A stretch of 64,000 nt of DNA, from the NCBI RefSeq assembly GCF_004010195.1, contig NC_057758.1, positions 1,302,983 to 1,366,982 on the forward strand, written 5' to 3'. Positions 1-64,000 of this stretch are shown here, piece by piece. The stretch comes from Chiloscyllium plagiosum. Its lineage: Eukaryota. Both the position numbers and the translations under genes were made by a program. Below the pieces are notes generated by a model, which worked only from the letters and a program-made list of their open reading frames with translations, was not told where the DNA came from and ran no database searches. Positions within the stretch are counted from its first letter, which is position 1, and each line of letters starts with the position of its first letter.

Positions 1-266
1 TTTTTTTTTCCAACAATTGACAATGCGTTAATAGTCTTAATTTGATTTTGGTTTGTATGGTGTGCTTTAGAACAAAGTGGCAATCACGAGACTGATGTGA
101 ACTACATTTTTCCCCAATGGATGCACCTCAACAGATTTGGGATCAGATTGCTGCGTGGCAGATGCATTCCTACCACTGGGCAGGTTTTGATCAATGTAGT
201 CAGGAGAGTAGAACCCAAGATTAAAAATCAGAAAGGAACAGCGGCGCACACTGAATAATTAAAACC

Positions 267-720
267 GAAAAGTGTGGCGCTGTAAAAAGCACAGCAGGTC
301 AGGCAGCATCCCAGAAGCAGGAGAGTCGATGTTTGGTGCATAAGCCCTTCATCAAGAATGTAGACGTTGAAATGGGGCTCTCGGAAACGTAGCTGGGAAG
401 TTGATAGGTGGGTGCAGGTGGGGTGAATTGTGATCTGTCGGTGGGCAGAGTGGAACAAATAGCTAGGAAGGAAGATGGACAGTTCGGACAGGTCAAGAGG
501 GCGGTGCAGGTTTGGAGGGTTGGATGTACGAAGAGGTGTTTGGAGGGGATATTTGGAAACGAGTGAAGTGGCTGTTGATGCCGTGTATTCAAGGGTCCCA
601 AAGTGGAATATGACGCGTTCTTCCTTCAATCCTCGGCTGTCTTAACCTGGAGGTAGAGGAGGACCAGAACTTGTGTGCCCTTGGAGGAGTGGGAGGGGGA
701 GTTGAATTGGTCAGCCCAGG
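267..720 (-). mobile_element. Penelope-like element 3' fragment (GIY-YIG C-terminus + pseudo-LTR with degenerate hammerhead)
   Basis: Minus ORF 'KEERVIFHFGTLE' matches the PLE C-terminal motif also seen at 48005-48190. The same pLTR sequence (GCAGGTCAGGCAGCATCC...GCCCTTCATCA) recurs through the window. Confidence 0.7.
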
Positions 721-1070
721 TTATTTTGTCCTTGGTTTTTTTTTGAAGAGAGTTCATAAAGCCAGAGGTGGTGAGGGGGCTGGGAAGATTGCAGTTGAGC
801 AATGGCAGGAGGGTGGCAAGTTCTCCAGTTTAGGTTAGTTGCTGTATCGGGTCGTCTAAGTCCTCCAATAGTTAAGTGATTTTAAATTCAGGTTTCTTTT
901 GTTCGTGTTTAAACTGCAGTATTTAAATAAATTCTCTTTTGATTAAATGTCACCGGTTTGATCAGCTGCATCACACCCACAATATCCACTCCACATCTGC
1001 CTTTAAATTAAGAAAAAAATGTGGTCTCGACGAATTTCTTAAAATATTTTGAGGGGTTCTAGCCTGGGCC

Positions 1071-1250
1071 AATAGACAATAGACAATAGGTGCAGGAGTA
1101 GGCCATTCTGCCCTTCGAACCTGCACCATCATTCAATATGAGCATGGCTGATCATTCTTAATCAGTATCCTGTTCCTGCCTTATCTCCATAACCCTTGAT
1201 TCCACTATCCTTGAGAGCTCGTTTCAACTCTTTCTTAAATGAATCCAGAG
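1071..1250 (-). mobile_element. LINE 3' terminal fragment with (CTATTGT)n tail
   Basis: Repeated AATAGAC units followed by a CR1/L2-type 3' UTR-like sequence. Confidence 0.55.
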
Positions 1251-3184
1251 AAGAGAAGTGCCAGATCTTCTTAAACCTCTCACTTGCAAAGATAAGTGTA
1301 GCTTGCATATATTTGATTCGTTTCAGCCAGGAACAACAGGTAAAGAAGATGCACAATCAAGAGATACGGGATCATGTCAAACTTTGATGTTGAGAGATGA
1401 GGTCATATGCAACACAGGACTATTTCCAGAAGAAGAGGTAATGCGTGGAATTTCTGATGAGACAAGAAGTGCATCATTCTGTAGAGTGAGGTTACAGTGT
1501 CCAGTGAAAGGTAGAAAAGTGGTCATACGAGTACCGGACAACTTTTTGGCTCCAATAATACAGGTGAGCCTTGGTAACGATATAGCTGAGTGACACATTG
1601 ATGTGCTGGTTAAAACTGCGGTAAATCAGGCAACTGGGGGCATTACAGGAAGTATGCTCCGGGATTTCTTTTCCCGACTGTCTGATAACAAGTTCACAAA
1701 GTCATTAGCTGAAACAGGAGGAGAAATGAAAGAATACCGATCAGCAAGTTGAAGTAGAATCATCAGGAACCTGTTTGATCAAATGTTTGAGACAAAACAG
1801 CAAAAGGTGGAGGTCAAAGGGAATTATTTTTGCTCGGAGAAATTAATTGAGTTTCAACAGAAGGATAATATACTGAAACAATTGCAACAAACAACGTACA
1901 CAGAATAAGTCTCTGAGTGTATCCCTGAATACGACTATCTTAAAATTGAAGTCTTGGTCAGGAAATGGAGAACTGAGGCAGATGGGAAATGGGCAGCGGT
2001 TCGTCAAGTTATATTACCTGTGGCGTATAGAAAGGAAGTGTCGTGGCTAGTGCATGAATTCACAGTAGGTGGTCATTTTGGGGTCAGGCCAGCTGAAGCT
2101 AAAATGCAAAACTCGTTTTTACTGGCTTAGATGACACAAGAATGTAATTGAATTTTGCCAGACATGTCACAGATATCAGATCATTGGAGAAGCGCAGGCA
2201 ACAATAAAACCAGTGCCTTTAATGCCTGTTCTTGCATTTGAGGGAACTTTGACAAGAATCTTAATTGATTGCCCAAGACAAAAATGGGAATCAGTATCTG
2301 TTAACAATAATGTGCCCACCAGACTTCCAGAGGCCAGTCCATTAGACGATTTCACAGCGAAAGTAATTGCAGAAGCGTTACTCAAATTTTCCACTAGATC
2401 CAGACTATTTACAGAGATAAAATCAGATCAAGGGTCGCATTTTGCATCAAAATTATTCAGGGACATTATGGACAACTTTGGAACAAAACATTTCATATCC
2501 AGTGCGTGCTATTCACAATTGCAGGGAACTCCAGAAAGGTGGCATCCGATGTTAAAGACCACGTTAAGGGCTAATGGTCAAGACTATCCAGATGATTGGG
2601 ATAAAGGAATTCCATTTGTGCTGTTTGCCATTAGATTTGCACCAAATGAATTGGCGAAATTCAGTCCATTTAAATTAAATTCTGGGCATGAGGTGAGAGG
2701 ACCACTGAAATTAATTGAGAAATTGGTGAGTCAGAATTCAAGACCACAAATTTTGACTATGTGTTAAATTTTACAGAATGGTTAAATGTATAGAGGAGTT
2801 TTGTAGGTAGTATTTAAAAATAGCACAGTATATGATGAAACAGCACGCACACAAGAAATCAAAAATTTTGCTGAAGCAGTTGAAGTGTTGGTGTTGCTTC
2901 CAGTGATAAGTGAACCTCTGACATCAAGGCTCAGTGTACGTTATCAAGTATAAAGGATATTGAGTCAGGTGACCTATTTGATAAGGACTCCAGACAGAAA
3001 GAAATTTCACAGCGAGTGTCAAGTGAATATGCTCAAAATGGTACTTTCATAGAGAACGAAAGCAAAAGGTGTATGTGTTACGAGTTACAGCCCAGAGTGA
3101 AGAACCAAGATCAGAAAATTATGAAGCGTTCATGCCTCAAAATAATATTGAATGCATGCTCAAAGACTACATAATCAAAATGAG

Positions 3185-4152
3185 TTGGAGTGACTGGAGC
3201 TCAACCATACCGCAGTGGGCCACTGATGTTTCTCATTTTTATAAATGACAGCGATGATTGTGTTGAAGGATGTGTTAGTAGATTTGTGGATGACAGTAAG
3301 GTCGGTGGAGTTGATAGTAGTGCTGAATAATAGGTTACAGAGGGACTTAGATAAGGTGCAGAGCTGGGCTGAGAGGTCGCAAATGGAGTTTAATGCGGAA
3401 AAGTGTGAAGTGATTTATTTTGGAAGGAGCACCATGAATAAAGAGTAATAGTAAGATTTTTGGTAGAATAGATGAGTAGAGAAATCACGGTGTCCATGTA
3501 CATAGATGCCTGAAATTTGCCACCAAGGTTGATCGTTGTTAACAAGGCATACCGTGTGTTCCCTTGTGTTGTTAGAGGGATTAAGTTTCGGAGCCACGAA
3601 GTCATGCTGCAGCTGAACAAAACTCTGTTGCAGCCATACTTGGAGTATTGCATACAGTGTTGGTCACCACATTATCGCAAGCATGTGGAAGTTTTGCAAA
3701 GAGTTCAGAGGAGATTTACTAGGATTTTGCCTGGTATGGAGGTAAAGTTTTAAAAGGAAAGGCTGAAGGACTTGAGGCTGTTTTGGTTAGAGAGAAGAAG
3801 GATGAGCGGTGACTTCATTGAGACATATAAGATAATGAGAGTGTCAGGTAGGGTGGGCAGTGAGAGCCTTTTTTCCTCGGATAGTGATGGCTAGCACGAG
3901 GCTACACAGCTTTGACTTGTGGGTTGATAGATACAGAACAGATGGTCAGAGGTGGCAGAGTGTAGTAAAGTTCGTGGAACTATCTGCTTGCAACGTTAGC
4001 AGACTCGCCAACGTTAAGGGCATTTAAATGGTCAGTGGACAAACATATCAATGAAATCGAATAGTGTAGGATAGAGAGGCTTCAGATTGGTTCCAAAGGT
4101 CGGCGTAACACGACGGCCAAAGGGCCTGTCCTGCACTGTCATGTTCTATGTT
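3185..4152 (+). mobile_element. CR1-clade (HER1-like) LINE 3' fragment nested in the Gypsy element
   Basis: 'LQRDLDKVQSWAERSQMEFNAEKCEVI' and 'LEYCIQCWSPHYRKHVEVLQRVQRRFTR'; ends in a TGTTCTATGTTC tail. Confidence 0.9.
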
Positions 4153-6112
4153 CGATGCTTTAATGGTGCCAAAACCAGATGGTACTGAACAAGTATGTGT
4201 GGGTTATCACAAAGTCAATGCAGTTACAAAGTCTGACTCATATCCGATTCCACGTTTGGAAGACTGTATAGAGAAGGGGGTGGGGGTGGGCATGCAAGGT
4301 ATATTTCGTAGTTGGACTTACTTAGAGGAAACTGTCAGGTATCCTTATCCGAAACAGCAAAGATAAATTCGCCTTTTGTAACACCGAAAGAACTGGATTG
4401 AATTTAAAGTCATGCTGTCTGGTATGAAAAATATGCCCGCTACTTTTCAAATACGAAGCAATAATGTCATGTCTGGATAACTCGCTTGCCTGGTACACAT
4501 CGATGACCTGGTGATTTGTATCCACAGATGGAAGGGACATTTTTGGCATTTGTTGGAATTACTTGATCGACGTCGGGAGGCAGGCTTAGTGGTAAACCTG
4601 GCTAAGAGTGAAATCACTTAAGTGCAAGTTACGTTACTGGACCTTGTCATCAGACATAGACAGATTGCTCTATGGAATGTTATTAGGAAGTTTCTCATAT
4701 CATTGACATAGAGAGGAGTGGTACAATTCCTGCGTTTGCATTAGTTATATTGGAATTTTTAACTGAATTTTAGCAATGTGGCTTCTCCACTCACTAAAAT
4801 ACTGAAGAAATGCAGGACGTTTCAGTGGATGGCAGCCTGAAAGCTGTATTAGTGTCTGCTCCAGTATTAGCCAAAGATAATTACGCAAATCTGCTTAAGG
4901 TGTCTACCGATGTGAGTGATGTGAGTATTGGTGCTGCATTCTTACAAGAAGTGGACGAGAAGTCAGAAAGACTATTGGATGTCTGTCCAGGAAATTGAGC
5001 ATTCATCAACAGAAAATTCCTCAGTTGAGAAGGAATCTTTGCGCTTTCTGTGGTTTTGCAACATTTCAACGTTTATATTGCCAACAATGTGTCCAAGACA
5101 ATCATAGATACTGATTATAACCTATCATGATTTTTGGAGTAATTTAGGGACAAAAATACCGAAATGTTAGAATGAAGCTCATTATTGCAGACATTTAATG
5201 TGACAATTATACATGCGGCAGGGCGAGAAACCATTGTCGAGGCCCAGATAAAAAATTGAGGCATTCAGTGACAGGAGTAAAAGGACTGAAATAGAATCTG
5301 TTGGTGAATGTTTGCGTGGTTGTCGCCAATGCAATGTATATGTATTGTGGTGTACTAACAGGCTAGGACTATGGGTTTAAAGTGAAGCTATCTTATGCGC
5401 ATTTATTTTTTTTAGGGGGCAGGTGTGACGATGCTGTTACTTCAACACGTTTATTTTGTGCTCGAGAATTTTCTTTCAAGAGAGTTCGTAAAGGCAGAAG
5501 AGCCGTGAGGTTTGGAAAGATTCTAATTTAACAATGGCAGGGGAGTGACCAGTTCTCCCAGTACAGGTGCTTTCCACTTTGGTTCAGCTGTGGGTGTCAA
5601 ACAAAATGCTGAAGATCAGAAGAAAGGTTGCAGATAATTCTGGACGGACTTGCTCACTGAAGTATCGTTGGATGTTGATCCATCCTGACTGCAAGAATCT
5701 TTGTTCCAACTTCCTTTTTGGCAACGGGTGTATTTATGTCATGTTACTGGATTGGAACAGTTGGTTAAGTTGCTGTTTCTCATTGGATATGTTTTCCAAG
5801 AGGTATGTTATTCAAAATTCTGCTCTGTTCGTGCTTCAACTCTAGAGTTTTCAAATAAATTTTGGTTTGTTTAAAGCCGTGTGGTTTGACGAGCTGCAGT
5901 ACACCTGGAATATCCACTTCACATCTGCCTTTACAATAAGAAAAACTGATTCCTGAGAACACCACTCGTCTCTAATTGTCAAAAAGAAAAGCACTCATTT
6001 ATGTACACACGCTGCATCCTGTTACTTAACCAATCTTTTATCCATATTAATATCCTGCCCATAACGCCATGCCCCTTTATCATATGCAGCACCCTCTTGT
6101 GCGGTTCCTTAA

Positions 6113-8170
6113 ACATAGAACATAGAACACTTCCCCACATACTGGCCCTTTGGCTCTCGATGTTGTGCCGACCTCCTATCCTACTCTATTTCAAAATAAC
6201 CTACATATGCTTCATTTTACTATTATCCAGGTGCCTATCCAAGAATCACTTAAATGTCCCTAAAACATCTGACTCTACGACCACTGCCGTCCGCGCACTC
6301 GATGCACCTGCCACTCTCAGTACAAAGAGTGTCTTCTAATCCTTCCTCCAATCACCTTAAAAATTATGCTCCCTCGTGATAGTCATTTCCACCCTGGGAA
6401 AACACTCTGTGACTAATCACTCTGTCAATGCCTCTCATCATTTGTGCATCTGTATTAAGTCACCTCTCATTCATCTTCACTCCAATGAAAAAAGCCCTAG
6501 CTCCCTCAACCTTTCTTCAAAACAAATGCCCTCCAGTTCCCGCTGCATCCTGGTAAATCTCATCTGAACTCTCTCGAAAGCTTCCTATGATGAGCCGAAC
6601 AGAATAATGAGCACAATATTCAAAGTGTGGTCTAACTAGGGCTTTATAGATCTTCAGCATAGCCTCACGTTTCTGAAACTTAATCCCCACTGCTAATGAA
6701 AGCCAACACACCTAAACGCCGTGTGAACAACCCTATCAGCTTTGAGGGATCTATGGACATGGACACTAAGATCACTCTGTTCCTCCACACTGCAAGGATC
6801 CTGTCTCGTACTTCCAGAATGAATCACTTCACACTTTTCCAGATTAAACACCATCCACCACTTTGCAGCCCAGATCTGCATCCTGTCAATGTCCCGTTGC
6901 AACCTACAACAACGCTCCACACTATTCAAAACTCCACCATACTTTGTCATTGGCAATCTTACTAAACCATATTTTCTCTTTTTCATCCAAAAGAATTAAG
7001 AAGAGTAGAGGTCCCAGAGCAGATCCCTGTGGCATACCACTTGTGATAGACCTACAGGCTGAATACTTGCCATCTGCTGCCACACTCTGTTTTCAATGGG
7101 ATCGGACAATTCTGTATCCAGACAGCCAAATTTCCCCGTATCCCATGCCTCCTTACTTTCTGAATGAGCTTACCATGGGGAACCTTATCAAATGCCTTGC
7201 TAAAATCCATAAACAGATCCACTGCTCTACCTTCATCAATGTGTTTCGTCACATCCTCAAACATTTCAACAAGCCTTGACATATGTGACCTGCCCCACGA
7301 AAAGCCATACTGGCTATTTCGAATCAAGCTATGCTTTTACAAATAACCATGCAACCTTCCTGTCAGAATCGAGACTAACACTTTGCACACCACCAATGTA
7401 AGACTGACTAATTTGAAATTCCCATGATTATTCCCATTCACTTTCCTGAACAAGGGAATAACACTTTGAGAAACTCCAACTATCTGGTGCTACTCCATTG
7501 GACATTGAGGACGCGAAAGTGCAGTAATTTCTTCTCTCAGTTCCAGTAGTAACCAAGAATATATCCCGTCTTGCCCGGGCACCTCTCTATTCTCACGTTT
7601 ATCAAACTTTCCAGCACATTCGCCTTCTTAACATCAACCTGTTCCAGCATGTCAGGCTGTTTCACGCTGTCCTCAAAAACGATAAGGTCCCTCTCACGAG
7701 TGAATACTAAAGCATTTATTCGTTAATGAACTCCCCTATTCCTCTGACTTCAGGCACGACTTCCCTCCACGATCACTAATTGACCTTACCTTCGCACAGG
7801 CCATCCTCTTGTTTCTCACATAATTACAGAACGCCTTAGGGTATTCCTTAAAAGGACCTATCAAGGCTTTTGCATGCCCCCTTCTCGCTCTCCTGAGTCC
7901 ACGTTTCATCTTCTCCCTGCCTACATGTCACCCTCTAGAGCCCTGTTTGATCCTTGCTTCCACAACCTTAGGTAAGTTTTCTTCTTTCCCTTGACGAGAT
8001 GTTCCACATTTCTTGTCATCTAAGGTTACTTCACACTACCATCCCTTCCTTCCCTCATTGGGACAAATCTATCCAGCAGTTGCAGCAAGTGCTTCCGAAA
8101 CAACATCCATATTTCTATCTTGCATTTCCCTGAGAATATCTGTTTCCAATTAATGCTCCACTGTTCTTGG
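6113..8170 (-). mobile_element. CR1-clade LINE fragment (RT and 3' end)
   Basis: 'SQYGF...AVDLFMDFSKAFDKVPHGKL' and 'LQRDIDRMQIWAAKW...FNLEKCEVIH'; ACATAGA repeat tail at 6113. Confidence 0.9.
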
Positions 8171-8520
8171 AAAGCTCATCGTTGTAGGTGGAAATAGAGA
8201 CGTCGAGACGGGGAAGAGAAGAGTCAGAAATATACCAGTTGAAAGTTAGGGCGACGGTTTGGAGGTGGTGAATGGGAAGTGAAATCCATTAACTTTTCCA
8301 ATGTGCAGACACGGGAGAGAGAAGCAGCAATGACGATATCAATGATATATTGGAGAAAGAGTTGTGAGGGGAGCCAGAATAGAATTGGAACAATGAATGT
8401 TCCATGTACCCGACGAATAGACAAGTGTACCTGTTCCCCATGCGTGTCCCCATGTCCACCTCTCTTAATTGAAGGAAATGAAAGGAGTTGCAATAAACTC
8501 CTTTATTGCAGGGGAGAACA
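8170..8520 (-). mobile_element. Penelope-like RT fragment
   Basis: 'MGTRMGNRYTCLFVGYMEHSLF' and 'LFLQYIIDI' correspond to the PLE RT motifs (MG..MGP.YA.LF; YIDD), frameshifted. Confidence 0.75.
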
Positions 8521-8748
8521 AAGCTAAGGAGGGAACAGCAATTTCTGTAAATGCTCAGCATGTCTGGCAGCATCTGTGAGTAGAAACCAGAGTTAAGGTT
8601 TCGGCACCGCTGGTCCCGTCTAATTAAACATGGGGAAAATAAATCACCCCTCCTCTGTCCCTCTCAAACCAGCCCAGAAGAGGTACAGCACTTTTCCTTT
8701 GCATTGCCAGGAAAACAGACAGTACGGGGTCACAAACAGAGGAAAGTT

Positions 8749-9248
8749 NNNNNNNNNNNNNNNNNNNNNNNNNNNNNNNNNNNNNNNNNNNNNNNNNNNN
8801 NNNNNNNNNNNNNNNNNNNNNNNNNNNNNNNNNNNNNNNNNNNNNNNNNNNNNNNNNNNNNNNNNNNNNNNNNNNNNNNNNNNNNNNNNNNNNNNNNNNN
8901 NNNNNNNNNNNNNNNNNNNNNNNNNNNNNNNNNNNNNNNNNNNNNNNNNNNNNNNNNNNNNNNNNNNNNNNNNNNNNNNNNNNNNNNNNNNNNNNNNNNN
9001 NNNNNNNNNNNNNNNNNNNNNNNNNNNNNNNNNNNNNNNNNNNNNNNNNNNNNNNNNNNNNNNNNNNNNNNNNNNNNNNNNNNNNNNNNNNNNNNNNNNN
9101 NNNNNNNNNNNNNNNNNNNNNNNNNNNNNNNNNNNNNNNNNNNNNNNNNNNNNNNNNNNNNNNNNNNNNNNNNNNNNNNNNNNNNNNNNNNNNNNNNNNN
9201 NNNNNNNNNNNNNNNNNNNNNNNNNNNNNNNNNNNNNNNNNNNNNNNN
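8749..9248. other. Assembly gap (500 N)
   Basis: Run of N. Confidence 1.
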
Positions 9249-10099
9249 CAGTCGAGGTTGGAATCGATAGCGAGACCATAACGCTGTGAAGCAACAATAC
9301 TAACCCCATGTGCCTGCCATAACGCTGTTCTGAAAAGCGTTTACGTAGCTTCTTCGGATGAAACTATCTGTGAAATGAACAAAAATACAAGCAAAACACA
9401 GCCCGTCGTAGTATTAAAGTTATTGACATTAAGACACCCATCTGAGACACTGCCTATTCTGTTACAGAATAACTAGAAAAAAAAATAAAGTGCCAACTTT
9501 AGCAAATAGGGAGAGAAAGGTCAATGAGGTCGCTTCTGTGTAGAACCACTGAGGAACTCAAATTTGAATTTAGGCATTTGCCAGAAGCAACAAATATATG
9601 TAGATTTTTATTAACCACAAAATGGCTTTTCAATTTAAAATAACACAACAAAATGGCTGCAAGTAATTATTCGACTCTGTGAACTTGAACTGATGCTTTG
9701 GTAAGTTGGTTGTATTCAGAGATAAGAGAAAACATTGGAGTTTTCGTAATATTAATCATAAGACAGAGATTTGGTATTCGAACTAACCTTAAACTGATAC
9801 CATGACATGACGGTATTATGTAATGAAGACTCCTTTCCCACGGAATATCTTTGGTTAGCCTGCCGTCAATCTTGTCATCTTATTACATTTGATTTGTCTT
9901 TTGTTGTAATTAAGGCTGTACTGTCAATAATTTTCGAATATAATTGCGCCATTTCTCCAGGGAACACAGATGCTTATAACCTCCATGTTGCTGGACAAAT
10001 CTGCACCAGGCTGCCTTCATTTATGAAACTGGTTACCTTGATTTAAACAGACCGTACTCCGAGTCATTCTTTTGACCGATCTCGAACCAATAGGCCCCT

Positions 10100-12320
10100 T
10101 TGGAGGGGTCTAAATCTTCACCACGGGAGATGGGAAAATATTAAAGGGATATTTTGCGTCAGTTTTTACAGTATAGAAATATATGGATGATAGCGAGCTC
10201 GGACAAATTAATAGTAATACCTTGAAAACAGTCCACAATACAGAACAGGAGATGCCAGAGGTCTTAACAAATACTATAGTGCATAAATTTCCCGGACTTG
10301 ATGATTTGTATTCCAGAACGTTGTGAGAATGTGGGAAAAATAACTGCAGCGACTGAGCAGATATGTTTGTGCTGTCCATGGTCACGGACAAGGTGCAGGA
10401 GGACTTGAGATGGAAGGGCGGGGGGTTGGTTAATATTTTTCATTGATTTAAGAAAGGCTGTAAGGAAAAGTCCAGTAACTGTAGATCATTGAGCCTAATA
10501 TTGGTGATGATTTGGCCTTTGGAGGGAATTCTGAGAGTTGGGATTTATATGTATTTTGAGACACATGGACTGGTTAGGTGTAGTCAGCATGCCTTGGTAT
10601 GCGTAAAATAGCCTCTCAACAGCTTGACTGAGGTTTTTTGAGGACTTAACCAAAAAGATTGATGAGACAGAGCAGTAGATATTGTCAATATGAATTTGAG
10701 TAAAGAACAATATTTGACAAGTTTCCACGTGATAGACTGGTTAATAAGTTTTGATCACAGAGGCTTCATGGAAGGTTCGTTAATTGGGCACAAATTGGTA
10801 TTTACGAAAGAGACAGAGGATAATAGTAGTGGTTTGCATTTTCAGACTGGAGGCCTGTGAACAGTACTATTTGCAGAGGAGGTTCTGGGTCCACTGCCGT
10901 TTGTCATTTACATCAGTGACTTGAACGAGATTTGAGGCGGAACTGTCTCCAAGATTGTGAATGACACTAGAATTGATGCGTTAGTCGATAGTGAGGAAGG
11001 TTGTCTCAGATGACAATGGGGACTTGATCATGTGGCTGTGGAGTGGCAGATGGAATTCGCGTGAGCAAGAGCGTGAGCTTCAAGGTGGTGAGAGCAGGTT
11101 ATCTGAGCGTCGCATGATCGAGGTCAAGCACAGAGCCACAAAGGTCAAACTCTTGTGAGGTGTACAGGTCCATCATTCCCAGGTGCGAAAGGACTGTGGT
11201 GTTGCGCAGTGAATTATGTTTCATTGTTTTCCTACTTTTTATCAGGGAGGACTGGAATATTTAACTTTTCAATGTTGCTTTCTTTGTTATTCTGCTTTGT
11301 ACTGAAATTCTGCACCTAGGTACCTTTGTACAATAGGTGGTGCGCGAAGTGGCGACTTGTAAACTTTTCATTGTAGTCATGTGAGTACATATGGCAATGA
11401 CCATAATTCAATGGGAGACTGTAGGGACTGCAGATACTTGAAGCCAGGGTCAATAGCCGTGGAGCTGGAGAAGCACAGCAGGTCTGACATGACTAGAGGA
11501 GCAGAAAACTCTACTCTTGGGGCCAAAACACCTTATTTCAATTCAAATACGGGCATTCCAATACAGTTAAGTAAACAAGGGCAGGACATGTCCAATAAAT
11601 GATAGAGCCGTGGTGAGTGTTGTCGAGCAGAAAGACCTGTGGGTTCAGTTACATAATACTTTGAAATTTGCATCACGGGTACGCAAATTGTTTTTTTCTT
11701 AAAAGGTGTTTAGCACGGGGTGTGCCTTCATTGCTCAGAACGTCTAGTATCGGAGTTTAGACGTCAAGTTCAGGTTGCTGGAGCCACTTTGGGAGAACCG
11801 CGTACAGTTCTGATTGTCCTGCAGTAAGATGAATGGTATTAAATTACAGAGGTGTCAGATAAAATTTATCAGAATGTTGCATGAACGTAAGTCTATGTTT
11901 TAGAGACAGGCTGCTTTGGCTCGCAATATTTTTTATTGGAGCGTAGGAGGTTGAGGGGTAACCTTACAGAGGCTTATAAACCCTCACGAGGGGCCGAGAT
12001 AAAGTGAAAAGAAAGCCCTCGGGTGGGAGAACTCAAAGCCAAGGGACGCATTTTGAAGGTGCGAAGACAAGGATTGAGAAGGGACCTGAGGGATAATTTT
12101 TGCACTGAGTGAATGTTTCTTATTTGGAATGATCTTTCAGAGGAAGTGCAGATGCAGGTAGAGTTACAGCATTTGGAATAGATTTGTCAAAGTTACATGA
12201 TTAGGAAAGGTTAGAAGGAAAATGGCCAAACGCAGAAATATGGGACTAGCTTGTTTTGGGATTCGTTTGCGGCCTGGATCAATTGTACTGAAGGGTCTGT
12301 TTCTGAGCTTCTTGACTCCA
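10100..12320 (+). mobile_element. Old, degenerate CR1-clade LINE
   Basis: Recognisable remnants (YFASVFT, PGLDD, KGCKEK..NCR, AVDIV) through to a 3' UTR-like end; heavily interrupted. Confidence 0.7.
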
Positions 12321-14034
12321 TCTTTTTAACAAGCTCCTTTTTTTAAAACTTTTTAGTCGCCTCTAAGTGAAAGAAACATCAAGTAACAGAAGACTCTTCC
12401 CAATTAAAAATAAATTGTTTGATAGGTATGAGCAGTCAACACTATGAAACCAGTTAGTACATAAAGTGTTTGCAAATCCATTGCTCACGAGGGAATTGAA
12501 ATGCCAGATGGAGCTGAAAATCCTCATCACAGAAGGGCCAGTAATTTCAAACACATTTGACAGTGAAGTGAGTGGAGGTAAATTATTGAAATGCTGAACC
12601 TGCACTCAACGCAAAACAAAAATGTTGGAAATCACAGTGGGGGAGGCAGCACCCATGGAGAGAGAGTACACCAATGTTTCGAGTCCGGACCACTCTTCTC
12701 CAGTGCTGAGTGGAGAGACATATTTGTTGTCTTTTTAAGGAACAAAGTTTGTACTGCAGAAACAAAGTCGAATTTTACAGGAGGTTTTAAAAATCGGGGT
12801 TTTTATTGCCAGGAATATAATTAATCTCATTGATTAGTGAACGATGCAAGATCTTCGAATTCAAATATTCAAAATAAAATGAACACGCATGTTCGCTGAA
12901 AATTCCTTGTTCAAAATCTTTGGGGTTTGTAATGTTTTCCCGCAGAGTCTATTAAATGAAGAATTTGACAATACGCTTGTTATTTCATGCACTCATGACG
13001 ATGTGATCACACTCACAAACATGCAGTGTCACACATATATACACACATGAATACTACCACTCATATTGGACTGTCACACTCACGACTGTGCACTGACATA
13101 TATTACCTCACACATATGTATACATATACTCCCAGTCACAAACATTGTGAGGCACATATATGTTTTCACACTTAGACACAGTGTCACACGTGCAAGCACG
13201 CACGTACACGGTCAAACATAATCCTGCTGTCTCATGCAATCACTTATTCACAACACCCATCAATACAGGTAAATATAGTCACAGAGTCCCATACTGCATG
13301 AGATTTATCACACATTTGCACTCTCAAATGCCCAGAAAAGCATATTAATTTCTTATATATAAATCTTATCGCACATCTTACACTCATACTACCACACAGG
13401 CTTGCATATGATGGTTATCACACACCAGGTCACTCACATAAGTAATTTAAGATCCATGGGACAGATGCATAGGAACTCTAAATACTTTGAGTATGAAAGA
13501 GTTCACCTCTCGCTTCCAGGTTTTTTTCCCCCCAAACTTCCGTTCCTACCTTTTCCATGCTCTTTCTTGCAGACCTTACCAGGTGTGTCACTCACACTCT
13601 CTTCCTTCACACTCTGTTCTTCTCAATCTCACACTTTTATGACGGTCAATATTTCAGCGCCTCAATCTGCCACTGTTTTTTCTCGATCCCTTTCTCCACT
13701 CTGTCTCCTGAAATACTCCCTCACCCCAATTTTATCTTTCATGCTCTCTGTTTCAGCCTCCTTCTGTGTTATTCCACCGTCCCACTTTCTCCATCTTAGT
13801 CTCGTTCTCCACGTTTCTCTCTCTTTCCAATTCACTATTTCCAACTCTCGCCCAGTTCATCGTTTCAAATACTATTTCAAATACTCCCAACACCGAAATG
13901 CCATCAGTTCTCTTTGCATGCGTCACAACTTAATGATGATGACGAAGAAAACTTCCAAACTCACAGCATTGCATCTGATTATTCCGTGAATAATTCGTGG
14001 GCAACCCAATATCACAACATACCCCATTGCAAGG

Positions 14035-14697
14035 TGTTATGACATAGGGTACACCACTCTGCAAATTTAAAGCAGCCACACAGTAGAGATTTGCCCCGTG
14101 CTGTAACCTGTTAAAGTTCGAGAGGCAAAAACTATCCCAGACGTCAATCCTGAGAGTAAAAGTGAACAAATTTATTCTTTAATACTAACAGAGAAAATTA
14201 GAACCAGCAACTATTTACAAATGCTTTCTCTTAAACCCATCGTTTCCCTCCCACTTTCCAAAGCTATTCCCTTTGAAAATACCAAACAAGTTTTGCAAAA
14301 TGAAAACAATCGCGTTTCATAACCAGTCAGCTTTGCTTATTCTCCTTTCTAGATTCTCTCCCATTCGGCCTCCATGTTCTGCTGCGCACTCCCCACAGAC
14401 AGTTACCTTTCAGAGAGCTCTTCAGCTAGCAGCCTATATTTGCTGAGCTGTGGCAGTTCTCCACGAACTGTTCAAATGTCCGCTTTTATATCCCAAAACA
14501 TCATATTGTGTTTTTTTTTGGTCGGGGTTGGGAATAATTTAAACTGATTCGCTGAAATTGACTTTTTTTTTGTGGCAATATATGTGTCGAAGAAGTTTTA
14601 CATTTTTCCCTTGATCAGAGCACTTTGTGCTGTTCAGGTAGTCCTTGCTAGCTTTTCAAATCTTTTAAAGGTACAGTACTTCAAGATCTTCACAACA
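14035..14697 (-). mobile_element. Solo LTR (Gypsy-type)
   Basis: TGTT...AACA termini flanked by a 4-bp direct repeat AAGG (14031-14034 / 14698-14701); resembles the LTRs at ~15200-15862, ~21250-22100 and 55711-56428. Confidence 0.75.
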
Positions 14698-14809
14698 AAG
14701 GGAAGTCGCAATTCATTTCATCGCATTCATTTTTTGAGCCATGTCTGATGTTTCGAAAGAGGATTTTAGCTGATGTCAGACTTATGAAAGCACGGTCGAA
14801 TTGAGTATG

Positions 14810-15110
14810 AAATGTTGCAGTGGTATGGTGGTTTAGTAGTGCCTCACCACACCACGGACCCGTGTTCAATTCCTGCATCAGGCGGCTGTATGTGTGGACT
14901 TTGCACATTCTCCCGTATCTACGAAGATTCCCGACACAGAGCAAAGATGTGCAGGTCAGGTGGTTTGGTCATGGGAAAGTGCCCCTCATTTCAGGTACAT
15001 AGCTCAAGTGTAAATGTAGGGGGGGTGGGGGTCTGGGTGGGTGACACTTTGGAGGGTTGGTGTGGACTTGCTGAGTAGAATGTCCTGTTTCCATAATTTA
15101 GGGATGTTAA
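14810..15110 (+). mobile_element. Degenerate HE1-like SINE
   Basis: tRNA-like head (TGGTTTAG...GTTCAATTCC) and a body similar to the young copies at 28737 and 57776. Confidence 0.7.
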
Positions 15111-17221
15111 TCAGGCTACCAAAAATACTCCCCATATCAGGTCTCCAACAAAGTCTCAGTCACAGTTAGCATCATTGACTGAAACACCTCAAGCATACCG
15201 CCCTCAGATAATTGTTAGGTTGCAACATGGTGGTAACGCCATCTGTTAAATAAAACCAAATGCCCTGAAAAGCTCGCTTCGCCTAGTAATCTGTTAAAAT
15301 ATGAGTGACAGTGAATCCCAAATTGCATTAGCAGAAGAGCTAATTGTATTAGCTTACACCTTAACTGTGAAAGTGAACATTAAACAATGACTATTCACAA
15401 CTCTAAACCAGCCTTTCTCGTACCTTCTTGCTACCTGCCTCCAAATATATGACAATATACTGTTCCAATAAAAACTCATATTAAAATTACATCAACTTAA
15501 TTTCAAAACCACTCAGCAGTTGTCGCCCCCGGTGTTCTACTCCCTTCTGCTGGAGATCTCTTCAGTCTTTTACTGCAAAGATGTTTCATATGGAAAATGT
15601 ACTTTTGGTAGACAGTGTTTTTGAATGGAGTGATGTTTTTCAGAACAGTAAGTTCAAAGGGCCCCAAATTGAACTGATTGGTTCGATTCAAATTGTTGAT
15701 AAAACTGCAAGCAACTCATGTATCTATTTCGCAGCCAAGTTCAAATTTCCAGCACAGCGTAAGACTGATAGTTTGTCGTATGACAGATGCTTTTAAGCTA
15801 TGTGTGCAAAACAGCATTTGTTATCTCGAAAAGGTACAGTGAACGCTTTCAACTTCATAACACCTCCCCTCTTCATCAAAAATGAAACATCATAATGAAA
15901 AGATGGCTGCATTTTTTTTATAAATATTAACACCATTGCAATGAAATGCATGGAACATTAGTCAAAGTTTTTGTTAATCTCTACACACAAACACACACAC
16001 ACACGCACGAGTACAAAACATTGTTATTTGTTAAATCTTATCAAGAGATTATCCTTTAAATATGCAATAACGTATCTGCTATTGCATTTTACGACACGCA
16101 ACATGTTATTATTTTAATTAAAAGGTTGTAACATCAGACTCCATTCGAAATGATCTCTTATTTCTGTCTTTAAATTGTTCCGAGATTGTTAAAGCACTGT
16201 GATTCGTTCACACAACTATCTCAGGTACATTGATCGTCACATAAACACTGAAATGCTGTAAGGCCACAACCAAACTCAATCATACCTTTTCGATGGTAGA
16301 GCTTTTTCTATGGTGGGTGTTGAGTTTCTTTGAAAAGTAGCCAAGTGGCTTTTCAATTCCATCATAATCTACCTGCAACAACACAGCTGCAACTCCTATA
16401 TCGCCAGAATCGACTGCGACATTGAACAGTTTCAATCGATTTGCTGTAGCTGAAACTGGTGCAGTGGTTAGTTAATACTGTGTTTAAACTGTCAAATGTC
16501 TCTTGGCATTGCTGTGTCCACCGAAATGTTGTGTTCTTCTTCAGTAAATATATTAGCGGTGCCACTACACTGCTGAAGTTTGGGACAAACTTCCGGTAGA
16601 AACCACTTCGTCCCAGAAATCAAAGAAACGCTTTATTTTTCCTGGTTGTGCATGAAAAATCTTCGATGGACTTTCCTTTTGCGTTCCTTGGGATCAATTT
16701 CCCATGGCCGATGTCATGTCCCAAGAACGTCGCCTCTGCCTTCGTGAATTCCGTTTTCTTTAAGTTTATTGCCAGTTTTGCCTCTTTGCATCGTTCACAG
16801 GCCTCTGCCATGTGATCTTTCCATAACTCACTAAAGATCGCTGCATCATTTAAATAAACTGCACAATTTGTTAAACTCGCGACAACTCTGCGCATGAGTC
16901 TGTGGCTCATGTTTTCTGCTTTCCAAAAGGCGTATATTGTATTAATAAAGCCGATTTGGATTTCCAGACGCAAAACTTATTTTCGCTTTCTCTGACAAAG
17001 TTACCTGCCACTAACGACGAAGATTGTCCAACTTTGGTGATGTATCTGGCTTGTCCAAATTTTTCTGCATGGTCCTCCATTTTTGGCATTAGGTATGAGT
17101 CCGATATCGTTACAACGTTGACCTTCCGATAGTCCACATAAAACAATTGAGTCCCCTCAGGTTTGGGAACTAACACGATTAGCGAACATCACTCTCTCTG
17201 ACTGGGCTCAATGATATCTTT

Positions 17222-17327
17222 TCAACGTCGATTCTCCTGTTCCCTAGATGCTGCCTGACCTGCTGCGCTTTTCCAGCAACACATTTCCATCTCTGATCTC
17301 CAGCATCTGCAGACCTCACTTTCTCCT
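17222..17327 (+). mobile_element. PLE-derived mini-insertion, 5'-truncated within the hammerhead motif
   Basis: 13-bp TSD CAATGATATCTTT at 17209-17221 and 17328-17340. Confidence 0.8.
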
Positions 17328-19287
17328 CAATGATATCTTTGTTGAGTGCGGCGTCCATTTCCTTCTGAAGCTGTGTGACTTTGAAAGGATTAAGCCTGCA
17401 AGGGGTGCTGTTTTAAAGGAACAACATTCCTGACTTCTGGCTCATGCACAAGAACACTAGTTCTCCCCATTTAATTCCTGCATGTGTCCCCATACTGCTG
17501 CAACAAATCGTTCTACCGGGTTCTTTGCTCCTGAGACAGATAGTTCACTACCCTATCCCACTCATCGAGGACTTACTCTTTGGCGAAAGTATTTTGAAAT
17601 ACATGAAACTCCAGGACGTCTGGATTTCATTCCTCACTCTGCAGAGCAGGATGTAACACTTGTTTCAACAGTTCTTTCTCTGTATTATAATATGGTTTCA
17701 ACATATTCACATCACATGCCTGATACATTTTTTACTCCCTATTCGACATCTTTACCAGATAGTTCAGCTTACTTCATTTATTCTTAATTTCATAGTGCCC
17801 ACTAAATCTTGCTTTGAAGGGATCTCTTACCATTGCTGGCAAAAGTAGTACATCATCCCAGTTGGAAAAATTCCAAATTGTAAAGCTTTTATCTACCACC
17901 AACTTCATTCCATGTTTTGATCTCTTCAGGTGCTGTTCAGTTCACTAACCAAACCAATTTAATCTCTCCCACACCACAGATACATAATCCAAATGTAACA
18001 TCTCTGACTTCAGACATGTCGATTTCTCTTGGATTAATTTCAAAGGCCCTCTCACCTCATGTCCGAATATAAACTCGAAGGGATTAAACTGAGTAAATTC
18101 GTTTGGGGCACCTCCAATAGGAAACAACACGAATGGGATGGATTTATCCCAATCGTTGGTTTAATCCTGACATACGCTCTCAACATGTTCCTGAAGACCT
18201 GATGCCACCTCTCTGAAGCTCCCTGGGATTCAGAATGTGACGCACTTGTTTAAAATGCCATATATCCAAGCTGTCTATGACTTCCTTAAACAGCTCAGTC
18301 CTGAAAATGGAACCATGGTCTGACTGAATCTTTCAGGATAGCCCGTAACACTTTAAAAAAGGGACTAACTCCTCGACCACCCTATTTGCCTTAATCCTCT
18401 ATAATGGAATTGCCTCTGGAAATCTGGTAGGCAACATCCAATATGGTTAGCAAACATATGTTCACACGTATAGTTTCGGGGAGAAGCCTGCAAAATGATT
18501 CGTAACCCACGTGAAAGGTTCTTCGACTGTGGGAATTGGTGGCAAAGGTGTACATTTTATTACTGCCGTATGGCTTACTATCCATTTAGCACAGACGACA
18601 TTTATCGCAAGGATTAACGACATCTTTGTTCAATCCAGGCCAATCGAAATGCCTTTGTACCCTAGCCTGAGTTTTCCTTACACATAGGTGACCTCCCAGT
18701 AGTAATTCATGTGCTCCCATATCACTTCCTGTCTGTATGCTACCAGCAACACAATCATTATATATAATATATGTGTGTTTGTTTGTTTGTTTATTATTGG
18801 CTCGTCTTTCCGTTGAAAGTCCATTAGCTTTTCAGCACTGTACAGGTCTGCCTGACCCTCTGTCAGTTCAGGTTTATTCTGCACAGTTGCCTCAACCAGG
18901 GTGTCCTCCAACTGAGCCTCAAATCGTTTATATTTCAATTTAGTTTTTGCTTCGTGCCGCAACTAATAATAATGGGATCGTGTTACCACACAGTGTGGAA
19001 AATTTCCAAGCTATTTGTCTTTTAACTCTTCAGTTTCCTGGTCTTCCTTTGGCTTCTCCTTATCCTGTTAAATCGGTCACAAAAGAAAAACTGTATTCCT
19101 GGAACTGACATTCTGAAAATGACTCCTTGTATTATTTTCCCAATTTTGTGTTGGCTTTCCAAACTGATCATACATAGGTTTCTCTCCACCCATCCTACCA
19201 ATTCCCACTTTCACTGGTAAAAGGTCAGAAAGAGCGCAAATACATTCATATTGGAGACTTACGAGATTCTGTATCTCTGTAAATAAT

Positions 19288-19521
19288 GTTGAAACTTTAT
19301 TGCTGGAACAGCACAGCAGGTCAGGCAGCATCCAGGGAACAGGAGATTCGACGTTTCGGGCACAGGCCCTTCTTCAGGAATTGCCTCTGGAAGGGCCTGA
19401 AGAAGGGCCTGTGCCCGAAACGTCGAATCTCCTGTTCCCTGGATGCTGCCTGACCTGCTGTGCTGTTCCAGCAATAAAGTTTCAACTTTGATCTCCAGCA
19501 TCTGCAGACCTCACTTTCTCC
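19288..19521 (+). mobile_element. PLE-derived fold-back mini-element (91-bp inverted arms, two hammerhead cores)
   Basis: Arms 19288-19378 and 19396-19486 are reverse complements; 14-bp TSD TCTCTGTAAATAAT at 19274-19287 and 19522-19535. Confidence 0.9.
19346..19381 (-). ncRNA. Minimal type I hammerhead ribozyme motif
   Basis: Minus strand reads AUUC-CUGAAGA-A-GGGC-CUGU-GCCC-GAAAC-GUC-GAAU: 4-bp stem I, conserved core boxes, 4-bp stem II, palindromic ACGU stem III, GUC triplet. Confidence 0.8.
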
Positions 19522-20467
19522 TCTCTGTAAATAATACCTTATTTCCCTTCTCCCCGGCTCTTTCTGAGTAAAATTTTACCCATAGAGGTGAAGTCTTGAG
19601 AGATCAAGCACTAACTCCATACCGATTTCTTACCCAGGCTGTGCCCTCTCCTGCAGCTTCCTTTACAACTTTCACTAATGCCACTGTCCTGGCCTCGTTT
19701 TACCACATCTTTTCCCGCAGTGCCTTTCTCTAAAGATCAGCACGATGGTTTTATATGTCCCAACTACTGGCAGTGAAAACACCTTTCTTAAACCACGGGC
19801 ACTGCATTTTCTTGTATTCCACTCCGTTTCAATGGAAACATCTGAAGCCTTTAGCGTGATGAACAATTACAATGTCCTGCCCAACGTTGTTGTGTAGGAT
19901 CTCCCCTTCTCCCGTTTTCTTTTCCTCACGGGATCATTTTTTTTTCTGGAAGCTGAAATTTTGCAGAATGTCCCAATGCATATTCACCTGCGATCTCTTC
20001 AGCTCTTCTGACATCTTGAACTTCCTGTTCGTTGACATGAATTGGTCATCTCTGCTGAGTTTTTTAGACTCCTCTAGCAGAATATTCTCTCCGAGAGCCT
20101 CAGAGATCTGGCCGATTTTCAAGGCCCACACCAATGTATCAAAGTTACTTTGTTTATTTCTTACGAACTCAACATAAGTCGAACCTCGTTCTTTCGTTAT
20201 GTTCCTGAATAGCTGTCTATGTTTACCTATACGTTTCCGGTACCAATTCGCGAGTACTCAAAGTAACCTGTTTGAGATCAGCATAATATCTTGACCTTTC
20301 ATCTGACAGCGCTGCAAATACCTCACTAGTTCTGCCTCCCAGCTTTGTCTCAACTGATACTGCCCACAAATAATCTGGCTACTCCACCTGTCTACCCATC
20401 ATTTTTTTTTAAATGAAATATAGATAGCGTCGAAATCCTTCTCATCAAACTGTGGCAACGTTTTAAT

Positions 20468-20468
20468 G

Positions 20469-20507
<39 letters not shown>
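20468..20507. repeat. (TA)n(TG)n microsatellite
   Basis: Seen directly. Confidence 0.95.
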
Positions 20508-21642
20508 CATTATCTTCTCACGTCATTTCCATCATGTTAACTTGACTTACCAAGCTAATTCGCAACTGAAGTTCAAATTCGCTCTACCTTTCTCTTTCTT
20601 CTCTCCCTCTTTCTCTCTGTTTCTCTCTTTTTCTTCTCCATCTCTTTGCTCAGCTAAGAGTCTTCTCTGTCTTTCCTTTTCTTCTGTCTCTCTTTTCCTC
20701 TTTCTCTCTCTTTCCTTTTCTCTCTCTCTCTCCTTCATCTTCCCTTTGTCTTTACCTGCTAACTCCATTTTACTCTGTCGAAATTTAGATTTTGCTAACT
20801 TGAGTGCAGTTGTGGGTTTCTCTCACGCACACAAGTGCTTAACGACTCCTTTACAATTTCAGCTTTACTCTTGTCCGTGGTTAAACATCATCTAAACTAC
20901 TCGCGAACTCTAAACGCACGGCCTTTTTTTCTGTCTTTCTAAATGTTCCCGGCCAATTTGAGAATCATTTTCAAACCTCATAACCTCATTAGTAATTTTT
21001 AGACCCACTCCTCTCACTTCTTATTTAGTAACAGAACTAGTATTATTTCTAGTACTTCTCCGACTACGTCTAGCGATCAGAAGTAATGGAAATTCAATAA
21101 ATTGTCACACCTATGTTTTATTTAAATATGTAGGGCACGAATCCGCAAGTGTTTAAATATGCTGGGATCTTTTCCACCTCAAATCTATTCAAGACTCTCC
21201 AAATCTCTGACTGGATCTTTCTAAACCCGTCCAAATGATGCCCGAGCTCACAAACGGCAACTTCCCTGCATTGAGCTAACGCCCAGAAAATCTCACCTCG
21301 CCTCGTACTGTGTTCAGGTATGAATGGCAGAGATTCCCTAAATTACACTCATTAAAGAAAATATTATCAATTTATTCCTTAACTCCAAAAGTGAATGTTA
21401 AACAACATTCACAGCTCTAAGCCCCCCCCTTACTCTTAAAGGTTTACTAACTTGCCTTCACATCTACAACAATATACTGTTCAAATAAAAACCCGCATTA
21501 AAATTAAGCAGCACAATTTCAAAACCACACAACCGCTGTCGTCTCCGGTGTCCTTCTTTCTGTTGTAGATCTCTCTGGACCGTCTTCTTTCTTTAACTGC
21601 AATGGTGTTTCATGTGATAAAGGTAACTTTGATGAAGTGTGC

Positions 21643-21738
21643 ATTCCTGAAGAAGGGCTTATGCCCGAAACGTCGATTCTCCTGTTCCCTGGATGCTGCC
21701 TGACCTGCTGCGCTTTTCCAGCAACACATTTCCAGCTC
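21643..21738 (+). mobile_element. 96-bp PLE-derived insertion: hammerhead motif (21643-21678) plus pLTR remainder
   Basis: ATTC-CTGAAGA-A-GGGC-TTAT-GCCC-GAAAC-GTC-GATT; 10-bp TSD TGAAGTGTGC at 21633-21642 and 21739-21748. Confidence 0.85.
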
Positions 21739-22699
21739 TGAAGTGTGCTTTTGTATGGCAGTCTTTCTCGATGACAGTTACTCTCTGTCAATGACAATTA
21801 CTCTCCGTCTGACTCTGAACTGGTCTGCTTTATTAAAGCCCACACATCGGAACCCTGCACTGGTGCAAAACAATAAACTTAAACTCGATTGGGTTTTATT
21901 AGCCTGGGGCATAATTGAAATTGATTGATTAGATTCGAATTGTTGTCAAAACATCAAACAACCCAGATATTTCACAGTCAGATGTAACATATTTTCAATG
22001 TTCCAGTGCACTCTGAGACTGCTAATTAGTCATATGACATGTGCTGTCAGTGTGAAACATCGTTGTGTCTCTCTTAAATGTCCAGTACATGCCTTCAACG
22101 GTATATATTAAAGACTAATATTTACTGAGGAAACTTCACACTCAAAGGTAATGCTAGAGACTGATATTTACGGGTTCAATACTGCACTCACATTCACAGA
22201 GAATGTTACGAAATTCAATTTCGCAATCAAAAGTATGACCAAAGATTGATACATAAGGAATCAACGTTACATTCACATTTCCGCCACAGGCTAAAATGTA
22301 AAGAATCAATTCCATACCTGCAAATAGCACAGAACCCGATGCTTATGGAATGAATCACACACTCAAAGGTAGCACCAGAGACGAATATTTCGAGGACCAA
22401 TTCCACCATCACAGATCGCATCAGATCCTGACGTTTGCATTTTTAATCCCACACTCATAGATAATCCCAGAAACAGATACTTACACAAACTCACAGTCAC
22501 TGGGATGACTTAGAAAATCATTCTCACAAGCATAAATATGACCAGAGATTGCTATAACAGAATCTACCTCAATTGGACAGTCGCACAAGAGACGGAGGTG
22601 CATAAACAGAATGAATGCTACACCAGCAGTTAACACACAGACGGCTATTTACAGTATTAATACCACACAGTCTCAGAGACTAATATTTTGAGCTAATAG

Positions 22700-24540
22700 G
22701 TCACACGACACCAGGGTATAGTCTAACAGATGTATTTGAAATCACAAGTATAGAATTTATAGGCAGAGAGAACATTAAGCAGACAGTTCGAATGATCATA
22801 CTACTGCTGTTAGTGAAATTTCGATTAGCTCAATAATTAGTCTCTGCGGATGTTCAAACGTGTACGAAGGTGTGAGGAAAGTATCGACTGCTGTCTAATA
22901 AGTGAAAGGATGACCTATTAATCGGTTGATTGAGGCAGAGAGATAATTACAAAACATTAAAAACAAGATGGTGCCAATGTCAAACCAAATGGCAGGAAGA
23001 ACATGACAGGAAAAACAGTCGCATGGCAACGGTCTAACCAAAGTAACAAATAATCCAAAACCAGACAAATTAATTAAGGGAGAGAGATCATAACACTTTA
23101 TAAAGGTGATGGTGTCAAATCAAATCAGAAGGGTAGAACATAGAACATATAGAACATAGAAGAATACAGCGCAGTACAGGCCCCATGGCCCTCGATGTTG
23201 CACCGATCCAAGCCCACCTAACCTACACTAGCCCACTATCCTCCATATACCTATCCAATGCCCGCTTAAATGCCCATAAAGAGGGAGAGTCCACCACTGC
23301 TACTGGCAGGGCATTCCATGAACTTACGACTCGCTGAGTGAAGAACCTACCCCGAACATCAGTCCTATATCTACCCCCCCTTAATTTAAAGCTATGCCCC
23401 CTTGTAATACCCGACTCAATACGCGGGAAAAGGTTCATACTGTCGTCCCTATCTAACCCCCTAATCATCTTGTACACCTCAATCAAGTCACCCGTAAACC
23501 TTCTTTTCTCCAATGAAAACAACCCCACGTGCCTCAGCCTTTCCTCATACGATCTTCCGACCATACCAGTCAACATCCTGGTAAACCTCCTCTGCACCCG
23601 TTCCAGTGCCTCCACATCCTTTCTATAGTATGGCGACCAAAACTGCACACAATACTCCAGATGCGGCCGCACCAGAGTCTTATACAACTGCATCATGACC
23701 TCAGGACTCCGGAACTCAAGTCCTCTACCAATAAAAGCCAGTACGCCATATGCCTTCCTCACCGCACTATTTACCTGGTAAGAAAGATTTCACGAGGACA
23801 AAACGGTATGATGTCATTACACGTAGCATGGCATGAATGCAAGTTCACGGCTGAGGCCATTTTAATGGCTACAGAATTTGGCTATCAGTTTCTGGTCGGC
23901 CATTCTGCGTTATTGTGTGTCTCGCAGGCCACCTTGGAAGAAGTGTACTCAACGATTGGAGGCTGAATGTCCTTGACCATTGAAGTCTTTGCCGACTGGG
24001 AAGGAAAATTCCTGTCTGGCAATTGCTCAATGTCTGTTCACCCATTGCCGCAAAGTCTACATGGTCTTGCCAATATAGCAGGCCTCTGGGAATCCATACC
24101 TCCAACGTATGGGAGTCAATGGGTATTTGCCATACACGTGGTTTGTGGTGTTGCCACGTGTGTGGGTGGCAGCCATGTCGCTGATCTGACATGTCATGAA
24201 AAGGTTACCATGGGAGGCTTGTACGTTTTGATGGTCGATGTTGTCCTGAAATTTGGGAAGATTGCTGCGAAAGATTTAGTGCCATAGTATTTTTTAATAT
24301 TTTGTAATTATCTCTCTCACTCACTTCATTTGATCGTCGGTCATCCCTTCACTTTTTAATCAACTGTTGACTCTACACTCACACCATCTGATACTGTTGA
24401 TCACATTCAAAGGCCTATCATTCAACCTGTCGACATTCTAGTCACACCATCTGTATCATCTTTTCATCTCTCTGCACACTGATCTCTCTTCCTATGGATT
24501 CTGCACCTGAGTGCTTCTCTCTCCCCTCAAGTCCTGAGTC
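22700..24540 (-). mobile_element. Decayed Penelope-like element (GIY-YIG region and 3' part), interrupted by a LINE
   Basis: Minus strand 23800-24200 gives remnants 'HVYGKYP..CYIGKTM.TLRQW.NRH..IARQEFSLPVG..F.GQGHSA', typical of a PLE GIY-YIG domain; boundaries approximate. Confidence 0.65.
23135..23777 (-). mobile_element. Young 5'-truncated CR1/HER1-like LINE
   Basis: Uninterrupted 179-aa ORF2 C-terminus 'LVRPHLEYCVQFWSPYYRKDVEALERVQRRFTR...FFTQRVVSSWNALP'; (TTCTATG)n tail. Confidence 0.95.
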
Positions 24541-25837
24541 TTTGCTTCACTGTCTGAGGAATCCCGAAAGATCCTGAATGTTGACTGATGTTCAGCAAGG
24601 ATTAAATTGTTCTGACCTTGATATGGAGATGATTTCATCAAAATGACAAACTTGGGACATTACCATCAGGAGATCGGCCTCAGATGTAATGGAGCTGAGA
24701 TGGTCCCACAATCGCGGCTGTCTTCCTTGTTCTGCCAAGTATGACTCCAGCTCATGAAAAGTTGGCCTATCTGGTTCCTTTTGACTCACGGTTTCTCGGG
24801 GATCCTTGAAACCTACCTTTGCCTATGATGTCTGTGTATCCAAGGCAATTACAGTAACCCTCTGTGAGATAAGGTGATGTTCTACTGGTATTATCGGGCC
24901 GTTCTGTTAATTCAGAAATCCAGCTGATGTTCTCGGGATCCGGCTTCAAACTTAGGCAGGGCAAATGGTGCAATTTGCTTTCATTTTTAAAAGAGTCAGA
25001 AATTAAGTGCTTGATGAGACGACAAAATGATCGCTGATCGTCAGAGAAAAGAAACACCTAATTCGCTGTAGAAGGAAGGAGACGATCATTCTTATCTGGT
25101 CCGGCCTTCATATATATAAACACCAACAGCAATTTAGTTGCATCTTAGCTGCATTCTGTACAATTATGGCTGGTCAATAAATGGTGGTCTGGCAAGGGTC
25201 ACCCTCACCCCCGAGAATGAATAAAGGGGAAAGAACCTCACTGCACTGAAATGGCTCGTTTGACGAACGAATCAAGGTTGTAACGAGCTTAAGGTTAATG
25301 AACAACGCTATTCATTCAGTCGGAATTTTTCTCATGGTGCTCACAAACCTTCGATTGAAATCTATGGCAAAAGCCAAGAACAGCCACCTGCTGGAAATTT
25401 GGGAATTGAAACAGAAATGTATATATCCTCTATGGTCGACGTAGATTTGGAGAGCATGCATATGTGTGGGGATTTTCAGCTGAAACTACATCCCCAGGAT
25501 TTCATGTTATTTCCATGTTTGATTGGGGGTAATTGATCCTCTCTGCAGTAAGGATTTGTGTGCGTTCCTCACAGATAGACAGTGAGCCAATGGTTCATAT
25601 TCTGGCGTCAAACAGACTGACATTTCGTAACAAGACAATTCCAAATCAGAGGCAAATATTTACCAAACCAACCAAGGCTTCAGATCAGAAAGATTTCACA
25701 TTCTGGGCAAATGGATTGGGCAAGTGGAAGCAAATGTGAAGACGTGATTTGACGGGGAAATGGCGAAGGAGAGAGGTGAGAGCGAGGCGAAAAGAAGGGA
25801 AGGAAATAACAAGAAATAGAGCAAGAGAAAATAACTG

Positions 25838-26336
25838 ACGTCCAGTTCTGGTCGCCCTAATATAAGATGTGGATGCTTTGGAGAGGGTTCAGAGGAGGTT
25901 TACCAGGATGCTGCCTGGACTTGGAGGGCTTATCTTATGAAGAGAGGTTGACTGAGCTCGGACTTTTTTCATCGGAGAAAAGGAGGAGGAGAGGGGACCT
26001 AATTGAGGTATACAAGATAATGAGAGGCATAGATAGAGTCGATAGCCAGAGACTATTTCCCAGGGCAGAAATGGCTAACACGAGGGGTCATACTTTTACG
26101 CTGTTTGGAGGAAAGTATAGAGGGGATGTCAGAGGCGGGTTCTTTATACAGAGAGTTGTGAGAGCATGGAATGCGTTGCCAGCAGCAGTTGTGGAGGCAG
26201 GGTCATTGGGGACATTTAAGTGACTCCTGGACATGTATATGGTCACAGAAATTTGAGGGTGCATACATGAAGATCAGTGGTCGGCACAACATCTTGGGCT
26301 GAAGGGCCTGTTCTGTGCTGTACTGTTCTATGTTCT
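25838..26336 (+). mobile_element. CR1/HER1-like LINE 3' fragment
   Basis: 'LSYEERLTELGLFS...RGDLIEVYKIM...QRVVRAWNALP'; TGTTCTATGTTCT tail. Confidence 0.92.
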
Positions 26337-26579
26337 AAAAATTGTGTCTGGCAGAGAAAGTGGGCTGCGACAAAAAAAGACAGAGAGAGAGATGAGGAGA
26401 AAGGAAACCTTGGGAGAGTGGCAGAGAGATAACGAGATGGAGATAGAGGGAAAGAGGGAAAGGGAGGGAGAATGTAATTGGGAAGACTGAAGTGAGAGGA
26501 AGAGAGATCAGTAAGGAAGACGGAAAAAGAGACACTGAGAAAATGTGTGAGAGAGAGAATGTTAGGCATGGGTTAAGAC

Positions 26580-27452
26580 ACAGAACATAGAACAAAACAG
26601 CGCAGAACAGGCCCCTTGTCCCTCAATGTTGCGCCGACCTGTGAACTATTCTCAGCTCGTCACCCTGCGCTAACCCATCATCATCCATGTGCTAATCCAA
26701 GGATTGTTGAAATCTCCCTAATGTGTCTGTGTTCACTATATTGGCAGGTAAGGCCTTCCACGCCCTTACCACTCTCTGAGTAAAGAACATGCCTCTTACA
26801 TCTGTCTTAAATCTATCACCCCTCAATTTGTAGTTATGCCCCCCTCGTACAAGCTGACGTCATCATCCTAGGAAAAAAACTTTTACGAATCCTCTGACCA
26901 TCTTGTTTGTCTCTACCAAATCCCCTCTTAGCCTTCTTCTTTCCAATGAGAACCGACCGCAGTCTCTCAGCCGTTCCACATGAGACCTTCCCTCCAGATC
27001 AGGCAACACCCTGGTAAATCTCCTCTGCAACTTTTCAAATGCTTACAGATCTTTCCCGAATTATGGCGACCAGAACGGTACACAATATTCCAAGTGCGGC
27101 CACATTCGTGTTTTGTATAGTTGTGGCATGAAATTGAGGCTCAGGAAACTTAATCCCTGGAGCAATGAAACTAACGCACCGTATGCCTTCTTAACAGCAC
27201 TATCCACCTGAGTGGCAACTTTCATGGATCTATGTACATGAACTCCAAGATCCCTCTGCACATCCACACTACCAAAGATCTTTCCATTGACCCAGTACTC
27301 TGCCTTCCTGTTATTCTTCCCAAAGTGCATCACCTCACATGTAGCTGCATTGAACTCCATTTGTCACCTCTCAGCCCAATTCTGCAGTTTATCCAAGTCC
27401 CCCTGCAACCTGTAACATTCTTCCAAACTCTCCATTACTCCACCGACTTTAG
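26580..27452 (-). mobile_element. CR1/HER1-like LINE 3' fragment
   Basis: 'LQGDLDKLQNWAER', 'MEFNAATCEVMHFG...QRDLGVHVH...HLEYCVPFWSP'; tail repeat at 26580. Confidence 0.92.
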
Positions 27453-28736
27453 TTGAGGGATGAAATATTATGAGCAGAGACAGGAGGACGGATGTCTTTT
27501 CCAAACACTTGCTGCAGCTTGAAGACGTCTCCTCGCACAGGAGAGGTAATGGATCATGTTGCAGCCACATGAAGTCGTAATAAATGAAAGATTGAAAGCG
27601 GCACACAGCAAGATCCTGTGATTAGATTTTTTTTCTGCATGGTCGAAGAAGTGAATGAGGTTCTTTGCTAAATGGATATTGGTTCCAATTTAACAACAAG
27701 AACTGTGAAACTCCTATCGTCTGAGTGACCATGTAAGATGGTGGGGAATCAAAACCATTAGTCACATTGAAGATAACTTTGAAAAGATGGGAGAGAAGGA
27801 GAACCTCTCCTTACACCGAGAACAGTTGATATGGAATGAGCTGCCTGAAGGGACAGGTAGAGCAGAATTATGGAGATTTTCAAAAGGCGAAATCAATCAA
27901 GAATTTAAAGGGACAATAAAGACAGGGACAGTAGGGGAAAATTGAGTAAAGGTGTCGATATAATCTGGTCAACCGTTCTAAGAAACAACAGATGAACGAT
28001 GTGTTGAATGTTCCTCTGCAGAAAGATTTTGCATTTAAACACAGTGAAGAATGCTGTGAACCCTCCAGTGGTAATGCAGATGGTAATGCAGATCGGTCTC
28101 TCTATTCATTGATAAATGGCAGTCTCGGTATGAACTACCAGTCACTAGTTCCAGCTCTAGTGCATCTCAGTTAGTGAACTGCAGCCCTTTAACGTTCAAA
28201 GCGTGGAGCTAGTCTTTAACGTATGAGTGTGATCATTAACAATAGAAATTTACCGGTTCTCACCTCAACGGTCTTGATTCTCCAGTTGCTCCATTGGGCA
28301 TTTGTGGAGGATGATGAAAGCATTGCTGCGAGTTCCCCCCCGACCTTGGTGCTTGTGGAGCCCATCACTCCCTGTGGATGAGTTAATGCAAGTTTTTTAT
28401 AATCGTTTAGTACATCTGCAGAAACAATTAGAATGGACGTTGATCAGCGTATCAAGTGGCGATGCAGCTCATGAAGGATGTACAGTCTTTCATTTGGATC
28501 TTGGCTGATATTGTCTTAAACCGATCAATCCAGCTTGTAGGATAAACCTATCAAAACAGTGGGAAATATGGAAAGATATCAATCTCAGTTGGATTCGTTT
28601 TCAATAAGTTGACAATTTTAGTTTCTAACTGTCAACTTTCAAAGTGTTATCCAGCAAGGACCTCCTCGTATTTCCCATCGAACCGATGTTCCTCAGTAAA
28701 CATTTGCCTTTATACGTTGCTTTCAAAGCTACGTCA

Positions 28737-29055
28737 ATTAGATTAGATTAGATTACTTACCGTGTGGAAACAGGCCCTTCGGCCCAACAAGTCCACACCG
28801 CCCCGCCGAAGCGCAACCCACCCATACCCCTACATCTATCCCTTACCTAACACTATGGACAATTTAGCATGGCCAATTCACCTAACCTGCACATCTTTGG
28901 ACTGTGGGAGGAAACCGGAGCACCCGGAGGAAACCCATGCAGACACGGGGAGAACATGCAAACTCCACACAGTCAGTCGCCTGAGGTTGGGAATTGAACC
29001 CGGGTCTCTGGCGCTGTGAGGCAGCAGTGCTAACCACTGTGCCACCGTGCCGTCC
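28737..29055 (-). mobile_element. HE1-like tRNA-derived SINE (full length)
   Basis: Minus strand: GGCACAGTGGTTAGCA (A box), GGTTCAATTCC (B box), conserved body, (TCTAA)n tail. Confidence 0.9.
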
Positions 29056-29368
29056 TTACTCCTTCCCTTCTCTGCAATCTCCTCCACTTCTGTACCGCTT
29101 CTCGACACCCCTTGCGCGTCAAGCTCTGCCCCCCCCCCCCCACACACACACACCCGTCCCTTAATTTCTAAGAGATCCAATGGTCTGTCTTTGGACGGGG
29201 GCGTGTTCACCTGTCTCCGCCAAAGCCTGGAAAATTCACTCTGTGGACACATCTAGTTTAATACCTGCACTTTGAAAACTACCCTTGAAACTATCACTTT
29301 GCAAGCGTTGCGATAAAACCTCTGTGGTATTTGCATATGAATCCACGCGTGTGGCCCTTTTAGCTTCA

Positions 29369-29448
29369 CATACTCCTGGGAGCGACAGTGGGCTGTTTGT
29401 TGTGGGCTCATACTCCTGGGAGCGACAGTGGGCTGTTTGTTGTGGGCT
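29369..29448. repeat. Perfect 40-bp tandem duplication
   Basis: CATACTCCTGGGAGCGACAGTGGGCTGTTTGTTGTGGGCT x2. Confidence 0.95.
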
Positions 29449-29692
29449 CGAATGGTTTTGTGTGGGTGCTTGTTCTGGTCCCCAGTGGAGCTCAGTTGTC
29501 GAACATTGGTGCACCGTGCACAGTTCTGGTCTGAAGCCTTCTTTTGAAACCGATCTCGAAAAGTGAACATTTCTGATCTCTCCCTCCTTCGTTTGGACCA
29601 CACGTCGACAGTACACCGAACATTTATGGCTCACGCACTCCTGAGAATACTGGCGCCTTCGCATGTGGCCAAACTAAGATGTATGAGGACCA

Positions 29693-29801
29693 GCAGTTCA
29701 GGCAGCATCCAAGGAGCTGCTCCTTGGATGCTGCTTGAACTGCTGTGCTCTTCCAGCACCACTAATCCAGAATCTGGTTTCCACCAGTCATTATTTTTAC
29801 C
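29693..29801 (+). mobile_element. PLE-derived fold-back mini-insertion (second subfamily)
   Basis: Hairpin CAGCAGTTCAGGCAGCATCCAAGGAGC-T-GCTCCTTGGATGCTGCTTGAACTGCTG; 13-bp TSD TGTATGAGGACCA. Confidence 0.8.
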
Positions 29802-30161
29802 TGTATGAGGACCATGACCAGTTTCCGGTACTCCGAGTGTTCCACTTAACGTCAGCTGTGCACAGTGCTCCAGACAACTCATAACCGACATAATCGTAGA
29901 CCAGTATTGGTCCCTATCACTGTTTGTGGTCTTTCCAGTTCATAGGAGATCAGCCTGCACAGTTTTTCAGTGAAGGTCGCAACCAGGAAATGTGCACAAT
30001 GTTCAGAGTTTGTTCTGGTCAAGGAAAATGGAGAAAAGAACTATGCACATTACTCCAGATATGGAGTGAGATCAATCATGGGAAGGCATAGGCACTGGTC
30101 CTATTTGGTTTCATGTGTGGTGCAACATTCTGGGCCAGGGGGCCTGTCCCTGTGCTGTAAC

Positions 30162-30428
30162 AGATTAGATTAGATTACATTACAGTGTGGAAACAGGCCC
30201 TTCGGCCCAACAAGTCCACACCGCAACCCACCCATACCCCTACATCTACCCCTTACCTAACACTATGGGCAATTTAGCATGGCCAATTCACCTGACCTGC
30301 ACATCTTTGGACTGTGGGAGGAAACCGGAGCACCCGGAGGAAACCCAGGCAGACACGGGGAGAATGTGCAAACTCCACACAGTCAGTCGCCTGACGCGGG
30401 AATTGAACCCGGGTCTCTGACGCTGTGA
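30162..30428 (-). mobile_element. HE1-like SINE, 5'-truncated
   Basis: Near-identical to the 28737 copy; GATTA tail repeats. Confidence 0.9.
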
Positions 30429-30989
30429 CAGTACAATATTCTGTTTTCCATATTCGGAATTTGTGTTTGATATTCCTCAAACTAAACTGGATGATGTGGA
30501 AGTTATCAAATATTGAAATGGCACGCAAGTGTTACTGCAATCACATGGAGAGATATGTGGGAATAAGGTGGGATATACTCACATAATTATGCATAACGTG
30601 AATTCCAGCTTAGCAATACCCTTGTCAACAAAACCCTCTAAAGCCGGCATAGTTTCAAAGAGAGATTGAAAGCGTGTGCAAAGACTATATGACCTGAACA
30701 ATTTACAGTGAATGGAGTTCACCCATGGTTAAGTGTTGATTGCTGCAAACACAACACAGTCTCGCAATCTGATTCATATTCTATTTGTCAGCTGCAAAAC
30801 TGTGTTTAAAAGGTGGGAATGCAATTTATATGTATAAGCTGGACATATTCAAAATGATTCCCATGAAGATGCATATACAAAAGAAGGAAGGAAATTTCAA
30901 TTTTGGGCGCATTGAATGGACCATTAGAGTTTTGCCATAGGCGTCTGAATCGCTATGGGAAGAGAGAAACCCTTTTGCAGCCACTCTAG

Positions 30990-31560
30990 GGACATTACCA
31001 TGGTGTGATGCCTCCCTGGTGTAAGTGTCCCGCAAGTTACTAAGCGGCTGCGTGGCATTTTGTTCTGGAAGAAGGGAACCAGCCAGTTGCCGTTGTGCAC
31101 GTTGGCACCAATGCCAGAGGTAAGAAGAGGGATGAGGTCCTGAAGGCTGGCTTTAGGGCGTCAGGAGACAGATTGAAAGCTCGGAGCTTAAAGTTCATAA
31201 TCTCCGAATGTTACCTGTGCCAAGTGCTGCTGATGCAGGGAATTCGCAGGTTGGACGGGTTAATACGTGCTGGTGGAGTGATGTAGGATGGGGAGCTTTC
31301 GATTTCTGAGTAACTGGGACGCTTAAAGTTCATAATCTCCGAATGTTACCTGTGCCAAGTGCTGCTGATGCAGGGATTTGGCAGGTTGGACGGGTTAATA
31401 CGTGCTGGTGGAGTGATGTCGGGTGGGGAGCTTTCGATTTCTGAGTAACTGGGACAGTTTCTGTGGAAGGTGGGATCAGTCCAAGGCAAGCAATCTTTCT
31501 TCTCCCAAAAAGTGAGAGTGGCTTAGTTTGGTCTAATGGGTGGACTTTCAACTAGTTTGC
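30990..31560 (+). mobile_element. CR1 ORF1 (SGNH esterase-like) fragment with an internal ~135-bp tandem duplication
   Basis: 'VHVGTNARGKKRDEVLKAGFRASGDRLKAR' resembles the HVGTND block; 31186-31320 is repeated at 31321-31455. Confidence 0.7.
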
Positions 31561-31754
31561 CATATGGATGGGAATCGAACGGAAATTTCTGAGTTAGCTG
31601 CAGCGGATGAGGGATTAAGTGAAAAGATAAAAATAATCTCGTTAATCAATGTCCTTGAGGGAATGGGATTTCGTTCTTCTCTGATCTATTTGTGACTCCG
31701 GACCCACAGCAATATGGCTGACTCCAAACTGCCCTCTGGGGAATTAGGGATGGG

Positions 31755-34700
31755 CAATAGGTGCTGATATAGCCAGTGACGTCCTCATCCCATGAATGAA
31801 TAGAGAAAAGAAAAGAATGCGTGAAGAATATTCCAGCAAATTCGAATACCGAGCTATCTATCCTTTCCTCAGAGATGAAGGTAACCCCAATTTGTGCTTG
31901 CCTGCAAATTCCAACAATGTTGCCTTGCGTACCTTTTTTTAAAATCTCCAAAAGTCCATTTTCCACCCCCCCCCCCCCCCAGAAAGCTCTTCGTGTCTGA
32001 AAGAGCCTTTACAACACCAAGTCGTATTGAAAGCAAACAAATTCGACATCTAGAACAAAAGACAGGAAGACCTACCCCTCGCCAGCTTTGAGTTCACGAC
32101 TCTACACACAAATTGAAATTACAGAATCAAGACACCCCAATCTGTTGTGGACCAGGCTAGAAACCATTAATAGATTTTAAATTAGTCTGGACCCTAGCTC
32201 TTCCCTGTCATAAAGGCAGATATGAGGTGAATATTCTGGGTGTGATGCTGCTGATCAAATCGCTTGGATTTAATCAAAGTAGAATTGATTCAAACGCTAC
32301 AGTTTAAACACGAACCAAAGGAAACCGAATTTAGGAGAGCTTAACTATTGGAAAACGTAACCGAGCCGATACAGGACATTGACTAATGAACCATTCGACT
32401 CCAGTAACATCCGGTAAACAAACCCCTTGGCAAAATGGTAAGATGAAACACTGTTCCTTACAGGAAGGAGGGAACAGTGCGCAAAGAGGTTTCAGATAGA
32501 AAGTCAGTCTGGAATCATCTGCTGAAGCTGTCAACTGTCTCTGAAACTCGGCACGTTGTGACTGCCACAGCTGAACCAAATTGGAAAAGTCTGAACAGGG
32601 AGAACTGGCCACTCCCCTGGTATTGTTGAAATAGAATCTGGCCAGCCCCATCACCACGTCTGCCTTTCCGAACACTCTTTAGGAAAAGGATAAAATAACC
32701 TGGCCGACCACTTCAAATGCCCCATCCCACTCTGCCAAAGACACACAAGCCCAGGCCTCCTCAACCACCGAATCCAAGTTTCCAAACAACTGCAGGAAGA
32801 ACATCTCAACTTCCGCTAAGTGACCCTTCATCAACATCCACTTCACTGGATTCCAAATCTCCTCTCCACCTACCTCATCCCAGATCCAAAGCTCCAACTC
32901 GGAGCTGCCCTCTTGACCAGTCCTTCCTGTCGACCTTCCTTCCTACCTATCCACCCTCACCACCGACAGACATCCTGCATCCATCTACCGACTTTCAGGC
33001 TACTTTCCCCCCCAATCCACTTACAACTCCCACGTTCCTGATGAAGCCTTCTGCCAGAAATGTCGACTCTCCTGCTGCTTGGATGCTGACTGATCTGCTG
33101 TGCTTATCCAGCGCCACATTTTTCGACATAAGTTATTCAGTGCTTGGCCGTGCTACTATCTATTTTCTTTTTCTCTCTTGGGTCCACACTCCTGACCAGG
33201 TCGTTCAAAACCTGCCCAGAACTAGGAACGTATTGGCCACCCAGAAATCTTTTCCCAAACCTGTCGAAAGGTATCCATTGGAAAATCTGAAGGACACATC
33301 AGTCTCATTGCTGTTGCTGTTACTGCTTCGTCCTAAATCACACCATTCGGAAGAAAAAAATATCAAATTAAGAGTCTGACGATGATCATCAGAATAGTCC
33401 ATCTGGTTCATTAATGTCTATCAAGGAAGGAAACTGCCATCCTTACCTGGTCTGATCGACGTGAGTTTGCAGACCATTAGCAATGCGGTTGATCTGAAAT
33501 GTCCTCGAGGTAATTAGGCATTGATGACAAGTGATGCATGCCCAGCGATGCCCTATCAGGTAAATGAAGGTTTTCTTAAAAAAAAAACTTGCAGCTCTGT
33601 CTTCGCCACACTTTACTTCTCTTTACAGTTCTTTAAGAAATCGATCTTCTTTGCTACTTTCTGAAAGATCTGTCACAGATTCATTATTATAAAATGGTGC
33701 CCCATGGGACATTAGTTTAAACTGAGAGGCACGTGATTTGGAGGAGATCTGACATTCCTCCCTTCACCCAGAGGGCTGATAGAAACATATTATACGCTAC
33801 CGGAGTCAGTGGTGGAGGCTGGTACTCTCAAGAAATCTGTGTAGCATCTGAACGAGCATTCAAATCAAGATTTAGATGGGTTAATTCAGTTGGCAATGTT
33901 CTGGCAGTTGGCGCACAATGTTGGTACATGTGAGGTTATCGATATTGGATGCAAAAATCAGAGTTCAGAATAGTATTTAGATGTTGAAAGATTGCAGCAT
34001 GATGTTGTGCAGAGGGACTTACAGTTGCGCGTACATGAATTGCTGAACGCTGATTTGCATGGGCAACAAGTAATCAGGAAGGCATACGGAATATTAATTT
34101 CATTGCTAGAAGAATTCTTAAGAACAAGAAGGTTCTGTTGTAATTGTACAAGGTGTTGGTGATGCGGCACTTGGAGTATTGTGCACATTTCTCGTCTCCT
34201 TTCTTGAGAAAGGATATACTGGTTTTGAGGCGCAGAAGAGGAGGTTCACCATTTTGACTCCGGAGATGAGGGGATTATCTTATGAGGACAGAATGAGACG
34301 TCTGGGACTGTACTTGCTCGAATTTAGAATATTGAGTGGGGATTTATCAGAATATATAAGATTGTGAAATGGGTGCATAAGGCAGAGGAAGTCATGTTGC
34401 ATCTACTACAAAGTGTGATGAGGGCGAGGGGACATGGGCTCAAGATTAGAGGGAGTAGATGTAGGCCAGAGATGATGAAAAAGCAATAGGTGCTGATATA
34501 GCCAGTGACGCCCTCATCCCATGAATGAATAGAGAAAAGAAAAGAATGTGTGAAGAATATTCCAGCAAATTCGAATACCCAGCTATCTATCCTTTCCTCA
34601 GAGATGAAGGTAACCCCAATTTGTGCTTGCCTGCAAATTCCAACAACGTTGCCTTGCGTACCTTTTTTTAAAATCTCCAAAAGTACATTTTCCACTCCCC

Positions 34701-36740
34701 CCACCCAGAAAGCTCTTCTTGTCTGAAAGAGCCTTTACAACACCAAGTCGTATTGAAAGCAAACGAATTCGACATCTACCCAATCTGTGTGGACCAGGCT
34801 AGAAACCATTAATAGATTTTAAATTAGTCTGGACCCTAGCTCTTCCCTGTCATATAGGCAGATATGAGGTGAATATTCTGGGTGTGATGCTGCTGATCAA
34901 ATCGCTTGGATTTAATCCAAGTAGAATTGATTGAAATGCTACAGTTTAAACACGAACCAAAGGAAACCGAATTTAGGAAAGCTCAACTATTGGAAAACGT
35001 AACCGAGCCGATACAGGACATTGACTAATGAAGCATTCGAATCCAGTAACATCCGGTAAACAAACCCCTTGGCAAAATGGTAAGATGAAACCCTGTTCCT
35101 TACAGGAAGGAGGGAACAGTGCGCAAAGAGATTTCAGATAGAAAGTCAGTCTGGAATCATCTGCTGAAGCTGTCAACTGTCTCTGAAACTCGGCAAGTTG
35201 TGACTGTCACAGCTGAACCAAATTGGAAAAGTCTGAACAGGGAGAACTGGCCACTCCCCTGGTATTGTTGAAATAGAATCTGGCCAGCCCCATCACCACG
35301 TTTGCCTTTCCGAACACTCTTTAGGAAAAGGATATAATAACCTGGCCGACCACTTCAAATGCCCCATCCCACTCTCCCAAAGACACACAAGCCCAGGCCT
35401 CCTCAACCACCGAATCCAAGTTTCCAAACAACTGCAGGAAGAACATCTCAACTTCCGCTAAGTGACCCTTCATCAACATCCACTTCACTGGATTCCAAAT
35501 CTCCTCTCCACCTACCTCATCCCAGATCCAAAGCTCCAACTCGGAGCCGCCCTCTTGACCAGTCCTTCCTGTCGACCTTCCTTCCTACCTATCCACCCTC
35601 ACCACCGACAGACATCCTGCATCCATCTACCGACTTTCAGGCTACTTTCCCCCCCAATCCACTTACAACTCCCACGTTCCTGATGAAGCCTTCTGCCAGA
35701 AATGTCGACTCTCCTGCTGCTTGGATGCTGACTGATCTGCTGTGCTTATCCAGCGCCACATTTTTCGACATAAGTTATTCAGTGCTTGGCCGTGCTTCTA
35801 TCTATTTTCTTTTTCTCTCTTGGGTCCACACTCCTGACCAGGTCGTTCAAAACCTGCCCAGCACTAGGAACGTATTGGCCACCCAGAAATCTTTTCCCAA
35901 ATCTGTCGAAAGGTATCCATTGGAAAATCTGAAGGACACATCAGTCTCATTGCTGTTGCTGTTACTGCTTCGTCCTAAATCACACCATTCGGAAGAAAAA
36001 AATATCAAATTAAGAGTCTGACGATGATCATCAGAATAGTCCATCTGGTTCATTAATGTCTATCAAGGAAGGAAACTGCCATCCTTACCTAGTGAGATTG
36101 CAGACCATTAGCAATGTGGTTGATCTGAAATGTCCTCGAGGTAATTAGGCATTGATGACCAATGTTCTGGCAGTTGGCGCACAATGTTGGTACATGTGAG
36201 GTTATCGATATTGGATGCAAAAATCAGAGTTCAGAATACTATTTGGATGTTGAAAGATTGCAGTATGATGTTGTGCAGAGGGACTTACAGTTGCGCGTAC
36301 ATGAATTGCTGAACGCTGATTTGCATGGGCAACAAGTAATCAGGAAGGCATACGGAATATTAGTTTCATTGCGAGAAGAATTCTTAAGAACAAGAAGGTT
36401 CTGTTGTAATTGTACAAGGTGTTGGTGATGCGGCACTTGGAGTATTGTGCACATTTCTCGTCTCCTTTCTTGAGAAAGGATACACTGGTTTTGAGGCGCA
36501 GAAGAGGAGGTTCACCATTTTGACTCCGGAGATGAGGGGATTATCTTATGAGGACAGGATGAGACGTCTGGGACTGGACTTGCTAGAATTTAGAATATTG
36601 AGAGGGGATTTATCAGAACATATAAGATTATGAAATGGGTGCATAAGGCAGAGGAAGTCATACTACAAAGTGTGATGAGGGCGAGGGGACATGGGCTCAA
36701 GATTAGAGGGAGTAGATGTAGGCCAGAGATGATGAAAAAG
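31755..36740. repeat. Tandem segmental duplication (31755-34483 / 34484-36740) containing LTR-like, PLE and CR1 fragments
   Basis: Near-identical 220-aa, 73-aa and 68-aa spurious ORFs in both copies; junction ...GATGAAAAAG|CAATAGGTGC. Confidence 0.95.
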
Positions 36741-37715
36741 TGTTTTTTTCCCCCAAAGACTAGTGAATCTATGAAATTCTCTGCTCAAGGAAACAGTGGA
36801 GGAAACTTCATTAAATTTATTGACAGCAGATTTGGAGGCGTCTTTGCATGGTCGTGGAATTAAGGATTATGGGATAATGCAGGTCAGAGGAACTGAGACG
36901 GTGGATAGATCAGACATGAGTCTAATGAATGGCAGAGCAGATGATGCAGGCCAAATAATCCCATTCCTGCTTCTATGTTTACGAAAAGTATTGACACGCT
37001 GAAGCATGATATGCATATGGTATATGCATATGGGATTAATGCAGTTTACTGTTTGATGGTGAGCATAATCATGGTCTGTCAAAAGGTGTGTGTATGCTTC
37101 ATGATCTCCTGAATCTATGTTTTGTGCAAAGTGAAAGAATATCTTTGTATTGAATTGACAAGACCTTGCACCCCTCCGCACGCTAACGCTGAGATTGTGT
37201 TGAGTGGCCTGGTTTCTGTCTCCCACTGTTTTTGTTGAATGGTACGTTGAATGTCAAACCACTTCTTTCGCAAAAGAAGACGAAATAAATAAGATTTACA
37301 AAATTAGAAGATTGTCATGAGTGAACTGTTGTTTTTGTGTGTTCTTCAAAAAAAAAATCCTAGTTCTTGGATATCTCAATGGGGATAGTGAATGGTTCTC
37401 GTGCCACACTCAGCACAAGGCGGGTTGACTTGAAAAACATCCAAATAATCTGTTTGTTCAATGATCCGCATTAATGTCAGACTCCAAGGATTCTCGGCAT
37501 ATCGCTGGAGAGTTCCCATCTTCTCCTCATAAGGGAGACCTTCAAAAGTGTGATCTCATTATACCAGAGGGAGACCTCAGCTCTGGTATACACAGTGATA
37601 AACCTCTCAAAGAGAGACCCGGAGGATTAATTACAGTTTGACAAGGGCACACTGCAATATTACAGGAACGGAATCTGAGGACGGCAGGCTGGAGTTTCAC
37701 AGGAGATTCCCTTCG

Positions 37716-37833
37716 ATGATCGCCTATTACATTAAAAATGAGCATCGGATGACTTTCGACTACCGAATACGATGTGTACTCCTGCTGTTTCAGCATGTTT
37801 ACTATCCCTTCCTTGCTGCTGTTGGTATCGTTG
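37716..37833 (+). CDS. Exon 1 of a GPR139-like class A GPCR (N-terminus and start of TM1); start codon uncertain
   Basis: 'MIAYY...MTFDYRIRCVLLLFQHVYYPFLAAVGIV' followed by a strong phase-1 donor G|GTAAGT at 37833/37834; the 'YYP.LA.VG' motif is typical of this receptor group. Confidence 0.7.
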
Positions 37834-39409
37834 GTAAGTCTCTCGATGCGGTGAGTTGAGCTCATGAGCTGAAGATAAGGAATCTGTCAAACGCAGAGAG
37901 ACCAAACAGTCCCCGTGTTGGTACTGATTGTAAGCTGCCTTGCAGAGGTCTGTCCGACTGCCCTGCTGTTTTGAGAAGCCGAGTGACACCAGCAGTGGGC
38001 GTTCAATTTCCCACATCCCATGATGTTCCCACCTTCCCGAATTCTCCCCGTGCCATTTATATCCATCTCAGATCAATATGAGCGTCACCTCCCTTCTTCT
38101 GTTATTTAACCCCATGAAGGTCATCCATATCATCCCGATCTCCGTTACATTTTGGGTCAAATTGTTCTCCAAGGGCAGGGGGGTTCTGTTCCATTCACCT
38201 GCTGCCCTGTTCTTCCGGGTGGAATTCGTCTCGGAAGATGCTGCCCCGGGGACTTTTCATGAAATCCTGGTTGGCATTTTGTATAGTACTCACTGCTGCT
38301 TCTGAGCGCTGGTGATGAAGAGAGTCGATGCTTGTGGATTTTGTGTCAATTTAAGTGGGCTGTTTTGCCCTGGGTGGCGTCGAGCTTCTCGAGCTTGTTG
38401 GAGCTGCACTTGACTTGTCCCCTGTCCTCGCTGGACAGTGTTCTGGGGGGGTGGTGGGGTGGGGTGGGGAGGCAAGAGGTGAGTGACTCACTGCAGGGTT
38501 TCTAGTGACTTGCAACCATTGTATTTTACACCAGTGTCAATTATGACTTAGTCTGAACACAGTTAACACCTTCAATGAATAAACACATCAATGAATGCAG
38601 TCAGTGTCTCCAACAAAAATCAATCTGAACTTCCTCAAATATTGGTCCTTGCACCCAACCCTCTCGCAAGTTTCCAGATGCAGGAGCGTTTCTCCACTGC
38701 ACTCTCAGGGCAGTCCAGACGCGCCTCACACATTAGCGTAAACAGTAATATTGCTAGCTGAAACCGGTCTGGGGACAACTGCCCGAGTTGCTGGACCTGA
38801 AACGCTGACTCTGTTCTTCTCTCCTCATGCGGCGCCAGGTGTGTTGAAACATTCCACCCATTTCTGCTTCCGTCTCTAATTTTAAGCCATTCATTGTTTT
38901 ATTTTTTCTATTCCAATGTCACCACGACAAAGGCAGGCATGAAGGGGATTAACACTCAGAGAGAAAGAATAGCTGTTGAGAGACATTCATAGACAAGGGG
39001 AATACTCCGTTGCAAGCTTGGGCGTGTATCTACCGGAATTTCCAAGTTTCAGAAGTGGAACATAAAAACTTCAAGTTTTAAACCGTTCTTTCAGTTCAAA
39101 GGAAGTTTGTTCCCTCAAACTCTCATCAAACTGAAAGAAGGGGACAAAACTTGTTGAAGGGAGACTTTGAACAGAGCTTGTCCAGATTAGAAACAGGCAT
39201 ATCGAGGAAGGCGAGGTGGAGAGTTGGTGAAGAGATTATAATCCAGGAGTTGCGATCAGACAGCACGAGAAGTGCGCGATTGATTGGACAGAATGATCTC
39301 CAAAGCAACAGATGAGTACAATCATTCGCCATTCTGCACAGTCCTGTTTTAAATGACGGTGGGCAATGCAACAGGACCTGAGGGAAGAGGCTTGACAAAT
39401 GATACATGG

Positions 39410-39536
39410 GGAGAAGGTGAGGTCTGCAGATGCTGGAGATCAGAGCTGAAAATGTGTTGCTGGAAAAGCGCAGCAGGGTCAGGCAGCATCCAGGGAACAG
39501 GAGAATCGACGTTTCGGGCGTAAGCCCTTCTTCAGG
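39410..39536 (-). mobile_element. PLE-derived mini-insertion with hammerhead core, in the GPCR intron
   Basis: Minus strand CCTGAAGAAGGGCTTACGCCCGAAACGTCG; flanked by an ACATGG direct repeat. Confidence 0.8.
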
Positions 39537-40338
39537 ACATGGTGCAAGAAACAATCTGGAATATTTGTAAGCTTTTTTTCTCTGCCAGAGGAGTCTCGTG
39601 CCTGCCATATTTGTCCTCCGTCCAATCCATATGACACACTTCAAGTATCAATCTTGGATTTAGGAATGATTAAATGGGCTACAGGAACTACCTGCACACC
39701 ACTCGTGCTGTTGTTTCAGTCCAGCGAAAACATTGGCGTCTAAGTTCCATCTACTCCCGATTATTGCCTTCAATGGCATATTTCTTAAGGTACAGTGGGT
39801 GCCGTTCTCAGACACACAGAACATCATGATGAAGTGAGGACTGCAGAGTTGTGAAGTGTCAGCGTCGATAAGGGTCCTGCTGGAATTACACAGCCGTTCA
39901 AGCAGCACTCAAGGGGCAGGACAGTCGTCGAATCAGACATAATTCCTTCATCAGGAGGCATCATGCCGAATCTGTGACTCTTCTGCTCCTCCGATGCTCC
40001 TGACCTGCTGTGCTTTGTCAGTGCCACTCTTTCCGACACATTGCAACGTCAGGGTTAAAAAAAAAAATGGAGATGCTCAGCACTTTTTGCAGCATCGGAG
40101 GTGAGAAAGGGAAACCGAGTTCATGTCTGACCTCAGTCCTGCGCTGTCTCCTTAGACTGCGATCACCATCCATCAACAGCAGTGCGCATCCCATTCCCCC
40201 CAAACCCCGCACATAAACAGGATTGGATTCCAATGGTCATTGGGAATACATTCCTGCGTTTATCGTGTTTCATCGTTTTTGGATTTCAATGCGGGCTCTT
40301 ATTCAAGATAGCTGTTTTGGAGCGAGGAAGAGGGTTAA

Positions 40339-41200
40339 CTGTCTCGGGCTAAGTGCGGTCTATCCAAATGTGTAACTCTCTATCTGGTGGAGATGGCAGT
40401 AGCGGATCTACTGATCAACATCTTTGATTTGACACTGAGGCACATACCAATTGTTTATGAGAAAGAATTTCAGTTTGTGAAATCCCTCCCTTTGTGCAAC
40501 ATCCATGCTATTCTTGTCCATGCAGCCACGGATTGTTCTGTCTGGTTCACTGTTGCCTTCACCTTTGATCGATTTGTGGCCATCTGTTGCCAGAACCTGA
40601 AACATACATATTGCACTGAGAAAATTGCTTCTGTGGTGTTGGGAACAGTGACGGGACTGAGTTGTTTAAAGAACAGCTTTTGGTATTTTATGTTAACGAG
40701 TCAGTACCGACTTAAAAACCATCCTTGGTTTTGTGAGATACGTACAGGTGTGAGACTATCCCATTTGTGGGGAACTGTTGAAATCACTCATCACCTTCTG
40801 ACGCCGTGTTTGGCAATTGTTTTGACTTTCCTGCTCAATGCTTTTTGTGTCAGACATATCCTCATTGCCAACAGAGCCCGCCAACGATTTCAAACTCTCA
40901 GCAGGGGGAGCAATGTCATGGTCTCAAAAATGGAGAGTCGAAGGAAATCCATCATTTTATTGTTTCTCATCTCGGCCAACTTTGCACTGTCATGGGCAGT
41001 CATTATGTTGTATTCAATATGGAATTGTGTCCGGCAATTTGGGGAAAAGGCGATGTTTCTCCATTATTTTGTACGGGAAATTGGATACATATGCCAGCTC
41101 ACAAGTTATTGTACAAATATCTGTACTTATGCCATCGCATTAACCAAGTTCAAGTCTCAGATGAAGGATGTGTTGAAATATCCAATTACTCTCTCATTAG
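40339..41200 (+). pseudogene. Exon 2 of a GPR139-like rhodopsin-family GPCR; long open frame but no usable acceptor seen (probable pseudogene)
   Basis: 'LSRAKCGLSKCVTLYLVEMAVADLL...SVWFTVAFTFDRFVAICC...RRKSIILLF...CTNICTY': TM2-TM7 with a DRF motif. In-frame TAA at 40336-40338; runs into the gap. Confidence 0.8.
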
Positions 41201-41700
41201 NNNNNNNNNNNNNNNNNNNNNNNNNNNNNNNNNNNNNNNNNNNNNNNNNNNNNNNNNNNNNNNNNNNNNNNNNNNNNNNNNNNNNNNNNNNNNNNNNNNN
41301 NNNNNNNNNNNNNNNNNNNNNNNNNNNNNNNNNNNNNNNNNNNNNNNNNNNNNNNNNNNNNNNNNNNNNNNNNNNNNNNNNNNNNNNNNNNNNNNNNNNN
41401 NNNNNNNNNNNNNNNNNNNNNNNNNNNNNNNNNNNNNNNNNNNNNNNNNNNNNNNNNNNNNNNNNNNNNNNNNNNNNNNNNNNNNNNNNNNNNNNNNNNN
41501 NNNNNNNNNNNNNNNNNNNNNNNNNNNNNNNNNNNNNNNNNNNNNNNNNNNNNNNNNNNNNNNNNNNNNNNNNNNNNNNNNNNNNNNNNNNNNNNNNNNN
41601 NNNNNNNNNNNNNNNNNNNNNNNNNNNNNNNNNNNNNNNNNNNNNNNNNNNNNNNNNNNNNNNNNNNNNNNNNNNNNNNNNNNNNNNNNNNNNNNNNNNN
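41201..41700. other. Assembly gap (500 N)
   Basis: Run of N. Confidence 1.
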
Positions 41701-43734
41701 TTTGTTTAATTTAGTTTAGCGGTGGTTGGTTCAATTAGAAGTGAGATAAATTGCTCTTAATCATGCTGAAGAGGTTCTGGGATTTGAAGATGATACCCAA
41801 ATTTGCCAAGAAAGTTTAGAAAGTAAAGAAAATACCGTACTCTTAGAATTAACAAAGATGTTAGAATTCGGTTTAAACAAGGACAAAAATAAAGCTGACA
41901 TTGTAAAGGAATTAGTCAAACATTTAAGCGTGTCAGAGAAACAGAAAAGTGCTTCAGAGCTAGAAAAACATAATGACACTGAGGAAATGGAGTTAGAAGA
42001 TAAACAAAGAGAGAGAGAGAGAGAGTGGAAAGAGAGAGGGAGAGTGAAATATCGAGAGAGGAAAGAGTGGGAGAGAGGAAATTGAAAGAGAGATTAGGTT
42101 CTTAGCTAAGCACCGAGACAGAGAAAGAGAGAGACAAGAAAGGGATTGTGAAAAAGAGAGAGAATTTGAACATGAGAAGCTGTAACTTAGTCAGCAAAGC
42201 CAAATTAACAGGCTGGAGACAATAAAAGAGAACGCAGTGGTCTCAAGAAATATGTCAAAACTCTGCCATATTTTGAAGAGCAAGATGTCAAAGCATTCTT
42301 ATTGCATTTGAAAAATTAGCTAGGCTGGTGGAGTGGTCCGAGGAGTTGTGGGTAATGCGGGCTCAGACTGAAATGGTCGGCAGAGCGAAGGAGATATTTG
42401 CAGCACTGTGAGATGAGTGGTCAATTGATTATGAAGAGCTCAGGTATATTAAGTGCTTATGAATTGGTACCAGGAGTGAATAGACAGTGGTTTAGTAACA
42501 TAAAGAAGGAGCCAGGTCGAGTTGAGTTCAAAAGAAGTATTTTGATAGATGGCTGCCGGCCTTAAAAATAGGTAAAACCTATGTGGCTCGAAGAGCGAAT
42601 ATTCTGCTGGAGGACTTTAATAACTCACTTCTAGAGATGATAAGAATTCATGTGGATGATCAGAAATTTCCGTTATTGAGAACAGCAGCAGAGTTGGCAG
42701 GTGAATACATGTTGGTATATAAGACAGGCTTCTGGTAAGAATTTCATCCTGTGAGAGATAGAAACTGGGAGAATGAGAGATTGTAAATCACGAAGCAATT
42801 ACTACAGAACACTGGCAATTGTTTAACACAGGTTTAAAAAGAAGGCCAAGAAGGTGGAAACGAGGTCAAATGCCGGCGGTGTTTTCACTGTAATGGAGTG
42901 GGACACAGAAAATTACAGCGCTGATGTTTTAAGAAGGCCACTGTGAAAAGGTGTTTTCACTGCCAGAAAGTGGGACGTAAAAAGTTGCAGGGCTGGTCGT
43001 TAACGGAAAGCACTGTGGGAAAAGGAAAGTGTGGGAACAGAAGCAAAGCCAGCAGCATAAGTGCAAGTATGACAGGAAAAACAAAGAAAAAGTCCACACG
43101 CTGCAGGACAGTGCATAGACTAAGCAAGGACTGGGTATGCAGTTAGTGCCTGATCTCTACAAAGAATTTGCCTCTCAGTGTATAGGCTACTCAGAAAGAA
43201 CAGGGGGATAAGAGCAAGAAGTTTTATTTTTGAGAGATCTCTGGTAGTAAGAAATGAGCGAATTTTCACTCTTTCTGACCTGTTACCCGCGAGTCTGGTA
43301 ATTTGTGCGATAGATGGATAGAAGTTTAGCGTTCCTCTACGTAAAATCAGGTTGGAGTGCCAACTCAAGACTGGGAAAGTAACAGTGGGAGTGATTGAGA
43401 GTGTCATTTTCAGTCTAGTGTTTTTTTTCCTGGTAATGATGTCGCAGGATCCAAAGTGGGAGCGACAACACTTGTTGTGGAAGAGCCCAAGGAAGACCAG
43501 GAAACTGATGAGTGAAAAGAAAAATATCCTGGTACTTTCCTAGACGGAGTAATGACACGTCCCCACACAAAAGTCACAGCACGAAGCAAAAACTAAAGAG
43601 AATTTTGAAGGAGTTGAGGTTCAGCTAGCGGTCACCATGTTTGACATATTGGTCCAGAAAATAAACCTGAGCAGGCAGAGAGTCAGACACAAGTGTTTAG
43701 TCCTGAACGCCTAATGGACTTTAATAAAAAACAG

Positions 43735-43962
43735 GAGAAAGTGAGGACTGCAGATGCTGGAGATCAGAGCTGAAAATGTGTTGCTGGAAAAGCACAGCAG
43801 GCCAGGCAGCATCCAGGGAACAGGAGAATCGACGTTTCGGGCATGAGCCCTTCTTCAGGAATCTTCAGGTTTCCTGAAGAAGGGCTCATGCCCGAAACGT
43901 CGATTCTCCTGTTCCTTGGATGCTGCCTGGCCTGCTGTGCTTTTCCAGCAACACATTTTCAG
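43735..43962 (-). mobile_element. PLE-derived fold-back mini-element with two opposed hammerhead cores
   Basis: Inverted arms around ~43861-43869; flanked by an imperfect TTTAATAAAA(A/G)ACA-type repeat; counterpart at 53314-53529. Confidence 0.85.
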
Positions 43963-44631
43963 TTTTAATAAAAGACAATAAAAGACGTGTACATGTTGAT
44001 ACGTACTACGAAATGGAAGCAGAGACTATTTCTGAGAGTTATTATCTGACAGATAGAAGCTGAAGACCAAAATGGAGACCACAGCAAGTTAGTGCAGAGG
44101 AGAAACCCGGCCGAAGCGCACCGGGTTGTGTGCCCCCGGTAGGATACAGACAGGAAGGGCTATGGGTAGCACGCCAACTACCTTTAGGAGGTCACATGGT
44201 TGCCTGGAAAATTAAGGTTGAGGTACAAAAGCATCTCTATTGGCCTGAAATGCAGAAGGATGTGGTTACCTTTTGCTGTACGTGTCATATTTGCCAAATA
44301 TAAGTTGAGCCACCGGCAATAATAAAACCAGCACTTTAGCTGCCAATTCCCACATTTGAAGAAGCTTTCACGTGGGTTACAATTGATTGTGTGGGTCCCC
44401 TCCCAAGATCTAAAAGTGGGAACCAATCCTTGTTCACAGATCCGTCTGACAGATCTTCAGGGACAAAATTAAAACAGAAAAGGGTGGTCGAGGAGTTAGT
44501 AGCTTTCTTCACACGGCATGGGTTAGCTGGAGAGATTCAGTCAGACCACAATTCTAATTGTACTGCTCGGCTATTGAAGGACATCATGGATTATTTACAT
44601 GTGGAGCATTTTAAGTCAAGTACGAATCATT

Positions 44632-44791
44632 ACATTAGATTAGATTACTTACAGTGTGGAAACAGGCCCTTCGGCCCAACAAGTCCACACCGACCCGCCG
44701 AAGCGAAACCCACCCATACCCCTACATTTACCCCTTACCTAACACTACGGGCAATTTAGCATGGCCAATTCACCTGACCCTGCACATCTTT
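44632..44791 (-). mobile_element. HE1-like SINE 3' half (runs into gap)
   Basis: ATTAG tail repeats and a body matching the other copies. Confidence 0.9.
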
Positions 44792-45324
44792 NNNNNNNNN
44801 NNNNNNNNNNNNNNNNNNNNNNNNNNNNNNNNNNNNNNNNNNNNNNNNNNNNNNNNNNNNNNNNNNNNNNNNNNNNNNNNNNNNNNNNNNNNNNNNNNNN
44901 NNNNNNNNNNNNNNNNNNNNNNNNNNNNNNNNNNNNNNNNNNNNNNNNNNNNNNNNNNNNNNNNNNNNNNNNNNNNNNNNNNNNNNNNNNNNNNNNNNNN
45001 NNNNNNNNNNNNNNNNNNNNNNNNNNNNNNNNNNNNNNNNNNNNNNNNNNNNNNNNNNNNNNNNNNNNNNNNNNNNNNNNNNNNNNNNNNNNNNNNNNNN
45101 NNNNNNNNNNNNNNNNNNNNNNNNNNNNNNNNNNNNNNNNNNNNNNNNNNNNNNNNNNNNNNNNNNNNNNNNNNNNNNNNNNNNNNNNNNNNNNNNNNNN
45201 NNNNNNNNNNNNNNNNNNNNNNNNNNNNNNNNNNNNNNNNNNNNNNNNNNNNNNNNNNNNNNNNNNNNNNNNNNNNNNNNNNNNNNNNNNNNNNNNNNNN
45301 NNNNNNNNNNNNNNNNNNNNNNNN
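44792..45324. other. Assembly gap (533 N)
   Basis: Run of N. Confidence 1.
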
Positions 45325-46917
45325 AGTGCTGGGTTGGCAGGCTCTGATTTGGCCAGAATCAGGAAAACCTCTTGGCAATCAAAAGAAAACAACCATCTTA
45401 CAGAGTTTACATACAGTTTATATACATTAATCATCATCAGACAAGAGCATGATCGCACAGTTATAAACAATCAATAAATATAGATACTTCATGGATAGTA
45501 GCTTGTACCAATGATATTGATTAATTGTAATAGCTTATGTCACCTTTTCACAGTTTGCAACATGTGGTTTAGTATTTCCTCTGCATAGACTCGCAGCTTG
45601 CAAAGTGTGGTTAGTTATTTATATAGCTTTAGAGACTAGTTGCAGGTGGTCAGGTAGGCACAGGGAACCAAGTTGTCACGTAGGAGCTGGGAACCATTTT
45701 GTCTCAAACTGCAATTTAGAATTAACCATTATTTCTGGGGTTTGTTTTTATTGGAATTGCAGCAGTCTGCGGTTTCTTGTTTCTGTCTGGTTCAGAGCAA
45801 TTTAATTTAGCAATGCAGAAGCTTTGTTTTTGTGCACTTTGAAGAAGCCATTTTGTGGTGCTCCTATATCCATTTTGTCCTCCCCTCCCGGGAGACCCAT
45901 ATCCTCAGTTACTGCCCCACAAAGTAAAGAACCAAATTCAGATGTTGTGGAATTTGATGTGTTTCAAAATATATCAAACAATCAGAAAGTCCTTGAGGAG
46001 TGGGAGAGGTTGAGAAACTACCTGTCTCAAAGGCAAAGAACACAGTTGAAATTACAGCTGTATGAGGACATAGACAGGAACACCATGGAAAGGACTAAAG
46101 CTGTTGTGCATGACGTCGACGTAGGGTGTGCTATCCTGGTAATAAAAAACAAAACTCACAGAAGATTAATCCTTTCAAAAGCCAGACAGGTCGATGGAAG
46201 ATGATGCTCAAAGAAGGTTTCATTGAACCAAAGCGAGTGGAGTTCGCTGATTGGGTTCGTTAGTAATCAACGATTTTGTGTGGACTATCAGCAAGTCAAC
46301 ACCGCAGCAAAATCAGGCTCCGACCCAATAGCAAGGTTGGAGGACCGTGTGGAGAAAGTTGGTCAAGCCAGTTAAATCACGAAGTTAGATTTACTGCGTG
46401 AATATTGGCAGGTGCAAGCGAAATAAATCCCTGCATTTGTAACCCAAATGGGCCATAGCAATCCAAACGTATGCCTTTGGAATGCAGAACGAACCCGCGA
46501 CATTCCGACGACCCATGAGCAGAGTTGTGGCTGACTGAACAAAACCGTGCAGTCGATCTGGATGAAGTTTCCATCTTTACTGAGGTTTGGAAAGATCGCA
46601 TGGTACAGTTGGCAGAGTTCTTCGAACGATTAAGGGAAGCAAAACTGGTAATCAACTTAATCAAAACTGCATTTGCAAAAGCAGAGGTGACGTTTTTGGG
46701 GATGTAACAACGATCACGTAAGGTTGACACCAAGCAACGCAAAACCGAAACTGACCACAGAATTTCCACAGTCGACCTCGAAGAAACTGGTGGGCTTTTT
46801 GGGACACAGACGATTCTACCAGAAGTTTGTTCCAAACTTCAGGAGTGCAGTGGCACCCGTTAACAAATCTGCTGAAGAAGAACACACAATTTAGGTGGAC
46901 AGACCAATGCAATGAGG

Positions 46918-47030
46918 TAAAAACAATGACTGCAGATGCTGGAAACCAGATTCTGGGTTAGTGGTGCTGGAAGAGCACAGCAATTCAGGCAGCATCCAAG
47001 GAGCTTCGAAATCAACGTTTCGGGCAAAAG
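46918..47030 (-). mobile_element. PLE-derived mini-insertion (second subfamily), truncated in the hammerhead stem II
   Basis: 13-bp TSD CAATGCAATGAGG on both sides. Confidence 0.8.
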
Positions 47031-47499
47031 CAATGCAATGAGGCATTTGACAATTTCAAAGCTTTAGTTACACCAAACTTTTTAAAACCCTTCAAAGTTA
47101 CAATTGATGCTTGTGATGTAGGAGTTGGAGTGATCCTGTTCGAGGAATATAATGATGGAATTGAAGTGCCAGTTGGTTGCTTTTCAAAGAAACTCAACAC
47201 CCACAAGAGAAAATACTCTCTGATCGAAAAAGAATTAGAGTTTGGTACTGACTTAAAACATTTTAATGTTTATGTCACGAGCAATGTATCATAGACGGTT
47301 GTGTACACGGTTCACAATTCTCTTACATTATTGGAACGATTAAAGGCAATAATATGAGATTATTTCATTCGGGTCTTATGTTACAGACTTCGAATTTGCA
47401 TATCGTATAAGTTGCGGATCAGAAGAATGTGATAGCAGACGCAATCTCACCGATTTAATGGATATAGCAGAGATAAGATTGAATCGACACAAATGCTTT

Positions 47500-47567
47500 A
47501 TGTGTCTGTGTAAGTGTGTGTGTGTGAGTGTGTGTGTGCATGTGTGTGTGTGTGTGTGTATGTGTGC
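47500..47567. repeat. (TG)n microsatellite (mirror copy at ~50212-50278)
   Basis: Seen directly. Confidence 0.9.
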
Positions 47568-47624
47568 AGAATTTAATAAGATCCTCAATATGTCCTGAAA
47601 AATTGCAAGTATGTTACATTTAGC

Positions 47625-48722
47625 TGTGATACAAAACTGAGCTTGGATACTATGTTTTCACAGCAGTTCGAATTTAACCAATCAGTTTAAACTATACTCC
47701 CGATACTAAAAACCAATCGAATTTGAATTTTGCAGATTTAACAACACCACACCAACGTGACGATCCAATGTTTTGGCTACGAAATGCAGGCCTTTTGGAC
47801 AGATCGCCAGAGAAAGAGCACCACCTGCTATTATCATGCAGACAGCCCACAATCTTTCTCTCTAAAAGGCAGCTTTTCTTTTTATCTGAAATATCTGTGC
47901 TGCAGAAATCTGAAGGCGACCCATGGATATCTCTAGAGGCAGATCAACAACGTTGACTGGCTTTGAAACTTGATTGGCTGTAAATGTAATACGGGCTTCA
48001 TCGAATGCAGGTCCTTGGCCTCCTCCATCGCCAGACCATGGCAACACGACGCCTGGAGGAAGAGCGCCTCATCTACCGCCTAGGAACCCTCCAACCACAA
48101 AGGATGAATGCAGATTTCTCCAGCTTCCTCATTTCCCCTCCCCCCACCTTATCTCAGTCCCAACTCTCGGACTCAGCACCACCTTCCTGACCCGAAATCT
48201 TCTTCCCGACCTCTCCGCCTCCATCCCCTCTCCGGCCTATCACCCTCACCTTAACCTCCTTCCACCTATCGCATTCCTAGCCCCCTCCCCAAGTCCCTCC
48301 TCCCTTACTTTAATCTTCGCCTGCTTGGCACACCTTCCTCATTCCTGAAGAAGGGCTTATGCCCGAAACGTTGACTCTCCTGCTCCTTGGATGCTGCCTG
48401 ACCTGCTGCACTTTTCCATCAACACATTTTTCAGCTCTGATCTCCAGCATCTGCAGTCCTCATTTTCTCCTCCTTCATCGAATCAGCATATTATTATTGA
48501 GGGGGAGGAAGGTGAATCGTTAAGACAAAGGTGACTTGGAGTTGTAAATAGTTGTTGTTTACTCTTCACTTTTGGAGTTAAAGAATTAAATTGTTATTTT
48601 TTTCTTTAGTCATGAAATTTGGGTATTTCTCCATCACTCATACTTTAACAGATTACGAGGCAAGGCGAGTTTTTCTGTGTGTTTGGTTTAATTAGCAGTA
48701 TTTAATTATCTGGGGCGTGACA
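47625..48722 (+). mobile_element. LTR-like sequence interrupted by a PLE fragment
   Basis: TG...CA termini (TGTGATAC...CGTGACA), lying downstream of the Gypsy RNaseH; no TSD or PPT confirmed. Confidence 0.5.
48007..48472 (+). mobile_element. Penelope-like element 3' end with hammerhead motif (48341-48376)
   Basis: 'QVLGLLHRQTMATRRLEEERLIYRLGTLQPQRMNADF'; CTGAAGA-A-GGGCTTATGCCC-GAAACGTT; 11-bp TSD CTTCATCGAAT at 47996-48006 and 48473-48483. Confidence 0.9.
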
Positions 48723-48777
48723 CTATATTCTGTGTCACAGTGTGACTGAGTGTGTAGAGTTTACATATTCTCTCCAT

Positions 48778-48864
48778 AGCTGAAAATGTGTTGCTGGAAA
48801 AGCGCTTTTCCAGCAACACATTTTCAGCTCTGATCTCCAGCATCTGCAGACCTCACTTTCTCCT
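48778..48864 (+). mobile_element. Minimal PLE-derived fold-back: 52-bp perfect palindrome + 35-nt tail, inserted in a degenerate HE1-like SINE (~48730-49100)
   Basis: AGCTGAAAATGTGTTGCTGGAAAAGC|GCTTTTCCAGCAACACATTTTCAGCT; 14-bp TSD CATATTCTCTCCAT at 48764-48777 and 48865-48878. Confidence 0.9.
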
Positions 48865-50120
48865 CATATTCTCTCCATGCCTGTGTGAGGTTTCTGCTTT
48901 GCTCCCACAGTTCAAAAATGTGCAGGTTTGGTGAAGTCTCCGTGCTAAATTCTCCATACTGCTCAGGGATGTGTATGTTGAGTTCATTATATAGGGGAAA
49001 TGTTCTGGAGGTAAATGCTTCTTGTTGGGATATTTTTCGAAGGATCGGTGTGCTGTTGTTGGGCCAAATGGCCTGTTTCCACTATATAGGGATGCTGTGA
49101 CCTGATCAACTTTAATCAGACCTTGTAAACTTCAGAATGAGTGTAGTCCGAAACTGCTCAATCTTTATACATGTGGAAAAAAAAACCTTCACCTTTGGTA
49201 TCTATCAAATGTTTATTACAAGTTCATTGCACAAACCAACATGGCTTTTAGTGAAAATAAAGTAACAAGGAATACCAGGCTTTCATGAGCCTGAGAATTC
49301 TGCAACAGACCATGTGAATATTCCACAAATGGGTTTCATTTGTAAATGTCTGTCTGGGAGTATCACGTGACTTCTCTGCTTCATTTATCAACGGATTGTT
49401 TTGTGGAAATTGGTGGCAAGCCTCTGAGTGACAAATTGTGTCAGAGATATTTAAACTCAGGTTCGGGGGAAAGGTTTTGCACAAACACAGATGCCATCAC
49501 TGACAACTACCTATCTCTGCCTCCCTTTGCTGCGCTCTGTGTCGCCTCTCTCTCTCTCGCTCTCTCTCTCACACACACGCACAGGCACACACACATATTC
49601 ACACTCACATGAATACATACACAATCTCACGTAATAATTAGCTTGCACACGCGTACACGCTAAAAGTACCACACACTCACACAGAAGTACACACAACGAC
49701 ATGTTCCTTAATGTACACACAATCACATACTATCACACTGACATATGTACACGTACACACACACAATGACATACGAGCATGTAGAGATGCACATTGAGTC
49801 ACACAACAAACACTCACTGAAACACTGGGAATAATGGGTGGGGTGTGTGGGGAGGGATGATCACAGTCTAAGGATATGGTGCAGGACTGAGATGAAACGT
49901 GAACTCGGTTCCCTTCTCTCTCCACAGATGCCGCCAGACCTGCTGAGCTTCTGCAAGTGTGGCCCTGATGCTCTCTACATCAAAGGCCTGAGAGGAACAT
50001 ACACTGGAACTCAGTGTACATATCATTGGAGGCTCTGTGTCAACACCTAGCTGACAATCAAGTGTAGACTGATGAGATAAGACAGGATAGGAACATAGAC
50101 TCCAGAGTTTTCGCTATAGA

Positions 50121-53100
50121 GAACATAGTATCCAAGCTCAGTTTTGTATCACAGCTAAATGTAACATACTTGCAATTTTTCAGGACATATTGAGGATCTT
50201 ATTAAATTCTGCACACATACACACACACACACACACATGCACACACACACTCACACACACACACTTACACAGACACATAAAGCATTTGTGTCGATTCAAT
50301 CTTATCTCTGCTATATCCATTAAATCGGCGAGATTGCGTCTGCTATCACATTCTTCTGATCCGCAACTTATACGATATGCAAATTCGAAGTCTGTAACAT
50401 AAGACCCGAACGAAATAATCTCATATTATTGCCTTTAATCGTTCCAATAATGTAAGAGAATTGTGAACTGTGTACACAACCGTCTATGATACATTGCTCG
50501 TGACATAAACATTAAAATGTTTTAAGTCAGTACCAAACTCTAATTCTTTTTCGATCAGAGAGTATTTTCTCTTGTGGGTGTTGAGTTTCTTTGAAAAGCA
50601 ACAAACTGGCACTTCAATTCCATCATTATATGCCTCGAACAGGATCACCTGTACTGATGCATCTAGTTACTGTCGCCCATTTACTCAGTTCGAAAGCCAC
50701 AAGAGATATTGAACACGTATCATGTGGACTCAGTGGAGGATATGGTGAGACTGACTCAAGTTTTTTTTTCTGAGGGATAAAAGCTGATTGGTTCTTGCAT
50801 CATGTGATATTTGTCAATCCCAGTTCCTCACTTCGTGATTTATTTGCCCACCAGCGTTTACAACTGGATAACAGGAGAATGGAGGAACGTATAGAGAATG
50901 TTTCACAAGGCAGTCACACCATAAAGTTGGACTTACTGCATGGTTATTGGAAGGAAACGTCACCAGAGAAAGCAAAAAGAATTTCTGCATTTGTAACCCC
51001 AAATGAGCGAGATCAATTGAAAGTCCCTGTCATCACTTTGGAATGACACATGAAAAGAGTTTGGGCTGTTTTAACAAAGTGTGCGGTCTGTCTGAATGAT
51101 GCACTGATCTCTCCTGTCTGGCTTTTGAAAGGATTAATCTTCTGTGAGTTTTGTTTTTTATTACCAGGATAGCACACCCTACGTCGACGTCATGCACAAC
51201 AGCTTTAGTCCTTTCCATGGTGTTCCTGTCTATGTCCTCATACAGCTGTAATTTCAACTGTGTTCTTTGCCTTTGAGACAGGTAGTTTCTCAACCTCTCC
51301 CACTCCTCAAGGACTTTCTGATTGTTTGATATATTTTGAAACACATCAAATTCCACAACATCTGAATTTGGTTCTTTACTTTGTGGGGCAGTAACTGAGG
51401 ATATGGGTCTCCCGGGAGGGGAGGACAAAATGGATATAGGAGCACCACAAAATGGCTTCTTCAAAGTGCACAAAAACAAAGCTTCTGCATTGCTAAATTA
51501 AATTGCTCTGAACCAGACAGAAACAAGAAACCGCAGACTGCTGCAATTCCAATAAAAACAAACCCCAGAAATAATGGTTAATTCTAAATTGCAGTTTGAG
51601 ACAAAATGGTTCCCAGCTCCTACGTGACAACTTGGTTCCCTGTGCCTACCTGACCACCTGCAACTAGTCTCTAAAGCTATATAAATAACTAACCACACTT
51701 TGCAAGCTGCGAGTCTATGCAGAGGAAATACTAAACCACATGTTGCAAACTGTGAAAAGGTGACATAAGCTATTACAATTAATCAATATCATTGGTACAA
51801 GCTACTATCCATGAAGTATCTATATTTATTGATTGTTTATAACTGTGCGATCATGCTCTTGTCTGATGATGATTAATGTATATAAACTGTATGTAAACTC
51901 TGTAAGATGGTTGTTTTCTTTTGATTGCCAAGAGGTTTTCCTGATTCTGGCCAAATCAGAGCCTGCCAACCCAGCACTGTAACATACAAGAAACAATTGT
52001 TTGCATTTTGGACAAAGAGTCGTTTACAGATGTGTTAATTGATCGACCGTGGAACCGAGTGACTTATAGAGCACCATGACTAACACCTGTTTCTCGCTTT
52101 TATAATAAGGTTTCAACATATTCACATGACATACCTGATACAGCTTTTTTTCTATCCGGCATCTTTACCAGATAGCTCATCCGACTCAACTCTTTGTCAA
52201 TTGGATAGGGCCCACTATACCTGGTTTTCAAAGTACCTCCTATCACCAGTGACAATACTAACATATCATCCCCACGGGAAAAGTCCGAGTCTCAGAGTTT
52301 TTAATCTGCCACCTGCTTCATTGTATGTTCTGCCCTATTTAGGTGCTATTTAGCTAATTCGCCTACCTGATTTAATCCCTCCCTTACCTCCAATACATAA
52401 TCTATGTGTGCGATCTCCAACTTCAGTCATGTCAATTTCTATTTAATTCATTTCAAAAGGCCTCTCACTTCATGTCCGCACGGTAACTCGAAGGTAGAAA
52501 AATGAGTAGATTTGTTCTGAGCATTTCTAATGTCAAATAATTCGAATGTGATTACCTTTATCCCAGGCACTCGGGTAATCCTGACAGTATGTTTCAATAT
52601 GGTCTTCAGTGTCTGATGCCACCTTTCCAAAGCTACCTGGGATTCGCAATGATTCGTACTTGGCTTAAAATGCTCCGCATGTAAATAATCCATGATGTCC
52701 TTCAATAGCCGAGCAGTACAATTAGAATTTTGGTCTGACTGAATCTCTCCAGCTAACCCATGCCGTGTGAGGAAAGCTACTAACTCCTCGACCACCCTTT
52801 TCTGTTTTAATTTTGTCCCTGAAGATCTGGCAGACGGATCTGTGAACAAGGATTGGTTCCCACTTTTAGATCTTGGGAGGGGACCCACACAATCAATTGT
52901 AACCCACATGAAAGCTTCTTCAAATGTGGGAATTGGCAGCTAAAGTGCTGGTTTTATTATTGCCTGTGGCTCAACTTATATTGGCAAATATGACACGTAC
53001 AGCAAAAGGTAACCACATCCTTCTGCATTTCAGGCCAATAGAGATGCTTTTGTACCTCAACCTTAATTTTCCGGGCAACCATGTGACCTCCTAAAGGTAA

Positions 53101-56100
53101 TTGGCGTGCTACCCATAGCCCTTCCTGTCTGTATCCTACCGGGGGCACACAACCCGGTGCGCTTCGGCCGGTTTCTCCTCTGCACTAACTTGCTGTGGTC
53201 TCCATTTTGGTCTTCAGCTTCTATCTGTCAGATAATAACTCTCAGAAATAGTCTCTGCTTCCTTTTCGTAGTACGTATCAACATGTACATGTCTTTTATT
53301 GTATTTTATTAAAGCTGAAAATGTGTTGCTGGAAAAGCACAGCAGGGCCAGGCAGCATCCAAGGAACAGGAGAATCGACGTTTCGGGGATGAGCCCGAAG
53401 ATTCCTGAAGAAGGGCTCATGCCCGAAACGTCGATTCTCCTGTTCCTTGGATGCTGCCTGGCCTGCTGTGCTTTTCCAGCAACACATTTTCAGCTCTGAT
53501 CTCCAGCATCTGCAGTCCTCACTTTCTCCTGTTTTTTATTAAAGTCCATTAGGCGTTCAGGACTAAACACTTGTGTCTGACTCTCTGCCTGCTCAGGTTT
53601 ATTTTCTGGACCATTATGTCAAACATGGTGACCGCTAGCTGAACCTCAACTCCTTCAAAATTCTCTTTAGTTTTTGCTTCGTGCTGTGACTTTTGTGTGG
53701 GGACGTGTCATTACTCCGTCTAGGAAAGTACCAGGATATTTTTCTTTTCACTCATCAGTTTCCTGGTCTTCCTTGGGCTCTTCCACAACAAGTGTTGTCG
53801 CTCCCACTTTGGATCCTGCGACATCATTACCAGGAAAAAAAACTGGATCCTGAAAATGACACTCTCAATCACTCCCACTGTTACTTTCCCAGTCTTGAGT
53901 TGGCACTCCAACCTGATTTTACGTAGAGGAACGCTAAACTTCTATCCATCTATCGCACAAATTACCAGACTCGCGGGTAACAGGTCAGAAAGAGTGAAAA
54001 TTCGCTCATTTCTTACTACCAGAGATCTCTCAAAAATAAAACTTCTTGCTCTTATCCCCCTGTTCTTTCTGAGTAGCCTATACACTGAGAGGCAAATTCT
54101 TTGTAGAGATCAGGCACTAACTGCCTACCCAGTCCTTGCTTAGTCTATGCACTGTCCTGCAGCGTGTGGACTTTTTCTTTGTTTTTCCTGTCATACTTGC
54201 ACTTATGCTGCTGGCTTTGCTTCTGTTCCCACACTTTCCTTTTCCCACAGTGCTTTCCGTTAACGACCAGCCCTGCAACTTTTTACGTCCCACTTTCTGG
54301 CAGTGAAAACACCTTTTCACAGTGGCCTTCTTAAAACATCAGCGCTGTAATTTTCTGTGTCCCACTCCATTACAGTGAAAACACCGCCGGCATTTGACCT
54401 CGTTTCCACCTTCTTGGCCTTCTTTTTAAACCTGTGTTAAACAATTGCCAGTGTTCTGTAGTAATTGCTTCGTGATTTACAATCTCTCATTCTCCCAGTT
54501 TCTATCTCTCACAGGATGAAATTCTTACCAGAAGCCTGTCTTATATACCAACATGTATTCACCTGCCAACTCTGCTGCTGTTCTCAATAACGGAAATTTC
54601 TGATCATCCACATGAATTCTTATCATCTCTAGAAGTGAGTTATTAAAGTCCTCCAGCAGAATATTCGCTCTTCGAGCCACATAGGTTTTACCTATTTTTA
54701 AGGCCGGCAGCCATCTATCAAAATACTTCTTTTGAACTCAACTCGACCTGGTTCCTTCTTTATGTTACTAAACCACTGTCTATTCACTCCTGGTACCAAT
54801 TCATAAGCAGTTAATATATCTGAGCTCTTCATAATCAATTGACCGCTCATCTCACAGTGCTGCAAATATCTCCTTCGCTCTGCCGACCATTTTAGTCTGA
54901 GCCCGCATTACCCACAACTCCTTGGACCACTCCACCAGCCTAGCTAATTTTTCAAATGCAATAAGAATGCTTTGACATCTTGCTCTTCAAAATATGGCAG
55001 AGTTTTGACATATTTGTCGAGATCACTGCATTCTCTTTTATTGTCTCCATCCTGTTAATTTGGCTTTGCTGACTAAGTTACAGCTTCTCATGTTCAAATT
55101 CTCTCTCTTTTTCACAATCCCTTTCTTGTCTCTCTCTTTCTCTGTCTCGGTGCTTAGCTAAGAACCTAATCTCTCTTTCAATTTCCTCTCTCCCATTCTT
55201 TCCTCTCTCGATATTTCATTCTCCCTCTCTCTTTCCACTCTCTCACTCTTTCTTTGTTTATCTTCTAACTCCATTTCCTCAGTGTCATTATGTTTTTCTA
55301 GCTCTGAAGCACTTTTCTGTTTCTCTGACATGCTTAAATGTTTGACTAATTCCTTTACAATGTCAGCTTTATTTTTGTCCTTGTTTAAACCGAATTCTAA
55401 CACCTTTGTTAATTCTAAGAGTATGGTATTTTCTTTACTTTCTAAACTTTCTTGGCAAATTTGGGTATCATCTTCAAATCCCAGAACCTCTTCAGCATGA
55501 TTAAGAGCAATTTATCTCACTTCTAATTGAACCAACCACCGCTAAACTAAATTAAACAAATCGTCTCAGTACGTCTTATTCGAAGATATAGGATACTAAC
55601 CGACAATATTGAAATCTATTGGGCATTTTGTTTTGTACGCCAAATCTATTCAAACCCGTCCACATGGATCACTCTAAACCTGTCCAAAACACGTACCTGA
55701 GATCCGAAACTGTTATGATTTGTGGTAAACACTCTGTCAATTTAAACCAGACACATAGAAAAGCTCACCTCGCCTCGAAATGTGTTAAAGTATTGGTGAC
55801 AAAGAACTTTCTAACTTCGACTATTGAAGGAAAGCAATTAACAATTTGTTCATTAACTAAAAGTGAAGAGTACATTCAACAACTCTCGGTACTGTAAGCT
55901 TCCATCACTCGAGTGATTTATCTACCTCCCACTCTACAACAACATACTGATCCGATAAAAATCTGGTTAAGATTTACAGAGATAAAAAGAATTCAAAACC
56001 AGCGATTTGTCCGTCTTTCCTTTGTACCTTCCTCTACAGATTTTCTGAGTCATCTTTTCTTTGGTCTTCTGCTGCGCAGGTTTCAAAAAGCGACTGGAGG

Positions 56101-56428
56101 CAGTCTGTTGGTACTGTCTACACTTTGACTAACTGTTCAAAATGCTTGGGTTTTTTTTTGTACCACAAAACGTAAGATCGCTTCATTGATTTGATCTCGT
56201 CAAAACAGTAAAATTCTAATTTGATTGGTCGTTAGTGTCTGGGGTATCATTTAAACTGATTGGCTCAATTTGAATTGTTGTGAGAGAGAAAATTAGCTCA
56301 GGTATCTGTTTTAAAGCCAAAAGTTATTTTTTTTTCAGAGCACTCTGTGCTTGAATTCAGTCACATGACAGACATGCCAGCTTTTCAACTCTCTTAAAGG
56401 TTCATTAGTCGCATGCAACTTCTTAACA
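50121..56428 (-). mobile_element. Inverted near-identical copy of the 41701-47657 Gypsy region, with 5' LTR at 55711-56428
   Basis: 55560 mirrors 41701, 51113 mirrors ~46190, and 50121-50648 mirrors 47130-47657; matching spurious ORFs on opposite strands; LTR has TGTTA...TAACA termini. Confidence 0.92.
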
Positions 56429-56429
56429 C

Positions 56430-58430
56430 GCCCGATGAACGAATGAATGCCGAATAACTTCTTGCCAACTCGCTTGACCTGCGTTCCCATCTTCAGGGGA
56501 CAATGGACCTGCACACCCAGATCTCTCTGTATATCAAATTACCCCAGGGCTTCTCCATTTACTGTACAGTTCAGAGAAAGTGACGACTGCAGATGCTGGA
56601 GATCAGAGTAGAAAAGTGTGATGCTAGAATAGCACCACCTGTCAGGCAGCAACAGAGAACTAGACGTGAGCCCTTCATCAGGAATGGCGCTTGTTGACCA
56701 AGGAGGCAACTTGGAGGGGACGGTGGTTGGGACAGTGATGTGCAGTTGAAATTGGGGGTGAAAGTGATAGGTGAGAACAAAGACGAGCAGGTAGGACCAT
56801 TCAAGAGAGTGGTGCCGAGTTGGGAGTTTGCCACTGGAAAGGTCCTCGGCCTCCTCTATTGTCAAGATGTCCTGGGCACCCGCCATCACCAAATATCGAA
56901 GTGAGACAGAACCAAAGTGTTATAAAGTTTCAACATGTCATCCTGACTCTTGAACTCGATTCGAGCACCACCTTCTTTACCACCCTTCCTAGCTGCGTGA
57001 CCATTTTCAGGGAGCTATGGACTTGAACCCAAACATCCCTCTGTATATCAGTGTTTTTTCAGCTTCCTACCATTCTTTGCCTGAAACTTGGTCTCTCAAA
57101 GTGCAGGACTTCACACTTAGGTAGATTAACTTCCGCCTGCCATTTCTCTTACCCATATCTGCTCCTGACCGACATCCCACTGTGCCCATTCACAGCCTTA
57201 CACAACATCCTTAACTCCACAAATCTTTGCAACGTCTTCAAACTCAGTAACCCAACCAGGCACATTTTCACCCCAGTAATTTATATGTCATAAACAGCAG
57301 AGGCTGTTGTAGGAATCCCTGCGGAACATCATGAGTCACCGGCCTGCAGCCTGAAAATCTCCCTCCGCCACTACCCTCGTGCTTCTCTGGGCAAGCCAAT
57401 TCAGATTCCACCAGGCAGAGTCACAGCAAATCCTGTGCATGTTAATCTTGCAGATGAGCCTACCATGAGGGACGTTACCGAAAGCTGGACTGAAATCTAT
57501 GCAGGCAACATCCACTGTTCTATCCTCATTGATGACTTTTATCACTGCCTTGAAAAATTTGAATGAAGTTAGTAAGGCATGGCTTACCCCACACGAAACC
57601 ATGCTAACTGTCCATAATTCTGCCATGCTTTACTAACTGAGTGCACATCGTATTCCTAAGAATTGTCTCCAATAGCTTCCTAACCAGCAAAGTGAGTCTC
57701 ACCAGTCTACAGTTCACTGGATTACCATTATTCACCTTCTTGAATAGCAGAACCACATTAGCTACTCACTAATTATGGGCGGCATGGTGGCACGGTGGTT
57801 AGCACTGATGCTTCACAGCACCAGAGACCCGGGTTCAATTCCCCCATCAGGTGACTGTGTGGAGTTTGCACATTCTCCCCGTGTCTGCGTGGGTTTCCTC
57901 CGGGTGCTCCGGTTTCCTCCCACAGTCCAAAGATGTGCAGGGTCAGGTGAATTGGCCATGCTAAATTGCCCGTAGTGTTAGGTAAGGGGTAAATGTAGGG
58001 GTATGGATGGTTTGCGCTTCGACGAGTCGGTGTGGACTTGTTGGGCCGAAGGGCCTGTTTCCACACTGTAAGTAATCTAATCTAATCTAATAATTCTCCA
58101 GGACTACTCCCGTTGCTAATTTGGATACAAAGATCTTGGTAAAGCCCACAACAATGTACTCTCCTGCCTCTCTCAATAATATAGTTTAGATACTGTCAGA
58201 CCCTGGGGACTTACCCATCTTAGTGTTCTTCAGAAGACCCAACGCCATTTTTTTCTAGCATATTGGCATGCTCCACACATACGTCACCACCCTCCACATC
58301 CATCTCCTGGGTGAATGCAAATTCCTCATTTCCGATCTCATCCACATCCGCTGCCTCCATGATCAAGTTCCCTCCTTCAACCTACAGTGATCCTACTTTT
58401 CTCCCTCAGTATTTCTTTGTTGTCCAAGTT
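56430..58430 (-). mobile_element. Old CR1-clade LINE with nested PLE fragment (~56575-56900) and SINE
   Basis: 'TVDVACIDFSPAFGNVPHGRL' RT remnant; PLE-like pLTR sequence at 56575-56690. Confidence 0.75.
57777..58090 (+). mobile_element. HE1-like tRNA-derived SINE (full length)
   Basis: A box TGGCACGGTGGTTAGCA, B box GGTTCAATTCC, (TCTAA)n tail. Confidence 0.92.
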
Positions 58431-58726
58431 TATGAATTAAACAACAAAGTCGGGTTGAAATGCCCTTGTACCAATTCAATAGACCGGAGTCGATCCATTG
58501 TGTTTTCAGACTTTGGATGCCAAATCACAGTTTCGGCAATTAGTGATAGGCAATAAATGCTGTCCCAGAAAGTGACACCTACATCCCATGAATGAGAAAC
58601 AAATACATTTTATATTCTCTGCAACTAACGCCAGCTTGATGAAGCAACTGATGTGGTAGTCATCTTCACCATCATATTTAAGCCTTTAGCCAATCGTATT
58701 CTCTCAACACTTACTGCCTGTTCATA

Positions 58727-60086
58727 CATAGAGCATAGAACATTAAAGCACAGTACAGGCCCTTTGACCCTAGATGTTGGGCCAACCTGTGAACCAATCT
58801 GAAGCCTATCTATCCTACACTATTCCATTTTCATATGCGTGTTCATCCAATGACATTATAAATGCCCTTAAAGTTGGCGAGTCTACTGCTGTTACAGTGC
58901 ATTACACGCCCCTGACTACACTCTGAGTAAAGAACCTGCCTCTGAAATCTGTCCGACATCTATCACCCTTCAACTTAAAGCTATGTCCCTTTGTGCTAGC
59001 CATCACCATCCAAGGAAAAAGTCTCATACTCTCCACCCTGTGGAGGGTTACTCTGATTATCTTATACGTCTCAACTAAGTCACCTCTCGACCCTATTGTC
59101 TCTAACGATCACAGCCTCAAGTCCTTCACCCATTCGTCATAACACACCTTCTCTCCAAACCAGGCAACGTCCTTGTAAATCTCCTCTGCACCCTTTCCAC
59201 CTCCTTCCTATAACGTGGTCACCAGAACTGTATGTAATATTCCAAGTGTGGCCACACCAGAGTTTTGTGCAGCTACATCATGACCTCATGGCTCTGAAAC
59301 TCAATCTCTCTGCTAAAACAAGCCAGCACCATATTTCGTCTGAACAACCCTGTCAAGCTGGGTGGAAACTTTCAGGGATCTATGTATATGGACACTGAGA
59401 TCTCTCTGCTCATCTACACTACCAAGAAGCTTACCACTAGCCCAGTACTCTTTATTCCTGTTGCTCTTTCCAATGGGAACCACCTCAAACTTCTCCCCAT
59501 TAAACTCCATTTTCCACCTCTCAGCCCAGCTCTGCATCCTATCTACGTCCCTGTGTAACCTACAACATCCTTCAGCATTATCCACATCTCTACCAACCTT
59601 AGTATCATCCGCAAATGTACTAAGCCATCCTTTTAAACCTTCATCTAGGTCATTCATAAAAATGCCAAACAGCAGTAGACCCAAAAGAGATCCTTCTGGT
59701 AGATCACGGGTAACTGGAATTCAGGATAAAACATTTCCCATCAACCACCACCCTCTGTCTTCTTTCAAGCTAGCCAATTTCTTATCCAATATGATAAATC
59801 ACCCTCAATGACATGTCTCCGTATTTTGTGCAATAACCGACCTTGGGTAACCTTAGCAAATGCCTTACTAAAATCCATACACACCACTTCAACTGCTTTG
59901 CCCATATCCAGCTGCTTCGTCACGATCTCAAAGAGCAAAATAAGGTTTGTGAGGCACGACGTATCCTTCAAAAAACCCTGCTAATTGTCCCTAAACAACT
60001 TATTCCTTTCCAGATGATTATAAATCCGATCTCTTATACCATTCTCCAACACTTAATCCACAACTGAAGTGAGGCTCACTGGTCTA
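58727..60086 (-). mobile_element. CR1-clade LINE, from the RT 'YRPVSLTSVV' motif to the 3' tail
   Basis: 'SCLTNL...VCMDFSKAFAKV', 'FMNDLDEG...FADDTKVG...LHRDVDRMQSWAERWKMEFN'; CATAGA tail repeats at 58727. Confidence 0.92.
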
Positions 60087-60916
60087 TTTTGAAACACTCG
60101 GGGAAGTGCCTTTTCTGAGTCTTTACATCACTCGTCGATGTTGTGTACTCTCTAGCATCACCACAGACCAAGGACCAGGTGATACTGGTGGTATATGAGG
60201 CTGGTTGTTTTCGTCATTATTACCAGGGATTTCGACCGACTGATGTTGGTGATGTTGTCGGTGTTTGTGGACCGGCATCCCCCCCCCCGTTTTTAATTTT
60301 TTTTTTGGTGGGGTTCAGCCTGTCCATGTCTCGGTGAAAGATCTTGTCTCACCGTTTGCGGTCATTTGCTCACTTGCCACTGAAGAGTTGTAAGAGTTCG
60401 AGTGTCAGTGATAGAGTGAATCTTGATGTCTTTTGGGCGAACGTGTCAAATCTCTCGATAACGAGGAATTTCACGAGGCGGTTATTCATGTCCAACCACT
60501 TGCCTCGTGCGCCCATCACAAAGCCAAAGTATTTGAGGTCCACGCCTCCCACCAATTCCGTGACCGCGGCATTTAGTTGTTTACATTTCTCGCGTTTTTC
60601 TCGCCATGCTGTTTCCAGTGCTTTACTATCATTCTCGTACCGCACTGTGACACCTACAACCGCGATCTTCTCCTCTTTTCTAAATCTGAGATCGGGCTTC
60701 CATAGGGAGCCGTCTTTGGCAAACAGCCTGGGCTCCACGTACGGTGTCCAGCCGTACTTACTGACATGTTTCTGCAACTAGTCAGCGATCGCGTTATGGT
60801 GTTTAATTTGAGCGTTTTTCACAAATGGGTAGCATCCTGAGACGTGTGAGATGGTCTCGGTTGCCGTCTCACACCTTCGGCACGGTTTGCTTCGGGTTTG
60901 ACCTTTCTCTAGATAG

Positions 60917-61371
60917 GACTAGCCACACTACCATACATCAGGAGCATCTCGGAACTGACAGCCAGACTACTGCGACCTACCGACATTCTGGCAATAATAC
61001 TCACGACGTGTGCTCTGGAACTTGACACCTGCCAAGCCAAGCTGTTTCAGTACCAGTACGACACTGGCATCTACCGACAGTGTGGAACATCACCGACGTA
61101 TATTCAGCACAAAAACACAGGACAAATACAAACACATCGACCTGGACCCAATATACCGACCACTACAGCGGACAGCTGAAACTGACAACCGGAAGCGGCA
61201 GGGACAGGCCACTATAAACACCGGAGGAAACATCAAAGAAGCGCTTCGCAGGAGGCTCCCAAGCACTGATGATGTCGCCTAGCCAGGGGGCGAAACGTTT
61301 GCAACAAAAACTTCCAGCTCGGCGAACAGAACCACAACAACGAGCACCCGAGCTACAAATCTTCTCACAAA
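60917..61371 (+). mobile_element. Internally rearranged Penelope-like insertion (different family) inside the R2 element
   Basis: 'LATLPYIRSISELTARLLRP' and 'KHIDLDPIYRPL' PLE-type motifs; 14-bp TSD CTTTCTCTAGATAG at 60903-60916 and 61372-61385. Confidence 0.82.
61263..61302 (+). ncRNA. Minimal hammerhead ribozyme motif (second family)
   Basis: GCA-CUGAUGA-U-GUCGCCU-AGCC-AGGGGGC-GAAAC-GUU-UGC: 3-bp stem I, core boxes, 7-bp stem II with one mismatch. Confidence 0.72.
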
Positions 61372-64000
61372 CTTTCTCTAGATAGTGTGGCTCTTGTCGG
61401 GTATAGATTACACCGCAGGAGCACTCTGTTTATGAATCTAGAGGATTTTTGTTGTACTCCGGCTTTTGTCCAAGAATTAGAGATCTTGTCATCTCTAAAG
61501 TACTGGATGCCTGCCCCTTGACATTCCAGTTATTTTCCACTTTTCGAATTCCCACTCCCTCAAACCAACATACCTATTGGGTGGTTTTCTGTCCCCCCCA
61601 CCCCGCGTTTGCCTCCTGGAGTGCAGGCATGATGTCTTGGATGGCGGTCATCGGGTCCATTTCCCCCTCGCCACTTTTGCGGCTACTGGGTTGGAAATTT
61701 TCAATTTCCGTGAGGATCTTGAGCTCGGGCAGTCCCGCAACGGTCTCTGTGTTGCTCTCTCCGTTATATTGAAAGGAGGCCCGAAAGACCACATCACTGG
61801 ACATGTCGAGTGCCTCGCGTTTGCGAACAATCGCGGATGGGATTTGCACTTCCAGTTTTGGGACACCTGGACTGCTGTCCCTGTTGCTGGCGTATAGCAC
61901 TCCATCAGTGGTATGAGGTGGCAGGTGTAGGAATTCTTTGGTGGCGTTACGGATTAGTTGGTCCAGTTTTACGAGAGTTGCCTGAGATGCTTCTGCCAGG
62001 ATCAGGTGGAAGTACAGTCTGGGAATGACGTGTATCTTGAGGATCTCCAGCCGTTGTCATGGTCGGAGTGGTGCCTGCCTGTATTCCTTTAACCCAGGAC
62101 TTCAGCTTCTCCTCCCACTCCCTTTCTGCCACACCTGCCCATGGATCGAACCGGGCACCCAGGTACTGCTCTGTGTCGCCTGGGGGTATGTAGGCTAACT
62201 AAGGTTTTACTTTTAAATGTGAAGTGGAATCCCTTCGTCTTCACTGTGTTAATACTGAGGCCTGTATGGTCTGGAGCAGCTTCAGATTCCTAGCCATTCT
62301 GGTGTGTGAGTCGCTGAGAAGGCCGATGTCATCCACGAACACCAAGGTCGAGCAGTGGACTCTTCTGCCGCCCAGCGGCATGGAGACCCCTGAGTTGGCC
62401 CTCTCCAGAGAGCATACCAATGGATCCAAAGCGACGTTAAATAATATTGGTGAGAGCCTTGTTTTACGCCCCTCTCAATGTTTATTGGTGTGGTTAAGTT
62501 TCCGTCCCCTTCCACCACTGCGGTGTTGCCAGTGCATAGGTCTTCGATGAGACTTACAAAGGCTTTGGGGAGTTTCACTCTTTGCAAGGATTTGATCAAG
62601 AGCTTGTGCCCAACTGAGTCACACGCTTTCGCTCAATCGACAAAGACAAGAGCGAGGTCCTTGCGATTGTGCTTTGCTCACTTCATGCTGTTTTCAAGAT
62701 GACAATGTTTTCATTGCATCCAGGAGTGGCTGCTAGGAACCCCTTTTGCCTGGGGTTTATTTCGACTGCTTCACTCAGGCGTTTTGCCATTATTTTCGTG
62801 AACAGCCGGAGCAGCATCAGACCGATGGTTATTGGTCGCCAGTTGTCAATGTTTTTCAAGCGGCCCTTATCCTCGCACTTAGGAATCAGGACCGTTCAAC
62901 TTTTTTTTTTAGTGAATCGGGTATCGTGCCTGACTTTAGTCATAGGGAGAAGAGGCAGGGTAGACTAGTTTCCTCTTGCTCATGTCCTGCAGTTTCAGGC
63001 CGTCTGGTCCGGCGGCACTGTTCTCGTCTATCCCCTTAATGCTCGCTTCAACCTCCTCTACCTCGATGGGTTTCATCAAGGACCCATCATCGACTTTGCC
63101 AGTGTATAGGGCATACTTATTTATGTTTGATTTTTTATTTGGTGCTGACAGTTTCTCAGAGAAACATGTCTCCAACTCCTCTTTTGAGAGAGGACAGGAG
63201 GATGAGGTTGGTGTCCCCGTGATCTAGTTGGCGCTGGTTAGTTTTGTAAAGCTGCTGTGGCACTTTGCTACCGGTCATTTTGTCTTTCTTGGCCCGGTCT
63301 TTTTGAGGCCTCTTGTCTTGTCCTGTCTTTTCCGACTATTCATTAGTAGGTCGGTAATACTTTCCACTCGTCCGATTCCGAGGGGAAGCGTGTCCGGGTC
63401 GTTCCTCGCACTCAAGAGCACTTCAGCTCGTGTAAGCTGGTCATCTACGTCCCGATGTTTAGGGATCGAAGCCGGTGTTCTTCGGCTGGCTCTTTGGCGT
63501 TGGGCTCGATTGTCGGAATTTTCCTGGACACTCTCTGCCTCGGGATCGTGCGCGTCTCATGGTTGTGAACTCTGCCGGGGTGTTTGCCAGGAGCCTGCGG
63601 TTATCCGAGATTTGCTTTGGTGTTTTTGTTTTAAGGATGCTGGCGATGGATTTCTTTGATAAACTTGCGTCCTGCAAATCTCACCTCCAATTCCCTCAGG
63701 AGTGCCACCCCCTCCTGTGACCGTACGCGGTCACTTCTCCCAGGTTTGCCCTTGACTTTGGGTGCCGGCTTGAGGCGTTTCTCGTTGCGTAGAACCAGTT
63801 GTCTGTGCCTCTCGCGTTGACCAAGGCCCGACTGTGTAGAAAACGGTTGCGCTGCATGCAAAGTCCCCAGTTGGGGGGTGCTTTGCTCCTTTGCATTTTG
63901 GATAGTGGTAGGCGATTGAATGGTATTCTCCTGCTTTGTCACAGCGTGAACATTTTGCTCGGATGTTCTTTATTCCGTGCACTTTAGTGACATGAGTCTT

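Follow-up and report, generated by a model that had tools for sequence, protein, structure and literature searches.

R2 proteins of lineage A are under development for gene insertion. When avian A-lineage R2 inserts off target, the sequence match lies chiefly in the 4-5 nt immediately downstream of the nick (PMC11371274, PMC12222951). Dead R2 copies outside the rDNA are described for five Drosophila species (PMC2718515). Among sharks, Table S2 of PMC13188248 lists R2-1_STig, a lineage-A element of the zebra shark, with canonical 28S on both sides, three zinc fingers and a 1,317-aa ORF, as well as R2-1_SCa, for which the 28S upstream amounts to only ~100 nt.

The stretch of 64,000 nucleotides analyzed here (the window) carries a minus-strand remnant of an R2 element at positions 60087-64000, with zinc fingers, Myb, RT, CCHC and RLE, which continues past the window end. 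R2-1_STig is its closest described family member. The features of this copy and of its neighbor are as follows.

63848..64000, minus strand: ZF3 tail and ZF2 (CCHC) of the R2 ORF (9nl2, E 2.8e-07; 39/51 residues identical to R2-1_STig, counted by hand)
63585..63847, minus strand: ZF1 (CCHH, damaged) and Myb, split by frameshifts (54/65 identities with R2-1_STig from ZF1 into the first part of Myb, counted by hand)
61386..63584, minus strand: spacer, RT, thumb and linker, with frameshifts and stops (tblastn, 75-76% mean identity to Chiloscyllium P0002 and P0006)
61372..61385, minus strand: 14-bp target-site duplication of the insert, copy 1 (sequence)
60917..61371, plus strand: 455-bp high-copy insert within the R2 ORF (sequence, raw-read depth)
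60903..60916, minus strand: 14-bp target-site duplication of the insert, copy 2 (sequence)
60370..60902, minus strand: CCHC knuckle, restriction-like endonuclease and stop codon (PDB match for RLE)
60087..60369, minus strand: R2 3' UTR of 283 nt (match to R2-1_STig over the distal 132 nt, 60087-60218)
60073..60086, minus strand: CR1 junction stretch, a partial mimic of the 28S target (8/14 ungapped, first three bases exact)
58726..60086, minus strand: decayed CR1 LINE, beginning at the RPVSL codons of ORF2 and complete to the CR1 3' end (homology; 6 frameshifts and 5 stops)

The original prediction placed the element in the R2 clade, and both the PDB search and the RT tree agree with it. At E<0.001, R2 chains were the sole PDB matches of the window pieces tested, with best matches at E 2.8e-07 for the N-terminus (9nl2), E 2.2e-15 for the thumb region and E 1.3e-20 for the RLE. 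P0005 scored 510-552 bits against 9dou, 9nl3 and 9nl2 and 225-230 bits against the next R2 entries, 8gh6 and 8ibw, both of which we take to be R2Bm. In a quick IQ-TREE analysis of the RT (32 rows, midpoint root, R2 rows only), the window falls within an 11-row clade (SH-aLRT 100) that holds all shark rows, where it forms a polytomy together with turtle and coelacanth R2. Because of this placement and the PDB ranking, to which the domain remnants can be added, the window element is classified by its sequence as a lineage-A R2. A non-R2 RLE clade was ruled out by the PDB ranking, the presence of Myb and the identity to R2-1_STig, which reaches 76-83% over the zinc-finger and Myb region (counted by hand). 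The domain order that had been proposed, three zinc fingers followed by Myb, RT, CCHC and RLE, stands for Myb, RT, CCHC, RLE, ZF2 and ZF1; of ZF3, only the last residues lie in the window. A three-finger layout is therefore suggested by analogy with R2-1_STig, the R2 5' end being expected ~700 nt past position 64000 and thus outside the sequence read. In R2-1_STig, 219 codons and 59 nt precede the residue that aligns with 64000, which would put the 5' end of a full-length copy near 64,716.

The window copy is a dead, old fossil. Its ORF holds 16 frameshifts and 6 stops (22 lesions over 3,137 aligned nt), which rules out an active element. The CR1 flank has 6 frameshifts and 5 stops (11 lesions over 1,247 nt), and these similar densities give no time order of R2 and CR1. 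In a Pfam search of 11 window pieces, the sole piece past the cut-off was CR1 (RVT_1, E 1.4e-07); the R2 pieces had no match because they are too broken. Folding of the terminal 139 nt of the 3' UTR is no more stable than that of shuffled sequences (z = -0.95).

The ORF is also interrupted, directly before the CCHC knuckle, by the 455-bp insert flanked on both sides by the 14-bp duplication, a feature absent from the original prediction. Raw-read depth reaches ~11,000 over the insert vs ~10 over R2, and other R2 copies are without it (read joints from 60882 to 61370-61381). The insert, which had no Pfam match, is presumably Penelope-like.

Elsewhere in sharks, the family is represented by several further copies, likewise decayed. 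Seven of eight matches lie on shark scaffolds of 0.26-4.4 Mb, and for the four relatives on Chiloscyllium scaffolds the gene models are partial (365-657 aa). Read depth indicates roughly 15-30 copies per genome; other copies, compared over their longest contig pieces, are ~7-18% diverged from the window copy, mostly 11-18% (read-based). Among the rows of PMC13188248 Table S2 that were compared, 28S lies downstream in 4/5 members of the shark sublineage, as assigned by eye. The R2 reported at 28S in Chiloscyllium, R2-1_CPu (P0009), shares 38% identity with the window, falls outside its clade and is, by sequence, a different sublineage. A metagenome scan with a 21-nt 3' UTR pattern gave 0 matches, and a second scan gave one distant locus, at 31% identity, from 394 candidate stretches.

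With regard to the junction, the assembly sequence at 60087/60086 reads GAGTGTTTCAAAA on the R2 side and continues as TAGACCAGTGAGCC on the CR1 side. Homology to CR1 ORF2 begins at 60085, at the R of YRPVSL; on the CR1 side it is preceded by no more than the third base of the Y codon and one A assignable to either element. The 3' UTRs of the window copy and of R2-1_STig match in 119/134 final columns (counted by hand) and share the terminus followed by TAG. This distal match identifies 60087 as the true 3' end of the family, so both the 3' end that had been claimed and the same-strand YRPVSL motif directly after it are borne out. Unlike R2-1_STig, the window copy is broken, has CR1 as its 3' flank and carries a 3' UTR of 283 nt vs 216 nt; the additional length lies in the proximal part, which varies among copies (read joints from 60173).

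The reported absence of rDNA was likewise confirmed. Rfam gave 0 matches at gathering score in the whole 64-kb window and one chance-level match in 56000-64000, and a 28S motif search gave 3 matches vs 5.9 expected. The copy thus lies outside a 28S gene, with CR1 as its 3' flank and no rDNA in the window, and is a displaced copy rather than a resident 28S element. A simple CR1 insertion into a stray R2-28S copy was ruled out, as there is no 28S past the CR1 3' end or elsewhere in the window.

The CR1 flank resembles the 28S site above chance, as had been proposed. It matches in 8/14 positions ungapped, a score equaled or bettered by 1,334/124,792 window sites (top 1.07%), and is the best gapped 28S match among the 31 TAG sites of the CR1. 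The first three bases downstream of the junction are identical to the 28S tail and the fourth is a mismatch. By analogy, this flank is consistent with the published off-target signature of A-lineage R2. Upstream, all three other window CR1 copies spanning the motif have T at -20 and match the 28S -25..-19 box in 4-5/7 positions when the register is shifted one base upstream. This register is one of three that were compared post hoc, the match comes from other, related CR1 copies, its background is 3.6% (7% over two registers), and the plain register gives 2-3/7 with no T at -20; these points, like the mismatch at the fourth downstream base, weigh against the off-target insertion. CR1 also offers a large target, since CR1-type ORF2 spans 9,298/62,467 window bases.

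On balance, we somewhat favor a one-off, old off-target insertion into CR1 by a 28S-targeting shark lineage-A R2, a reading drawn from the 3' junction. The R2 RNA would have been made as part of a 28S transcript and would have ended in a 28S tail of a few bases. A nick made by the R2 endonuclease in a resident CR1, at the YRPVSL Y codon, may then have freed a strand that could pair with 3-4 bases of this tail and prime reverse transcription, by which at least 3.4 kb of R2 would have been copied into CR1. Outside the rDNA, the copy would have been left with no promoter and would have decayed, and a high-copy element would later have inserted into it with a 14-bp duplication. The window copy would be one among several fossils of this shark sublineage. 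The junction lies exactly at the R2 3' end, as predicted by target-primed reverse transcription, and the copy belongs to the same family as the 28S-resident R2-1_STig; both points argue for the off-target insertion.

The main rival is a template-switch chimera, which we consider unlikely. CR1 reverse transcriptase, working on its own RNA, would have stalled on reaching the YRPVSL codons and switched templates to an R2 transcript, entering at its 3' end with a partial match between the CR1 cDNA and the 28S tail as the guide, and R2 and the 5'-truncated CR1 would have been inserted as a unit. Under this reading, too, R2 should end exactly at its 3' terminus, the junction should be 28S-like and the two elements should be equally old, and the similar lesion densities of R2 and CR1 fit it equally well, which weighs against the off-target insertion. 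It does not predict a 28S-like upstream box in CR1, a weak objection, and R2 transcripts are probably scarce next to U6, which also counts against it. PMC4476161 describes chimeras that join U6 to L1, L2 or RTE, together with a single CR1 case that is inconclusive as a precedent. In another reading, the CR1 segment coding for K-G-x-R-x-x-P-G-N-Y-R-P acted as a pseudo-28S site, with short downstream pairing and a -25..-19 box with T at -20, that was hit repeatedly by this shark sublineage while it still used 28S. The abundance of CR1, the above-chance downstream likeness, the possible upstream box and the several copies on 0.26-4.4 Mb scaffolds speak for such a recurrent target; with a single junction at hand, we regard it as quite improbable.

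Less probable again is a DNA-level event, in which a displaced R2-28S junction lost its 28S through microhomology-guided deletion or recombination into a downstream CR1. Strays bearing 28S appear to exist, judging from the Table S2 entry for R2-1_SCa with its ~100 nt, and the junction shows short microhomology; nevertheless, a deletion has no reason to stop at the R2 terminus, and the window retains no 28S, either beyond the CR1 3' end or elsewhere. That an R2 end and a CR1 copy were misjoined during assembly is hardly credible. The assembly is scaffold-level with three N gaps, the junction is in none of the read pieces listed, and the best read run contains a fraction of 0.40 of the sampled words; however, the nearest gap is >14 kb away, the overlap is only a few bases, and a join precisely at the R2 end with a 28S-like flank would be unexpected. 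We give the least credence of all to a fully retargeted lineage that left 28S and now targets CR1. The 28S R2 of Chiloscyllium belongs to another sublineage, so the window family may have lost the rDNA there, and target shifts are known for R8 and R9 (PMC5035012). Against this, R2-1_STig occupies canonical 28S, the copy in the window is dead, the four Chiloscyllium relatives are partial gene models, and no young CR1-flanked copy was found. The suggestion of an R2 lineage targeting CR1 is thus not supported, given 28S on both sides of R2-1_STig, 28S downstream in most of the sublineage entries of Table S2, and one junction in an old fossil; of the relaxed-specificity reading, occasional off-target insertion is the part that we prefer.

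As it stands, the locus is one old stray from a described shark R2 family and of modest interest. A natural germ-line insertion carrying the short-homology signature of engineered off-targets would lend that rule independent support. The old copies of each genome could yield a natural off-target logo and may preserve a record of how R2 sublineages replaced one another in shark rDNA. Were the CR1 site common to many copies, this would be an R2 with another retrotransposon as a secondary target, for which a literature search at record level found no published case, and recurrent CR1 targeting would have turned a repeat that is among the most abundant of the genome into a fossil archive of the natural off-target sites of R2.

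Among known systems, R2-type elements outside 28S, like the window copy, comprise R2NS-1_SMed and R2NS-1_CSi (PMC5035012), cockroach R2-like elements (PMC7650587) and sponge R2-homologous elements (PMC13188248). The R2NS families, of clades D and C, have young copies outside the rDNA (>98% to consensus), whereas the window copy, judged on this copy alone, is old (22 lesions/3,137 nt) and of lineage A, and a related shark still carries the family at 28S. The Drosophila extra-rDNA copies, diverged, often incomplete and found in species that also have 28S R2, resemble the window case, although they are 1-2% diverged (PMC2718515) vs ~7-18% between the other shark copies and the window copy. The U6-LINE chimeras of PMC4476161 join an exact RNA 3' end to a 5'-truncated LINE, as at the window junction, but the partner here would be a multi-kilobase R2 RNA and their CR1 case is uncertain. 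The avian and turtle A-lineage R2 (9dou R2Tg, 9nl3, 9nl2) have the same domain order and were the best PDB matches of every window piece tested; in contrast to the window copy, to which they are only ~35-40% identical, they are active. Their off-target signature fits the window junction, which is natural, whereas theirs was measured in cultured cells with engineered templates.

This analysis indicates that the R2 copy in the window is a fossil stray of a described shark family that targets 28S rDNA. The features concerned, in window coordinates, are the following:

64000 to 60087, minus strand: retroelement with zinc fingers, Myb, RT, CCHC knuckle and restriction-like endonuclease
60917-61371: 455-bp insert that interrupts the R2 ORF ahead of the CCHC knuckle and is bounded by a perfect 14-bp target duplication
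60369-60087, minus strand: 3' UTR of R2, with CR1 directly after
60085 to near 58726, minus strand (same strand as R2): CR1, with ORF2 homology from 60085, starting with RPVSL, to its 3' end
8749-9248, 41201-41700 and 44792-45324: three N gaps of 500-533 bases (scaffold-level assembly)

Elsewhere in the window, one stretch occurs twice in opposite orientation, at ~44250 (minus) and ~53030 (plus), with identical translations and with one copy near the gap at 44792-45324; the pair is either a duplication in inverted orientation or an echo produced by the assembly.

The naming of the element as R2 was confirmed. PDB searches with three window pieces gave R2 chains as the top matches in each case, vertebrate A-lineage chains ranking above other R2, and the identity to R2-1_STig described below agrees. 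With regard to the three-zinc-finger layout of the original prediction, fingers are present, and only the tail of ZF3 falls within the window. Over 3,137 nt, frameshift-aware alignment to intact relatives revealed 16 frameshifts along with 6 stops; a few of the frameshifts fall in a spacer of low conservation and may be artefacts of the alignment. The copy is dead. The 455-bp insert, which other R2 copies in the reads do not carry, is composite, comprising very high-copy parts at ~60915-60977 and ~61128-61375 and a middle part with a read depth of ~190-200. Raw read depth over the insert reaches ~11,000, and an opposite-strand joint is seen in the reads at 61180/61209. The insert gave no Pfam or Rfam match; a C-terminal motif suggests that it is Penelope-like.

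When a 160-aa piece was used as query, eight of 439 candidate proteins matched. Chiloscyllium punctatum accounts for four gene models (72-83% identity), on scaffolds 0.53-4.4 Mb long, and Scyliorhinus torazame for three (55-64% identity), on scaffolds 0.26-0.49 Mb long; the eighth match is a Logan protein. These scaffold lengths suggest that family copies lie outside rDNA, and the matches point to a carpet shark as the probable host. A quick tree was built from 31 of 122 proteins (named or high-ranking) plus a conceptual translation of the window, X standing for each break, with no non-R2 outgroup. The window RT, whose placement the original prediction had proposed, groups with shark R2: it joins four Chiloscyllium copies (SH-aLRT 99) within a clade of 11 rows (SH-aLRT 100) to which every shark row belongs, in an open fork with R2 of turtle and coelacanth. 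Another R2 protein, P0010 (full-length, 1,291 aa), lies on a 156-Mb painted-turtle sequence and carries the name of a PDE3B isoform. It may represent either a young R2 away from the rDNA or an rDNA unit beside the PDE3B gene. Two R2-like proteins, P0037 and P0087, are assigned to Aeromonas metagenome-assembled genomes, for which host contamination is the probable reason.

By hand count, the window is identical to R2-1_STig, a zebra-shark lineage-A R2, at 39/51 and 54/65 residues in the finger and Myb region, and equal to its distal 3' UTR at 119/134 columns, to the last base (PMC13188248). As the match runs up to the last base and R2-1_STig has canonical 28S on each side (PMC13188248, Table S2), 60087 is the genuine 3' terminus and the family targets 28S. 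At sequence level, membership of the window R2 in the R2-1_STig family can be considered settled. Among the 11 of 15 chondrichthyan rows viewed in Table S2, five are by eye of the window's sublineage. STig-1, SAc and CMax are flanked by 28S on both sides; R2-1_SCa (663-aa ORF in 4,433 nt) has 28S downstream and ~100 nt of 28S upstream after other sequence, and R2-1_CCar has empty flank cells (PMC13188248). The latter two may themselves be displaced copies. R2-1_CPu (P0009), reported at 28S in C. punctatum, belongs to a different sublineage and is 38% identical to the window. The C. punctatum scaffold copies P0001, P0002, P0003 and P0006 cluster with the window and are similar to R2-1_STig, whereas P0009 at 28S differs, which may mean that one R2 sublineage took the place of another in the rDNA.

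Raw reads came from two runs labelled with the best-matching organism (1,934 Mb each, 80% likeness), which may be other than the window's species; the best run contained 0.40 of the sampled words. Over 26 bins outside the insert, mean depth on the R2 body was ~11.5 and ~9.2, with no increase toward the 3' end. For an assumed genome of 3.5-4.5 Gb, the family would amount to some 15-30 copy-equivalents. Most of the longest contig pieces diverge from the window copy by 11-18%, and many sites carry a letter found in the window only; the predominant changes are C>T and G>A. In one run, X15, contig word depth reaches 1,100-1,800 over 60326-60589, the end of the R2 ORF, with no such jump in raw reads; this would fit a fusion of the ORF end to a high-copy element.

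The R2 3' end is joined directly to the same-strand CR1, and no rDNA was found in searches of the whole window, both as originally predicted. A CR1 ORF2 is also found in P0123, a protein named as a catshark MINPP1b isoform. Ungapped, the CR1 flank matches the 14-nt 28S downstream motif at 8/14 positions, a value equalled or exceeded at 1,334 of 124,792 window sites, 131 of which also begin TAG. Its gapped score is equalled or exceeded by 42 of 1,175 TAG sites and, in a sample of 6,000 sites, by 15, and is the best of the 31 TAG sites in this CR1. Because the scoring was chosen after the site was seen, the likeness is read as p ~0.01. The predicted resemblance to the 28S site therefore holds above chance; it says that the R2/CR1 join was sequence-guided and is silent on which enzyme. 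Off-target sites of avian A-lineage R2 were described as sharing little with 28S beyond the primer-complementary bases just downstream (PMC11371274), and a larger set shows a 4-5 nt downstream match and a -25..-19 box with T at -20 (PMC12222951). As the upstream side of the present site is missing, this box was scored on the three further CR1 copies of the window in which the motif is covered. Read in the plain register, these agree with the box at 2-3 of 7 positions, with T at -20 in none; one base upstream, a register permitted by the A common to both elements, the agreement is 5, 4 and 5 of 7, and each copy has T at -20 (background 3.6% for at least 4/7, 0.8% for at least 5/7). Since these are related copies from other CR1 subfamilies and the choice of register was made post hoc, the putative 28S-like upstream box in CR1 is a lead only.

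The firm points for the mechanism are the exact R2 3' end, the 28S-like CR1 flank, the 28S-targeting family and the old age. Off-target target-primed reverse transcription would have put R2 into a resident CR1, and we infer, with moderate confidence, that this is the most likely origin. The main rival, distinctly less probable, is a template switch in which nascent CR1 cDNA acted as primer through the same pairing, on the model of U6-LINE chimeras (PMC4476161). Lesion density (7.0 per kb in R2 vs 8.8 in CR1) does not separate the two. A recurrent hot spot in CR1 is unlikely, a deletion somewhat less likely still, and misassembly very improbable. Both the hot spot and a fully retargeted lineage, to which we give the least credence, would require more than the one junction in hand. 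CR1 insertion into an R2-28S stray was excluded, because no 28S follows the CR1. The original proposal of an R2 lineage using CR1 as its target was thus not sustained, the family being 28S-targeting, the copy dead and the junction single.

Among the papers listed in our searches, which included few subscription papers, none was found that deals with CR1 as a target of R2 or with R2 copies dispersed in shark genomes, and term searches of the reviews PMC13580325 and PMC13586686 gave nothing further. Dispersed shark copies are not discussed under the terms searched in the main text and section 5 of PMC13188248. Related systems are on record: non-specific R2 families and shifted targets (PMC5035012; PMC7650587; PMC13188248), dead extra-rDNA R2 copies (PMC2718515), and shark R2s at 28S, as catalogued in PMC13188248.
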